Assembly (NCBI RefSeq): GCF_000189295.2 | Contig: NC_016803.1 | Location: 2,250,001 to 2,282,000, forward strand | Reading direction: 5' to 3' | From: Pseudodesulfovibrio mercurii | GTDB taxonomy: Bacteria; Desulfobacterota; Desulfovibrionia; Desulfovibrionales; Desulfovibrionaceae | Length of the DNA stretch: 32,000 nt | The notes under the pieces: generated by a model | The model's input: the letters and a program-made list of their open reading frames with translations, nothing else | What the model was told of the DNA's origin: nothing | Database searches by the model: none | Made by a program: the position numbers and the translations under genes | Part shown: positions 1-32,000 of the stretch, piece by piece | How positions within the stretch are numbered: the stretch's first letter is position 1 | Layout of the letters: every line of letters starts with the position of its first letter

Positions 1-1991
1 CGTTCCTCGGAGTACTTCTGGGCATAGCGCTGGCAGACCGCGTCGATCTCCTTGGCGATGGCGTCGGCGTACCTGTCGTTGTTGCCGTAGCTCGGGGCGG
101 AGCGCAGGATCGCGCGGACGTCCTCGTAGCCTTCGAAGTTGGCGGTGATGGCCTTGAGCACTTCGTCCATGGTCAGCTTCTTGTCCTCGAAGACCACCTT
201 CTTGATGGCGGCCAGGGAGTCGACAACGGTGCCGTAGCCCAGGAACTCGAAGTAGGAGTATTCCAGGCCGCCCGGGATGAACTGGTTCTGGAGGTCCAGG
301 CCTTCCTTCATGCACAGGTCGTGCAGGACGGAAGCCAGCGGGGTGGCGAAGTGCTGCGGGCGCAGGGAATCGACGATGTACTGCTGGCGGAAGGCCTTCA
401 CGAGCAGGTTGTTGTGCTGCTTGAGGTAGGCGTCGTAGAACTCCTCCCAGGTCTTCATCCTGGTCACGTCACCGGTCTCGAGGCCGATCACCTGGTCGCC
501 GTACTTGAGCATGCGGCCGTTGTGCATGGTCATCTCGATGGCGGTGGCGAAGTTGATGTAGACGCAGCCGGAGGTGTAGGTCTCGCAGTTGGGCATGCGG
601 GCTTCGGTGCAGCCGGACACGGAGTAGTCCATGGCCTGGTCGTAGGGAGCGCCCTTGGCGGTGTACAGCGGGATGATCTCCTCATCGTTGATCAGCTTCG
701 GGAAGCCGGAGCCGTCCTTGATGGTCTCGGCGATCTCGGCCAGGAACCGCTCCGGGGAGCAGGAGTGGATGCGGGCGGCCAGGTCGGGGTAGTTCAGCGG
801 GAACTCGCGCTTGGACTCCAGGAAGAGGTAGGACAGCTCGTTGGTGGCGTCCTCGCCCTGCGGGGTCTGGCCGCCGATGGTGACGGCCTCCCAGTGGGCG
901 TAGCCTTCGTTGAACTCGTTGCCGGTCGGGTTGATGTACAGGTCGATGAACTGCGCCATCTCGACCCACATCATCTCGAGAAGCTCCTTGGCCTGGCCGG
1001 GGGTCAGGATGCCCGCCTTGATGTCCTGGTCGTAGAACGGGAACAGGTACTGATCCATGCGGCCGTTGGAGATGATGGCGGAAGCCTTCTGCTCGATGCG
1101 GGAGAACATCTGGACGAACCACTGGGACTGTATGGCGTCGCGGAAGTCCTTGGCGGGCTCGGCGGGCATGCGCTCGCAGCGGTCGGCCATGGCCAGCAGC
1201 TCGGCCTTGCGGACCTTGTCGGTCTCCTTGGCGGCCAGGTCGCGGGCCAGGGCGGCATGGCGGCGGGCCCACAGCACGATGGCGTCGCAGATGATGACCA
1301 TGGCCTCGTAGAAGGGCCGCTTCTCCCACATCTGGACCGGGCTCTGGTCGTCGAGTTCGGCCATGCGCTCCTGGGCCTCGCGCTTGATGTCGTTGAAGCC
1401 GCGCTTGAGGACCTTGTCGTAGTCGTGGACCCACTGCAGGGCGGAGCGGTAGGAGGAGGTCTCGGAGACGACGAACTTGGACTTCAGGCCCATGTCGTCA
1501 TCGTAGGTCACGCCGCGCAGGTCGTCGGGCATGGCCCCGTTCAGGTGCTCGTGGTAGGTTTTGCCCTTCCAGTAGGGGGCGATCTCGTTGACCACGATGT
1601 CCACCTCTTCCTTGGTGATCTTGAACGGGCTCTTCTCGCGCTTGTCCAGGTCGCCGAGGATGGAATAGAAATCGCCGTCGATCTCCGGGTACAGGATGCC
1701 GTAGCGGCCGAGCTTGCCGGAGCGGCCCGCGATCAGGGAGCCGGGGGTGATGTACACGGTCATCTTCTCGGCGCAATTCTTCAGCGCCTTGGCCCAGCGG
1801 AGCACCATGGGCTGGCCCTCGGTGGCCCTCATGGACTCGGTGAAATACCGGGCGCGCTCGATGTCGATGAACGGCGTGGTCATGTGGAAGGAATCCAAAA
1901 TCTTGTAGATGCGCTCACGTCCGGCACGGGTGTCGACGCTGTTGGCAATGCGTGCTTCCTGCGGGGAAAGACAGCAATCATAATTGGTCAT
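1..1991 (-). CDS. Glycyl radical enzyme (pyruvate formate-lyase superfamily, Cys-X-Glu eliminase type; IslA/HpsG-like sulfonate C-S lyase candidate). 663 N-terminal codons are visible; the C-terminus with the glycyl-radical motif lies beyond the window start.
   Basis: Absent from the ORF track because it runs off the edge. Manual reverse-complement translation from ATG 1991..1989 (SD in attGAGGAGAatacgaATG) is open down to position 3. It reads [70 protein letters not shown]...[21 protein letters not shown]...[21 protein letters not shown]...[27 protein letters not shown]...[33 protein letters not shown]. The Cys loop G-C-x-E and the overall layout are typical of GRE 1,2-eliminases. Confidence 0.9.
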
Positions 1992-2076
1992 TCGTATTCT
2001 CCTCAATGAACGTTTGTTTGTTTTTTTCTACCAAATGGTGGTGGAGCCACACGCTCACAGCGCTGGCCACGAATAA

Positions 2077-2092
2077 GCAACTATGGTGCCAA
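2077..2092 (-). promoter_or_regulatory. Sigma-54 (RpoN) -24/-12 promoter for the GRE gene
   Basis: The minus strand reads TTGGCAC-CATAG-TTGCTT, an exact TGGCAC-N5-TTGC. The predicted TSS is about 2065, giving a leader of about 75 nt to ATG 1991. Confidence 0.7.
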
Positions 2093-2387
2093 CATCATAA
2101 CATCTCGAATAAACACGCCATTCATTGGAAACGCCCCCGAACGGCCCCGGACCGAATGGGGGGGGGCAAACGTTGCCCGACCGCAACAAATTCATGAAAA
2201 ATAAAATATTACAGCGTGATATAAAACCTGTTGCAGGATTGCACACGGAGATTTGTTGCAACCGCGCACAAGGGGGGCCGTCCGGCGAGGCGGGAGACAG
2301 GGGGAAACGGGGCGGCCCGGCGGGCGCATGATGTATGCAATGGGCCGGAAAACGGCGGGGGAAGCGGCCGCCGGACGTGGACGGGCA

Positions 2388-2402
2388 TGGCACTGCGCTT
2401 GC
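2388..2402 (+). promoter_or_regulatory. Sigma-54 -24/-12 promoter for the amidohydrolase-like gene
   Basis: The plus strand reads aTGGCAC-TGCGC-TTGCTaa, an exact TGGCAC-N5-TTGC. The predicted TSS is about 2413, upstream of SD AAGGAG (2435-2440) and GTG 2448. Confidence 0.7.
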
Positions 2403-2447
2403 TAACCGGCGCACCATCGCATGCACACAACCACAAGGAGAAAAACC

Positions 2448-3278
2448 GTGCAGATAATCGATTTCCGTTTCCGTCCCAACACCCAGGCCACCATCGACGG
2501 CTTCACCAACAGCACCATGTTCAAGGGCATGTTCGCCAAGATCGACCTGACCCACCTAGTGGCGCAGGAAGTGCCCGAGGTGGTGGAAATGATCAAGAAA
2601 CACAGCGTGGTGAAGGCCGTCATCACCGGGCGCGACTGCTCCACCACCTATGACGCGGCCGCCAACAACGGCGGGGTGATCTCCTTTGTGAAGGCCTTCC
2701 CGGACATCTTTCTCGGCTTCATGGGCGTCGATCCCCACAAGGGCATGCCGGGCATCTACGAACTGACCCGCCAGATCACCGAAGAGGGCATGCACGGCGC
2801 GGCCATCGACCCGTACCTGGCCAAGATTTTCGTTAATGACGCCAAGTACTACCCCATCTACGCCAAGTGTTGCGAGCTGAACATTCCCATCGTCGTCTCC
2901 ACCGGTCCCGGCACCCTGGTGCCCGGCGCGGTCATGGAGCACGCCGCCCCCCGCTACATCGACTACGTGGCCCGCGACTTCCCCGAGCTGAAGATCATCA
3001 TCAGCCACGGCGGCTACCCCTGGGTGGAGGAGGCCATCATGGTCACGGAGCGCAATGAAAACGTCTACATGGAGCTGTCCGAATACGAACGCCACCCCGG
3101 CGGGGAATCCTATGTGAAGGCGGCGATCAACCTGATCGGCGACAAGCTGCTCTTCGCCAGCGCCCATCCCGGCGCGGATTTTCGCGACGCCATCGCCATG
3201 TACAAGAACTTCGGCCTGCCGGACGACGTCCTGGAGGCCGTCATGTTCAAAAATGCACAGAAGGTGCTGGGTTTGTAG
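2448..3278 (+). CDS. Amidohydrolase_2 (PF04909-like TIM-barrel) family protein, atypical because canonical metal ligands appear replaced
   Basis: Track ORF 2421..3278. I prefer the in-frame GTG at 2448, which has AAGGAG 7 nt upstream; ATG 2421 would sit only about 7 nt from the predicted sigma-54 TSS with no SD. Fold-typical strings: QIIDFRFRP (where HxH normally sits), PELKIIISHGGYPW, NVYMELS, LLFASAHPG. Confidence 0.75.
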   Translation: MQIIDFRFRPNTQATIDGFTNSTMFKGMFAKIDLTHLVAQEVPEVVEMIKKHSVVKAVITGRDCSTTYDAAANNGGVISFVKAFPDIFLGFMGVDPHKGMPGIYELTRQITEEGMHGAAIDPYLAKIFVNDAKYYPIYAKCCELNIPIVVSTGPGTLVPGAVMEHAAPRYIDYVARDFPELKIIISHGGYPWVEEAIMVTERNENVYMELSEYERHPGGESYVKAAINLIGDKLLFASAHPGADFRDAIAMYKNFGLPDDVLEAVMFKNAQKVLGL

Positions 3279-3309
3279 CCAACAGGCCGAATACACGCAC
3301 GTTTTGCAA

Positions 3310-3339
3310 GGGGGCGCGAAAGCGTCCCCTTTTTATTTG
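3310..3339 (+). terminator. Rho-independent terminator after the amidohydrolase-like gene
   Basis: GGGGGCGC-GAAA-GCGTCCCC forms an 8-bp stem with one G.U pair and a GAAA tetraloop, followed by TTTTTATTT. Confidence 0.8.
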
Positions 3340-3793
3340 CCCATCGCGCTGCCCGTTCGGAGGGAAAACACGCCCGATTGCCAGAAAGAACGCCCTCCGG
3401 GCGCGCGTGTTGCCCGTTCCGCCACTCTCTGCTAAGTCGGATTGCCACGGGTTGTTGCCGTGGCGCAACCGTTGCGACAGCGCAACAATAGACATATTAA
3501 ATCAATAAATTCAAATTAATAGTATTTGTTTGGTCCGCCGGACACAACGTCTGTTGCAGGGCTGAAACAAGGGAAGCCTTTTGCCTTGTCCCTCTTGCCC
3601 CACATTTCACAATCCCCACCCTTCGGACGGGGCGTCTTTTCGAAAAAATCTGTTTTCGGCCACTTCTTTGAGCGTCACAGCGCGTAAAATCTGCATTCTA
3701 GCCGCGTTATGACAATAATGTATCCAGTTATCACTGTCACTTAATTAAATTACCTCCGATTTTGGTCCGGTATTGTTCCTGATTTCACAAGAG

Positions 3794-3808
3794 AGGCACC
3801 CTCCTTGC
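3794..3808 (+). promoter_or_regulatory. Candidate sigma-54 promoter for the TRAP-AKR operon
   Basis: gAGGCAC-CCTCC-TTGCAc has GGCAC-N5-TTGCA with correct spacing; only the first T of TGGCAC is replaced by A. An AT-rich tract (about 3700-3760) lies just upstream. The promoter is about 290 nt before dctP ATG 4096. Confidence 0.55.
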
Positions 3809-4095
3809 ACTTCCCGGTTCGGTTCGCGCGGTTGAGGAACCCGCCGGACTTGAGCCTCCGTCTCCTCCTCATCGGTGTGGAGCCCGAACCAAGACGAGGC
3901 GATCGGCCATGAACATGGCCACCGACGACGGTCCGGAATGAAGAAGCGGTCAAACGCATCCCGCGCCAGGCGGTCGTCGGAAACAGGGTTACGTTGATAA
4001 TCGATGGAATGACTAGGTAGCCGTGATGCTCCGCATCACCCGTACAAGCCTGTAGCCGGAAGGCCTACTTCTAACCTGTCAATCTGGAGTTCAAG

Positions 4096-5097
4096 ATGAA
4101 AAAAGCTTTGATCCTCGTTATGACCGCAGCATTGTTGATATGTTCCGTGTCCGCCTTTGCGGAAGAGTACCAGAAGACCATGATCATGGCGGCAACGGCC
4201 AATCCCACCGGAAGCCTGCACGCCGTCGCGCTGGAAAAGTTCAAGGAGATCGTCGAGCAGGAATCCAACGGCAATGTCCGGGTCAACCTTTTCCTGGGCG
4301 GTTCCATGGGCTCCGAGCAGGCGAACGTGAAGCAGCTCCGCGACGCCGAACTGCACGTCGCCGTCCTGGCGGCGGGCAACCTGACGCCCTTCGCCCCGGC
4401 CGCCACGATCACCATCCTGCCCTATCTCTTCCCCAAGATCGAAAACGCCTACACGCTTCTGGGCAATGGGCAGTTCGTCTCCGAACTCGGTGACGCCGTC
4501 GCCACCCAGAGCCAGACCCGCCCCCTGGGCTGGCTCATCGGCGGTTACCGCGTGCTGACCAACTCCAAGCACAGCATCACCAAGATCGAGGACCTGCAGG
4601 GCCTCAAGATTCGCGTGCCCAAGGTCCGCATTCAGCTCGACTCCTTCCGTGCCTGGGGCGTGGAGCCGCATCCCCTGGCCTGGTCCGAGACCTTCAATGC
4701 CTTGCAGCAGGGCGTGGCCGACGGCCAGGAGAACCCGCACTCCATCAACCAGGACCAGAAGTTCTGGGAAGTGCAGAAGTACATCACCGATCTGCACTAC
4801 ATGCTCTGGGTCGGTCCCCTGCTCGTTTCCGAGAGGTGGTTCAAGTGCCTCCCCGAGAACACCAAGGCGCTCGTCATGAAGGCCGCCACCGAGTCCTGCA
4901 CGTATGAATGGGAATGGGTCGCCAAGCAGAACCAGGTCGCCCTGGACAACTGCCTGAAGCACGGCATGGTCCTCGAAGAACTGACCGACGAGAACGTGTG
5001 GATGGAAAAGGCGCGCGCCCTGTGGCCCGAGTACTATGACGCCGTGGGCGGCAAGGACAAGATCGACAATGCCCTGAAGATCATGGGCCAGAACTAG
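4096..5097 (+). CDS. dctP: TRAP transporter substrate-binding protein (DctP family)
   Basis: 333 aa. Signal peptide MKKALILVMTAALLICSVSAFA. DctP-family layout including GGYRVLTN, which carries the conserved anion-binding Arg. SD tGGAG lies upstream. Confidence 0.9.
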   Translation: MKKALILVMTAALLICSVSAFAEEYQKTMIMAATANPTGSLHAVALEKFKEIVEQESNGNVRVNLFLGGSMGSEQANVKQLRDAELHVAVLAAGNLTPFAPAATITILPYLFPKIENAYTLLGNGQFVSELGDAVATQSQTRPLGWLIGGYRVLTNSKHSITKIEDLQGLKIRVPKVRIQLDSFRAWGVEPHPLAWSETFNALQQGVADGQENPHSINQDQKFWEVQKYITDLHYMLWVGPLLVSERWFKCLPENTKALVMKAATESCTYEWEWVAKQNQVALDNCLKHGMVLEELTDENVWMEKARALWPEYYDAVGGKDKIDNALKIMGQN

Positions 5098-5158
5098 AAT
5101 CGAAAGCAATCGGGCGGGCTGCGGCCCGCCCACAATCTCCCGCGGCGGTAATCCCAGT

Positions 5159-5668
5159 ATGTCCATAATCAAAAAATTCTTTGCAAACTTTGAGGAAGGC
5201 GCCTGCATGATTCTGATTGCGACCATGGTGTTCGCCCTCACGCTGCAAGTATTCATGCGTTTTGTGCTCAGCTCGTCTCTGGCCTGGACCGAGGAACTGT
5301 CCCGATACAGCTTCATCTGGTCCGTGTACATGGGCGGCGTGCTGGCCGTGAAGCACACGCAGCACGTCCGCATCACGGCACAGCTCCTGGTCCTGCCTCC
5401 GAAAATCAGAGTGGCCGTGCTCATGTTCACGGATACGATCTGGATCGTTGCCAACTTCTTCATCGCCTATCAGTCCGTTCAAGTGCTGAAGTGCGCCTTT
5501 GAATTCCCCGAGATCTCCCCGACCCTGGGCATCGTCAAGGGCTATGTCGAGGCCATGCTCCCGGCCAGCTTCCTGCTGATGAACCTGAGGCTGATCATGA
5601 AATACTGGCATCTCGTCAAGAATCATGAACTGATGAGTCTTGCCCAAATCGGCGGAGGGGAAGCATAG
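5159..5668 (+). CDS. dctQ: TRAP transporter small permease (DctQ family)
   Basis: 169 aa and four hydrophobic segments. The N-terminus FFANFEEGACMILIATMVFALTLQVFMRFVL..WTEELSRYSFIW matches the DctQ pattern. Confidence 0.85.
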   Translation: MSIIKKFFANFEEGACMILIATMVFALTLQVFMRFVLSSSLAWTEELSRYSFIWSVYMGGVLAVKHTQHVRITAQLLVLPPKIRVAVLMFTDTIWIVANFFIAYQSVQVLKCAFEFPEISPTLGIVKGYVEAMLPASFLLMNLRLIMKYWHLVKNHELMSLAQIGGGEA

Positions 5669-6966
5669 TGTCCACCCTCGCCATAACCATCGTGTCCCTG
5701 ATCGTCTGTTTCTTCATCGGCATGCCCATTTTCATGTCGTTGATCATCTCGGCCATCATCGCCATCTCAACCTGCGGCTATCTGCCGCTGTCCATCATCC
5801 ACAACTCGTTGTTCGATGGTGTGAACCTGTTCCCGCTTCTGGCCATTCCCTGCTTCGTCATCGCCGGCACCCTGATGGAGCACGGCAACATCACCAAGCA
5901 GATCATCGACGTGGTCAAGCAGCTCGTCGGGCGCCTGCCCGGCGGCCTCGGCATCACCACCATCATGGCCTGTACCTTCTTTGCCGCCATCTCGGGCTCC
6001 GGACCGGGAACCGTGGCCGCCATCGGCACCCTGATGATCCCGTCCATGGTGCGCAGCGGATACACTCCGTCCTATGCAGCCGCCTCGGCATCATCGGGCG
6101 GTACCATCGGCATCCTGCTGCCTCCGAGCAACCCGATGATCATCTTCGCCATTCTGGCCAACGTGTCCGTCACCGCCATGTTCACGGCGGGTATCGTGCC
6201 CGGTCTCATGGTGGCCGTGTTCATGACCACCATGGCCATGATCAAGGCGAAGATGGAAGGCGTCAAAACCGACACCGAGCAGCCGCCGTTCAACCTGAAA
6301 GTCTTCCTGAAGAGTCTTTCCAAAGGCGGCTTCGCCCTGGCCACGCCCTTCATCATCCTGGGGTCCATCTATTCCGGCATGGCCACGCCCGTCGAGGCGT
6401 CCGTCATCGCCATCGTCTGGGCCCTGTTCGTGGGCATCGTCATCAACAAGGCCCTGCGCTGGAAGCACATCAAGCTGTCCCTGTTGGAAGGGGCCATGCT
6501 CTGCGGCACGGTCCTGTTCATCGTGGGCGCGTCCACCCTGTTCGGAAAGATCCTGACCTACGAGCAGGCGCCGCTGCGCCTGGCGAACATGGTCCTCGGG
6601 GTCTCCAAGGACCCGGCCATCGTTCTGCTGATGATCGTGGCCATTCTGTACTTCCTGGGTATGTTCATGGAGACCCTGTCCACCATGATCATCCTGGCGC
6701 CGGTACTCCTGCCCATGATCACGGGCCTCGGCATCGACCCGATCCACTTCGGCGTGATCATGGTCATCACCAACGAGGTCGCCATGCTCACTCCGCCCCT
6801 GGGGGTGAACCTCTTTGTGGCCTCGCGGATCGCGAACCTGTCGGTGGAGAGGATCTCGGTGGCGGTTCTGCCGTATCTGCTCGTCCTGACGATAAGCATC
6901 ATCATCGTCGTCTACTGCCCCTTCCTCAGCACATGGCTGCCGGCAGCCATCGGCGCTGGGCAATAA
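5668..6966 (+). CDS. dctM: TRAP transporter large permease (DctM family)
   Basis: 432 aa polytopic membrane protein. GTG start overlaps the dctQ stop (TAGTG). DctM-like motifs include PLLAIPCFVIAG and GGTIGILLPPS. Confidence 0.9.
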   Translation: MSTLAITIVSLIVCFFIGMPIFMSLIISAIIAISTCGYLPLSIIHNSLFDGVNLFPLLAIPCFVIAGTLMEHGNITKQIIDVVKQLVGRLPGGLGITTIMACTFFAAISGSGPGTVAAIGTLMIPSMVRSGYTPSYAAASASSGGTIGILLPPSNPMIIFAILANVSVTAMFTAGIVPGLMVAVFMTTMAMIKAKMEGVKTDTEQPPFNLKVFLKSLSKGGFALATPFIILGSIYSGMATPVEASVIAIVWALFVGIVINKALRWKHIKLSLLEGAMLCGTVLFIVGASTLFGKILTYEQAPLRLANMVLGVSKDPAIVLLMIVAILYFLGMFMETLSTMIILAPVLLPMITGLGIDPIHFGVIMVITNEVAMLTPPLGVNLFVASRIANLSVERISVAVLPYLLVLTISIIIVVYCPFLSTWLPAAIGAGQ

Positions 6967-7034
6967 TACGCAACCATCAATGATTACGACCGGCTCCGTC
7001 AGACTCTGGCGGAGCCGGTCTTGCGAGGTGGATC

Positions 7035-7979
7035 ATGAAATATCTCACGCTGCATACCGGCGCGAAAATGCCCGCCCTCGGCCTGGGGACGTGGCAGGCG
7101 GCCAAGGGAGAAGTGGCCGCCGCCGTCACCGAGGCGCTGCGCATCGGCTACCGCCACATCGACTGCGCCCACGTCTACGGCAACGAGGCCGAAGTCGGCG
7201 AAGCCCTGGCCGCAACGTCGGTCCCACGCGAGGACCTCTGGATCACGTCCAAACTCTGGAACAACGCCCAGCGCCCGGAGGACGTCCGGCCCGCGCTGGA
7301 GCGCTCCCTCGGGGCGCTCGGCCTCGAGTATCTGGACCTCTACCTGGTCCACTGGCCCGTGCAGCTCTCGCACGCGGTCATGTTCCCGCAGTCCCCGGAC
7401 GACCTCATCCCCTGGACCACGGAGCACGCGCTCGAGACCTGGGGGGCCCTGGAGGACTGCGTCCGGGCCGGGCTTGTGCGCCACCTGGGGACGTCCAACT
7501 TCAGCACGAAAAAGCTCCGGCCCCTGCTCGACAACGGCTCCGTCAAGCCCGCGGTCAGCCAGGTGGAGATGCATCCCTATCAGCAGCAGGACCGGATGCG
7601 CGAATTCTGCCGGGACAACGGCATGGCCGTCACCGGCTTCGCCCCCCTGGGTTCGAGACACCGCCCGGCCCACCAGCACCAGGAGGGCGAGCCGAGCCTG
7701 CTCGACCACCCGGATATCCTCGCCATGGCGGACAGGCTGGGCACCACCCCGGCATCGATACTGCTCGGCTGGGCCGTGACCCGGGGCACCTCGGTCATCC
7801 CCAAATCGACCAACCCGGAGAGGCTCCGGCAGAACCTCGCCGCCGCCGATCTCGAACTGGCCGCATCGGACATGGACGTCATTGCGGCCATGGACATGGG
7901 CTACCGTTTTCTCGACGGCTCTCATTGGATGATGGCGGGCTCCCCGTACACGCCCGAGAATCTCTGGGACGGAGAGTAG
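7035..7979 (+). CDS. Aldo-keto reductase (AKR superfamily, NADPH-dependent aldehyde/ketone reductase)
   Basis: 314 aa. The AKR catalytic tetrad context is visible: YRHIDCAHVYGNE (Asp, Tyr), ITSKLWN (Lys), YLVHWP (His). SD GAGGTGG lies upstream. Confidence 0.9.
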   Translation: MKYLTLHTGAKMPALGLGTWQAAKGEVAAAVTEALRIGYRHIDCAHVYGNEAEVGEALAATSVPREDLWITSKLWNNAQRPEDVRPALERSLGALGLEYLDLYLVHWPVQLSHAVMFPQSPDDLIPWTTEHALETWGALEDCVRAGLVRHLGTSNFSTKKLRPLLDNGSVKPAVSQVEMHPYQQQDRMREFCRDNGMAVTGFAPLGSRHRPAHQHQEGEPSLLDHPDILAMADRLGTTPASILLGWAVTRGTSVIPKSTNPERLRQNLAAADLELAASDMDVIAAMDMGYRFLDGSHWMMAGSPYTPENLWDGE

Positions 7980-7989
7980 CCGTTTCCCT

Positions 7990-8075
7990 TCCCGCGTCCG
8001 CACGCCCCCGCCGAAGGCGCACAAAAGGTTCGGAAGCGTCCAGAGAACCCTTTCCGGAGGGTTCTCTGGCTGCCC
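7990..8075 (+). repeat. Intergenic palindromic repeat, copy A (diverged)
   Basis: cgcacgcccccGCCGAAGGCgCACAAAAgGTTcGgAAgcgTCCAGagaaccctttccggagggttctCTGGctGCC aligns with copy B (25435-25535). It contains a perfect 12-bp hairpin at 8040-8069 (CCAGAGAACCCT / AGGGTTCTCTGG). Confidence 0.7.
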
Positions 8076-8237
8076 CGGTGCGGTGCCCCGGTCCCGCCGG
8101 CAAATCCTCAGGACAGCGGATTCGGACCGCGCCCGAAAAGACGCGACCACGCGGGGGTGAGCCCCGGGACGGAGCGCATCAAGGGGCCGTTGGAGACGGC
8201 CGTCCGGCGAGGGGCCGCCGGAGGCATTCCCCCTGCC

Positions 8238-9509
8238 CTACTTCCGGCAGGGCACGCCGTGGGATTTGTAGATTTCGCCGAGTTGGCGGATGAGGACCTT
8301 GTTGTTGAACACGGCGTGGGCGCGTTCGACGGCGGCGGGAATGATGGTCCGGCGCAGGTCGTTGTCGGTCAGGGCGCGGCGGATGATTTCCGCCAGGGCG
8401 CGGGGGTCGTTGGACGGGCAGAGCAGGCCGGTCCGTTCGTGGGTGACGAGTTCGGGCACGCCGGAGACGTCGGTGGCGGCCACGGGCACGCCGGTGGCCA
8501 TGGCTTCGGCGACGACGTTGGGGATGCCGTCGCGGTCTCCGTCCTTGGCCTTGCGGCAGCCCAGGGTGAAGCAGTCGGTGTGGTCCAGGAGTCTGATGAC
8601 CTCGTCGTGGGTGATGGTGCCGGTGAGGGTGGTGACGTCGTCGAGGCCGAGGTCATGGACGAGGTGTTTGATCCTGCGGTTGAATTTGGCCTTGCCCTCG
8701 CCGACCAGGGTGTAGCGGAAGTCGAGTCCCTGGGCGCGCAGTTCGGCCAGGGCCTGGAGCACGGTGTCGATCCCCTTTTTTTCCACGAAGCGGGCCACGG
8801 TGAGGATGTTGTAGGGCGGTTTTGCCTCGGGGGCGCGGCCGTTGGGCGAGAAGAGGTCGAGGTTGATCCCGTGGTAGACGCAGTGGATGGGGTTGCCGTT
8901 GGCCACGTGTTCGCGGAGGTACTGTTCGTTGTAGCGGGTGCAGGTGACCACGAACCTGGCGCGTTCGACCTTGTCCATGATGCGCCGGGGGTCCTGGGTG
9001 TAGATGTCCTTGGCGTGGGCCGTGAAGGAGAATGGGACGTCGGCCAGGAAGGCGGCGTACATGGTCACTGTGGTCGGGGTGTGGGCGAAGTGGCCGTGCA
9101 GGTGGCCGAGGTCCACGCCGTCGTCGAGCACGGATTTCTGGACGATGTAGCCCGCCTGGAGCATGTGCTTGACCCAGGTGTGTTTCTTGGGGGCCAGGCG
9201 GAAGCGCTTCTTCATGATCTTGAGGCAGTCGAGGTAGCGGCCGGGCATGCGCAGGAAGAGGCGGATGTTGTGGTAGAGCAGCCGGGGCAGTCCCCAGATC
9301 ATGGATTCGGGCAGGTAGGTGACCTTGGCCTTGATGCGCTTGATGGACTCGTGGGAGAAATTCTCGCGCGGGGCGCGCATGGAGTAGATGTGGATCTTGA
9401 AGCCCATCTCCTCGAGCAGTCGGATCTCGTTGGAGATGAAGGTCTCGGAAATGCGCGGGTACCCCTTGAGCACCATGCCCAGGGTCGTTCGTCCGTCGGG
9501 TGCGGGCAT
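8238..9509 (-). CDS. Glycosyltransferase family 4 (WcaL-like)
   Basis: This is the C-terminal 423 aa of track ORF 8238..10307. The real start is ATG 9509..9507, giving MPAPDGRTTLGMVLKGYPRISETFISNEIRLLEEMGF..., and it overlaps the upstream stop as ATGA. The GT4 C-terminal E-x7-E region is GIPNVVAEAMATGVPVAATDVSGVPELV. Confidence 0.85.
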   Translation of the reverse strand: MPAPDGRTTLGMVLKGYPRISETFISNEIRLLEEMGFKIHIYSMRAPRENFSHESIKRIKAKVTYLPESMIWGLPRLLYHNIRLFLRMPGRYLDCLKIMKKRFRLAPKKHTWVKHMLQAGYIVQKSVLDDGVDLGHLHGHFAHTPTTVTMYAAFLADVPFSFTAHAKDIYTQDPRRIMDKVERARFVVTCTRYNEQYLREHVANGNPIHCVYHGINLDLFSPNGRAPEAKPPYNILTVARFVEKKGIDTVLQALAELRAQGLDFRYTLVGEGKAKFNRRIKHLVHDLGLDDVTTLTGTITHDEVIRLLDHTDCFTLGCRKAKDGDRDGIPNVVAEAMATGVPVAATDVSGVPELVTHERTGLLCPSNDPRALAEIIRRALTDNDLRRTIIPAAVERAHAVFNNKVLIRQLGEIYKSHGVPCRK

Positions 9510-10672
9510 CAGCAGTTCTCGCGGAAGAATTGAAGGCGTTCGCGCATGACTTCGAGGCCGGTCATGGCGAAGGAGTCCAGGGCCGAGGAGTAGGGCGAGG
9601 GGTCTTCGAGCAGGGCGTTGATCTTGGCGCGCATGGTTTCGGGCGAGACCTGACCCCAGGGGATGTAGTCGCACAGTCCGCGGTCCTTGAAGACCTGGGC
9701 GCGGATGAGCTGTTCCCGGCGGGGGTTGTCGCGCGGGATGATCAGGGACGGCTTTTTCAGGGAAAGAATCTCGCACATGGTGTTGTAGCCGCCCATGGAG
9801 ACCACCAGGTCGGACCGGGCCATGCGTTTCTCCATGTTGCGCACGAAGGGCTTGATCTGGACCTTGAGGGCGCGGGCGCGGTCGGCCAGTTCGTCGAGCC
9901 GTTCCGGGGAGAGGAACGGGCCGGTGATCATCAGGGTCTTGAAGTCCACGGTGCCGTTGGTCTCGAGCATCTTGAGGTAGGTGTCGAGGACCACGTAGCC
10001 GTCGCCGCCGCCGCCGATGGTGACGATGACCTGCTTGTGCTTGCGCCGGGTCCTGCGGGTGCTCGGCACGAAGCGCGGGATGTAGCCGGTGAACACGGTC
10101 TTGGCGGCGATGTCTTCCGGGAAGGCGTACTCCACGATGGGGTCGTACATGGCCTTGGAGCCGTAGACCCAGATCTCGGAGTAGAGGTCGCGCAGGACAT
10201 CGGGAAATTTCTTGCGCGCCCAGTCGGCGCGGGTGGACTCGGCGTCGTCGAGGATGTCGCGCAGCCCGAGGACCACGCGGGAGCAGGGCAGGTGCTTGCG
10301 CATCCACTTGAGGGTGGGCAGGACCTCGCTCTTGAGGCCGGTGGGAACCTTGTCCACGATGAGCAGGTCCGGCTTGAAGCTCTTGGCCGTGGCCGAAATG
10401 ATGTTGGTGCGGATGGAGATGGCGATCTTGGGATCGACCTTGATGGAATGGGGCATGTAGACCATGTTGGTCTTCTTGATCATGCCGGGAATGCGCACGA
10501 AGTCGATGCCCCTGGGCATGGTGTACCGGCCGACGATGGGCGAGCCGGTGACGATGAGGATGTTGACCTCGGGCCCCACCAGGTTACGGGCGATGGCCAT
10601 GGTGCGGCGGATGTGTCCCAGACCGTAGGTGTCGTGGGAGTACATCAGGATATTGTAGGCTTTCGATTCCAT
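9509..10672 (-). CDS. Glycosyltransferase, MJ1255/VC2487-type (GT28 C-terminal-domain-like)
   Basis: Track ORF 9509..10723. I prefer ATG 10672, giving MESKAYNILMYSHDTYGLGHIRRTMAIA; the YSHDxxGLGHxRR N-terminus is typical of this family. The alternative GTG 10723 cannot be excluded. Confidence 0.75.
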   Translation of the reverse strand: MESKAYNILMYSHDTYGLGHIRRTMAIARNLVGPEVNILIVTGSPIVGRYTMPRGIDFVRIPGMIKKTNMVYMPHSIKVDPKIAISIRTNIISATAKSFKPDLLIVDKVPTGLKSEVLPTLKWMRKHLPCSRVVLGLRDILDDAESTRADWARKKFPDVLRDLYSEIWVYGSKAMYDPIVEYAFPEDIAAKTVFTGYIPRFVPSTRRTRRKHKQVIVTIGGGGDGYVVLDTYLKMLETNGTVDFKTLMITGPFLSPERLDELADRARALKVQIKPFVRNMEKRMARSDLVVSMGGYNTMCEILSLKKPSLIIPRDNPRREQLIRAQVFKDRGLCDYIPWGQVSPETMRAKINALLEDPSPYSSALDSFAMTGLEVMRERLQFFRENC

Positions 10673-10792
10673 CGGGTTTCCGCGTGTCACAAAAAAGGCC
10701 GGACAGTCCATCTTCTCCGGCACGTGATCACAGTATAGGCTTGCGTGGATTCTGTCCAGAACCGGGCCGGGGCAATGGCGGATTTCCCGGCC

Positions 10793-11905
10793 TCACCGGG
10801 GGGCGACGTCGGCGTTGACGTCCAGGCAGATGCCGGGATCGAAGTCCGGGGCGGCGGCGCGGGCGCCTTCGAGGTTGGCGGCGTAGAGCGCGTTGCCGGG
10901 CCGGGATTCCAGGGCGCGTTCAAAGCGGCGAACGGCCTCGGCCGAGTCGCCGCGCCGCCAGGCCAGCACGCCGAGGTTGTTCTCGCCGCACGGATGCCCG
11001 GGGGCGGCGGTCATGGCCCGCTCGAAGGCGGTCAGCGAGGCGTCGTCGTCGGCCACCACCGCGTACTGGACGCCCTCCACCAGGGCGGACTGGCCCGCGG
11101 ACAGGCGCACGTGGTCCAGCCCCCGGCAGGGGCAGCGCTTCTTGGTGCAGGGCGGGTAGCCCTCGTAGAGGCGCACCTCGTCCATGACGTTGCCCAGGAC
11201 CGTCTTGTCGCCGGGGCAACGGAAGACCGTGCCGTCGGGCTCCATGCGCAGCAGGGTGCGGCCCGCCGAGCAGGGCAGCCCCTCGAAGTTGAAGGCCACC
11301 TTTTTGCCCTGCTCCGGGTGATCGGCGAAGATCGCCCTGCCCCGCTCGCCGTAGGCCTCGGGGTAGCGCCGTCCCTCGAAGGTCCCCCGGAAGGGGCGCG
11401 GTGTGATGGCGATGCCGTGTGCGGCGAAGAAGGCCACGTCGTCGTGGAAACGGGCCTCCAGGGTGGGGTGGACCACGTAGTTGACGATCAGGGCGAACCC
11501 CTTGTCCAGGAGCAGGCGGGCGTTCCCGATGAAGGCGTCCACGCCCTTGACCCGCTCGCGCTCCTCTATGTGCAGGGCCACGTAGAGGTTGTGGACCCGC
11601 GCCGGGTCGATGCGCGCGGCGAAGTCCCGGATCTTCGAGGACGCGGACAGGTTGGTGTCGATGCCGATGACGTGGGTCTCGGTCAGGGTGGCGCAGATGT
11701 CGTTGATGCCGGGGTAGATGAACGGCTCGCCGCCCGTCAGGCCGACCTTCCAGGTCCGGCCCGTGCCGTCGAGGAACGCCTTGATGCGGCGGGCGTCCAG
11801 GGTCTCGGTCACCGGGGTGTTGTCGTGGGGGAAATAGCAGTATTCACAGCGGAAATTACATTTCCGCGTCATGTTCCAGATCAGGGTGTTGCAGGGGACG
11901 TTCAT
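10793..11905 (-). CDS. Radical SAM protein with Cys-rich middle region and C-terminal TPR-like repeat
   Basis: The CxxxCxxC motif is NMTRKCNFRCEYCYF. Further Cys residues occur at LPCSAGR...FRCPGD...PPCTKKRCPCRG. The TPR-like tail is NNLGVLAWRRGDSAEAVRRFERALESRPGN. Start chosen at ATG 11905, with GGAGG upstream; the track starts at 11938. Confidence 0.8.
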   Translation of the reverse strand: MNVPCNTLIWNMTRKCNFRCEYCYFPHDNTPVTETLDARRIKAFLDGTGRTWKVGLTGGEPFIYPGINDICATLTETHVIGIDTNLSASSKIRDFAARIDPARVHNLYVALHIEERERVKGVDAFIGNARLLLDKGFALIVNYVVHPTLEARFHDDVAFFAAHGIAITPRPFRGTFEGRRYPEAYGERGRAIFADHPEQGKKVAFNFEGLPCSAGRTLLRMEPDGTVFRCPGDKTVLGNVMDEVRLYEGYPPCTKKRCPCRGLDHVRLSAGQSALVEGVQYAVVADDDASLTAFERAMTAAPGHPCGENNLGVLAWRRGDSAEAVRRFERALESRPGNALYAANLEGARAAAPDFDPGICLDVNADVAPR

Positions 11906-12003
11906 GCTCGCGTGGCCTCCGTGCATGTCCTGCCACATTGTCCGTGAAAATACCAGCGGAGGGAGTGGCTTTTATTGTCGAGCTCTGTTACAACAATCGT
12001 CCC

Positions 12004-12783
12004 ATGACAAAAAACCCGATGGACAGCCTGCTGCGCGAACTGGACGCCTGGAAGGACGCGGACAAGACCGCCGAATTCTGGTGGCGCGACGACGACGCGG
12101 CCGAACCCGCCGTGGAACTGGACCGGCTCATGCGCCTGTCCGATCGCTTCGCCGTGCCCTGCGGCCTGGCCACGATCCCGGCCAGGGCGGGCGAGCCCCT
12201 GCGCAAGACCGTGACCCACGCCCACCACGTCTGGATTCTGCAACACGGCTACGCCCACAAGAATCACGCCCCGTCGGGCGCCGGGGCGTGGGAACTGGGC
12301 AACCACCGGCCCAAGTCCGTGGTCCTGGACGAACTTCGCCTGGGCATGGGCAAGCTGACCCAGCTGTTCAAGGGGCGGTTCGTGCCCGCCCTGGTGCCGC
12401 CGTGGAACCGCATCGACCCGGAACTGCTGCCCTACCTGCCGGTCATGGGCTACCGGGGACTGTCCGCCAGCTACAAGAAGCACCGTTCCGCTCCGCCCGC
12501 CGACCTGCGCGTGGCCGACGCCCACTGCGACGTGCTCCACTGGAAGGACAAGCCGAACGTGCGCTTCGCCGGTACGGAGAAGTGTGTGAAATTGCTGGTG
12601 GACCACCTGCGCGACAAGCGCACGCGCGAGGCCGACGCCTCGGAGCCCACCTGTCTGCTGACCCACCACATGGCCATGGACCCCGAGGCCTGGGGTTTTG
12701 TGGAGGCGCTCTTCGAGGCGACCACGGCCCATCCGGCCGCTTCCTGGGTTTCCCCGGCCGCCATCTGGCCCGCCAAGGGCTGA
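12004..12783 (+). CDS. Polysaccharide deacetylase-like protein (divergent)
   Basis: Track ORF 11938..12783. AEFWWRDDDA and ILQHGYAHKNH resemble a deacetylase-like family often found next to GT genes. The start is uncertain (12004 or 12019; no strong SD). Confidence 0.5.
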   Translation: MTKNPMDSLLRELDAWKDADKTAEFWWRDDDAAEPAVELDRLMRLSDRFAVPCGLATIPARAGEPLRKTVTHAHHVWILQHGYAHKNHAPSGAGAWELGNHRPKSVVLDELRLGMGKLTQLFKGRFVPALVPPWNRIDPELLPYLPVMGYRGLSASYKKHRSAPPADLRVADAHCDVLHWKDKPNVRFAGTEKCVKLLVDHLRDKRTREADASEPTCLLTHHMAMDPEAWGFVEALFEATTAHPAASWVSPAAIWPAKG

Positions 12784-12888
12784 TTTCCCCCGAAAACGCC
12801 CGTTCAGTAGAGCTTGAGCAGGTTTCTGCTTGCACACGACGAACGAACGATCTACCGTCCCTTTCGAACCATTTCCCAGAGGATTGCC

Positions 12889-13746
12889 ATGACCGCTATA
12901 CTGCGCCCGATGAAGGCGGCGGACATCGACGCCGTCTGCACGCTTCTGCACGAGAACATGAACCCGAACTTCACCGCTCGGCGTTGGAGGGCGTTGTTCA
13001 CCCCGACCTGGTGCGGGGAGAAGCACGACATGGGCATCGTGGCCGAGGACAACGGCCGCATCGTGGGCGTGCACGGGCACGTCTGCTCCTACCGGGTCAT
13101 CGACGGCCACCGCGAACGATTCCGCAATTTTTCCTCCTGGTACATCCTCAAGGACTACCGCCGCCAGGGGCTGGGCTCGGCCATGGTCGAGATGGCCTCC
13201 GCCGACCCCGAGGTGACCTGCACGGTCTTTTCCCTGTCCCCCAAGCAGACCGCGTTCTTCAAGACCCTGGGCATGAGCGTGCTCGAGGAGGAACGGCTGC
13301 TGTGGCGGCGCACCGGCAAGGAGTACGACAACCTCGAACTGGTCTCGGACCCGGCCAAGATCCGGCAGTGCTGCGACCAGGGCGACATCCGCGTCTTCGA
13401 CGACCACCACGAGCTGCCGGTCATCCCGGTCCTGGTCATGACCCGCTGCACCCAGTGCCTGCTCTTCCTGTCCAGGGCCGTGAAACACGGCGGCGTGGTC
13501 TACTACGACGTGCTCTACCGCTCCAACCCGACCCTGTTCACCGACAGGATCCAGGACATCGCCGAGGCCCTGCTGCCCGACGACGAGTGCGTCCTGGCCG
13601 CGGACCGGCGGTTCACGAACCACGACGCAGGGGGCGAGGTGGAGATCATCAAGTCGCCGCGCTTCTTCAAGTCCGCCCGGGTGCAGCCCAAGGACATCGA
13701 CCTGGCCTACTCCGAGATTTCCCTGCTCGGGCTCAAGCTCGACTAG
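12889..13746 (+). CDS. GNAT-family N-acetyltransferase with about 140-aa uncharacterised C-terminal extension
   Basis: Start ATG 12889, with AGAGGA 6 nt upstream. The GNAT core is VGVHGHV...YILKDYRRQGLGSAMVE, where R-x-x-G-x-G/A is the acetyl-CoA loop. Confidence 0.7.
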   Translation: MTAILRPMKAADIDAVCTLLHENMNPNFTARRWRALFTPTWCGEKHDMGIVAEDNGRIVGVHGHVCSYRVIDGHRERFRNFSSWYILKDYRRQGLGSAMVEMASADPEVTCTVFSLSPKQTAFFKTLGMSVLEEERLLWRRTGKEYDNLELVSDPAKIRQCCDQGDIRVFDDHHELPVIPVLVMTRCTQCLLFLSRAVKHGGVVYYDVLYRSNPTLFTDRIQDIAEALLPDDECVLAADRRFTNHDAGGEVEIIKSPRFFKSARVQPKDIDLAYSEISLLGLKLD

Positions 13747-13789
13747 GACCGCCCTTGCCCAAAACCGCCCGGCAGGGTAGTGAGCGGGC

Positions 13790-14368
13790 ATGAGCGAAGA
13801 AAAAAACCCTTCCCCGGCCCTGGAAGCGCCCGCGGGCGACGTCACCCCCCTGACGCTCAGCCTGGTGGGCACGCTCCTCGCCCGCTCCCGGCAGAGCCCG
13901 CGCAAGCGCATGCTCCAGAAGCTGCACAAGTCCCTGGACGCCACGGCGCACCGCATGTTCAACGCCATGCAGCCCGGCACCTACGTCATGCCGCACCGGC
14001 ACCTCGATCCGGCCAAGGACGAGACCGTCCTGGTCATGGCCGGATCCATGCTCTTCATCCGCTTCACGGACGACGGCGAGATCGCCGAGCAGATCCTGCT
14101 CCAGCCCGGCACCGAGACCTTCGGCGTGGACGTGGCCCCGCACGTCTACCACACCTACGTGCCGCTCAAGCCGGACACCCTGGTCTTCGAGTGCAAGACC
14201 GGCCCCTACGCCCCGGAGTCGGACAAGGACGTGCCGGACTGGGCCCCGCGCGAAGGCACCCCCGAGGCCGAGCCCTATCTCCTCAAGCTGCTCAAGGCCC
14301 TGGCCGCCAAGGCCGAGGCCGAGGCCGAAGCCTCCAGGGCGGAGCGCGGCGACGAGCCGGACCAGTAG
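13790..14368 (+). CDS. wbuC: WbuC-family cupin-fold metalloprotein
   Basis: 192 aa. RKRMLQKLHKSLDATAHRMFNAMQPGTYVMPHRH...ETVLVMAGSMLFIRF..DG matches the WbuC cupin pattern. The tail is low-complexity and acidic/Ala-rich. Confidence 0.75.
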   Translation: MSEEKNPSPALEAPAGDVTPLTLSLVGTLLARSRQSPRKRMLQKLHKSLDATAHRMFNAMQPGTYVMPHRHLDPAKDETVLVMAGSMLFIRFTDDGEIAEQILLQPGTETFGVDVAPHVYHTYVPLKPDTLVFECKTGPYAPESDKDVPDWAPREGTPEAEPYLLKLLKALAAKAEAEAEASRAERGDEPDQ

Positions 14369-14440
14369 GCGCGAACCGGCCTTGCCGCCGGACACCGAAT
14401 ACAGTACACCGGGGAAGTTTTTCCCGTAAGGAGACCCCCC

Positions 14441-15352
14441 GTGAACACCCGCGCCCTTCGCGCCGACGTCCTGCTCTTCCTCACCGCAGCCATCTGGGGC
14501 CTGGCCTTCGTGGCCCAGCGCGTGGGCATGGAGCACGTCGGCCCCCTGACCTTCAACGGCATCCGCTTCGCCCTCGGGGCCCTGGCCCTGGTCCCGCTCA
14601 CCCTGGCCCTGGAGAAACGGCGCACGCCGGGCTTTGCCGGCGCGGACAGGCGGCGCATGGCCATCGGCGGCGGGATGCTCGGCCTGGCCCTGTTCATCGG
14701 GGCCTCCCTGCAACAGATCGGCCTGGCCGGTCCGCAGCTGGCCGGGTTCGGCCTGGAGGCGTCCACCGCGGGCAAGGCCGGGTTCATCACCGGGCTCTAC
14801 GTGGTCCTGGTGCCCATCTTCGGCCTGCTCCTGGCCCAGCGTCCGGGCTGGGGCACCTGGGTCGGCGCGGCCCTGGCCGTGGTCGGCATGTACCTGCTGT
14901 CCGTGACCTCCGACCTGACCATCTCCTTCGGCGACCTGCTGGTCTTCATCGGCGCGTTCTTCTGGGCGGGGCACGTGCTCCTGGTGGGCAAGCTCTCGCC
15001 CGGCCTGGACGCGGTGGACGCCATCAAGCTGTCCACCATCCAGTTCGCGGCCTGCGCGGTCCTGTCGCTTGTCGGCGCGCTGCTCACCGAGGAGATCACC
15101 CTGCCGGGCATCGTCGGGGCGGGACCGGCCATCGCCTACGGCGGTCTCATGTCCGTGGGCGTGGCCTACACCCTCCAGGTGGTCGCCCAGCGCGACGCCC
15201 AGCCCGCCCACGCGGCCATCATCCTCAGCCTGGAATCGGTCTTCGCGGCCATCGGCGGCTGGATCATGCTCGGGGAGGTCCTGACCACCCGGGGCCTGGT
15301 CGGCTGCGGCCTGATGCTCGGCGGCATGCTCCTCAGCCAGCTCAAGCCCTAG
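14441..15352 (+). CDS. DMT superfamily transporter (EamA/RhaT type)
   Basis: 303 aa with about 10 TM segments in two EamA halves. GTG start with AAGGAG 8 nt upstream. Confidence 0.85.
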   Translation: MNTRALRADVLLFLTAAIWGLAFVAQRVGMEHVGPLTFNGIRFALGALALVPLTLALEKRRTPGFAGADRRRMAIGGGMLGLALFIGASLQQIGLAGPQLAGFGLEASTAGKAGFITGLYVVLVPIFGLLLAQRPGWGTWVGAALAVVGMYLLSVTSDLTISFGDLLVFIGAFFWAGHVLLVGKLSPGLDAVDAIKLSTIQFAACAVLSLVGALLTEEITLPGIVGAGPAIAYGGLMSVGVAYTLQVVAQRDAQPAHAAIILSLESVFAAIGGWIMLGEVLTTRGLVGCGLMLGGMLLSQLKP

Positions 15353-15375
15353 GACCTAATCAGACCGGGAAAAGA

Positions 15376-15410
15376 GGAAGGCCGCCCCGAGGGACGGCCT
15401 TCCGCTTTTT
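15376..15410. terminator. Bidirectional rho-independent terminator between convergent eamA-like and tal genes
   Basis: Perfect 9-bp stem GGAAGGCCG / CGGCCTTCC with a 10-nt loop. It is followed by GCTTTTT on the plus strand and by TCTTTTCC on the minus strand. Confidence 0.8.
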
Positions 15411-15416
15411 CATCGC

Positions 15417-16067
15417 CTAGGCGTTTTTCTGGAACGCCTCCCAGTCGGCCAGGAAGGTGGCCAGCCCCTTGTCCGTCAGGGGATGCTGCATCAGCTGCAT
15501 GATCGTGGAGTACGGCAGGGTGATGACGTCCGCGCCGATCAGCCCGGCCTCGAGCACGTGCATGGGGTGGCGCACCGAGGCCACCAGGATTTTGGTCTCG
15601 AAGGCATAGTTGTCGAACATGGTCCGCATCTGCTCCACGGCCTGCATGCCGGACTGGCTGAGGCCGTCGAGCCGCCCCACGAAGGGGGACACGTAGGTGG
15701 CCCCGAGCTTGGCCGCCAGCAGGGCCTGGGTAGGTGAAAAGACCAGGGTCACGTTGGTCTTGATGCCCCGCTCGGTCAGCTCCCGGAGGGCCTTGAGCCC
15801 CTCGGGGATCATGGGGATCTTGACCACCACGTTGGTGCCGAAGGAGACCAGGTCCTTGGCCTCCTTGATCATCTCCTCGTGATTGGTGGCGATGACCTCC
15901 AGCGAGACCGGACCGTCCACCAGGTCGCAGATGAGCGCGGCCTGTTTGCGCCAGTCGCCGCCCTCGCGGGACATGAGGGTGGGATTGGTGGTCACGCCGT
16001 CGAGCAGGCCGAGCTCGCCCACTTCGCGGATCTGGTCCAGGTTGGCGGTGTCGAGAAAGAATTGCAT
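15417..16067 (-). CDS. tal: Transaldolase type 3B / fructose-6-phosphate aldolase family
   Basis: True start ATG 16067, with AGGAGG upstream, giving MQFFLDTANLDQIREVGELGLLDGVTTNPTL...VVVKIPMIPEGLKA...NVTLVFS. The 49 codons upstream in the track ORF are a spurious extension. Confidence 0.92.
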   Translation of the reverse strand: MQFFLDTANLDQIREVGELGLLDGVTTNPTLMSREGGDWRKQAALICDLVDGPVSLEVIATNHEEMIKEAKDLVSFGTNVVVKIPMIPEGLKALRELTERGIKTNVTLVFSPTQALLAAKLGATYVSPFVGRLDGLSQSGMQAVEQMRTMFDNYAFETKILVASVRHPMHVLEAGLIGADVITLPYSTIMQLMQHPLTDKGLATFLADWEAFQKNA

Positions 16068-16213
16068 GGTTCCTCCTAGGGGTCGGACAGGATGCTCCGG
16101 TGTTGTTGGAACGGGCATAACATAAACAAAATAAAGTGGAAACCTCCGGCACACGTTTTCAGCCAGTGCGCATTCTCCTTCCCCCCAGGCCCGCTTTCGT
16201 TTACATAGGCTCA

Positions 16214-17458
16214 ATGACCAAGATGAAACCCGTGCACATCGTCGGGCTGCCGCCCGGCTCCCTCACCCCGACCGGGTCCGCAGCCGCGGCCCTGGCCGAA
16301 GCCGACCTGGTGGTGGGCGGCAAGCGGCTGCTCGCGGCCTGCCCGGACAGCCTGATCCCGGCCCATGCCCACCGGCTGGCCATCGCCGGGTCCCTCGCGC
16401 CGGTCATTGAGACCATCCGCAAGGCCGCGCGCAAGGGGCGCAGGGTGGTGGTCCTGGCCGACGGCGATCCGCTCTTCTTCGGCATCGGCAAGCGGCTGGG
16501 CGAGGAACTGGGGCGCGAGAACCTGTTGGTCGACCCGAGCCTGTCCACGGTGCAGCTGGCCGCGGCCCGGCTGGCCCTGCCCTGGCAGGACATGGACTTC
16601 GTCTCCCTGCACGGGCGCGACGACTACGCGCCGCTCTACGCCGCCCTGGTTCGCGCGGACCTGATCGCGGTCTTCACCGACGCGGTAAACACCCCCGCCG
16701 AGGTGGCCCGCGCCCTGCTCGAACGCGGCGCGGACTGCTTCTCCATGACCGTGCTCGAAAACCTGGGCGCGCCGGACGAACAGATCCGGCCCCTGGCCCT
16801 GTGGGAGACCTGGGGCATGGAGTTCTCGCCGCTCAACCTGGTGGTCCTGGAACGGCAGTACCCCCCGGAGATTCCCCTGTCCCTGGGCATCCCGGACCAT
16901 TTCTACCTGCATCAGAAGAATTTGATCACCAAGCTGCCCGTGCGCGCGGCCGGGCTGGCCCACCTGGGCGTGGCCCCGGACTCCACGGTCTGGGACCTGG
17001 GCGCTGGCTGCGGGTCGGTGTCCATCGAGGCCTCGCACCTGGCGCGGCGCGGGCGGGTCTTCGCCGTGGAGCGGAACAAGACGCGGGCGGCCATGATCCG
17101 CGAGAACATCCGGCGCACCGGGGCATGGCTGGTGGACGTGGTCCTCGGCGACATGCCCGAGGCCCTGCACGGGCTGCCCGAGCCGGACCGCATCTTCATT
17201 GGCGGGGGACTGGGCGGGGAATCCAACCAGGACAACGCCCTGCTCGACGAGGCCTGCCGCAGGCTCCGGCCGCGCGGCCGCATCGTGGTCCACTGCATCC
17301 TGCTCGACTCCCTGCACACGGCCAAGGACCACTTCCAGGCCCAGGGGTGGCACTTCGGCGTGACCCAACTCCAGGCCTCGGCCACGGACTCCCTGGCCGG
17401 AGACCTGCGCTTCAAGGCGCAGAACCCCGTTTTCGTGCTCTGGGCCGAGAAGCCCTAG
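16214..17458 (+). CDS. cbiET: Bifunctional cobalt-precorrin-7 (C5)-methyltransferase / cobalt-precorrin-6B (C15)-methyltransferase, decarboxylating (CbiE-CbiT fusion, CobL-like)
   Basis: The N-terminal tetrapyrrole methylase domain has VVVLADGDPLFFGIG. The C-terminal class-I SAM methyltransferase domain has VWDLGAGCGSVSIEA. The start (16214 or 16223) is uncertain. Confidence 0.85.
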   Translation: MTKMKPVHIVGLPPGSLTPTGSAAAALAEADLVVGGKRLLAACPDSLIPAHAHRLAIAGSLAPVIETIRKAARKGRRVVVLADGDPLFFGIGKRLGEELGRENLLVDPSLSTVQLAAARLALPWQDMDFVSLHGRDDYAPLYAALVRADLIAVFTDAVNTPAEVARALLERGADCFSMTVLENLGAPDEQIRPLALWETWGMEFSPLNLVVLERQYPPEIPLSLGIPDHFYLHQKNLITKLPVRAAGLAHLGVAPDSTVWDLGAGCGSVSIEASHLARRGRVFAVERNKTRAAMIRENIRRTGAWLVDVVLGDMPEALHGLPEPDRIFIGGGLGGESNQDNALLDEACRRLRPRGRIVVHCILLDSLHTAKDHFQAQGWHFGVTQLQASATDSLAGDLRFKAQNPVFVLWAEKP

Positions 17459-18300
17459 GGGATTTTCACCCCGGGCCCCTCAAGCAGGCGGTGGGCCGGG
17501 CCGCAGTATTCCCGGACCAGCCGGTCGTAGGTCCCGTCCCCTCGGATGGCCGCCAGCCCCTTGTCGAAGCGAACCAGGAGCGCCTCCGCGCCGGGGTAGG
17601 CCCTGGAGACCATGAGGTGCTGCGGGTTGAGATTCCACGGCGTGGGGGTGGAGGCGAAACGGTCGGCCTGGGAGGGGAAGATGCGGTTGATCAGGGTCCA
17701 GCCCACCAGTTCGTCCTCGGCGAACAGGGTGGCGCGCAGCTCCCAGAGCCGGCGCACGCCCGATGCCTCGCCCGGCGCATAGTCCACCATCAGCCCTTTT
17801 TCCTTGAAGATTTCCTCGTAATAATGGCCCGATGTCCCGGCGATGAGGCGGCCGCGCAGATCGTCCAGCGAGGTGAAGTCGAAGGCGCCGAGCCGCCCCT
17901 TGAGGTAGAAGAAGACGTTGCGGCAGGTCCAGATGGGGTCGCTGAACAGGGCGTAGGCCGCGCGCGCGTCCGTGCGGCCGTAGGGGTAGGCCGCGAAGGC
18001 CTCGCCCTCGCGGACCATCAGGGCGCAGCGACGCCAGGGGCGGTACAGGATTTCGGTCTCCACCCCGACACGGGCGAAGGCGGCCCGGACGACCTCGGTC
18101 AGCAGGCCGGGGCGTTCCCCCCTGGTTATGACGTAGGGCGGGTATTCGTCGGTCACCAGGATGACCGGCCCCCCGGCCCGGACCGCGCCGGGGACCGCGA
18201 GCACGGCGAGGACCGCGAGGAGCATGGCCGCGAACGCGGACGCGAGGGACGGCCGGAGCGGGGCGAGGAGCGCGGGAAGGGGGACGGATAACCGGAACAT
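17455..18300 (-). CDS. Periplasmic substrate-binding protein, family 3 (amino-acid ABC type), orphan
   Basis: 281 aa with a hydrophobic signal region. SBP_bac_3-like strings are VTDEYPPYV, ILYRPWRR and LIAGTSGHYYEE. No permease or ATPase gene is adjacent. Confidence 0.65.
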   Translation of the reverse strand: MFRLSVPLPALLAPLRPSLASAFAAMLLAVLAVLAVPGAVRAGGPVILVTDEYPPYVITRGERPGLLTEVVRAAFARVGVETEILYRPWRRCALMVREGEAFAAYPYGRTDARAAYALFSDPIWTCRNVFFYLKGRLGAFDFTSLDDLRGRLIAGTSGHYYEEIFKEKGLMVDYAPGEASGVRRLWELRATLFAEDELVGWTLINRIFPSQADRFASTPTPWNLNPQHLMVSRAYPGAEALLVRFDKGLAAIRGDGTYDRLVREYCGPAHRLLEGPGVKIP

Positions 18301-18401
18301 GGCTCACGCTAGCACGCGCGCCCGGTTTTTGCCGCAACTTTTTCACCCCTCCCGGCATCTCGGTGGTGGCGGCTCCGGGACGCATGTATTACCGTGCCCC
18401 C

Positions 18402-19721
18402 ATGTCCATCGACAGCCATGCCGATCGCCCCGCCGCACGCCCCGCAAGCGGCCCCCCGCCGCGCACCCCGGTCCGGGCCCTGGTCTCCTGGGCCCTGTAC
18501 GACTGGGCCAACTCCGGGTTCGCCGCTCTGGTCCAGACCTTCGTCTTCGCGGCCTATTTCGCCAGGGCCGTGGCCGAAAACGAGACCCTGGGCACGGCCT
18601 GGTGGGGGAACATGATGGGCGTGGCCGGGCTGGTCATCGGCCTGGGCGGCCCCCTGCTCGGGGCCGTGGCCGACCGCGCCGGGCGGCGCAAGCCGTGGCT
18701 GGCCGCCTTCACCGCCCTGTGCATCGCGGCCACGGCGCTGCTGTGGTGCGTCCGGCCGGACCCGGTCTGGGTCTGGCCCGCCCTGCTCCTGGCCGGGATC
18801 GGGACCATCGGCAGCGAGTACGCCATGATCTTCTACAACGCCATGCTCCCGGACCTGGCCGACAAGGCGCGCATCGGCCGCTGGTCGGGCTGGGGCTGGG
18901 GGCTGGGCTACGCGGGCGGCCTGGTCCTGCTCATCCTGGCCCTGTACGGCCTGGTCCAGCCGCCGGGCTGGTTCGGCATCCCGCGCGAGGAGGCCCTGAA
19001 CGTGCGCGCGGTCATGCCCCTTACCGCCCTGTGGTACCTGGTCTTCTGTCTGCCGCTCTTCCTGTTCACCCCGGACGCGCCGTCCGCGCGCCTCCCGCTG
19101 GGCCGGGCCGTGGCCGGGGCCGTGACCCAGCTGCGCGGCTCCCTCCGGGACCTGCGCAACCACCGGCACATAGCCCTGTTCCTGCTGGCGCGCATGTTCT
19201 ACAACGACGGGCTGACGACCATGTTCGCCTTCGGCGGCATCTACGCGGCCGCCGCCTTCGGCATGGATTCGAGCGAGGTCATCGTCTTCGGCATCGGCCT
19301 GAACGTCACGGCCGGGCTGGGCGCGGCCTCCTTCGCCTGGCTGGACGACCGGGTCGGGCCGAGGCGGACCATCCTCCTGTCCCTGATCGGGCTGACCGTG
19401 CCGGGCGCGGCCATCCTGGTGGTGAAAAGCAAGACCCTGTTCTGGATTTTCGGGCTGGCCATCGGTATATTCGTGGGGCCGGTCCAGGCGTCGAGCCGGT
19501 CCTGGCTGGCCCACGCGGCCCCGGCCGAGGCGCGCACCCAGATGTTCGGGCTCATGGCCCTGTCGGGCAAGCTGACCTCGTTCCTCGGGCCGTTCCTGGT
19601 GGGCTGGCTGACCCTGGCCACGGGCAGCCAGCGGCTGGGCATGTCCGCCGTGGTCGGGCTGTTCGTCATCGGGCTCGCGGGCATGCTCTTCGTGCCCGAG
19701 GCGACCCGCGACCGGGCGTGA
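18402..19721 (+). CDS. MFS transporter, UMF1 (Atg22-like) family
   Basis: Signature WALYDWANSGFAALVQTFVF and 12 predicted TM segments. Start at 18402; the alternatives 18384 and 18363 are possible. Confidence 0.8.
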   Translation: MSIDSHADRPAARPASGPPPRTPVRALVSWALYDWANSGFAALVQTFVFAAYFARAVAENETLGTAWWGNMMGVAGLVIGLGGPLLGAVADRAGRRKPWLAAFTALCIAATALLWCVRPDPVWVWPALLLAGIGTIGSEYAMIFYNAMLPDLADKARIGRWSGWGWGLGYAGGLVLLILALYGLVQPPGWFGIPREEALNVRAVMPLTALWYLVFCLPLFLFTPDAPSARLPLGRAVAGAVTQLRGSLRDLRNHRHIALFLLARMFYNDGLTTMFAFGGIYAAAAFGMDSSEVIVFGIGLNVTAGLGAASFAWLDDRVGPRRTILLSLIGLTVPGAAILVVKSKTLFWIFGLAIGIFVGPVQASSRSWLAHAAPAEARTQMFGLMALSGKLTSFLGPFLVGWLTLATGSQRLGMSAVVGLFVIGLAGMLFVPEATRDRA

Positions 19722-19769
19722 CCGGGCCTGACGCCATCGGGGCCGGGCGAGAACAACAAGGAGTGCATC

Positions 19770-20327
19770 ATGTCGGATTTCCGTTTCGAGTTGACCGACG
19801 GGGAAAAAGGATATCTCAAGGAGCTGGTGGTCCAGTCCATCGCCTCTGGCCTGGGCCTGGGCGACGGCCCGTCCGGACCGCCCGCGCCGCCTTCCGACAA
19901 GCTGCGCGAGCACCTGGGCGCCTTCGTCACCCTCAAGCTCCACGGCCGGCTGCGCGGCTGCATCGGCAACGTCCAGGGATCGGGCGAACTGTACCGCACG
20001 GTCTGGGAGATGGCCCGGTCCGCCGCCTTCCGCGACCCGCGCTTCCCGGCCCTGACCGAGGACGAGTTCCCCGAGCTGGAATACGAAATCTCCATCCTCA
20101 GCCCCATCGAGCCGTGCCCGGACCCGGCCCTGGTGGAGGTCGGCCGCCACGGCCTGATCATGAGCCGGGGCATGCAGTCCGGCCTGCTCCTGCCCCAGGT
20201 GCCGGTGGAGTGGCACTGGAACCGCGAGACCTTCCTGGCCCAGACCTGCCTCAAGGCCGGTCTGCCGTCCAACGCCTGGCGGGACCCGGACACGTCGATC
20301 TTCTGGTTCGAGGCCGAGGTCTTCTAG
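19770..20327 (+). CDS. AMMECR1-domain protein (AmmeMemoRadiSam system protein A)
   Basis: 185 aa. GAFVTLKLHGRLRGCIGN...RDPRFPALT...EISILSP...GLLLPQV is the AMMECR1 signature. SD AAGGAG lies upstream. Confidence 0.88.
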   Translation: MSDFRFELTDGEKGYLKELVVQSIASGLGLGDGPSGPPAPPSDKLREHLGAFVTLKLHGRLRGCIGNVQGSGELYRTVWEMARSAAFRDPRFPALTEDEFPELEYEISILSPIEPCPDPALVEVGRHGLIMSRGMQSGLLLPQVPVEWHWNRETFLAQTCLKAGLPSNAWRDPDTSIFWFEAEVF

Positions 20328-20456
20328 TCAATTGTGAAATGCAGAGAAATCTCCTATCGACAGGGGTACTTATTATCGTGTATAGATTAGTTCCATGAAT
20401 GTGCGGCCCAGTATCGGGCCGCACCGGAGCGCAGCCAGCCCGAAGGCAGGACAACC

Positions 20457-21176
20457 ATGCCCGACAAGGCCCAAAAAGAGACGACCGCCAGCATCGCCCC
20501 CGCAGAGACCAAGGTCCTGACCATGCCGGGCGTGCAGCTGCGCGTCTCCCTGGGCAAGGATGTGGTCATCCGCGTGCCGGGTGCGGACCACTCCTACCGG
20601 GGCCGCATCGTGGGCTTCGACCCCTACGACTACCTCATCGCCTCGGTCCGGCTGCCCGGCCGCATCCGCAGGCAGCTGGCCCTGGGCGGCCAGATGATCG
20701 TCAAGTACATCCACCAGGGCACGATCTACGGATTCCGGACCACCGCGTACAACACCGTCACCTCGCCCACCTCCCTGGTCTTCTTCGCCTATCCGTCGGT
20801 CATCGAAAAAGTGGAGCTGCGCCGCGACACCCGGACCGAGTGCAACATCGACGGGGCGCTCCAGGCCGAGAACGGCGAGTACGAATGCCTGATCGTCAAC
20901 ATCAGCGCCACCGGGTGCAAGGTCTCGGTCCGCGCCCGGGCGCGGGACCCCATCGCCCGGCTCAAGGTGGGCGACACCCTGGTGGCCATCGTCAACCTGG
21001 GCACCGAGGGCACCCTCAAGCTGCCCATCGTGGTCCGCAACATCCAACGGGAACAGGGCCTGCACACCATCGGGGCCATGTTCCTCGACCTGAACGAGGC
21101 GGAAGAGGAACGTATAGGCAACTACCTGAAGAGAATGCGCAGACTGACGCGCCAACCGACCGGACCTGCGACATGA
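20457..21176 (+). CDS. YcgR-like flagellar brake / PilZ-domain c-di-GMP receptor
   Basis: PilZN-like N-terminal half. The PilZ motifs are RRDTR (RxxxR) and NISATG (D/NxSxxG). Confidence 0.8.
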   Translation: MPDKAQKETTASIAPAETKVLTMPGVQLRVSLGKDVVIRVPGADHSYRGRIVGFDPYDYLIASVRLPGRIRRQLALGGQMIVKYIHQGTIYGFRTTAYNTVTSPTSLVFFAYPSVIEKVELRRDTRTECNIDGALQAENGEYECLIVNISATGCKVSVRARARDPIARLKVGDTLVAIVNLGTEGTLKLPIVVRNIQREQGLHTIGAMFLDLNEAEEERIGNYLKRMRRLTRQPTGPAT

Positions 21177-22375
21177 TCAAAAAAATCCCCATCGAAGAGC
21201 TCAAGCCCGGCATGGAAGTGGTCCGTGTGGCCGACGACCTCTGGCACCACCTGCCCTACCTGTACGCCGAACCCGGCATCATCGAATCCGAGGAGGAGGT
21301 GGCCCGGCTCAGGGAGCTGGGCTACCGGGAAACCTTCGTGGCCACGGACGAGGCCGCGGGCAAGACCGACGAGGCCCACCTGGAACAGCTCCTGGCCGAA
21401 CCCAGGCTTGACCGCGAACGGCCCGTGCGCACCCCCTTCGGGGAGGCCATCTCCTCGGCCATGGTCACCTACGAGGACGCCATGGCCCACGCCATGCAGA
21501 TCGTCCAGGACGCCAAGCTCGGTCGCAAGATGGACTTCGCCACCTCGCTGGAGACGGCCAGCGCCATCGTGGAGTCGGCCGTGTCGAACCCGGACACCCT
21601 GGTCTGCCTGGCCAAGCTGTCCGAGTTCGACGACTACACCTACACCCACTGCATCAACGTGGCCGCCATCAGCGTGGTCTTCGGCGAGTATATCGGCATG
21701 TCCCGCGAGGAGCTGGTCCTGCTCGGCGTGGCCGGGATGATGCACGACCTGGGCAAGACCACGGTCCCGGCCCGGATCATCAACAAGCCCGGCCCCCTGA
21801 CCCGGCCCGAGCGCGACGAGGTCCGCCGCCACCCCGAGTACGGCTGCGACATCCTCCAGCGCAACAGCGACATCCCGGCCAAGGTCCTGCGCGCGGTCAT
21901 GCACCATCACGAGCGGCACAACGGCTCGGGCTACCCCGCCGGAATGACCCGCAAGGACATCCCGGCCTTCGCCCGCATCCTCAGCCTGGCCGACGTGTAC
22001 GACGCCCTGACCTCGGACCGCTGCTACAAGAACGCCATCCTGCCCAACAAGGCTCTGGGCATCATGTACGGCATGCGCGACCAGGACTTCGACCCCACCG
22101 AGGTCCAGCTGTTCATCAAGTGCCTGGGCATCTTCCCGGCGGGCAGCTTCGTGCGCCTGAACACCGGCGAGTACGCCCTGGTCTTCGAGACCAACTCGCG
22201 CGAGCCGCTGAACCCGAAGATCCGGATCATAATGGACCGCGAGATGAAGCCCATCCGCACCCGTGACGTGGACCTGACCGCCCCGGACGGGGGGGACGGG
22301 CCCATCGAGATCCTGGAATGCGCCGATCCCTCGGCCTACCGCAAGAACCTGATGAACTACCTGACCGCCCGCTGA
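21173..22375 (+). CDS. HD-GYP domain c-di-GMP phosphodiesterase with DUF3391-like N-terminal domain
   Basis: True start ATG 21173 overlaps the PilZ stop as ATGA. The N-terminus reads MIKKIPIEELKPGMEVV. The HD-GYP motifs are MMHDLGK and HHERHNGSGYPAG. The 258 codons upstream in track ORF 20399..22375 are a frame-shadow. Confidence 0.88.
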   Translation: MIKKIPIEELKPGMEVVRVADDLWHHLPYLYAEPGIIESEEEVARLRELGYRETFVATDEAAGKTDEAHLEQLLAEPRLDRERPVRTPFGEAISSAMVTYEDAMAHAMQIVQDAKLGRKMDFATSLETASAIVESAVSNPDTLVCLAKLSEFDDYTYTHCINVAAISVVFGEYIGMSREELVLLGVAGMMHDLGKTTVPARIINKPGPLTRPERDEVRRHPEYGCDILQRNSDIPAKVLRAVMHHHERHNGSGYPAGMTRKDIPAFARILSLADVYDALTSDRCYKNAILPNKALGIMYGMRDQDFDPTEVQLFIKCLGIFPAGSFVRLNTGEYALVFETNSREPLNPKIRIIMDREMKPIRTRDVDLTAPDGGDGPIEILECADPSAYRKNLMNYLTAR

Positions 22376-22398
22376 CCCGCGCCCGCCGGAGAGACCCG

Positions 22399-22839
22399 AT
22401 GCTGGACATGAACATATGGCTTGGCGTGATCGTGCTGACGATCCTGCTCTACGGGCTCAAGTGGTGGCACGGCCGGGGCCGCAAGGTGAAGGTCTACCGG
22501 GTCTCGCCCGAATCCCTGAAGCGGGCCAAGGAGGTGGTCGTGCCCGTCCTGGCCCTGGTGGAGGACGGCGAGAGCTTCCCCTTGGACGAGCAGCGGCTGG
22601 TCCACTCCAAGGAGGACGTCAAGAGCGCGGCCAAGATCATGGCCTACTACTTCTGGAAGAAACGCCGCCAGGAGGAGCTGGCCCGGATCAAGCACTGCTT
22701 CGTGGCCCTGTCCCGGTTCCAGGACGCCTCCCTGGACCTGGAGGCCCAGGAGCGGCGGTCCGCCCGCGAACGCGCCCGGCTCGAACGCGAGATCAACTTC
22801 TACCTGACCCACTCGCCCTTCAGCGCCCGGCGCTCCTAG
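22399..22839 (+). CDS. Hypothetical membrane-anchored protein (single N-terminal TM, charged coiled C-terminus)
   Basis: ATG 22399 with GGAGAG 6 nt upstream, giving MLDMNIWLGVIVLTILLYGLKWW. No family was recognised. Confidence 0.5.
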   Translation: MLDMNIWLGVIVLTILLYGLKWWHGRGRKVKVYRVSPESLKRAKEVVVPVLALVEDGESFPLDEQRLVHSKEDVKSAAKIMAYYFWKKRRQEELARIKHCFVALSRFQDASLDLEAQERRSARERARLEREINFYLTHSPFSARRS

Positions 22840-22877
22840 ACCTCAGCCCGCCGAATCAACAACGACCCGCTGCGCGC

Positions 22878-23150
22878 CTAGGCGTTCTCGGGCTTGTCGC
22901 CCCGAATCTCGGCGAAGCGCGCCTTGAGCCGACCCAGGATGTGGTCGTACCCCTCGGGCGTGTGCGGGATCAGGCAGGTGGTGCAGTCCTTGACCCCGGA
23001 ATCCAGGATCACGTAGTTGCCGCCGCACTCCTCGAAGAAGTAGAGCGGGCAGAAGCAGAACAGGCAGTTGAACCGCTCCGGCCGTTTGGTCTTGTGGCAG
23101 GGGAAGTACTCGCAGTCCGTGTTGCAGAAGAATCGATGGCTGTTTTTCAT
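22878..23150 (-). CDS. Cysteine-rich small domain protein (PF04071-like, B12-pathway associated)
   Basis: MKNSHRFFCNTDCEYFPCHKTKRPERFNCLFCFCPLYFFEECGGNYVILDSGVKDCTTCLIPH matches the Cys-rich small-domain pattern. The start is 1 nt after the upstream stop (TGAcATG). Confidence 0.75.
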   Translation of the reverse strand: MKNSHRFFCNTDCEYFPCHKTKRPERFNCLFCFCPLYFFEECGGNYVILDSGVKDCTTCLIPHTPEGYDHILGRLKARFAEIRGDKPENA

Positions 23151-23151
23151 G

Positions 23152-23469
23152 TCAGCGGAACTGTACCTGCTTGACGGGCGGCTCGCAATCCTCGTCCCCG
23201 GGAAACTCGGCAAAGGGGAAGGGCCGCCGGTTGTCGTTCAGGGTGGCGTAGCGCATGATCCGGTAGCCGTACTGCGACAGGCCGTTGCACCAGCGCCTGA
23301 GGGGCTCGCTGCGCTTCTTCACCGCCAGCAGGTAGCCGTACTGGAACAGGGTGGCCACCTCGACGATCAGGGTCAGGACCTCGAAGAAGATGAGGCAGAC
23401 CAGGGTGACGATGCAGCGCTTCAGGATCTCGCTCCGCTTCACGGTGGTGGCGCGGGTTTCCGTGGACAT
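23152..23469 (-). CDS. DUF4389-like small membrane protein
   Basis: 105 aa, two TM helices, and the tail ...RYATLNDNRRPFPFAEFP is typical of DUF4389. SD GGAGGAAA lies upstream. Confidence 0.55.
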   Translation of the reverse strand: MSTETRATTVKRSEILKRCIVTLVCLIFFEVLTLIVEVATLFQYGYLLAVKKRSEPLRRWCNGLSQYGYRIMRYATLNDNRRPFPFAEFPGDEDCEPPVKQVQFR

Positions 23470-23541
23470 ATGGTTTCCTCCGGTTGCGGTTCTCCGGCCC
23501 AGCCTAGCCCATCCCGGCCGTTTCGCGCAACCTGGCCCGTC

Positions 23542-23937
23542 CTAGGCCCCCAGCCACTTGACCCACAGCTTGCGGGTGCGGGGGCCGTCGAACTCGCAGA
23601 AGTAAATTTTCTGCCACGTCCCGAGCCGGACCTCCCCGCCCTCGACGATGACCAGCTGATCGCAGCCGAACATGGATGACTTGATGTGCGCGTCCGAGTT
23701 GCCCTCGGCGTGGCGGTAGTCGCCCTGGCGCGGGACCAGCTTGCGCAGGTTGACCACGATGTCCCGGACCACGTCCGGGTCGGCCCCCTCGTTGATGGTC
23801 ACGGCCCCGGTGGTGTGCGGGCAGTAGAGCAGCAACGCCCCGTCGGACCATCCGTTCTCGCGGATCGCCCGGCGCACGGCCGGGGTGATGTCCAGCAGCT
23901 CCTCGCGGTCGTGGGTGCGGATTTCCAACGTGTCCAT
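23542..23937 (-). CDS. yjbQ: YjbQ/UPF0047 family protein (secondary thiamine-phosphate synthase type)
   Basis: True start ATG 23937, with GGAGG 7 nt upstream, giving MDTLEIRTHDREELLDITPAV...LLLYCPHTTGAVTINEGADPDV...HAEGNSDAHIKSS...GTWQKIYFCEFDGPR. Confidence 0.88.
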   Translation of the reverse strand: MDTLEIRTHDREELLDITPAVRRAIRENGWSDGALLLYCPHTTGAVTINEGADPDVVRDIVVNLRKLVPRQGDYRHAEGNSDAHIKSSMFGCDQLVIVEGGEVRLGTWQKIYFCEFDGPRTRKLWVKWLGA

Positions 23938-23953
23938 GGCGTCCTCCCCCGCG

Positions 23954-24715
23954 TTAGGCGCGGTACATGTGCTTGAAGCGCTCGTCGTAGAGCAGCGAGC
24001 GGGCCGTGCCCGCGTCCTCGCGCCCCTGGCCGGGCAGGACCAGGAACACGGTCTGGCGGGTGAAGCCGTTTTCGCGCGCGGCCTGGGCCAGCGCGCCCAG
24101 CTCGGTCTCCACGACCTTCTCGTCCGGCCAGCCCACGCGGCAGGCCATGACCACCAGGGTGGCCGCGTCCAGCCCCCCGGCCAGCAGCTCCCGCTGCACG
24201 CCCTCGGGGTCGCCCGCCGACAGATAGATGCACATGGCCGCGCCGTGGGCCGCAAGCCCGCGCAACGCCTCGCCCTCGGGCACCGGCGTCTTGCCCGCCA
24301 TGCGGGTGAAGATCAGGGTCTGGGTGACCTCGGGCACGGTGTACGACCGTTTGGCCGCGGCAGCCGCCGCGAACCCGGCGGTCACGCCCGGCACCACCTC
24401 GTAGGAAATTCCGGCCGCGTCCAGCAGGGCCATCTGCTCGCGGATGGCCCCGAACAGCGACGGGTCGCCCGTGTGCACCCTGGCCACCGTGCCGCCCGAG
24501 GCCACGGTCTCGGCCATGAGCTCGTGCGTTTCCGCCAGGGTCATGGGCGCGGAATCGGCAACCCGCGCGCCGGGCTTGGCCCCGGCCACCACCTCGACGG
24601 GCACCAGGGACCCGGCATAGAGCACCAGGTCGACCTGCCCGATGAGCCGCCGCCCCTTGACGGTCAGCAACTCCGGGTCGCCCGGCCCGGCCCCGATGAA
24701 ATACACGTCCGCCAT
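23954..24715 (-). CDS. cbiF: Cobalt-precorrin-4 C11-methyltransferase
   Basis: True start ATG 24715, in an ATGA overlap with the exonuclease stop, giving MADVYFIGAGPGDPELLTVKG...VARVHTGDPSLFGAI...YEVVPGVTA. Confidence 0.88.
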   Translation of the reverse strand: MADVYFIGAGPGDPELLTVKGRRLIGQVDLVLYAGSLVPVEVVAGAKPGARVADSAPMTLAETHELMAETVASGGTVARVHTGDPSLFGAIREQMALLDAAGISYEVVPGVTAGFAAAAAAKRSYTVPEVTQTLIFTRMAGKTPVPEGEALRGLAAHGAAMCIYLSAGDPEGVQRELLAGGLDAATLVVMACRVGWPDEKVVETELGALAQAARENGFTRQTVFLVLPGQGREDAGTARSLLYDERFKHMYRA

Positions 24716-25251
24716 CACAGCACCTTGTTCATGAAGTCCGGGTTCCGGCGCAGGCCGTTGACAGCGATGAGCGCGCACGCCTCGGCGTCCGAGGCCGCGT
24801 TGTGGTGGTTCAGCTCGATGCCCAGGTATTCGCACACGTTGGGCAGCTTGTTGCACGAAAGCTCCCAGGTCTTGCGGGCCAGCTGCACCGTGCACAGGAA
24901 CGGCTGCTCCGGCGCGGTCCAGCCGGACTCCTTGCAGCAGGTGTGCAGGACCGACTTGTCAAAGGCCGCGTTGTGCGCCACCAGGAAGTCCGCGCCCCGG
25001 AAATGGACCTCCAGCTCGGGCCACAGATCCCCGAAACTCGGCTCGTTGCACACGTCCTCCCAATGGATGCCGTGCACACGCACGCAGAACGGATTGAACC
25101 TGGCCCTGGGCGGACGGATCAGTCGATAGTCCCGGGCCACGATCTCGCCCCGGTCCACCACCACGATGCCCAATGCACAAGCCGAATCCCGCTTGGGATC
25201 CGCCGTCTCGAAATCAATGGCCACAAACCGCACGTCGTCCAATGTGGGCAT
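24715..25251 (-). CDS. DEDDh 3'-5' exonuclease (DnaQ/epsilon-like domain, standalone)
   Basis: Exo I is VAIDFETAD, Exo II is LVAHNAAFD and Exo III is HHNAASDAEA. The SD GGAGG lies inside repeat copy C. Confidence 0.85.
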   Translation of the reverse strand: MPTLDDVRFVAIDFETADPKRDSACALGIVVVDRGEIVARDYRLIRPPRARFNPFCVRVHGIHWEDVCNEPSFGDLWPELEVHFRGADFLVAHNAAFDKSVLHTCCKESGWTAPEQPFLCTVQLARKTWELSCNKLPNVCEYLGIELNHHNAASDAEACALIAVNGLRRNPDFMNKVL

Positions 25252-25256
25252 AAAGC

Positions 25257-25385
25257 GCCTCCGGCGGCCGGGGGAAGGGGGAAGGGAAACCCTTTGAAAA
25301 GGGCTTTCCCTTCCCCCTCCCCCCGGACCCCCATCCCCCTTCCCTTCCTAAACTTTTTAGCGCGCCTTCGGCGGGGAAGGAACTC
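25257..25385 (-). repeat. Intergenic palindromic repeat, copy C (long form)
   Basis: Near-identical over about 120 nt to 31116-31240. It contains a long G/A-rich hairpin (25270-25325) and a CCGCC-TTC-GGCGG mini-hairpin. Confidence 0.85.
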
Positions 25386-25434
25386 GGGAATGGGTTCAAT
25401 CTTATCAGGTTGCTCCAAAAATATCGTTCATGCC

Positions 25435-25535
25435 GCTCCCTCCCCGCGCCCGCACGCACTTGCCGAAGGCACACAAAAAGTTTGAAAGGGGGGTCCAGGG
25501 GGGAAACTTTTTCAAAAGTTTCCCCCCTGGCCGCC
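25435..25535 (+). repeat. Intergenic palindromic repeat, copy B (short form, opposite orientation to C)
   Basis: ...GCCGAAGGCacACAAAAAGTTTgaAAGG..GGGGTCC... followed by a perfect 17-bp palindrome CCAGGGGGGAAACTTTT-tc-AAAAGTTTCCCCCCTGG (25485-25520) and the terminal GGCCGCCGGAGGC. Confidence 0.8.
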
Positions 25536-25549
25536 GGAGGCATTCTTCT

Positions 25550-26254
25550 CTAAAAGCCTTCTTCCAGCGGCGGCCAGACGAGGGCCTGGGTGTCGGTGTC
25601 CACGTCGGCCACGGGTTGCAGGGCCAGGTTTCGGCTGGCCGGCTTGAGGTGCACGAACCGACCGCGCATTTCCAGGCGGCCTTCGGCCAGCCATTGCAGG
25701 GCCTGGGGGTAGATGCGGTGTTCCAGCCCGAGGATGCGCGCCCCCAGCGCGTCGCCGTCCTCGCCCGTCAGGCACGGCACGGCTGCCTGGATGATGACCG
25801 GGCCGTGGTCCATCTGTTCGTCCACGAAGTGCACGGTGCAGCCGGAGATCTTGACCCCGTAGTTCACGGCGTCGGCCTGGCCGTGCACGCCCGGGAAGCT
25901 CGGCAGCAGGGCCGGATGGATGTTGACCACGCGGCCCCGGAACGTCTCCAGGAAGACCGGGGTGACGATGCGCATGAACCCGGCCATGGCCACCACGCCG
26001 GTCTCGTTCACGCCGGACTCGCGGATGGCCCGGACCATCTCCTCGTCGAAGGCCTCGCGGGAGGGAAACTCCGTGTGCAGCAGCACGCGGGTGGGGATGT
26101 TGTGGTTGCGCGCCCTGGTCAGGCCGAAGGCGTCCGCCCTGTTGGACACGACCACCTTGATCTCGGCGTCGAGCATGCCCGCTTCGATGCGATCGATGAT
26201 GGATTGCAGGTTGGACCCGCCCCCGGACACGAGGACGGCGATGGGCATTGCCAT
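25550..26254 (-). CDS. purN: Phosphoribosylglycinamide formyltransferase
   Basis: True start ATG 26254, with AAGGGAG upstream, giving MAMPIAVLVSGGGSNLQSIID...VVNIHPALLPSFPG...GCTVHFVDEQMDHGPVI. Confidence 0.92.
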   Translation of the reverse strand: MAMPIAVLVSGGGSNLQSIIDRIEAGMLDAEIKVVVSNRADAFGLTRARNHNIPTRVLLHTEFPSREAFDEEMVRAIRESGVNETGVVAMAGFMRIVTPVFLETFRGRVVNIHPALLPSFPGVHGQADAVNYGVKISGCTVHFVDEQMDHGPVIIQAAVPCLTGEDGDALGARILGLEHRIYPQALQWLAEGRLEMRGRFVHLKPASRNLALQPVADVDTDTQALVWPPLEEGF

Positions 26255-26503
26255 GGATGCTCCCTTGGATGGTTGAAGACGGCGGGGTCGGCCCCGCCCC
26301 CGAATTTGGCCCAAAGCGCGCGCTTTTTCAAGGCCGGATTTCCCCCGGCCGGGCTGCGGCGGGCCGACCAACGCGTTCGGGTATTAAATAGGTGGCAAAA
26401 AAAATCATGATACGATACGGATTACCATTAGCGACAACAAGAGGCGTTCCTTCCCGGCCCGGCGTCGGCGCGAACCCGCCTCGCATACACAAGGAGATTT
26501 TCC

Positions 26504-26833
26504 ATGGCAGGCAAATTCGAACGGAAACAGGCCAAGGACGGACAGTGGATGTTCAATCTCAAGGCGGGCAACAGCCAGGTCATCCTGACCAGCGAGCTCT
26601 ACACCACCAAGGCGGCCTGCGACAACGGCATCGCCAGCGTACAGAAGAACAGCCCGCTGGACGAGCGCTACGAGCGCAAGGAGTCCAAGAGCGGCCAGCC
26701 CTATTTCGTGCTCAAGGCGGGCAACCACCAGGTCATCGGCAAGAGCGAGATGTACTCCTCCAAATCGGCCATGGAAAACGGCATCGAGTCGGTCAAGACC
26801 AACGGACCGACCACGGACATCGTGGACGCCTAG
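26504..26833 (+). CDS. yegP: YegP family protein (tandem DUF1508)
   Basis: 109 aa with two DUF1508 repeats: GQWMFNLKAGNSQVILTSELYTTK and GQPYFVLKAGNHQVIGKSEMYSSK. SD AAGGAG lies upstream. Confidence 0.9.
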   Translation: MAGKFERKQAKDGQWMFNLKAGNSQVILTSELYTTKAACDNGIASVQKNSPLDERYERKESKSGQPYFVLKAGNHQVIGKSEMYSSKSAMENGIESVKTNGPTTDIVDA

Positions 26834-26851
26834 ACTTTTCCCGAAAAAAAG

Positions 26852-26890
26852 GGACCGGCGCGCGAGACTGCGAGCCGGTCCTCTTTTTTT
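26852..26890. terminator. Bidirectional rho-independent terminator between yegP and cobA/hemD
   Basis: Stem GGACCGGC / GCCGGTCC (8 bp) with a 14-nt loop, flanked by AAAAAAA upstream and TCTTTTTTT downstream. Confidence 0.8.
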
Positions 26891-26905
26891 GCCGTGTTGC
26901 GGGGG

Positions 26906-28420
26906 CTACTTGGCGCCCGCGTCCTTGAGCAGCGCGTCCACCAGGCCGGGGATGGTGTAGTCCTCGGGCTCGATGGCCGGGGTCAGGCCGAATTTCCGGA
27001 CCGTGTCGGAGGTGACCGGGCCGATGGAGGCGATCTTCACGTCCGGGTAGTTCTTGAAGGCGTCGGCCGGGACCAGCTCGAAGAAGTTCTCCACCGTGCT
27101 CGACGAGGTGAAGGTCACGTAGCGGATGTCGCCCGCGCCCAGCGTCTCCATGATCTCGTCGCCGGACGCCTGGCCCAGGCGGGTCTCGTAGACCGGCAGG
27201 ACCGTGACGTTGCAGCCCGCCGCCTTGAGCTCGCGGGGCAGGACCTCTCTCGCCACCTTGGCCCGGGGGATGAGCACGTCCGAGCCCTGGATGCCGCGTT
27301 CGAGCAGCCCCTTGACCACGTGTTCGGCCACGTACTTGTCCGGGATGAAGTCCGGCTCGATGCCGCGCGTGCGCAGCTCGTCCGCCGTGGCCGGGCCGAT
27401 GGCCGCGATCTGCATGCCGCCGAAGATGCGCGCGTCCAGGCCGATGGCCCGGAGCTGCCGCCAGAAGAATCTGACCCCGTTGACCGAGGTGAACACGACC
27501 CACTGGTAGCGGGCCAGTTGCAGGATGGCGGTCTCGACCTCGGCGTAGTCGTCCAGCGGCTCCACCGAGATGGTCGGGAACTCGCGCACGCACGCGCCCT
27601 GTTCGCGCAGGACGCCGACCAGGCCCGAGGCCTGCTCGCGGGCGCGGGTGACGATGACGCCCTTGCCGAGCAGGGGCTTCTTCTCGAACCAGCCGAGCTT
27701 GTCGTGCAGGGAGCAGACGCCGCCCACGATGATGATGGACGGGGCCTGCCAGTTGCGCGCCTTGGCCTCCTCGGCCACGTGCTCGAGGTCGGACACGAAC
27801 GAGGTCTGGTTGCAGCGCGTGCCCCAGCGGACCAGGGCCACCGGGGTGTCGGCGGCGCGGCCGTTGTCCATGAGATTTTTCGCGATCATGGGCAGGTTGC
27901 CCACGCCCATGTAGAAGACCAGCGTGGAGGTGGACTGCCCGTACACGGCCCAGTTGTGGCCGGAATCGGATTTGGTCGGGTCCTCGTGGCCGGTGATGAA
28001 ACAGACCGAGGTGGTGAAGTCGCGGTGGGTCACCGGGATGCCCGCGTAGGCCGCGGCCGCCACGCCCGCGGTGATGCCGGGCACCACCTCGAAGTCCATG
28101 CCCGCCTCGACCAGCTCCTCGCCCTCTTCGCCGCCGCGCCCGAAGACGTAGGGGTCCCCGCCCTTGAGGCGGCAGACGATCTTGCCGGACCGGGCCTTGT
28201 CCACGATGAGGTCGTTGATCTTGTCCTGGGGCAGGGTGTGGTCGCCGCCCTTCTTGCCCACGTAGAGAATCTCGCAGTCGGGCTTGCACCACTTCAGGAA
28301 CTCGGCATTGGCCAGGTAGTCGTAGATCATCACGTCGCAGGACTCGATGATCTCCCTGGCCCGCAGGGTCAACATGCCCGGATCACCGGGCCCAGCGCCG
28401 ACGAGGAATACGTTCGCCAT
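26906..28420 (-). CDS. cobA: Uroporphyrinogen-III C-methyltransferase / uroporphyrinogen-III synthase fusion (CobA-HemD)
   Basis: 504 aa. The N-terminal SUMT domain has MANVFLVGAGPGDPGMLTLRA...RLKGGDPYVFGRGGEE. The C-terminal roughly 250 aa are HemD-like (VIVTRAREQA...VVFTSVNGV). SD TGGAGAAG sits in the 21-nt gap after valS. Confidence 0.9.
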   Translation of the reverse strand: MANVFLVGAGPGDPGMLTLRAREIIESCDVMIYDYLANAEFLKWCKPDCEILYVGKKGGDHTLPQDKINDLIVDKARSGKIVCRLKGGDPYVFGRGGEEGEELVEAGMDFEVVPGITAGVAAAAYAGIPVTHRDFTTSVCFITGHEDPTKSDSGHNWAVYGQSTSTLVFYMGVGNLPMIAKNLMDNGRAADTPVALVRWGTRCNQTSFVSDLEHVAEEAKARNWQAPSIIIVGGVCSLHDKLGWFEKKPLLGKGVIVTRAREQASGLVGVLREQGACVREFPTISVEPLDDYAEVETAILQLARYQWVVFTSVNGVRFFWRQLRAIGLDARIFGGMQIAAIGPATADELRTRGIEPDFIPDKYVAEHVVKGLLERGIQGSDVLIPRAKVAREVLPRELKAAGCNVTVLPVYETRLGQASGDEIMETLGAGDIRYVTFTSSSTVENFFELVPADAFKNYPDVKIASIGPVTSDTVRKFGLTPAIEPEDYTIPGLVDALLKDAGAK

Positions 28421-28441
28421 GTTCTTCTCCAGATATTCGGG

Positions 28442-31108
28442 CTAGCCCATCACGCTTTCCAGCCGCGCCTTGAGCTGGGTGAGCTTGGTTTTTTCCTCTT
28501 CCATCTCGGCCAGCTTGGTCTTTTCGCCCTCGACCACCTCGGCCGGGGCGTTGTTGACGAAGCCGGGGTTCTTGAGCTTGCCGGACACGCCCTTCATGGT
28601 CTTTTCGAGCTTGGCCAGGTTCTTGTCCAGCCGGGCCAGTTCGGCGTCGAAATCGACCACGCCCTCCAGCGGCACGAAGAGCTCGTTGCCCTGGACCACG
28701 GCCGCGCCCGAGGCCTTGGGGCCCTTGACGTCCGGACCGATGGTCAGGTTCTCGATGCGGGCCAGGGACTTGATCAGGTCCAGGTTGGCATTCAGGACCG
28801 CCTTGTCCGCGTCGCTGACCGTCTTGACGAGCAGGTCGAGCTTGCGTGCCGGTTCGATGAGCAGTTCGGTGCGGATGTTCCGGGTGCCGGAGACCACGCC
28901 CATGAACAGCTCCATCTCGGCCACGGCGCGCTCGTCCCGGCAGTCGGGCCGCTTGTCCGGGAAGGGCAGGGTGGCGATGTCCTCGCTCCGGTCGTCGCCC
29001 GCCGGGCGGGGCAGGACGTTCCAGATTTCCTGGGTGATGAACGGGGTCACCGGGTGGAGCAGGATCATGGTCTCGGAGAGCACGGTCCACAGGACCCGCT
29101 GCGTGGCCTCCTTGGCCCGCTCGTCCTCGCCGTAGAGCGCGGGCTTGATCATCTCCAGGTACCAGTCGCAGAACTCGGACCAGATGAACTTGTACAGGGT
29201 CTGGGCGATCTCGTTGAAGCGGTAGTCGTTGGTGGCCGAGGCCACGGTCTCCTTGACCTCCTCCAGCCGGTGCAGAATCCAGCGGTCGGCCAGGTCCGAG
29301 GCCTCGTGCACGTCGGCGTCCGGGATCACGTCGGGCAGGTTCATCATGGCGAACCGGGTGGCGTTCCAGACCTTGTTCATGAAGTGCTTGTAGCCCTCGA
29401 TGCGCTGCTCCGAGAGCTTGATGTCCCGGCCCATGGCCGCGAAGCTGGTCAGGGTGAAGCGCAGGGCGTCGGCCCCGTACTTGCCGATCATGTCCAGGGG
29501 ATCGATGACGTTGCCCGTGGACTTGGACATCTTCTTGCCCTGCTCGTCGCGCACCAGGGCGTGGATGTAGACGTGGTGGAACGGGACCTCGCCCATGAAC
29601 TGGAGGCCCATCATCATCATGCGCGCCACCCAGAAGAAGAGGATGTCGAAGCCGGTGACCAGGCAGGAGGTCGGGTAGTACTTGGCCAGCTCCTTCGTGT
29701 CGTCGGGCCAGCCCATGGTCGAGAACGGCCACAGGGCCGAGGAGAACCAGGTGTCCAGCACGTCCTCGTCCTGGACCAGGCGGGAGGAGCCGCACTTGGG
29801 GCAGACCGTGGGGTCTTCCTTGGCCACGATGAGCTCGCCGCACTCCTCGCAGGTCCAGGCCGGGATGCGGTGGCCCCACCAGATCTGGCGGGAGATGCAC
29901 CAGTCGCGGATCTCGTCCAGCCACTGGTAGTAGGTCTTGGTCCAGTGTTCCGGGAAAATCTGGGTCTTGTCCGGCACGGCGGCGCGCGCCTTTTCGGCCA
30001 GGGGCTTCATGGACACGAACCACTGGGTGGAGACGTGGGGCTCGATCACGGACTTGCAGCGGTAGCAGACGCCCACGGAGTGGTCGTGCTCAACGACCTC
30101 GACCACGCGGCCCTCGGCCTCCAGGTCGGCCATGACCGCGGCGCGGGCCGCCTGCACGGTCATGCCCCGGTACTTCTCGGGCGCGTTGTCGTTGATCATG
30201 CCCTGCTCGTCCAGGACGGAGAGGACCTCGAGGTTGTGCCTGCGGCCGATCTCCCAGTCGTTCATGTCGTGGGCCGGGGTGACCTTCAGGCAGCCGGTGC
30301 CGAACTCCACGTCCACGTAGGAATCGCCGATGATCGGCAGCTCGCGGCCCACCAGGGGCAGGATGGCGGTCTTGCCGATCAGGTGGTTGAAGCGGTCGTC
30401 GTCCGGGTTCACGGCGATGGCCGTGTCGCCCAGCATGGTCTCGGGCCGGGTCGTGGCGATGATCAGGTCGCCGGAGCCGTCGGCCAGGGAATACTTGATG
30501 TGATGCAGGTGGCCGGGCTTGTTCTCGTGCTCGACCTCGTCGTCGGCCAGGGCGGTGTGGCAGCGGTTGCACCAGTTGATGATGTAGTCGCCCTTGTAGA
30601 TCAGCCCCTGCTCGTACAGGGCCACGAAGACCTCGCGCACGGCCTTGGCCCGCTGCTCGTCGAAGGTGAAGCACTCGCGGGTCCAGTCCACGCTGGCCCC
30701 CATGCGCCGGATCTGGCTGAGGATGTGGTCGCCCTTCTCCTTCTTCCACTCCCAGACGCGCTCGATGAACTTGTCCCGGCCCAGGTCGTCGCGGGTCAGG
30801 CCCTCGGCCTTGAGCTGGCGCTCGACCACGTTCTGGGTGGCGATGCCCGCGTGGTCCGTGCCCGGCACCCACAGGACGTTCCTGCCCTGCTGCCGGTTGA
30901 AGCGGCAGAGGATGTCCTGAAGGGTCAGGTTCAGGGCGTGGCCCATGTGCAGGACGCCGGTGACGTTGGGCGGCGGGATGACGATCGAATAGGGGTCGCC
31001 CGGACCGTCGGGGTCCGGGGTGAAGGTCTTTTCCGCTTCCCAGTGGGACTCCCACTTTTCTTCCACGTCCCACGGCTCGTAGGCCTTGGCTAACTCTTTC
31101 CGCGCCAT
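28442..31108 (-). CDS. valS: Valine--tRNA ligase
   Basis: True start ATG 31108 gives MARKELAKAYEPWDVEEKW. The HIGH motif is PPPNVTGVLHMGHAL and the KMSKS motif is GKKMSKSTGN; the C-terminus is a coiled coil. The 28 extra N-terminal codons in the track ORF (MGVRGKGRGKALCKGFPSPLPPAAGGTN) are a read-through of repeat copy D. Confidence 0.95.
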   Translation of the reverse strand: MARKELAKAYEPWDVEEKWESHWEAEKTFTPDPDGPGDPYSIVIPPPNVTGVLHMGHALNLTLQDILCRFNRQQGRNVLWVPGTDHAGIATQNVVERQLKAEGLTRDDLGRDKFIERVWEWKKEKGDHILSQIRRMGASVDWTRECFTFDEQRAKAVREVFVALYEQGLIYKGDYIINWCNRCHTALADDEVEHENKPGHLHHIKYSLADGSGDLIIATTRPETMLGDTAIAVNPDDDRFNHLIGKTAILPLVGRELPIIGDSYVDVEFGTGCLKVTPAHDMNDWEIGRRHNLEVLSVLDEQGMINDNAPEKYRGMTVQAARAAVMADLEAEGRVVEVVEHDHSVGVCYRCKSVIEPHVSTQWFVSMKPLAEKARAAVPDKTQIFPEHWTKTYYQWLDEIRDWCISRQIWWGHRIPAWTCEECGELIVAKEDPTVCPKCGSSRLVQDEDVLDTWFSSALWPFSTMGWPDDTKELAKYYPTSCLVTGFDILFFWVARMMMMGLQFMGEVPFHHVYIHALVRDEQGKKMSKSTGNVIDPLDMIGKYGADALRFTLTSFAAMGRDIKLSEQRIEGYKHFMNKVWNATRFAMMNLPDVIPDADVHEASDLADRWILHRLEEVKETVASATNDYRFNEIAQTLYKFIWSEFCDWYLEMIKPALYGEDERAKEATQRVLWTVLSETMILLHPVTPFITQEIWNVLPRPAGDDRSEDIATLPFPDKRPDCRDERAVAEMELFMGVVSGTRNIRTELLIEPARKLDLLVKTVSDADKAVLNANLDLIKSLARIENLTIGPDVKGPKASGAAVVQGNELFVPLEGVVDFDAELARLDKNLAKLEKTMKGVSGKLKNPGFVNNAPAEVVEGEKTKLAEMEEEKTKLTQLKARLESVMG

Positions 31109-31115
31109 ATTGGTG

Positions 31116-31240
31116 CCTCCGGCGGCCGGGGGAAGGGGAGAGGGAAACCCTTTGCAAAGGGCTTTCCCTCTCCCCTTCCCCCGGACCCCCATCCCCTCTT
31201 CCTTCCTAAACTTTTTATGCCGCCTTCGGCGGAGTCCGGA
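31116..31240 (-). repeat. Intergenic palindromic repeat, copy D (long form)
   Basis: Near-identical to copy C. The hairpin at 31128-31182 (GGGGGAAGGGGAGAGGGAAACCCTTTG / CAAAGGGcTTTCCCTCTCCCCTTCCCCC) has 27 bp and one bulged C. Terminal CCTCC at 31116-31120 is the valS SD on the minus strand. Confidence 0.85.
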
Positions 31241-31366
31241 TCGTTTTCGGGGGGTCTGGTTTCGTATCGGGGCGGTGCTTGAAACACCGCAGTATCATTC
31301 CATATTTTCTTGCGGTCAACGCCCGCGCTTGATAGCGTCGGACTACACTTGTCAAGAGCGCCGCAT

Positions 31367-32000
31367 ATGTCAAGCATACATATATATTGGGACGAATCGC
31401 ACTTCTGGGGGCTGCTGGCCGCCCGGGCCCTGACGGCCTGGGACATTCCCCACCGGCTCGTGCGCGGCTCAGAAATAGCCGATGGCGCGCTCGCTGGCAA
31501 GCTCGGCGAGGTCCCGGCCGCGCTGCTCGTGCCCGGCGGCCGGGCCAAGGGCAAGGCCGACCGGCTGGGGCCGGGCGGCATGGACGCGGTCCGCGACTAC
31601 GTGAACGGCGGCGGCACCTACCTCGGCTTCTGCGGCGGGGCCGGGCTGGCCCTGTCCGGACCCTTCGGCCTGGGGCTGTCGCCCTGGTCGCGCAAGGGGT
31701 ACCGCAACCGGCTGCATCACTTCCTGTCCGGCCACGTGCACGCCAGTCTGGACGCGGCCCAAGACCTGGTCCCGGACGGCATGGACGAGGCGCTGCTGCC
31801 GGTCTGGTGGCCGGGCCGGTTCGACCCCGTGGACCCATCGGTCACGGTCCTGGCCCGCTACGGCGAGCCCGGCCCGGACTTCTGGGTGGCGGACCTGAAC
31901 CTGGCCACCCTGCCCAGGGGGACCATGGCCGACTGGGAGACCCTGTACGGCGTGAACCTGAGCCCGAGCTTCCTTGAGGGCGCGCCCGTGGTGGCCATGA
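31367..32000 (+). CDS. BPL_N-like / class I glutamine amidotransferase-like domain protein, N-terminal part (runs off the window end)
   Basis: Not in the ORF track because it has no stop in the window. Manual translation from ATG 31367 reads MSSIHIYWDESHFWGLLAARALTAWDIPHRLVRGSEIADGAL...ALLVPGGRAKGKADRLGPGGMDAVRDYVNGGGTYLGFCGGAGLAL... and is open to the window end. The GG-x-YLGFCGGA nucleophile-elbow-like motif supports the family call. The track ORF 31387..31977 is in a different frame. Confidence 0.5.
   Translation, partial: MSSIHIYWDESHFWGLLAARALTAWDIPHRLVRGSEIADGALAGKLGEVPAALLVPGGRAKGKADRLGPGGMDAVRDYVNGGGTYLGFCGGAGLALSGPFGLGLSPWSRKGYRNRLHHFLSGHVHASLDAAQDLVPDGMDEALLPVWWPGRFDPVDPSVTVLARYGEPGPDFWVADLNLATLPRGTMADWETLYGVNLSPSFLEGAPVVAM

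Follow-up and report, generated by a model that had tools for sequence, protein, structure and literature searches.

The window analysed here, a 32,000-nucleotide stretch of the Pseudodesulfovibrio mercurii genome, carries at its left end a group of genes centred on a glycyl radical enzyme (GRE). The GRE gene, hpsG, is on the minus strand (1..1991, frame 3..1991) and encodes a predicted glycyl radical (S)-2,3-dihydroxypropane-1-sulfonate (DHPS) sulfo-lyase. The window edge cuts the gene after its N-terminal 663 codons and leaves the C-terminus outside. Divergent from hpsG on the plus strand is AH2 (2448..3278), which encodes a 276-aa protein of the Amidohydro_2 fold (PF04909, 115 bits) without metal ligands, a short form with no encapsulation tail. 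AH2 starts at a GTG at 2448 behind the ribosome-binding site AAGGAG (2436-2441), and the resulting product matches the database record exactly; an ATG at 2421 was rejected as the start because its product is absent from the record, whereas the GTG-2448 product is recorded. AH2 is followed by an intrinsic terminator on the plus strand (3308..3340) consisting of a 10-pair hairpin (3308-3331) and the T-run TTTATTT, and in relatives compensating changes preserve the hairpin (alignment columns 30-57). The terminator lies within an 817-bp non-coding spacer (3279-4095). Beyond the spacer, the plus strand carries a predicted TRAP transporter made up of the DctP-family periplasmic S-DHPS-binding protein hpsK (4096..5097; PF03480), the small membrane subunit hpsL (DctQ, 5207..5668; PF04290), and the large membrane subunit hpsM (DctM, 5668..6966; PF06808, 367 bits; TIGR00786, 386 bits). 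The hpsL reading frame is open from 5159, and the gene call on an identical contig (L002) gives 153 aa. The last gene of this unit encodes an NAD(P)H aldo-keto reductase (AKR, 7035..7979; PF00248, 190 bits). An earlier note made from the sequence had described the same arrangement: a minus-strand GRE divergent from an amidohydrolase_2-like gene, a terminator with an 800-bp non-coding region, and then dctPQM with an aldo-keto reductase. All of these are present where the note put them.

The part of the locus outside the window, namely the C-terminus of the GRE, the activase, and the regulator, was deduced from relatives. Relatives with a GRE of 88-94% identity show the gene order GRE, activase, a PAS-Sigma54_activat-HTH_8 regulator, and usually TauE, and the same loci also carry AH2, DctPQM, and AKR. 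The activase of these relatives is of the HpsH type (NF048010, 472 bits; cutoff 430). The relatives thus place an activase and a sigma-54 activator where the earlier note had expected them, just left of position 1.

It appears that sigma-54 drives three transcription units: hpsGH leftwards, AH2, and hpsKLM-AKR. The -24/-12 promoter of hpsG (TGGCACCATAGTTGC, 2077..2091, minus strand) is an exact consensus that precedes the ATG at 1991 by 86 nt, and relatives have it roughly 100 nt from the start codon. The AH2 promoter (TGGCACTGCGCTTGC, 2388..2402, plus strand) is also an exact consensus; it precedes the GTG at 2448 by 46 nt and is conserved in relatives at a distance of roughly 60 nt from the start codon. 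Two exact TGGCAC-N5-TTGC matches were found where 0.11 were expected, and none of 100 shuffles gave two. The third element (AGGCACCCTCCTTGC, 3794..3808, plus strand) reads AGGCAC-N5-TTGCA, with one mismatch and with GG and GC kept; it lies 288 nt upstream of dctP and would give a 288-nt leader. Its match alone is not significant. Evidence for it comes from relatives: it occupies the same position in L004, L009, L011, L048, and the Desulfoplanes locus L046, and in an alignment of relatives no other block of the spacer is as well conserved. Candidate activator-binding palindromes (TGTTGC-N6-GCAMCA) lie between the divergent promoters (2171..2271) at 2171-2188 and 2254-2271, with a weaker one at 2229-2246, and upstream of the third promoter (3453..3569) at 3453-3470, 3470-3487, and 3552-3569. 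The window contains nine strand-matches to this palindrome against 0.23 expected, all inside these two intergenic regions. Between the divergent promoters, the TGTTGC half-sites hold their position in relatives, and the palindromes at 3453..3569 fall in a conserved block (alignment columns 185-221 and 283-300). The TGTTGC-N6-GCAACA palindromes are probably the binding sites of the PAS-domain activator, whose gene neighbours that of the activase in relatives. The promoter elements, two exact and one with a mismatch, and the activator gene of relatives bear out the sigma-54 control, with a near-consensus promoter before each unit, that had been read from the sequence.

The AKR is the only lineage-specific part of the locus. 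Its tetrad is complete (D43, Y48, K73, H106), and among solved structures it comes closest to AKR1A aldehyde reductase (287 bits), followed by AKR4 enzymes and aldose reductase. It has the PF00248 family and the D-Y-K-H tetrad in common with these enzymes and with E. coli DkgA, and it scores under all NCBIfam equivalog cutoffs (DkgA, 218 vs 425 bits). Acetol and anionic aldehydes are reduced by aldose and aldehyde reductases. What would such an enzyme do here? Our best guess is that it turns hydroxyacetone, the predicted product of HpsG, into 1,2-propanediol; alternatively, it may produce DHPS by reducing an anionic sulfo-aldehyde, for instance sulfolactaldehyde. A possible but rather doubtful explanation is that the AKR is a passenger gene for general aldehyde detoxification, which would leave hpsKLM alone as the functional content of the third unit. 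A passenger would suit a gene whose nearest relatives are broad-specificity AKR1/AKR4 enzymes and which, among the loci surveyed, was limited to those of the Pseudodesulfovibrio type and absent at those of Desulfoplanes, Nitratidesulfovibrio, Mailhella, and Desulfovibrio 7SRBS1. However, the AKR lies directly 3' of dctM in all nine close loci (71-82% identity), a plus-strand terminator search between dctM and AKR found none, and the Desulfoplanes locus carries a different reductase that is HIBADH/YihU-like.

The structure model of AH2 (pLDDT 88.9) has 3IRS as its best fold match, with Foldseek E-values of 4e-17 to 3IRS and 1e-14 to LigJ. AH2 has the TIM-barrel fold of characterised PF04909 enzymes (LigJ hydratase and the dihydroxybenzoate and 5-carboxyvanillate decarboxylases) and keeps their strand-6 His (H187). 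However, the metal-binding HxH of strand 1 is replaced by R-x-R (D5-F-R7-F-R9) and the strand-8 Asp by Ala239, so the metal-dependent chemistry of these enzymes cannot be assumed for AH2. Both replacements are invariant in the family alignment; in other words, the ligand depletion noticed earlier in this one protein is family-wide. The RxR motif is common to AH2 and BB4693 (PDB 3IRS), an uncharacterised protein of Bordetella. The wider RxR subfamily, 3IRS included, occurs outside GRE loci.

In metagenomes, every well-flanked AH2 locus (24/24) lies beside GRE, activase, or BMC genes, and these genes are of the sulfonate type. The sulfonate triad is present in every AH2-adjacent GRE that was placed in the alignment, and the survey found AH2 with IslA-type GREs too. 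Long AH2 forms have a disordered linker and a terminal amphipathic helix resembling an encapsulation peptide, and shell genes co-occur with 32 long forms versus one short form (a frameshift). That is, AH2 gains the C-terminal helix in microcompartment loci, and the AH2 of the window is without it. AH2 appears not to be an odd neighbour of this one GRE but an accessory that, across its family, goes with sulfite-releasing GREs, whether of the HpsG or the IslA type.

How AH2 acts can be proposed only tentatively. Its context and its residue changes hint, at rather low probability, that it handles sulfite or a sulfite-carbonyl adduct. With its metal site apparently lost and two arginines gained in its place, AH2 might, as a best guess, bind a sulfonate or sulfite species, and it may make an alpha-hydroxysulfonate adduct of sulfite and the carbonyl product give up free sulfite faster. 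An equally unlikely proposal is that AH2 does not act on an adduct but is a non-catalytic partner, such as a scaffold, a GRE chaperone, or a sulfite-binding buffer. The loss of the metal site is consistent with such a partner, as is the finding that GRE and activase suffice for activity in vitro (PMC8473560), which suggests that AH2 is dispensable in vitro. Moreover, AH2 is missing from about half of the loci when the search starts from the GRE (present within 10 kb in just 15 of 32). Against it, some 90 columns of the family alignment are invariant over three phyla, and they include many polar residues like those found lining TIM-barrel active sites. If AH2 were a general GRE chaperone, it should also turn up near other GRE types, but all adjacent GREs tested were of the sulfonate type.

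Which substrate does the locus serve? The GRE (PFL-like, 593 bits) has Bilophila HpsG (6LON) as its best PDB match at 1075 bits, followed by IseG (965) and IslA (902). It is 69.9% identical to HpsG, compared with 59-64% to IslA/IseG, and it falls within the HpsG clade of a neighbour-joining tree. Members of the gut HpsG group are reported to share >76% (supplement of PMC8397734), more than the 70% seen here. The NCBIfam HpsG model fails to tell HpsG and IslA-type enzymes apart and so lends no support. The signatures Y-R-x-A-L-Q, KASAI, C-T-E, and SGCV are present, as are R183, Q187, C462, and E464; R672 and I676 (motif R-Y-V-P-I) lie beyond the window edge and were read from contig L001, which matches the window at 100% identity across 3513 bases. 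IslA/IseG systems, including the Bilophila IslAB microcompartment cluster, have a GRE of the same subfamily with the same R-Q-R triad and Cys-x-Glu loop, and resemble window-type loci in their PAS/sigma-54 regulator. However, the IslA-type pocket has F188, T312, G-A, and F682 where the window GRE has Y182, A306, C477-V478, and I676, and two of these discriminating positions are documented IslA active-site residues (PMC8473560). IslA/IseG enzymes yield acetaldehyde and are often encapsulated, with an AH2 in encapsulated loci that has the C-terminal helix; gene 00649 of the IslAB cluster is listed as a 'predicted amidohydrolase' (PMC8667426) and, going by that description, may be a counterpart of AH2. 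Judged by its sequence, the GRE is an HpsG-type S-DHPS sulfo-lyase with an HpsG-type rather than an IslA-type pocket, and tree and pocket agree with its earlier placement in the IslA/HpsG group of sulfonate C-S lyases. The transporter points the same way. The best PDB matches of the DctP are Bilophila HpsK (24GH/24GG; 476 bits, 65% identity, gap-free), and all eight S-DHPS contacts are conserved (H42, E74, N95, R152, R173, W196, N213, W238), which makes it a predicted HpsK orthologue and fits a TRAP system importing an anionic substrate, as had been supposed.

The closest known system is hpsGH-hpsKLM of the gut bacterium Bilophila wadsworthia, which has an HpsG-clade GRE with the same pocket residues, an HpsK with the S-DHPS contacts, TRAP membrane subunits, and a divergent Amidohydro_2 gene beside hpsG on its contig. 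Bilophila HpsG itself prefers DHPS to isethionate by a large factor. Identities to the window are 70% for the GRE, 65% for HpsK, and 51% for AH2. The host of the window is instead a Pseudodesulfovibrio, with P. karagichevae and P. thermohalotolerans as its nearest named relatives. Unlike the Bilophila locus, the window has an AKR after hpsM, and its units are split by the 817-bp spacer, which brings a sigma-54 promoter of its own. In Bilophila, whose hps locus as published includes no AKR, hydroxyacetone is excreted. The earlier note had taken the combination as foreign to characterised loci and proposed a not-yet-assigned anionic or sulfonated compound, with the hydroxy substrate supplied by the AKR and a conjugate or lactone processed beforehand by AH2. 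This is very improbable. The GRE is only 70% identical to the characterised enzyme, the AKR is missing from the published Bilophila locus, and AH2 is without a known function, but HpsK and HpsG alike retain all their ligand contacts, and AH2 lacks the metal site of the hydrolytic members of its fold. Precursor processing by AH2 fits poorly because it is the free form of S-DHPS that HpsK binds, and because isethionate-type enzymes and microcompartment loci, whose substrate requires no pre-processing, are just as closely tied to AH2. The note had itself named, as counting against its view, a characterised enzyme whose loci routinely carry the same genes; this is largely what was found, except that the AKR is not routine. 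An isethionate sulfite-lyase of the IslA/IseG type, in a locus that imports and cleaves isethionate, is still harder to credit, since the identity of 59-64%, PDB scores not far under that of HpsG, and the undiscriminating NCBIfam model are outweighed by the tree, the A306, I676, and C-V of the pocket, and a DctP that scores just 135 bits against the isethionate-binding 8T9T and keeps the residues holding the C2 and C3 hydroxyls of DHPS.

The locus is very probably the Pseudodesulfovibrio copy of a known DHPS import and sulfite-release system rather than one dedicated to a new substrate. Judging from the homologues characterised in Bilophila, HpsK would capture periplasmic S-DHPS and HpsLM would import it; HpsH, encoded just left of the window, would be the radical-SAM activase of HpsG, which would then cleave the C-S bond of S-DHPS to give sulfite and hydroxyacetone. 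The released sulfite would enter dissimilatory sulfite reduction, and in this Pseudodesulfovibrio hps locus DHPS very probably serves as a source of sulfite for respiration.

The locus begins at the left edge of the window with a glycyl radical enzyme (GRE) gene on the minus strand (3..1991), which runs off that edge and is represented by its N-terminal 663 residues (Pfam PFL-like, PF02901, 593 bits). Divergent from it lies a plus-strand gene for a 276-aa protein of the Amidohydro_2 fold (AH2; PF04909, 115 bits), which starts at GTG 2448 behind an AAGGAG ribosome-binding site. An alternative start at ATG 2421 was rejected because an exact-sequence look-up of its product gave no match; the 276-aa product from GTG 2448 is present in public assemblies, and this codon was taken as the real start. 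The N-terminus of all AH2 relatives reads M-x-(I/V)-I-D-F-R-F-R-P. The AH2 unit ends in a hairpin with a T-run (3308-3331), and an 817-bp non-coding stretch separates it from the TRAP transporter genes dctP (4096-5097), dctQ (5207-5668), and dctM (5668-6966) and from the gene of an aldo-keto reductase (AKR, 7035-7979). An 89-aa ORF between AH2 and dctP in one related contig, L004, was treated as spurious, with no tblastn match in the related contigs L009-L012 or L048. The features listed in the earlier note were thus all found in the sequence. Beyond 7979, the window encodes glycosyltransferases, a radical-SAM protein, GNAT, EamA, a transaldolase, tetrapyrrole methylases, MFS, AMMECR1, PilZ, and valyl-tRNA synthetase. 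These genes are unrelated, and the locus is therefore considered to end at 7979. The transaldolase/fructose-6-phosphate aldolase family gene (15417-16214, minus strand) lies 7 kb from the locus, with no evidence of a sulfosugar link. The closest genomes are those of Pseudodesulfovibrio; the GRE shares 94% identity with its counterpart in P. karagichevae 9FUS and likewise with a protein that carries the name of P. thermohalotolerans.

Which reaction does the GRE catalyze? The PFL-like fold and the catalytic Cys-x-Glu loop are present, with SGCTEA aligned to C462-T-E464 of 6LON, the structure of Bilophila wadsworthia HpsG, which cleaves (S)-2,3-dihydroxypropane-1-sulfonate (S-DHPS). Among solved structures, 6LON scored highest (1075 bits), followed by the isethionate sulfite-lyases IseG (5YMR, 965 bits) and IslA (7KQ3, 902 bits), and identity was 69.9% to HpsG versus 59-64% to the isethionate enzymes. 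The triad that anchors the sulfonate is complete, as R183 and Q187 lie in the window and R672 can be read on L001, an overlapping contig; HpsG numbering was taken from a 2026 review and the 6LON alignment. The comparison with characterized GREs that the earlier note had proposed was run as a neighbour-joining tree of 59 sequences, in which an HpsG clade separated from an IslA/IseG clade, and it placed the window enzyme as a sulfonate C-S lyase in the HpsG clade. Further evidence comes from the positions at which the solved enzymes disagree, as the window GRE has the HpsG residue at every one of them. It has Y at position 182, where IslA has F; KASAI at positions 303-307 (including A306), where IslA has KTGT (including T312); C-V at positions 477-478, where IslA has G-A; and, read from L001, I at position 676, where IslA has F682. 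Thr312 and Phe682 are active-site residues of IslA (PMC8473560). Identity within the gut HpsG group exceeds 76% (supplement of PMC8397734), which makes the window GRE, at 70%, an outlier within the HpsG clade.

The NCBIfam equivalog for HpsG, NF048011, was rejected as proof of this identity. The window fragment scored 1177.8 bits against a cutoff of 1000, but the model is non-specific: an IslA-clade enzyme of Desulfosporosinus (1574 bits) outscored B. wadsworthia HpsG itself (1514 bits), and an actinobacterial enzyme (1431 bits) also passed. Control proteins above the cutoff are encoded at L042:4089-6569 and L030:10016-12480. The assignment of the window enzyme was therefore based on its residues and the tree. 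In other words, the model that names these enzymes in NCBIfam does not separate DHPS-type from isethionate-type lyases, and automatic names in this subfamily are unreliable. The model is also named '(2S)-3-sulfopropanediol dehydratase', although the literature describes HpsG as a sulfo-lyase. The GREs of Gordonibacter, Eggerthellaceae, and Coriobacteriaceae (L030-L037) formed a separate clade that keeps the sulfonate triad and carries the signature F-R-S-N-Q, G-V, I-G; its genes are arranged GRE-activase-AH2, with a distant TRAP system in five of seven loci.

The transporter points to the same compound. The best solved matches of DctP were 24GH and 24GG (476 bits, 65% identity in a gap-free alignment), which are B. 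wadsworthia HpsK with and without S-DHPS (PMC13335735, a 2026 paper). All eight residues that contact S-DHPS are identical in the window protein: R152, R173, and N95, which hold the sulfonate; E74 and H42 at the 3-hydroxyl; N213 and W238 at the 2-hydroxyl; and W196, which forms the cap (PMC13335735). The isethionate-binding DctP 8T9T matched with only 135 bits. DctQ and DctM subunits were also recognized by Pfam, so that the genes are predicted to encode a complete HpsKLM system, in keeping with the import of an organic anion suggested in the earlier note. The same note had supposed that the substrate might be a not-yet-assigned compound, which the HpsG-clade placement, the HpsG pocket residues, and the conserved HpsK contacts argue against. 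Because the GRE and the HpsK contacts agree, S-DHPS is by far the most likely substrate of the locus, judging by sequence.

Contig L001 is identical to the window over 3513 bases (100%) and extends it to the left by just 108 nt, and the activase and regulator were therefore read from relatives whose GREs are 88-94% identical to the window GRE (L004, L009-L012, L048, and L051). These share a common layout that consists of a PAS-Sigma54_activat-HTH_8 regulator, a radical-SAM activase, the GRE, a divergent AH2, DctPQM, and AKR. The presumption that an activase and a sigma-54 activator lie left of position 1 thus agrees with the layout of close relatives. Their activase scored 472 bits on the HpsH-type model NF048010 (cutoff 430). 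The C-terminal part of the GRE is also found in relatives, as a Gly_radical domain in L004 and as VRIAGYSAY in the comparison protein P0121. A TauE-family gene lies beside the regulator in most relatives (L004, L009-L011, and L051). In L004, this gene adjoins a DsrE-family gene, a hypothetical gene, and a gene for a 455-aa Amidohydro_1/3 protein (1229-3458), which are absent from the window and may be part of sulfur handling around the locus. At the other end, AKR is followed by a dCache_1 methyl-accepting chemoreceptor in L004 (15504-17393), L009 (627-2510), L010, L011, and L051, which suggests chemotaxis towards the substrate in these close relatives; minus-strand glycosyltransferase genes (8238-10723) take this position in the window.

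Control by sigma-54, as proposed in the earlier note, is well matched by the intergenic sequences. Two exact TGGCAC-N5-TTGC elements were found, one on the minus strand at 2077-2091, 86 nt before the GRE start, and one on the plus strand at 2388-2402, 46 nt before the AH2 start. The chance expectation is 0.11, and none of 100 shuffles contained two. A third element at 3794-3808, AGGCACCCTCCTTGC, deviates from the consensus by one mismatch and is not significant by itself. In its favour, L004, L009, L011, and L048 have a counterpart ~300 nt before dctP, as does the Desulfoplanes locus L046, which is more distant, and GTTTTCACAAGAGAGGCACCCTCYTTGCA is the best-conserved block in an alignment of seven spacers. 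A palindrome, TGTTGC-N6-GCAMCA, is also present in the region: five separate sites have one mismatch or none, and a weaker sixth copy lies at 2229-2246, against a chance expectation of 0.23 matches in the whole window. All copies are intergenic; three lie between the divergent promoters, and three lie 225-340 bp upstream of the third promoter. These palindromes are candidate activator-binding sites. Elements with GG at -24 and GC at -12, an activator gene in relatives, and palindromes upstream are together what a predicted sigma-54 system would display. The leader from the third promoter to dctP (3809-4095) is unusually long at 288 nt and holds a conserved GGTGTGGAGCC block (~3876-3886) with no Rfam match; an Rfam scan of the entire window returned zero matches.

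An AlphaFold model of AH2 (pLDDT 88.9) confirmed an Amidohydro_2-type (beta/alpha)8 barrel, whose closest Foldseek match was 3IRS (the uncharacterized BB4693), followed by LigJ hydratase and dihydroxybenzoate decarboxylases. About 90 columns are invariant among 27 sequences from Desulfobacterota and Firmicutes that are 60-82% identical to the window protein; actinobacterial homologues in the locus survey are ~48-50% identical. The earlier note had described the fold as depleted of ligands, and the alignment bears this out. The canonical metal ligands are replaced in all 27 members, the HxH by R7 and R9 and the strand-8 Asp by Ala239, and the same replacements recur in 3IRS, which shares the RxR. 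An invariant His240 follows Ala239, and the strand-6 His187 is retained. The motif D-x-R-x-R-P occurs more widely, in 81 of the best 150 representatives (P0241-P0390), many of which have Ala for the strand-8 Asp. This branch is a sizeable metal-free part of PF04909 in which no characterized member was found. Nothing relevant was found in the literature searched on BB4693, on a connection between PF04909 and microcompartments, or on an enzyme that acts on hydroxysulfonate adducts. A link to the recently described metal-dependent bile salt hydrolases of Bilophila was rejected, as those are secreted Zn enzymes, and the Turicibacter-type enzymes were analyzed as Amidohydro_3 (PF07969), a family distinct from PF04909.

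The earlier note had regarded the partners of the GRE as an unusual set. This stands for AKR, which the locus survey found in Pseudodesulfovibrio-type loci only, but not for AH2. In B. wadsworthia, the contig that carries hpsG (its GRE matches 6LON at 99% identity) places a 277-aa Amidohydro_2 gene in divergent orientation to hpsG, as in the window. That locus has been named hpsGHKLM (PMC13335735) and has been called a four-gene cluster whose genes are not itemised in text or supplement (PMC8397734). The IslAB microcompartment cluster of Bilophila includes a gene annotated 'hypothetical protein, predicted amidohydrolase', to which no role is given (PMC8667426). Among GRE-seeded loci, AH2 lay within 10 kb in 8 of 13 loci of the HpsG clade; for the other C-S lyase loci, among them those of Eggerthellaceae and Gordonibacter, the count was 7 of 19. 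When a metagenome scan was started from the AH2 alignment, it gave 80 loci. GRE, activase, and/or shell genes were present within 10 kb in all 24 AH2 loci flanked by 4 kb or more on each side and in 42 of the 48 that were 6 kb or longer. The R-Q-R triad for the sulfonate is intact in every AH2-adjacent GRE that could be aligned. Together, the two sets of counts make AH2 a near-obligate companion of these lyases, which are themselves not always found with AH2 nearby. It thus appears as one uncharacterized family that travels almost only with sulfite-releasing GREs. A Phe/Gly difference next to strand 8 was dropped as a marker of HpsG- versus IslA-linked AH2 because the HpsG-linked proteins of Bilophila, Mailhella, and Nitratidesulfovibrio keep Phe.

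AH2 occurs in two lengths. The short form (276-284 aa) is found in loci without shell genes, including the window. The long form (305-323 aa) continues into a disordered linker of low complexity, which leads to an amphipathic helix, for example DLVGEIVREVMARLGR or IEKIIIENVLKELAKRG, whose hydrophobic pattern matches that of the PduD encapsulation peptide. The barrel of one modelled long form extends to about residue 273; pLDDT falls below 50 over residues 279-288, and the helix spans 288-306. A strict pattern for the helix matched 78 of 98 long forms and 0 of 21 short forms. Long-form loci had shell genes in 32 cases and lacked them in 7; the one short form in a shell-gene locus is a frameshifted copy. 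Examples of long forms that co-occur with shell genes are L043:10001-10924 and ~40 other loci (L053-L127), and a TauE-family gene directly follows AH2 in several long-form loci. From these sequence features, AH2 is probably a cargo of isethionate-type microcompartments, which was not found stated in the literature searched. Neither the terminal helix nor shell genes are present for the 276-aa protein of the window.

How would the locus work? By homology to the characterized proteins, HpsK would capture S-DHPS, HpsLM would import it, and activated HpsG would cleave it to sulfite and hydroxyacetone, presumably with a strong preference for S-DHPS over isethionate. The PAS-domain activator may sense the substrate or product and drive the three sigma-54 promoters via the palindromes. 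AH2 is dispensable for in vitro turnover by the GRE and its activase (PMC8473560) and is absent from many GRE loci, and is therefore accessory. Because it accompanies sulfonate-type GREs that act on two classes of substrate, a shared ligand is expected, which should be sulfite, the 2-hydroxyalkanesulfonate motif, or a sulfite-carbonyl adduct. The two arginines that replace the metal ligands recall the sites at which HpsG and HpsK hold the sulfonate. The addition of bisulfite to aldehydes and methyl ketones is reversible and yields alpha-hydroxysulfonates, and the long form of AH2 is probably placed inside a compartment in which acetaldehyde is produced alongside sulfite. Sulfoacetaldehyde is handled as a bisulfite adduct (PMC6453916). 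The preferred reading, tentative and unlikely as it stands, is that AH2 speeds the breakdown of a sulfite-carbonyl adduct or hands on sulfite otherwise. Put as an enzyme activity, with the odds again well against it, AH2 might be an enzyme new to anaerobic sulfonate respiration: a lyase of alpha-hydroxyalkanesulfonates (carbonyl-bisulfite adducts), or a related catalyst in sulfite handling, that frees sulfite and the aldehyde or ketone after C-S cleavage of the IslA/HpsG type and is encapsulated in isethionate microcompartments by means of a C-terminal encapsulation peptide. If so, the published two-protein picture of GRE and activase would lack a conserved third component.

AKR has the expected fold (PF00248, 190 bits) and the tetrad D43, Y48, K73, and H106. 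Acetol is a substrate of aldose and aldehyde reductases, and AKR1A has a preference for aldehydes that are anionic. By analogy, AKR would either convert hydroxyacetone into 1,2-propanediol or form DHPS by reducing an anionic sulfo-aldehyde. The Desulfoplanes formicivorans locus has, instead of AKR, a HIBADH/YihU-like reductase beside and divergent from AH2 (L046:8919-9770), with 2-hydroxy-3-oxopropionate reductase and sulfolactaldehyde 3-reductase as its best NCBIfam models, below cutoff. This reductase may be the functional counterpart of the AKR, and its likeness to YihU hints at the sulfo-aldehyde option.

Few organosulfur compounds are more abundant than DHPS in the sea and in plant-rich diets, and through anaerobic cleavage it contributes to the formation of sulfide. 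By its predicted proteins, the locus is a somewhat divergent member of the HpsG/HpsKLM type with a lineage-specific AKR. It adds Pseudodesulfovibrio to gut Bilophila and Desulfovibrio as bearers of the HpsG/HpsK system and supplies a regulatory map with three sigma-54 promoters plus a candidate site for the activator. It also brings forward AH2 as a conserved and probably encapsulated third component of sulfite-releasing glycyl radical systems.

Follow-up and report, generated by a model that had tools for sequence, protein, structure and literature searches.

The valS gene in the Pseudodesulfovibrio segment analyzed here (32 kb, hereafter the window) is preceded by a leader that raises two questions: at which codon the gene begins, and whether the Shine-Dalgarno (SD) sequence in front of it belongs to the gene or to an interspersed repeat. 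The first has a direct answer. The coding sequence occupies 28442-31108 on the minus strand and its true start is the ATG at 31106-31108, as seen from the Pfam matches and homologue lengths; the product contains the tRNA-synt_1, Anticodon_1 and Val_tRNA-synt_C domains, and the close ValRS homologues are all 888 aa long, with 100% coverage of the 888-aa query. As to the second, we consider it probable that the leader is one member of a REP/REPIN/BIME- or MITE-type family of small interspersed repeats, which do not code for protein and fold into hairpins, and that the SD terminus of this copy serves as the valS ribosome-binding site.

The copy in the leader (copy D, 31115-31232, minus strand) is a long-form element, recognized as a 118-nt direct repeat that is 90% identical across its length to a second copy, C, and matching a covariance model at 31114-31204 (32.8 bits, E=1.3e-7). 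Its left end, as read from the sequence, is a mini-hairpin, CCGCC-GAA-GGCGG, with a GNA triloop (31220-31232, minus); the L048 orthologue has GCA as its loop, an L049 copy has GTA, both retain the stem, and GCGAAGC-type hairpins occupy this position in most Desulfovibrionaceae copies. Next is a conserved box, AAAAAGTTTAGGAAGG (31201-31216, minus), with two exact occurrences in the window against 0.02 expected by chance. The hexamer AAAGTT is present in every sampled family member, but it was demanded by the scan pattern. A long G/A-rich hairpin of 28 bp with one bulged G follows (about 31126-31184, minus), with a predicted fold of -66.5 kcal/mol (z = -6.8 relative to shuffles) and compensatory differences relative to both copy C and the L163 orthologue. 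The element ends in an invariant right terminus, GGCCGCCGGAGGC (31115-31127, minus), which contains the SD sequence GGAGG (31116-31120); this is unpaired in the predicted leader fold and is separated from the ATG by a 7-nt spacer, CACCAAT, the distance given in the preliminary description. The stable hairpin described there before the SD is also found, although the gap between them is 5-7 nt, depending on the choice of stem end, rather than 8 nt, which is immaterial. A promoter-like site, TTGACC-17-GATACT (31291-31319, minus), was found by consensus scan upstream of copy D and is conserved in L048, and its location places the element within the valS 5' UTR. Transcription of copy D from this site and the position of the valS mRNA 5' end are both inferred, as there are no transcript data.

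The window contains four family members (A to D), with the 13-mer terminus present exactly in each. Copy C (25257-25374, minus; 28.7 bits with the covariance model) is also of the long form, and its GGAGG (25258-25262) lies 6 nt ahead of the ATG (25251) of an exonuclease gene with an RNase_T domain (24715-25251, minus). Copy B (25462-25541, plus; 73.9 bits) is a short-form element inverted relative to copy C, with its terminus 8 nt from the stop codon of a formyltransferase gene (25550-26371, minus; Pfam Formyl_trans_N). Copies B and C form a doublet with termini facing outward, and the two termini pair with each other in the predicted fold. Copy A (8010-8225, plus) is a composite or degenerate member with covariance model matches at 8020-8102 (34.8 bits) and 8202-8226; a left end and hairpin (8010-8102) are followed by extra sequence and then by an exact terminus (8213-8225), all between convergent genes at 7035-7979 (plus) and 8238-10307 (minus), both of which have Pfam matches. 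Copies A and B are both inverted and set against stop codons. The proposal that the valS leader belongs to a repeat is thus borne out, with four copies here and hundreds elsewhere, and the coordinates and domain match also agree with the claim that the terminus of copy C provides a GGAGG for an unrelated gene.

Matches to the family were found by pattern scan in at least 120 genome tiles, representing the Desulfovibrionaceae and at least five other phyla, and a covariance model search of 100 tiles identified 155 copies. The family sample required exact motifs and so favors well-conserved copies; AGGC, which was not part of the scan pattern, nonetheless ends 117 of the 134 pattern matches listed. 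The basal pairs of the hairpin covary across 54 copies (GC/AU 30/23, 33/19 and 27/18), and GGAGG is invariant in copies beside stop codons and within ORFs, including those of NRPS. GTAG is found only in an optional internal module, CCCGGTAG, present in a few copies. Single units without terminal inverted repeats account for about 72% of the copies. Among 24 pairs of neighboring copies the termini face outward in 22, inward in none, and are in tandem in two; the doublets are 161-332 bp long, with perfect inverted termini of at least 13 bp that often extend to AT or ATTC. Watson-Crick pairs make up more than 97% of the hairpin stems, whichever strand is considered, and a comparison of G-U with A-C pairs, which reports on the strand that folds as RNA, has only a weak forward bias (40 vs 22) that is independent of gene orientation. 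Together these observations point to a DNA-level palindrome rather than RNA-level selection, and orientation-specific selection on an RNA is unsupported. The repeat first described as a 125-nt unit is therefore real, but that unit is merely the long subtype of a wider mosaic family, which is REP/REPIN- or MITE-like and has a new tag. We found no description of it in Rfam or in the literature accessible to us, and nothing relevant in literature on the terminus, in either strand, or on Desulfovibrio repeats and MITEs.

The GGAGGC end of the element is strongly polar toward gene boundaries. In the other genomes these boundaries come from an ORF and GC3 heuristic rather than from annotation, the GC3 filter having been adopted because choice of the longest ORF in GC-rich DNA picked the antisense of valS. 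Among copies with both neighbors resolved, 35 of 55 abut a gene boundary compared to 13.9 expected, and none of 100000 simulations reached 35. The boundary is at the GGAGGC end, and is either a start codon 5-10 nt downstream (sense copies) or a stop codon (antisense copies). When the downstream gene is co-oriented, its start is within 12 nt of GGAGGC in 25 of 40 copies, most often at 6-7 nt, and the left end of the element comes within 12 nt in just 1 of 42 cases. An absence of bias toward start codons, which would have refuted the original proposal, is not what is observed. Only about a quarter of the sampled copies are at start codons, however, and copies abutting stop codons in the opposite orientation are equally numerous; a stable hairpin is within about 25 nt of a stop codon for about a quarter of copies, and about 18% of the sampled copies are inside ORFs. 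These stop-adjacent and intragenic copies mean that SD donation cannot be the sole reason for the existence of the family. Most copies are intergenic, and the intragenic minority falls mainly in NRPS/PKS linkers of Aminicenantes, Omnitrophota and Acidobacteriota, where copies lie in frame within ORFs of 700-2600 aa, in several frames and in both orientations (for example between LTAEKF and YKTGDL, or after GIGGTNAHVVLEE).

The genes served by sense copies include prfA, obg, a PALP enzyme gene (trpB-like), wecB and SpoU genes. The products of ten such genes were checked; these are unrelated housekeeping proteins whose Pfam domains begin at residues 1-8, and in none of these ten genes, nor in valS, does an alternative SD-like motif intervene between terminus and start codon. 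In the explanation that we favor, the unit is modular: the GNA-loop mini-hairpin and AAAAGTTT box precede a G-run and GGTCCRG, after which come a hairpin, variable in its stem and with a tip resembling TTTTCAAAA, and finally the invariant terminus GGCCGCCGGAGGC(AT). On this view the unit spreads inside genomes, or is copied there by gene conversion, has passed between phyla, and can also be lost. Because its terminus is a consensus SD that the predicted fold leaves unpaired, directly 3' to a very stable hairpin, a sense copy placed a few nucleotides before a start codon would become the ribosome-binding site of that gene, as proposed for valS and the exonuclease gene. Use of the element's GGAGG by ribosomes is an inference made without transcript, ribosome-profiling or reporter data, and stabilization or processing of the mRNA by the hairpin is likewise inferred.

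A more ambitious reading, which we regard as possible but doubtful, is that the family is a horizontally spreading, portable 'gene-boundary cassette' with SD, coupling-doublet and triplex-recognition roles. A single unit would then deliver a hairpin-protected SD sequence, and in an outward doublet between co-directional genes pairing of the two 13-nt termini, GCCUCCGGCGGCC with GGCCGCCGGAGGC, would hold the downstream SD closed until a ribosome terminating a few nucleotides upstream melted the helix; the doublet would thus be a mobile device for translational coupling. The mirror repeat next to the hairpin, which covaries and has an R*R-Y (purine-purine-pyrimidine) triplex geometry, would be what an unidentified mobilizing enzyme recognizes on single-stranded DNA.

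At the other extreme, the elements could be purely selfish or neutral DNA, found at gene boundaries because insertion is tolerated or targeted there (AT-rich gene ends in GC-rich genomes), with use of the GGAGG incidental or absent. The equal numbers of stop-adjacent and start-adjacent copies, the intragenic copies, the symmetry of the palindrome at the DNA level, and the turnover of elements with concerted evolution between copies are all compatible with this, but we think it unlikely, given that valS and the ten verified genes lack any other SD-like motif and that the spacing peak coincides with the optimum for initiation. The valS orthologues are also informative here. The element is observed at valS in L048 and L163, is degenerate in P. 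piezophilus, and is absent from L049 and L129, and the two orthologues without hairpin and terminus have AAGGAAGGA as SD at the usual distance from the ATG.

The same orthologues bear on a further alternative, in which GGAGG is the host gene's own SD and mobile DNA inserts just upstream of it, using the terminus as its target site. Target specificity of this type would naturally yield clustering 5-10 nt before starts, and in P. piezophilus the sequence ahead of valS includes GCCGGAGGCAC but matches the element only weakly; that copy, however, retains the GGGTCCAG box too, and the hairpin-less orthologues carry AAGGAAGGA and not GCCGGAGGC. Moreover, the 13-mer, usually followed by AT, is identical next to stop codons, at both outer ends of doublets, and within NRPS/PKS coding sequence, a setting that would not call for an SD. 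We therefore give this alternative little credence, and the earlier assignment of GGAGG to the repeat rather than to valS is upheld.

Still less plausible is control of valS and the remaining downstream genes by a cis-regulatory RNA dedicated to that task, whether leader, attenuator, riboswitch or protein-binding site. The hairpin, which is stable, covaries and lies in a 5' UTR, would fit such a role, and an alternative structure is possible in which the AAAAGTTT box at the left, rather than the 3' arm, pairs with AAACTTTT. Against this, copies precede functionally unrelated genes, occur in both orientations, follow stop codons and lie in frame within ORFs, stem pairing is as good on one strand as on the other, and the element is missing from valS in close relatives. 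There is no Rfam match: a search of the window with Rfam 15 gave nothing at the gathering score, only sub-threshold matches to generic miRNA hairpins. A scan for intrinsic terminators in both orientations called no element hairpin, the sole call within an element being a 5-bp tip stem; in the antisense orientation about 17 nt separate the stem from a T-run, AAACTTTTT, and the canonical pattern of a G+C-rich hairpin with an immediate T-run is not met. Three other classes were set aside without formal tests: integron attC sites, by inspection, since the RYYYAAC/GTTRRRY cores are missing; HDV-like, hammerhead and twister ribozymes, for which there is no Rfam signal; and IS200/IS605 ends, from the sequence.

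Finally, the ORF track begins valS at an in-frame ATG inside the repeat (31190-31192, minus), giving an entry at 28442-31192 of 916 aa, 28 codons beyond the real gene, and a genuine ValRS with a repeat-encoded 28-residue N-terminal extension is hardly credible: the frame is open and a purine-rich, SD-like sequence precedes the ATG at 31192, but the homologues are all of the shorter length, the extension is missing from relatives, in copy C the equivalent ATG does not share the frame of the exonuclease gene, the valS-leader ATG sits at the foot of the long hairpin, and most frames of the element are open in general. On this reading of the sequence the 916-aa ORF is an artefact, and the preliminary description was right to treat the extension as false.

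How the element moves is less apparent. It is present before cobA-hemD in four relatives but not in the window; at valS-cobA and at valS, divergence between the flanks of filled and empty sites obscures the exact boundaries, and no clean empty site was identified. Doublets are flanked only by AT...AT, indistinguishable from an extension of the inverted repeat, and no target-site duplication was identified around them. A transposase was sought between two flanking copies in L171 and not found; the gene present instead (2872-3726) reads as encoding a metallo-beta-lactamase-like protein, judged by an HxHxDH-type motif with no Pfam search. No related autonomous parent insertion sequence was found. 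A BLAST search of the consensus unit against plasmids and phages gave no match, possibly from the low-complexity filter, and a viral scan with a left-end-only pattern gave chance matches only.

Several established repeat systems invite comparison. REP, BIME and REPIN sequences are short interspersed stem-loops with a conserved asymmetric end tag, GTAG or CGTC, and occur as singletons and as inverted HH dimers with tags outward, with few head-to-tail and with spacers of 20-100+ bp; they are near or overlap ORF ends, the GTAG terminus can supply a TAG stop codon, and some are intragenic and in frame (PMC3733652). The repeat in the valS leader meets this description in being a palindromic interspersed unit with an asymmetric conserved end, in occurring as singletons and outward inverted dimers (22 of 24 pairs), and in lying close to ORF ends, with a terminus carrying a translation signal and with some copies intragenic in frame. 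It differs in its tag, GGCCGCCGGAGGC(AT) rather than GTAG or CGTC, which supplies a start signal (the SD) and not a stop, in its longer (60-120 nt) mosaic unit with GNA mini-hairpin, AAAAGTTT box and mirror-repeat G-run, and in that its near-identical termini are common to several phyla, whereas REP families are usually lineage-specific. MITEs (Neisseria Correia, ERIC, BOX/RUP) are non-autonomous intergenic repeats of 100-300 bp that are co-transcribed, form long hairpins, alter how flanking genes are expressed, and give rise to ORFs that are spurious or new (PMC10969869; PMC3049150). The present family resembles them as a mostly intergenic, hairpin-forming repeat. Its doublets end in perfect inverted repeats, 13 bp or longer, and its single units have none; most copies are half-units, and neither a target-site duplication nor a parent insertion sequence has been identified; SD donation by a MITE is not mentioned in the 2024 MITE review or the pneumococcal repeat paper (PMC10969869; PMC3049150). 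Rickettsia palindromic elements likewise insert in frame in protein genes, with the palindrome translated as a loop or linker peptide, a property shared by the intragenic copies here, although these are a minority centred on NRPS/PKS linkers. In E. coli, REP sequences near stop codons reportedly modulate translation of the upstream gene and mRNA decay (work of Liang, Rudd & Deutscher, 2015); the quarter of copies with a hairpin near a stop are similarly placed, but there is no evidence here for ribosome stalling or 3'-end protection.

There are practical consequences, in that the element breaks short-read assemblies and, because it is open in most frames, generates false N-terminal extensions such as the 916-aa 'ValRS'. 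The boundary polarity and outward doublets suggest either a new targeting rule or a selectable function. The 13-nt terminus and the covarying hairpin are common to Desulfovibrionaceae, Aminicenantes, Acidobacteriota, Omnitrophota and Clostridia MAGs, which implies inter-phylum spread of a tiny non-coding element whose mobilizing enzyme is not known. If our explanation of the valS leader is correct, it would clearly exemplify an interspersed repeat that furnishes essential genes (valS, prfA and obg) with their ribosome-binding sites, and turnover of the repeat would directly rewire translation initiation.

The minus-strand leader of valS is laid out as the preliminary description claimed. Read along that strand, copy D of the repeat (31115–31232) has a mini-hairpin (CCGCC-GAA-GGCGG, 31232–31220), the box AAAAAGTTTAGGAAGG (31216–31201), a G-rich stretch with an ATG at 31192, a long G/A-rich hairpin (about 31184–31126), and the terminus GGCCGCCGGAGGC (31127–31115), after which follow CACCAAT and the valS ATG at 31108. 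The predicted fold of the hairpin alone leaves the GGAGG unpaired (−66.5 kcal/mol, z = −6.8), and the entire 211-nt leader has z = −6.0. The most likely mechanism, for which there are no expression data, is that transcription would start from a promoter-like TTGACC-17-GATACT (31319–31291, minus strand) upstream of copy D, that copy D would make up most of the ~175-nt leader, and that the GGAGG at its end, left accessible directly 3′ to the hairpin, would serve as the ribosome-binding site. By inference only, the long perfect stem could also shield the 5′ region or be cleaved by RNase III. The long form also carries at least four G-runs (GGGGATGGGGGTCCGGGGGAAGGGG; 31160–31196 and 25300–25338, both minus strand), and could therefore form a G-quadruplex that would compete with the hairpin.

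Four exact matches to the 13-mer terminus are present in the window, and the covariance model finds exactly four members. Copy C (25374–25257, minus strand) is 90% identical to copy D over 118 nt and places GGAGG 6 nt before the ATG of an RNase_T-domain exonuclease gene, confirming the claim that the same terminus precedes the start of this unrelated gene; the hairpin differences between copies D and C are compensated (GGGGAGAGGG/CCCTCTCCCC versus GGGGGAAGGG/CCCTTCCCCC). Copy B (25462–25541, plus strand) is a short form consisting of GCCGAAGGC, AAAAAGTTT, GGGGTCCAG, and a 13-bp hairpin followed by the terminus; it has the opposite orientation to C, and its terminus is 8 nt from a formyltransferase stop codon. 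Copy A (8010–8225, plus strand) is composite and lies between two convergent genes. Of the four copies, therefore, C and D supply a start codon with its GGAGG, and A and B face a stop codon. The exonuclease ORF and a 313-aa TP_methylase (RsmI-like) ORF overlap by 181 nt in the ORF list (24715–24895); a Logan gene call begins the gene after the exonuclease at the exonuclease stop, and the true overlap is probably a few nucleotides. The only public contig with an identical exonuclease (L001, Logan contig SRR3926153_2734, 933 nt) begins 16 nt upstream of the repeat terminus (at 17–29), consistent with short-read assemblies breaking at the repeat.

Placement relative to gene boundaries was assessed for 117 distinct copies among the matches listed from a genome-collection scan, with genes outside the window called by an ORF and GC3 heuristic. 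Where the GGAGGC end faces a co-oriented downstream gene (n = 40), the start lies within 12 nt in 25 (mode 6–7 nt after GGAGGC), and where it faces a convergent gene (n = 48) the stop lies within 25 nt in 31; a further 21 copies lie within an ORF, and for these boundary distance is not applicable. At the AAAAGTT end only one of 42 divergent starts and six of 25 upstream stops are within 12 nt, with median distances of 109 and 76 nt, respectively. Both neighbours are resolved for 55 copies, and in 35 of these the terminus is near a boundary, against 13.9 expected from uniform placement in the same gap, a number reached in none of 100000 simulations; the left end is near one in 7 (13.2 expected). 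The absence of a bias toward start codons would have refuted the preliminary description, and the bias is present. Ten products start 3–10 nt after GGAGG (RF-1, Obg, a PALP enzyme, an NTP transferase, WecB, a flavoprotein, a SpoU methylase, saccharopine dehydrogenase, a radical-SAM protein and an SDR), and the Pfam domains in these proteins start for the most part at residues 1–8; these start codons are therefore real, and the genes are unrelated.

The best ValRS matches are 91–84% identical and assign the window to Pseudodesulfovibrio. The same long element precedes valS in two contigs from other genomes, L048 and L163 (Desulfovibrio caledoniensis lm2024, about 91% nucleotide identity); in P. 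piezophilus the copy is degenerate (GGGTCCAG ... GCCGGAGGCAC ... ATG, 18.5 bits). Hairpin and terminus are missing from the leaders of relatives L049 and L129, which end ...ATAAAGGAAGGAA-N6-ATG, resembling the left part of the element, and their AGGAAGG lies at Shine-Dalgarno distance from the ATG; an internal deletion that left this AGGAAGG as the Shine-Dalgarno sequence is most likely. These leaders (L129 3985–4030, L049 9960–10000) also read GCCGAAG..GCATAAAGGAAGGAA, like the left part. A copy stands in front of cobA-hemD in four relatives (L163 2293–2432, L129, L049 and L048), ending in GGAGGC, 6–7 nt and ATG; three have the short form and L129 the long form, which suggests subtype replacement or conversion. 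The window has no element at this site, only a 21-nt spacer (28421–28441) with its own GGAG. The alternative that the GGAGG is a pre-existing target site is less well supported than its donation by the element. At the orthologous valS position, the L163 hairpin has the stem sequence of window copy C, which suggests gene conversion between copies. The orthologue comparison and the L163 stem therefore indicate that the element is old in the genus, has come and gone at individual loci, and undergoes concerted evolution.

The scan used a single pattern that required exact motifs but placed no constraint on its final four bases (AGGC), and it matched at least 120 tiles. Among the matches listed, 117 of 134 have the hairpin and the AGGC ending; the 17 without AGGC are chance matches, except in L062, where the match is truncated by the end of the tile, and come mostly from unrelated taxa. 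True copies among these are in Pseudodesulfovibrio, Maridesulfovibrio, Solidesulfovibrio, Desulfolutivibrio and other Desulfovibrionaceae, in three Candidatus Aminicenantes and two Acidobacteriota MAGs, and in one MAG each of Omnitrophota, Clostridia, Verrucomicrobiota and Deferrimicrobium, although MAG taxonomy is possibly imprecise; at least four copies are on proviral contigs. The covariance model finds 155 non-overlapping copies in 100 tiles. In an RNAalifold alignment of 54 short-form copies the terminus is invariant and the hairpin base covaries clearly (GC/AU 30/23, 33/19 and 27/18, the last with 5 CG). Over 97% of stem pairs are Watson-Crick on either strand, with G-U slightly commoner on the forward strand (40 versus 22) independently of neighbouring-gene orientation. 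This pairing pattern is more readily explained by a palindrome at the DNA level than by selection acting on a single transcript. A dedicated regulatory RNA, for all the covariation of its stem, is the less well supported reading.

In every family copy the sequence to the left of the invariant TCCR box mirrors the 5′ arm of the hairpin, reversed on the same strand and not complemented (31186–31216 versus 31152–31181 in copy D; 25475–25494 versus 25499–25515 in copy B). The two halves of this mirror repeat covary across copies (identity 0.657 versus 0.451 ± 0.014 for permuted partners), and the layout is what an intramolecular purine-purine-pyrimidine triplex would need. In an Aminicenantes subfamily (e.g. 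tiles L130, L131, L152 and L159) conservation reaches further to the left (..GTGGTACAATGACTGACCGTGTATGAAAAGTT, 30 nt left of AAAGTT) and takes in an extended −10-like TGnTACAAT; judged from its sequence, this motif could be an outward promoter.

Of 24 pairs of neighbouring copies separated by at most 400 nt (100 tiles), 22 have their AAAAGTT ends facing and GGAGGC termini outward, two are in tandem, and none shows the opposite arrangement. Copies B and C form such a doublet (25257–25541), and there are 21 further loci; doublets span 161–332 bp and have perfectly inverted termini of 13 bp, to which AT or ATTC is often added. About half of them separate co-directional genes, flanked by the stop codon of one and the start codon of the next. 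In the predicted fold of the whole B–C spacer RNA (−198.7 kcal/mol, z = −10.6) the two termini are paired and the exonuclease Shine-Dalgarno sequence is buried; that of the valS singleton stays free. Giant NRPS/PKS ORFs in Aminicenantes, Omnitrophota, Acidobacteriota and Deferrimicrobium MAGs contain in-frame copies that are translated in several frames and both orientations (e.g. ...LTAEKF...QKFFGGSRGAILQKSPPGRRR-LYKTGDL), both in A domains (L092, L076, L124, L140, L095, L061 and L078) and after KS domains (L094, L127 and L135); L094 alone has at least five within 8 kb.

By comparative anatomy and distribution, the element matches the REP/REPIN/BIME and MITE kind, sharing a stem-loop unit with an asymmetric tag, singletons together with tag-outward dimers, closeness to ORF ends, a translation signal from the termini, and intragenic in-frame copies, all five of which are on record for GTAG/CGTC REP families (PMC3733652). 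However, it lacks the defining GTAG/CGTC tag, its unit is longer and mosaic, and its termini are common to several phyla, and we therefore regard it as a new variant and not as a REP member. Neutral selfish DNA whose use as a Shine-Dalgarno sequence is incidental is a less well supported reading. Rfam 15 has no match to the element, and openly searchable literature gave no relevant context for the terminus on either strand and nothing relevant on Desulfovibrio repeats; an earlier description is not excluded, as subscription literature was outside the search. Shine-Dalgarno donation is mentioned neither in a 2024 MITE review (PMC10969869) nor in a pneumococcal repeat paper (PMC3049150).

The ORF list does extend valS through the element, to 916 aa from 31192, as had been described; a genuine ValRS N-terminal extension is less well supported, and the extension is judged false, since the 888-aa product starting at 31108 has the complete ValRS domain set and virtually every close homologue is likewise 888 aa long, with 100% coverage. 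In two other tiles (L171 3791–5224 and L113 896–959) gene callers would likewise extend genes through the element, e.g. as MYKKFLRGPGAVFIKRAPGRRRHK..., which precedes a lipoprotein-like signal peptide whose probable start is a GTG 8 nt after GGAGG. False N-terminal extensions are a general hazard of this repeat family.
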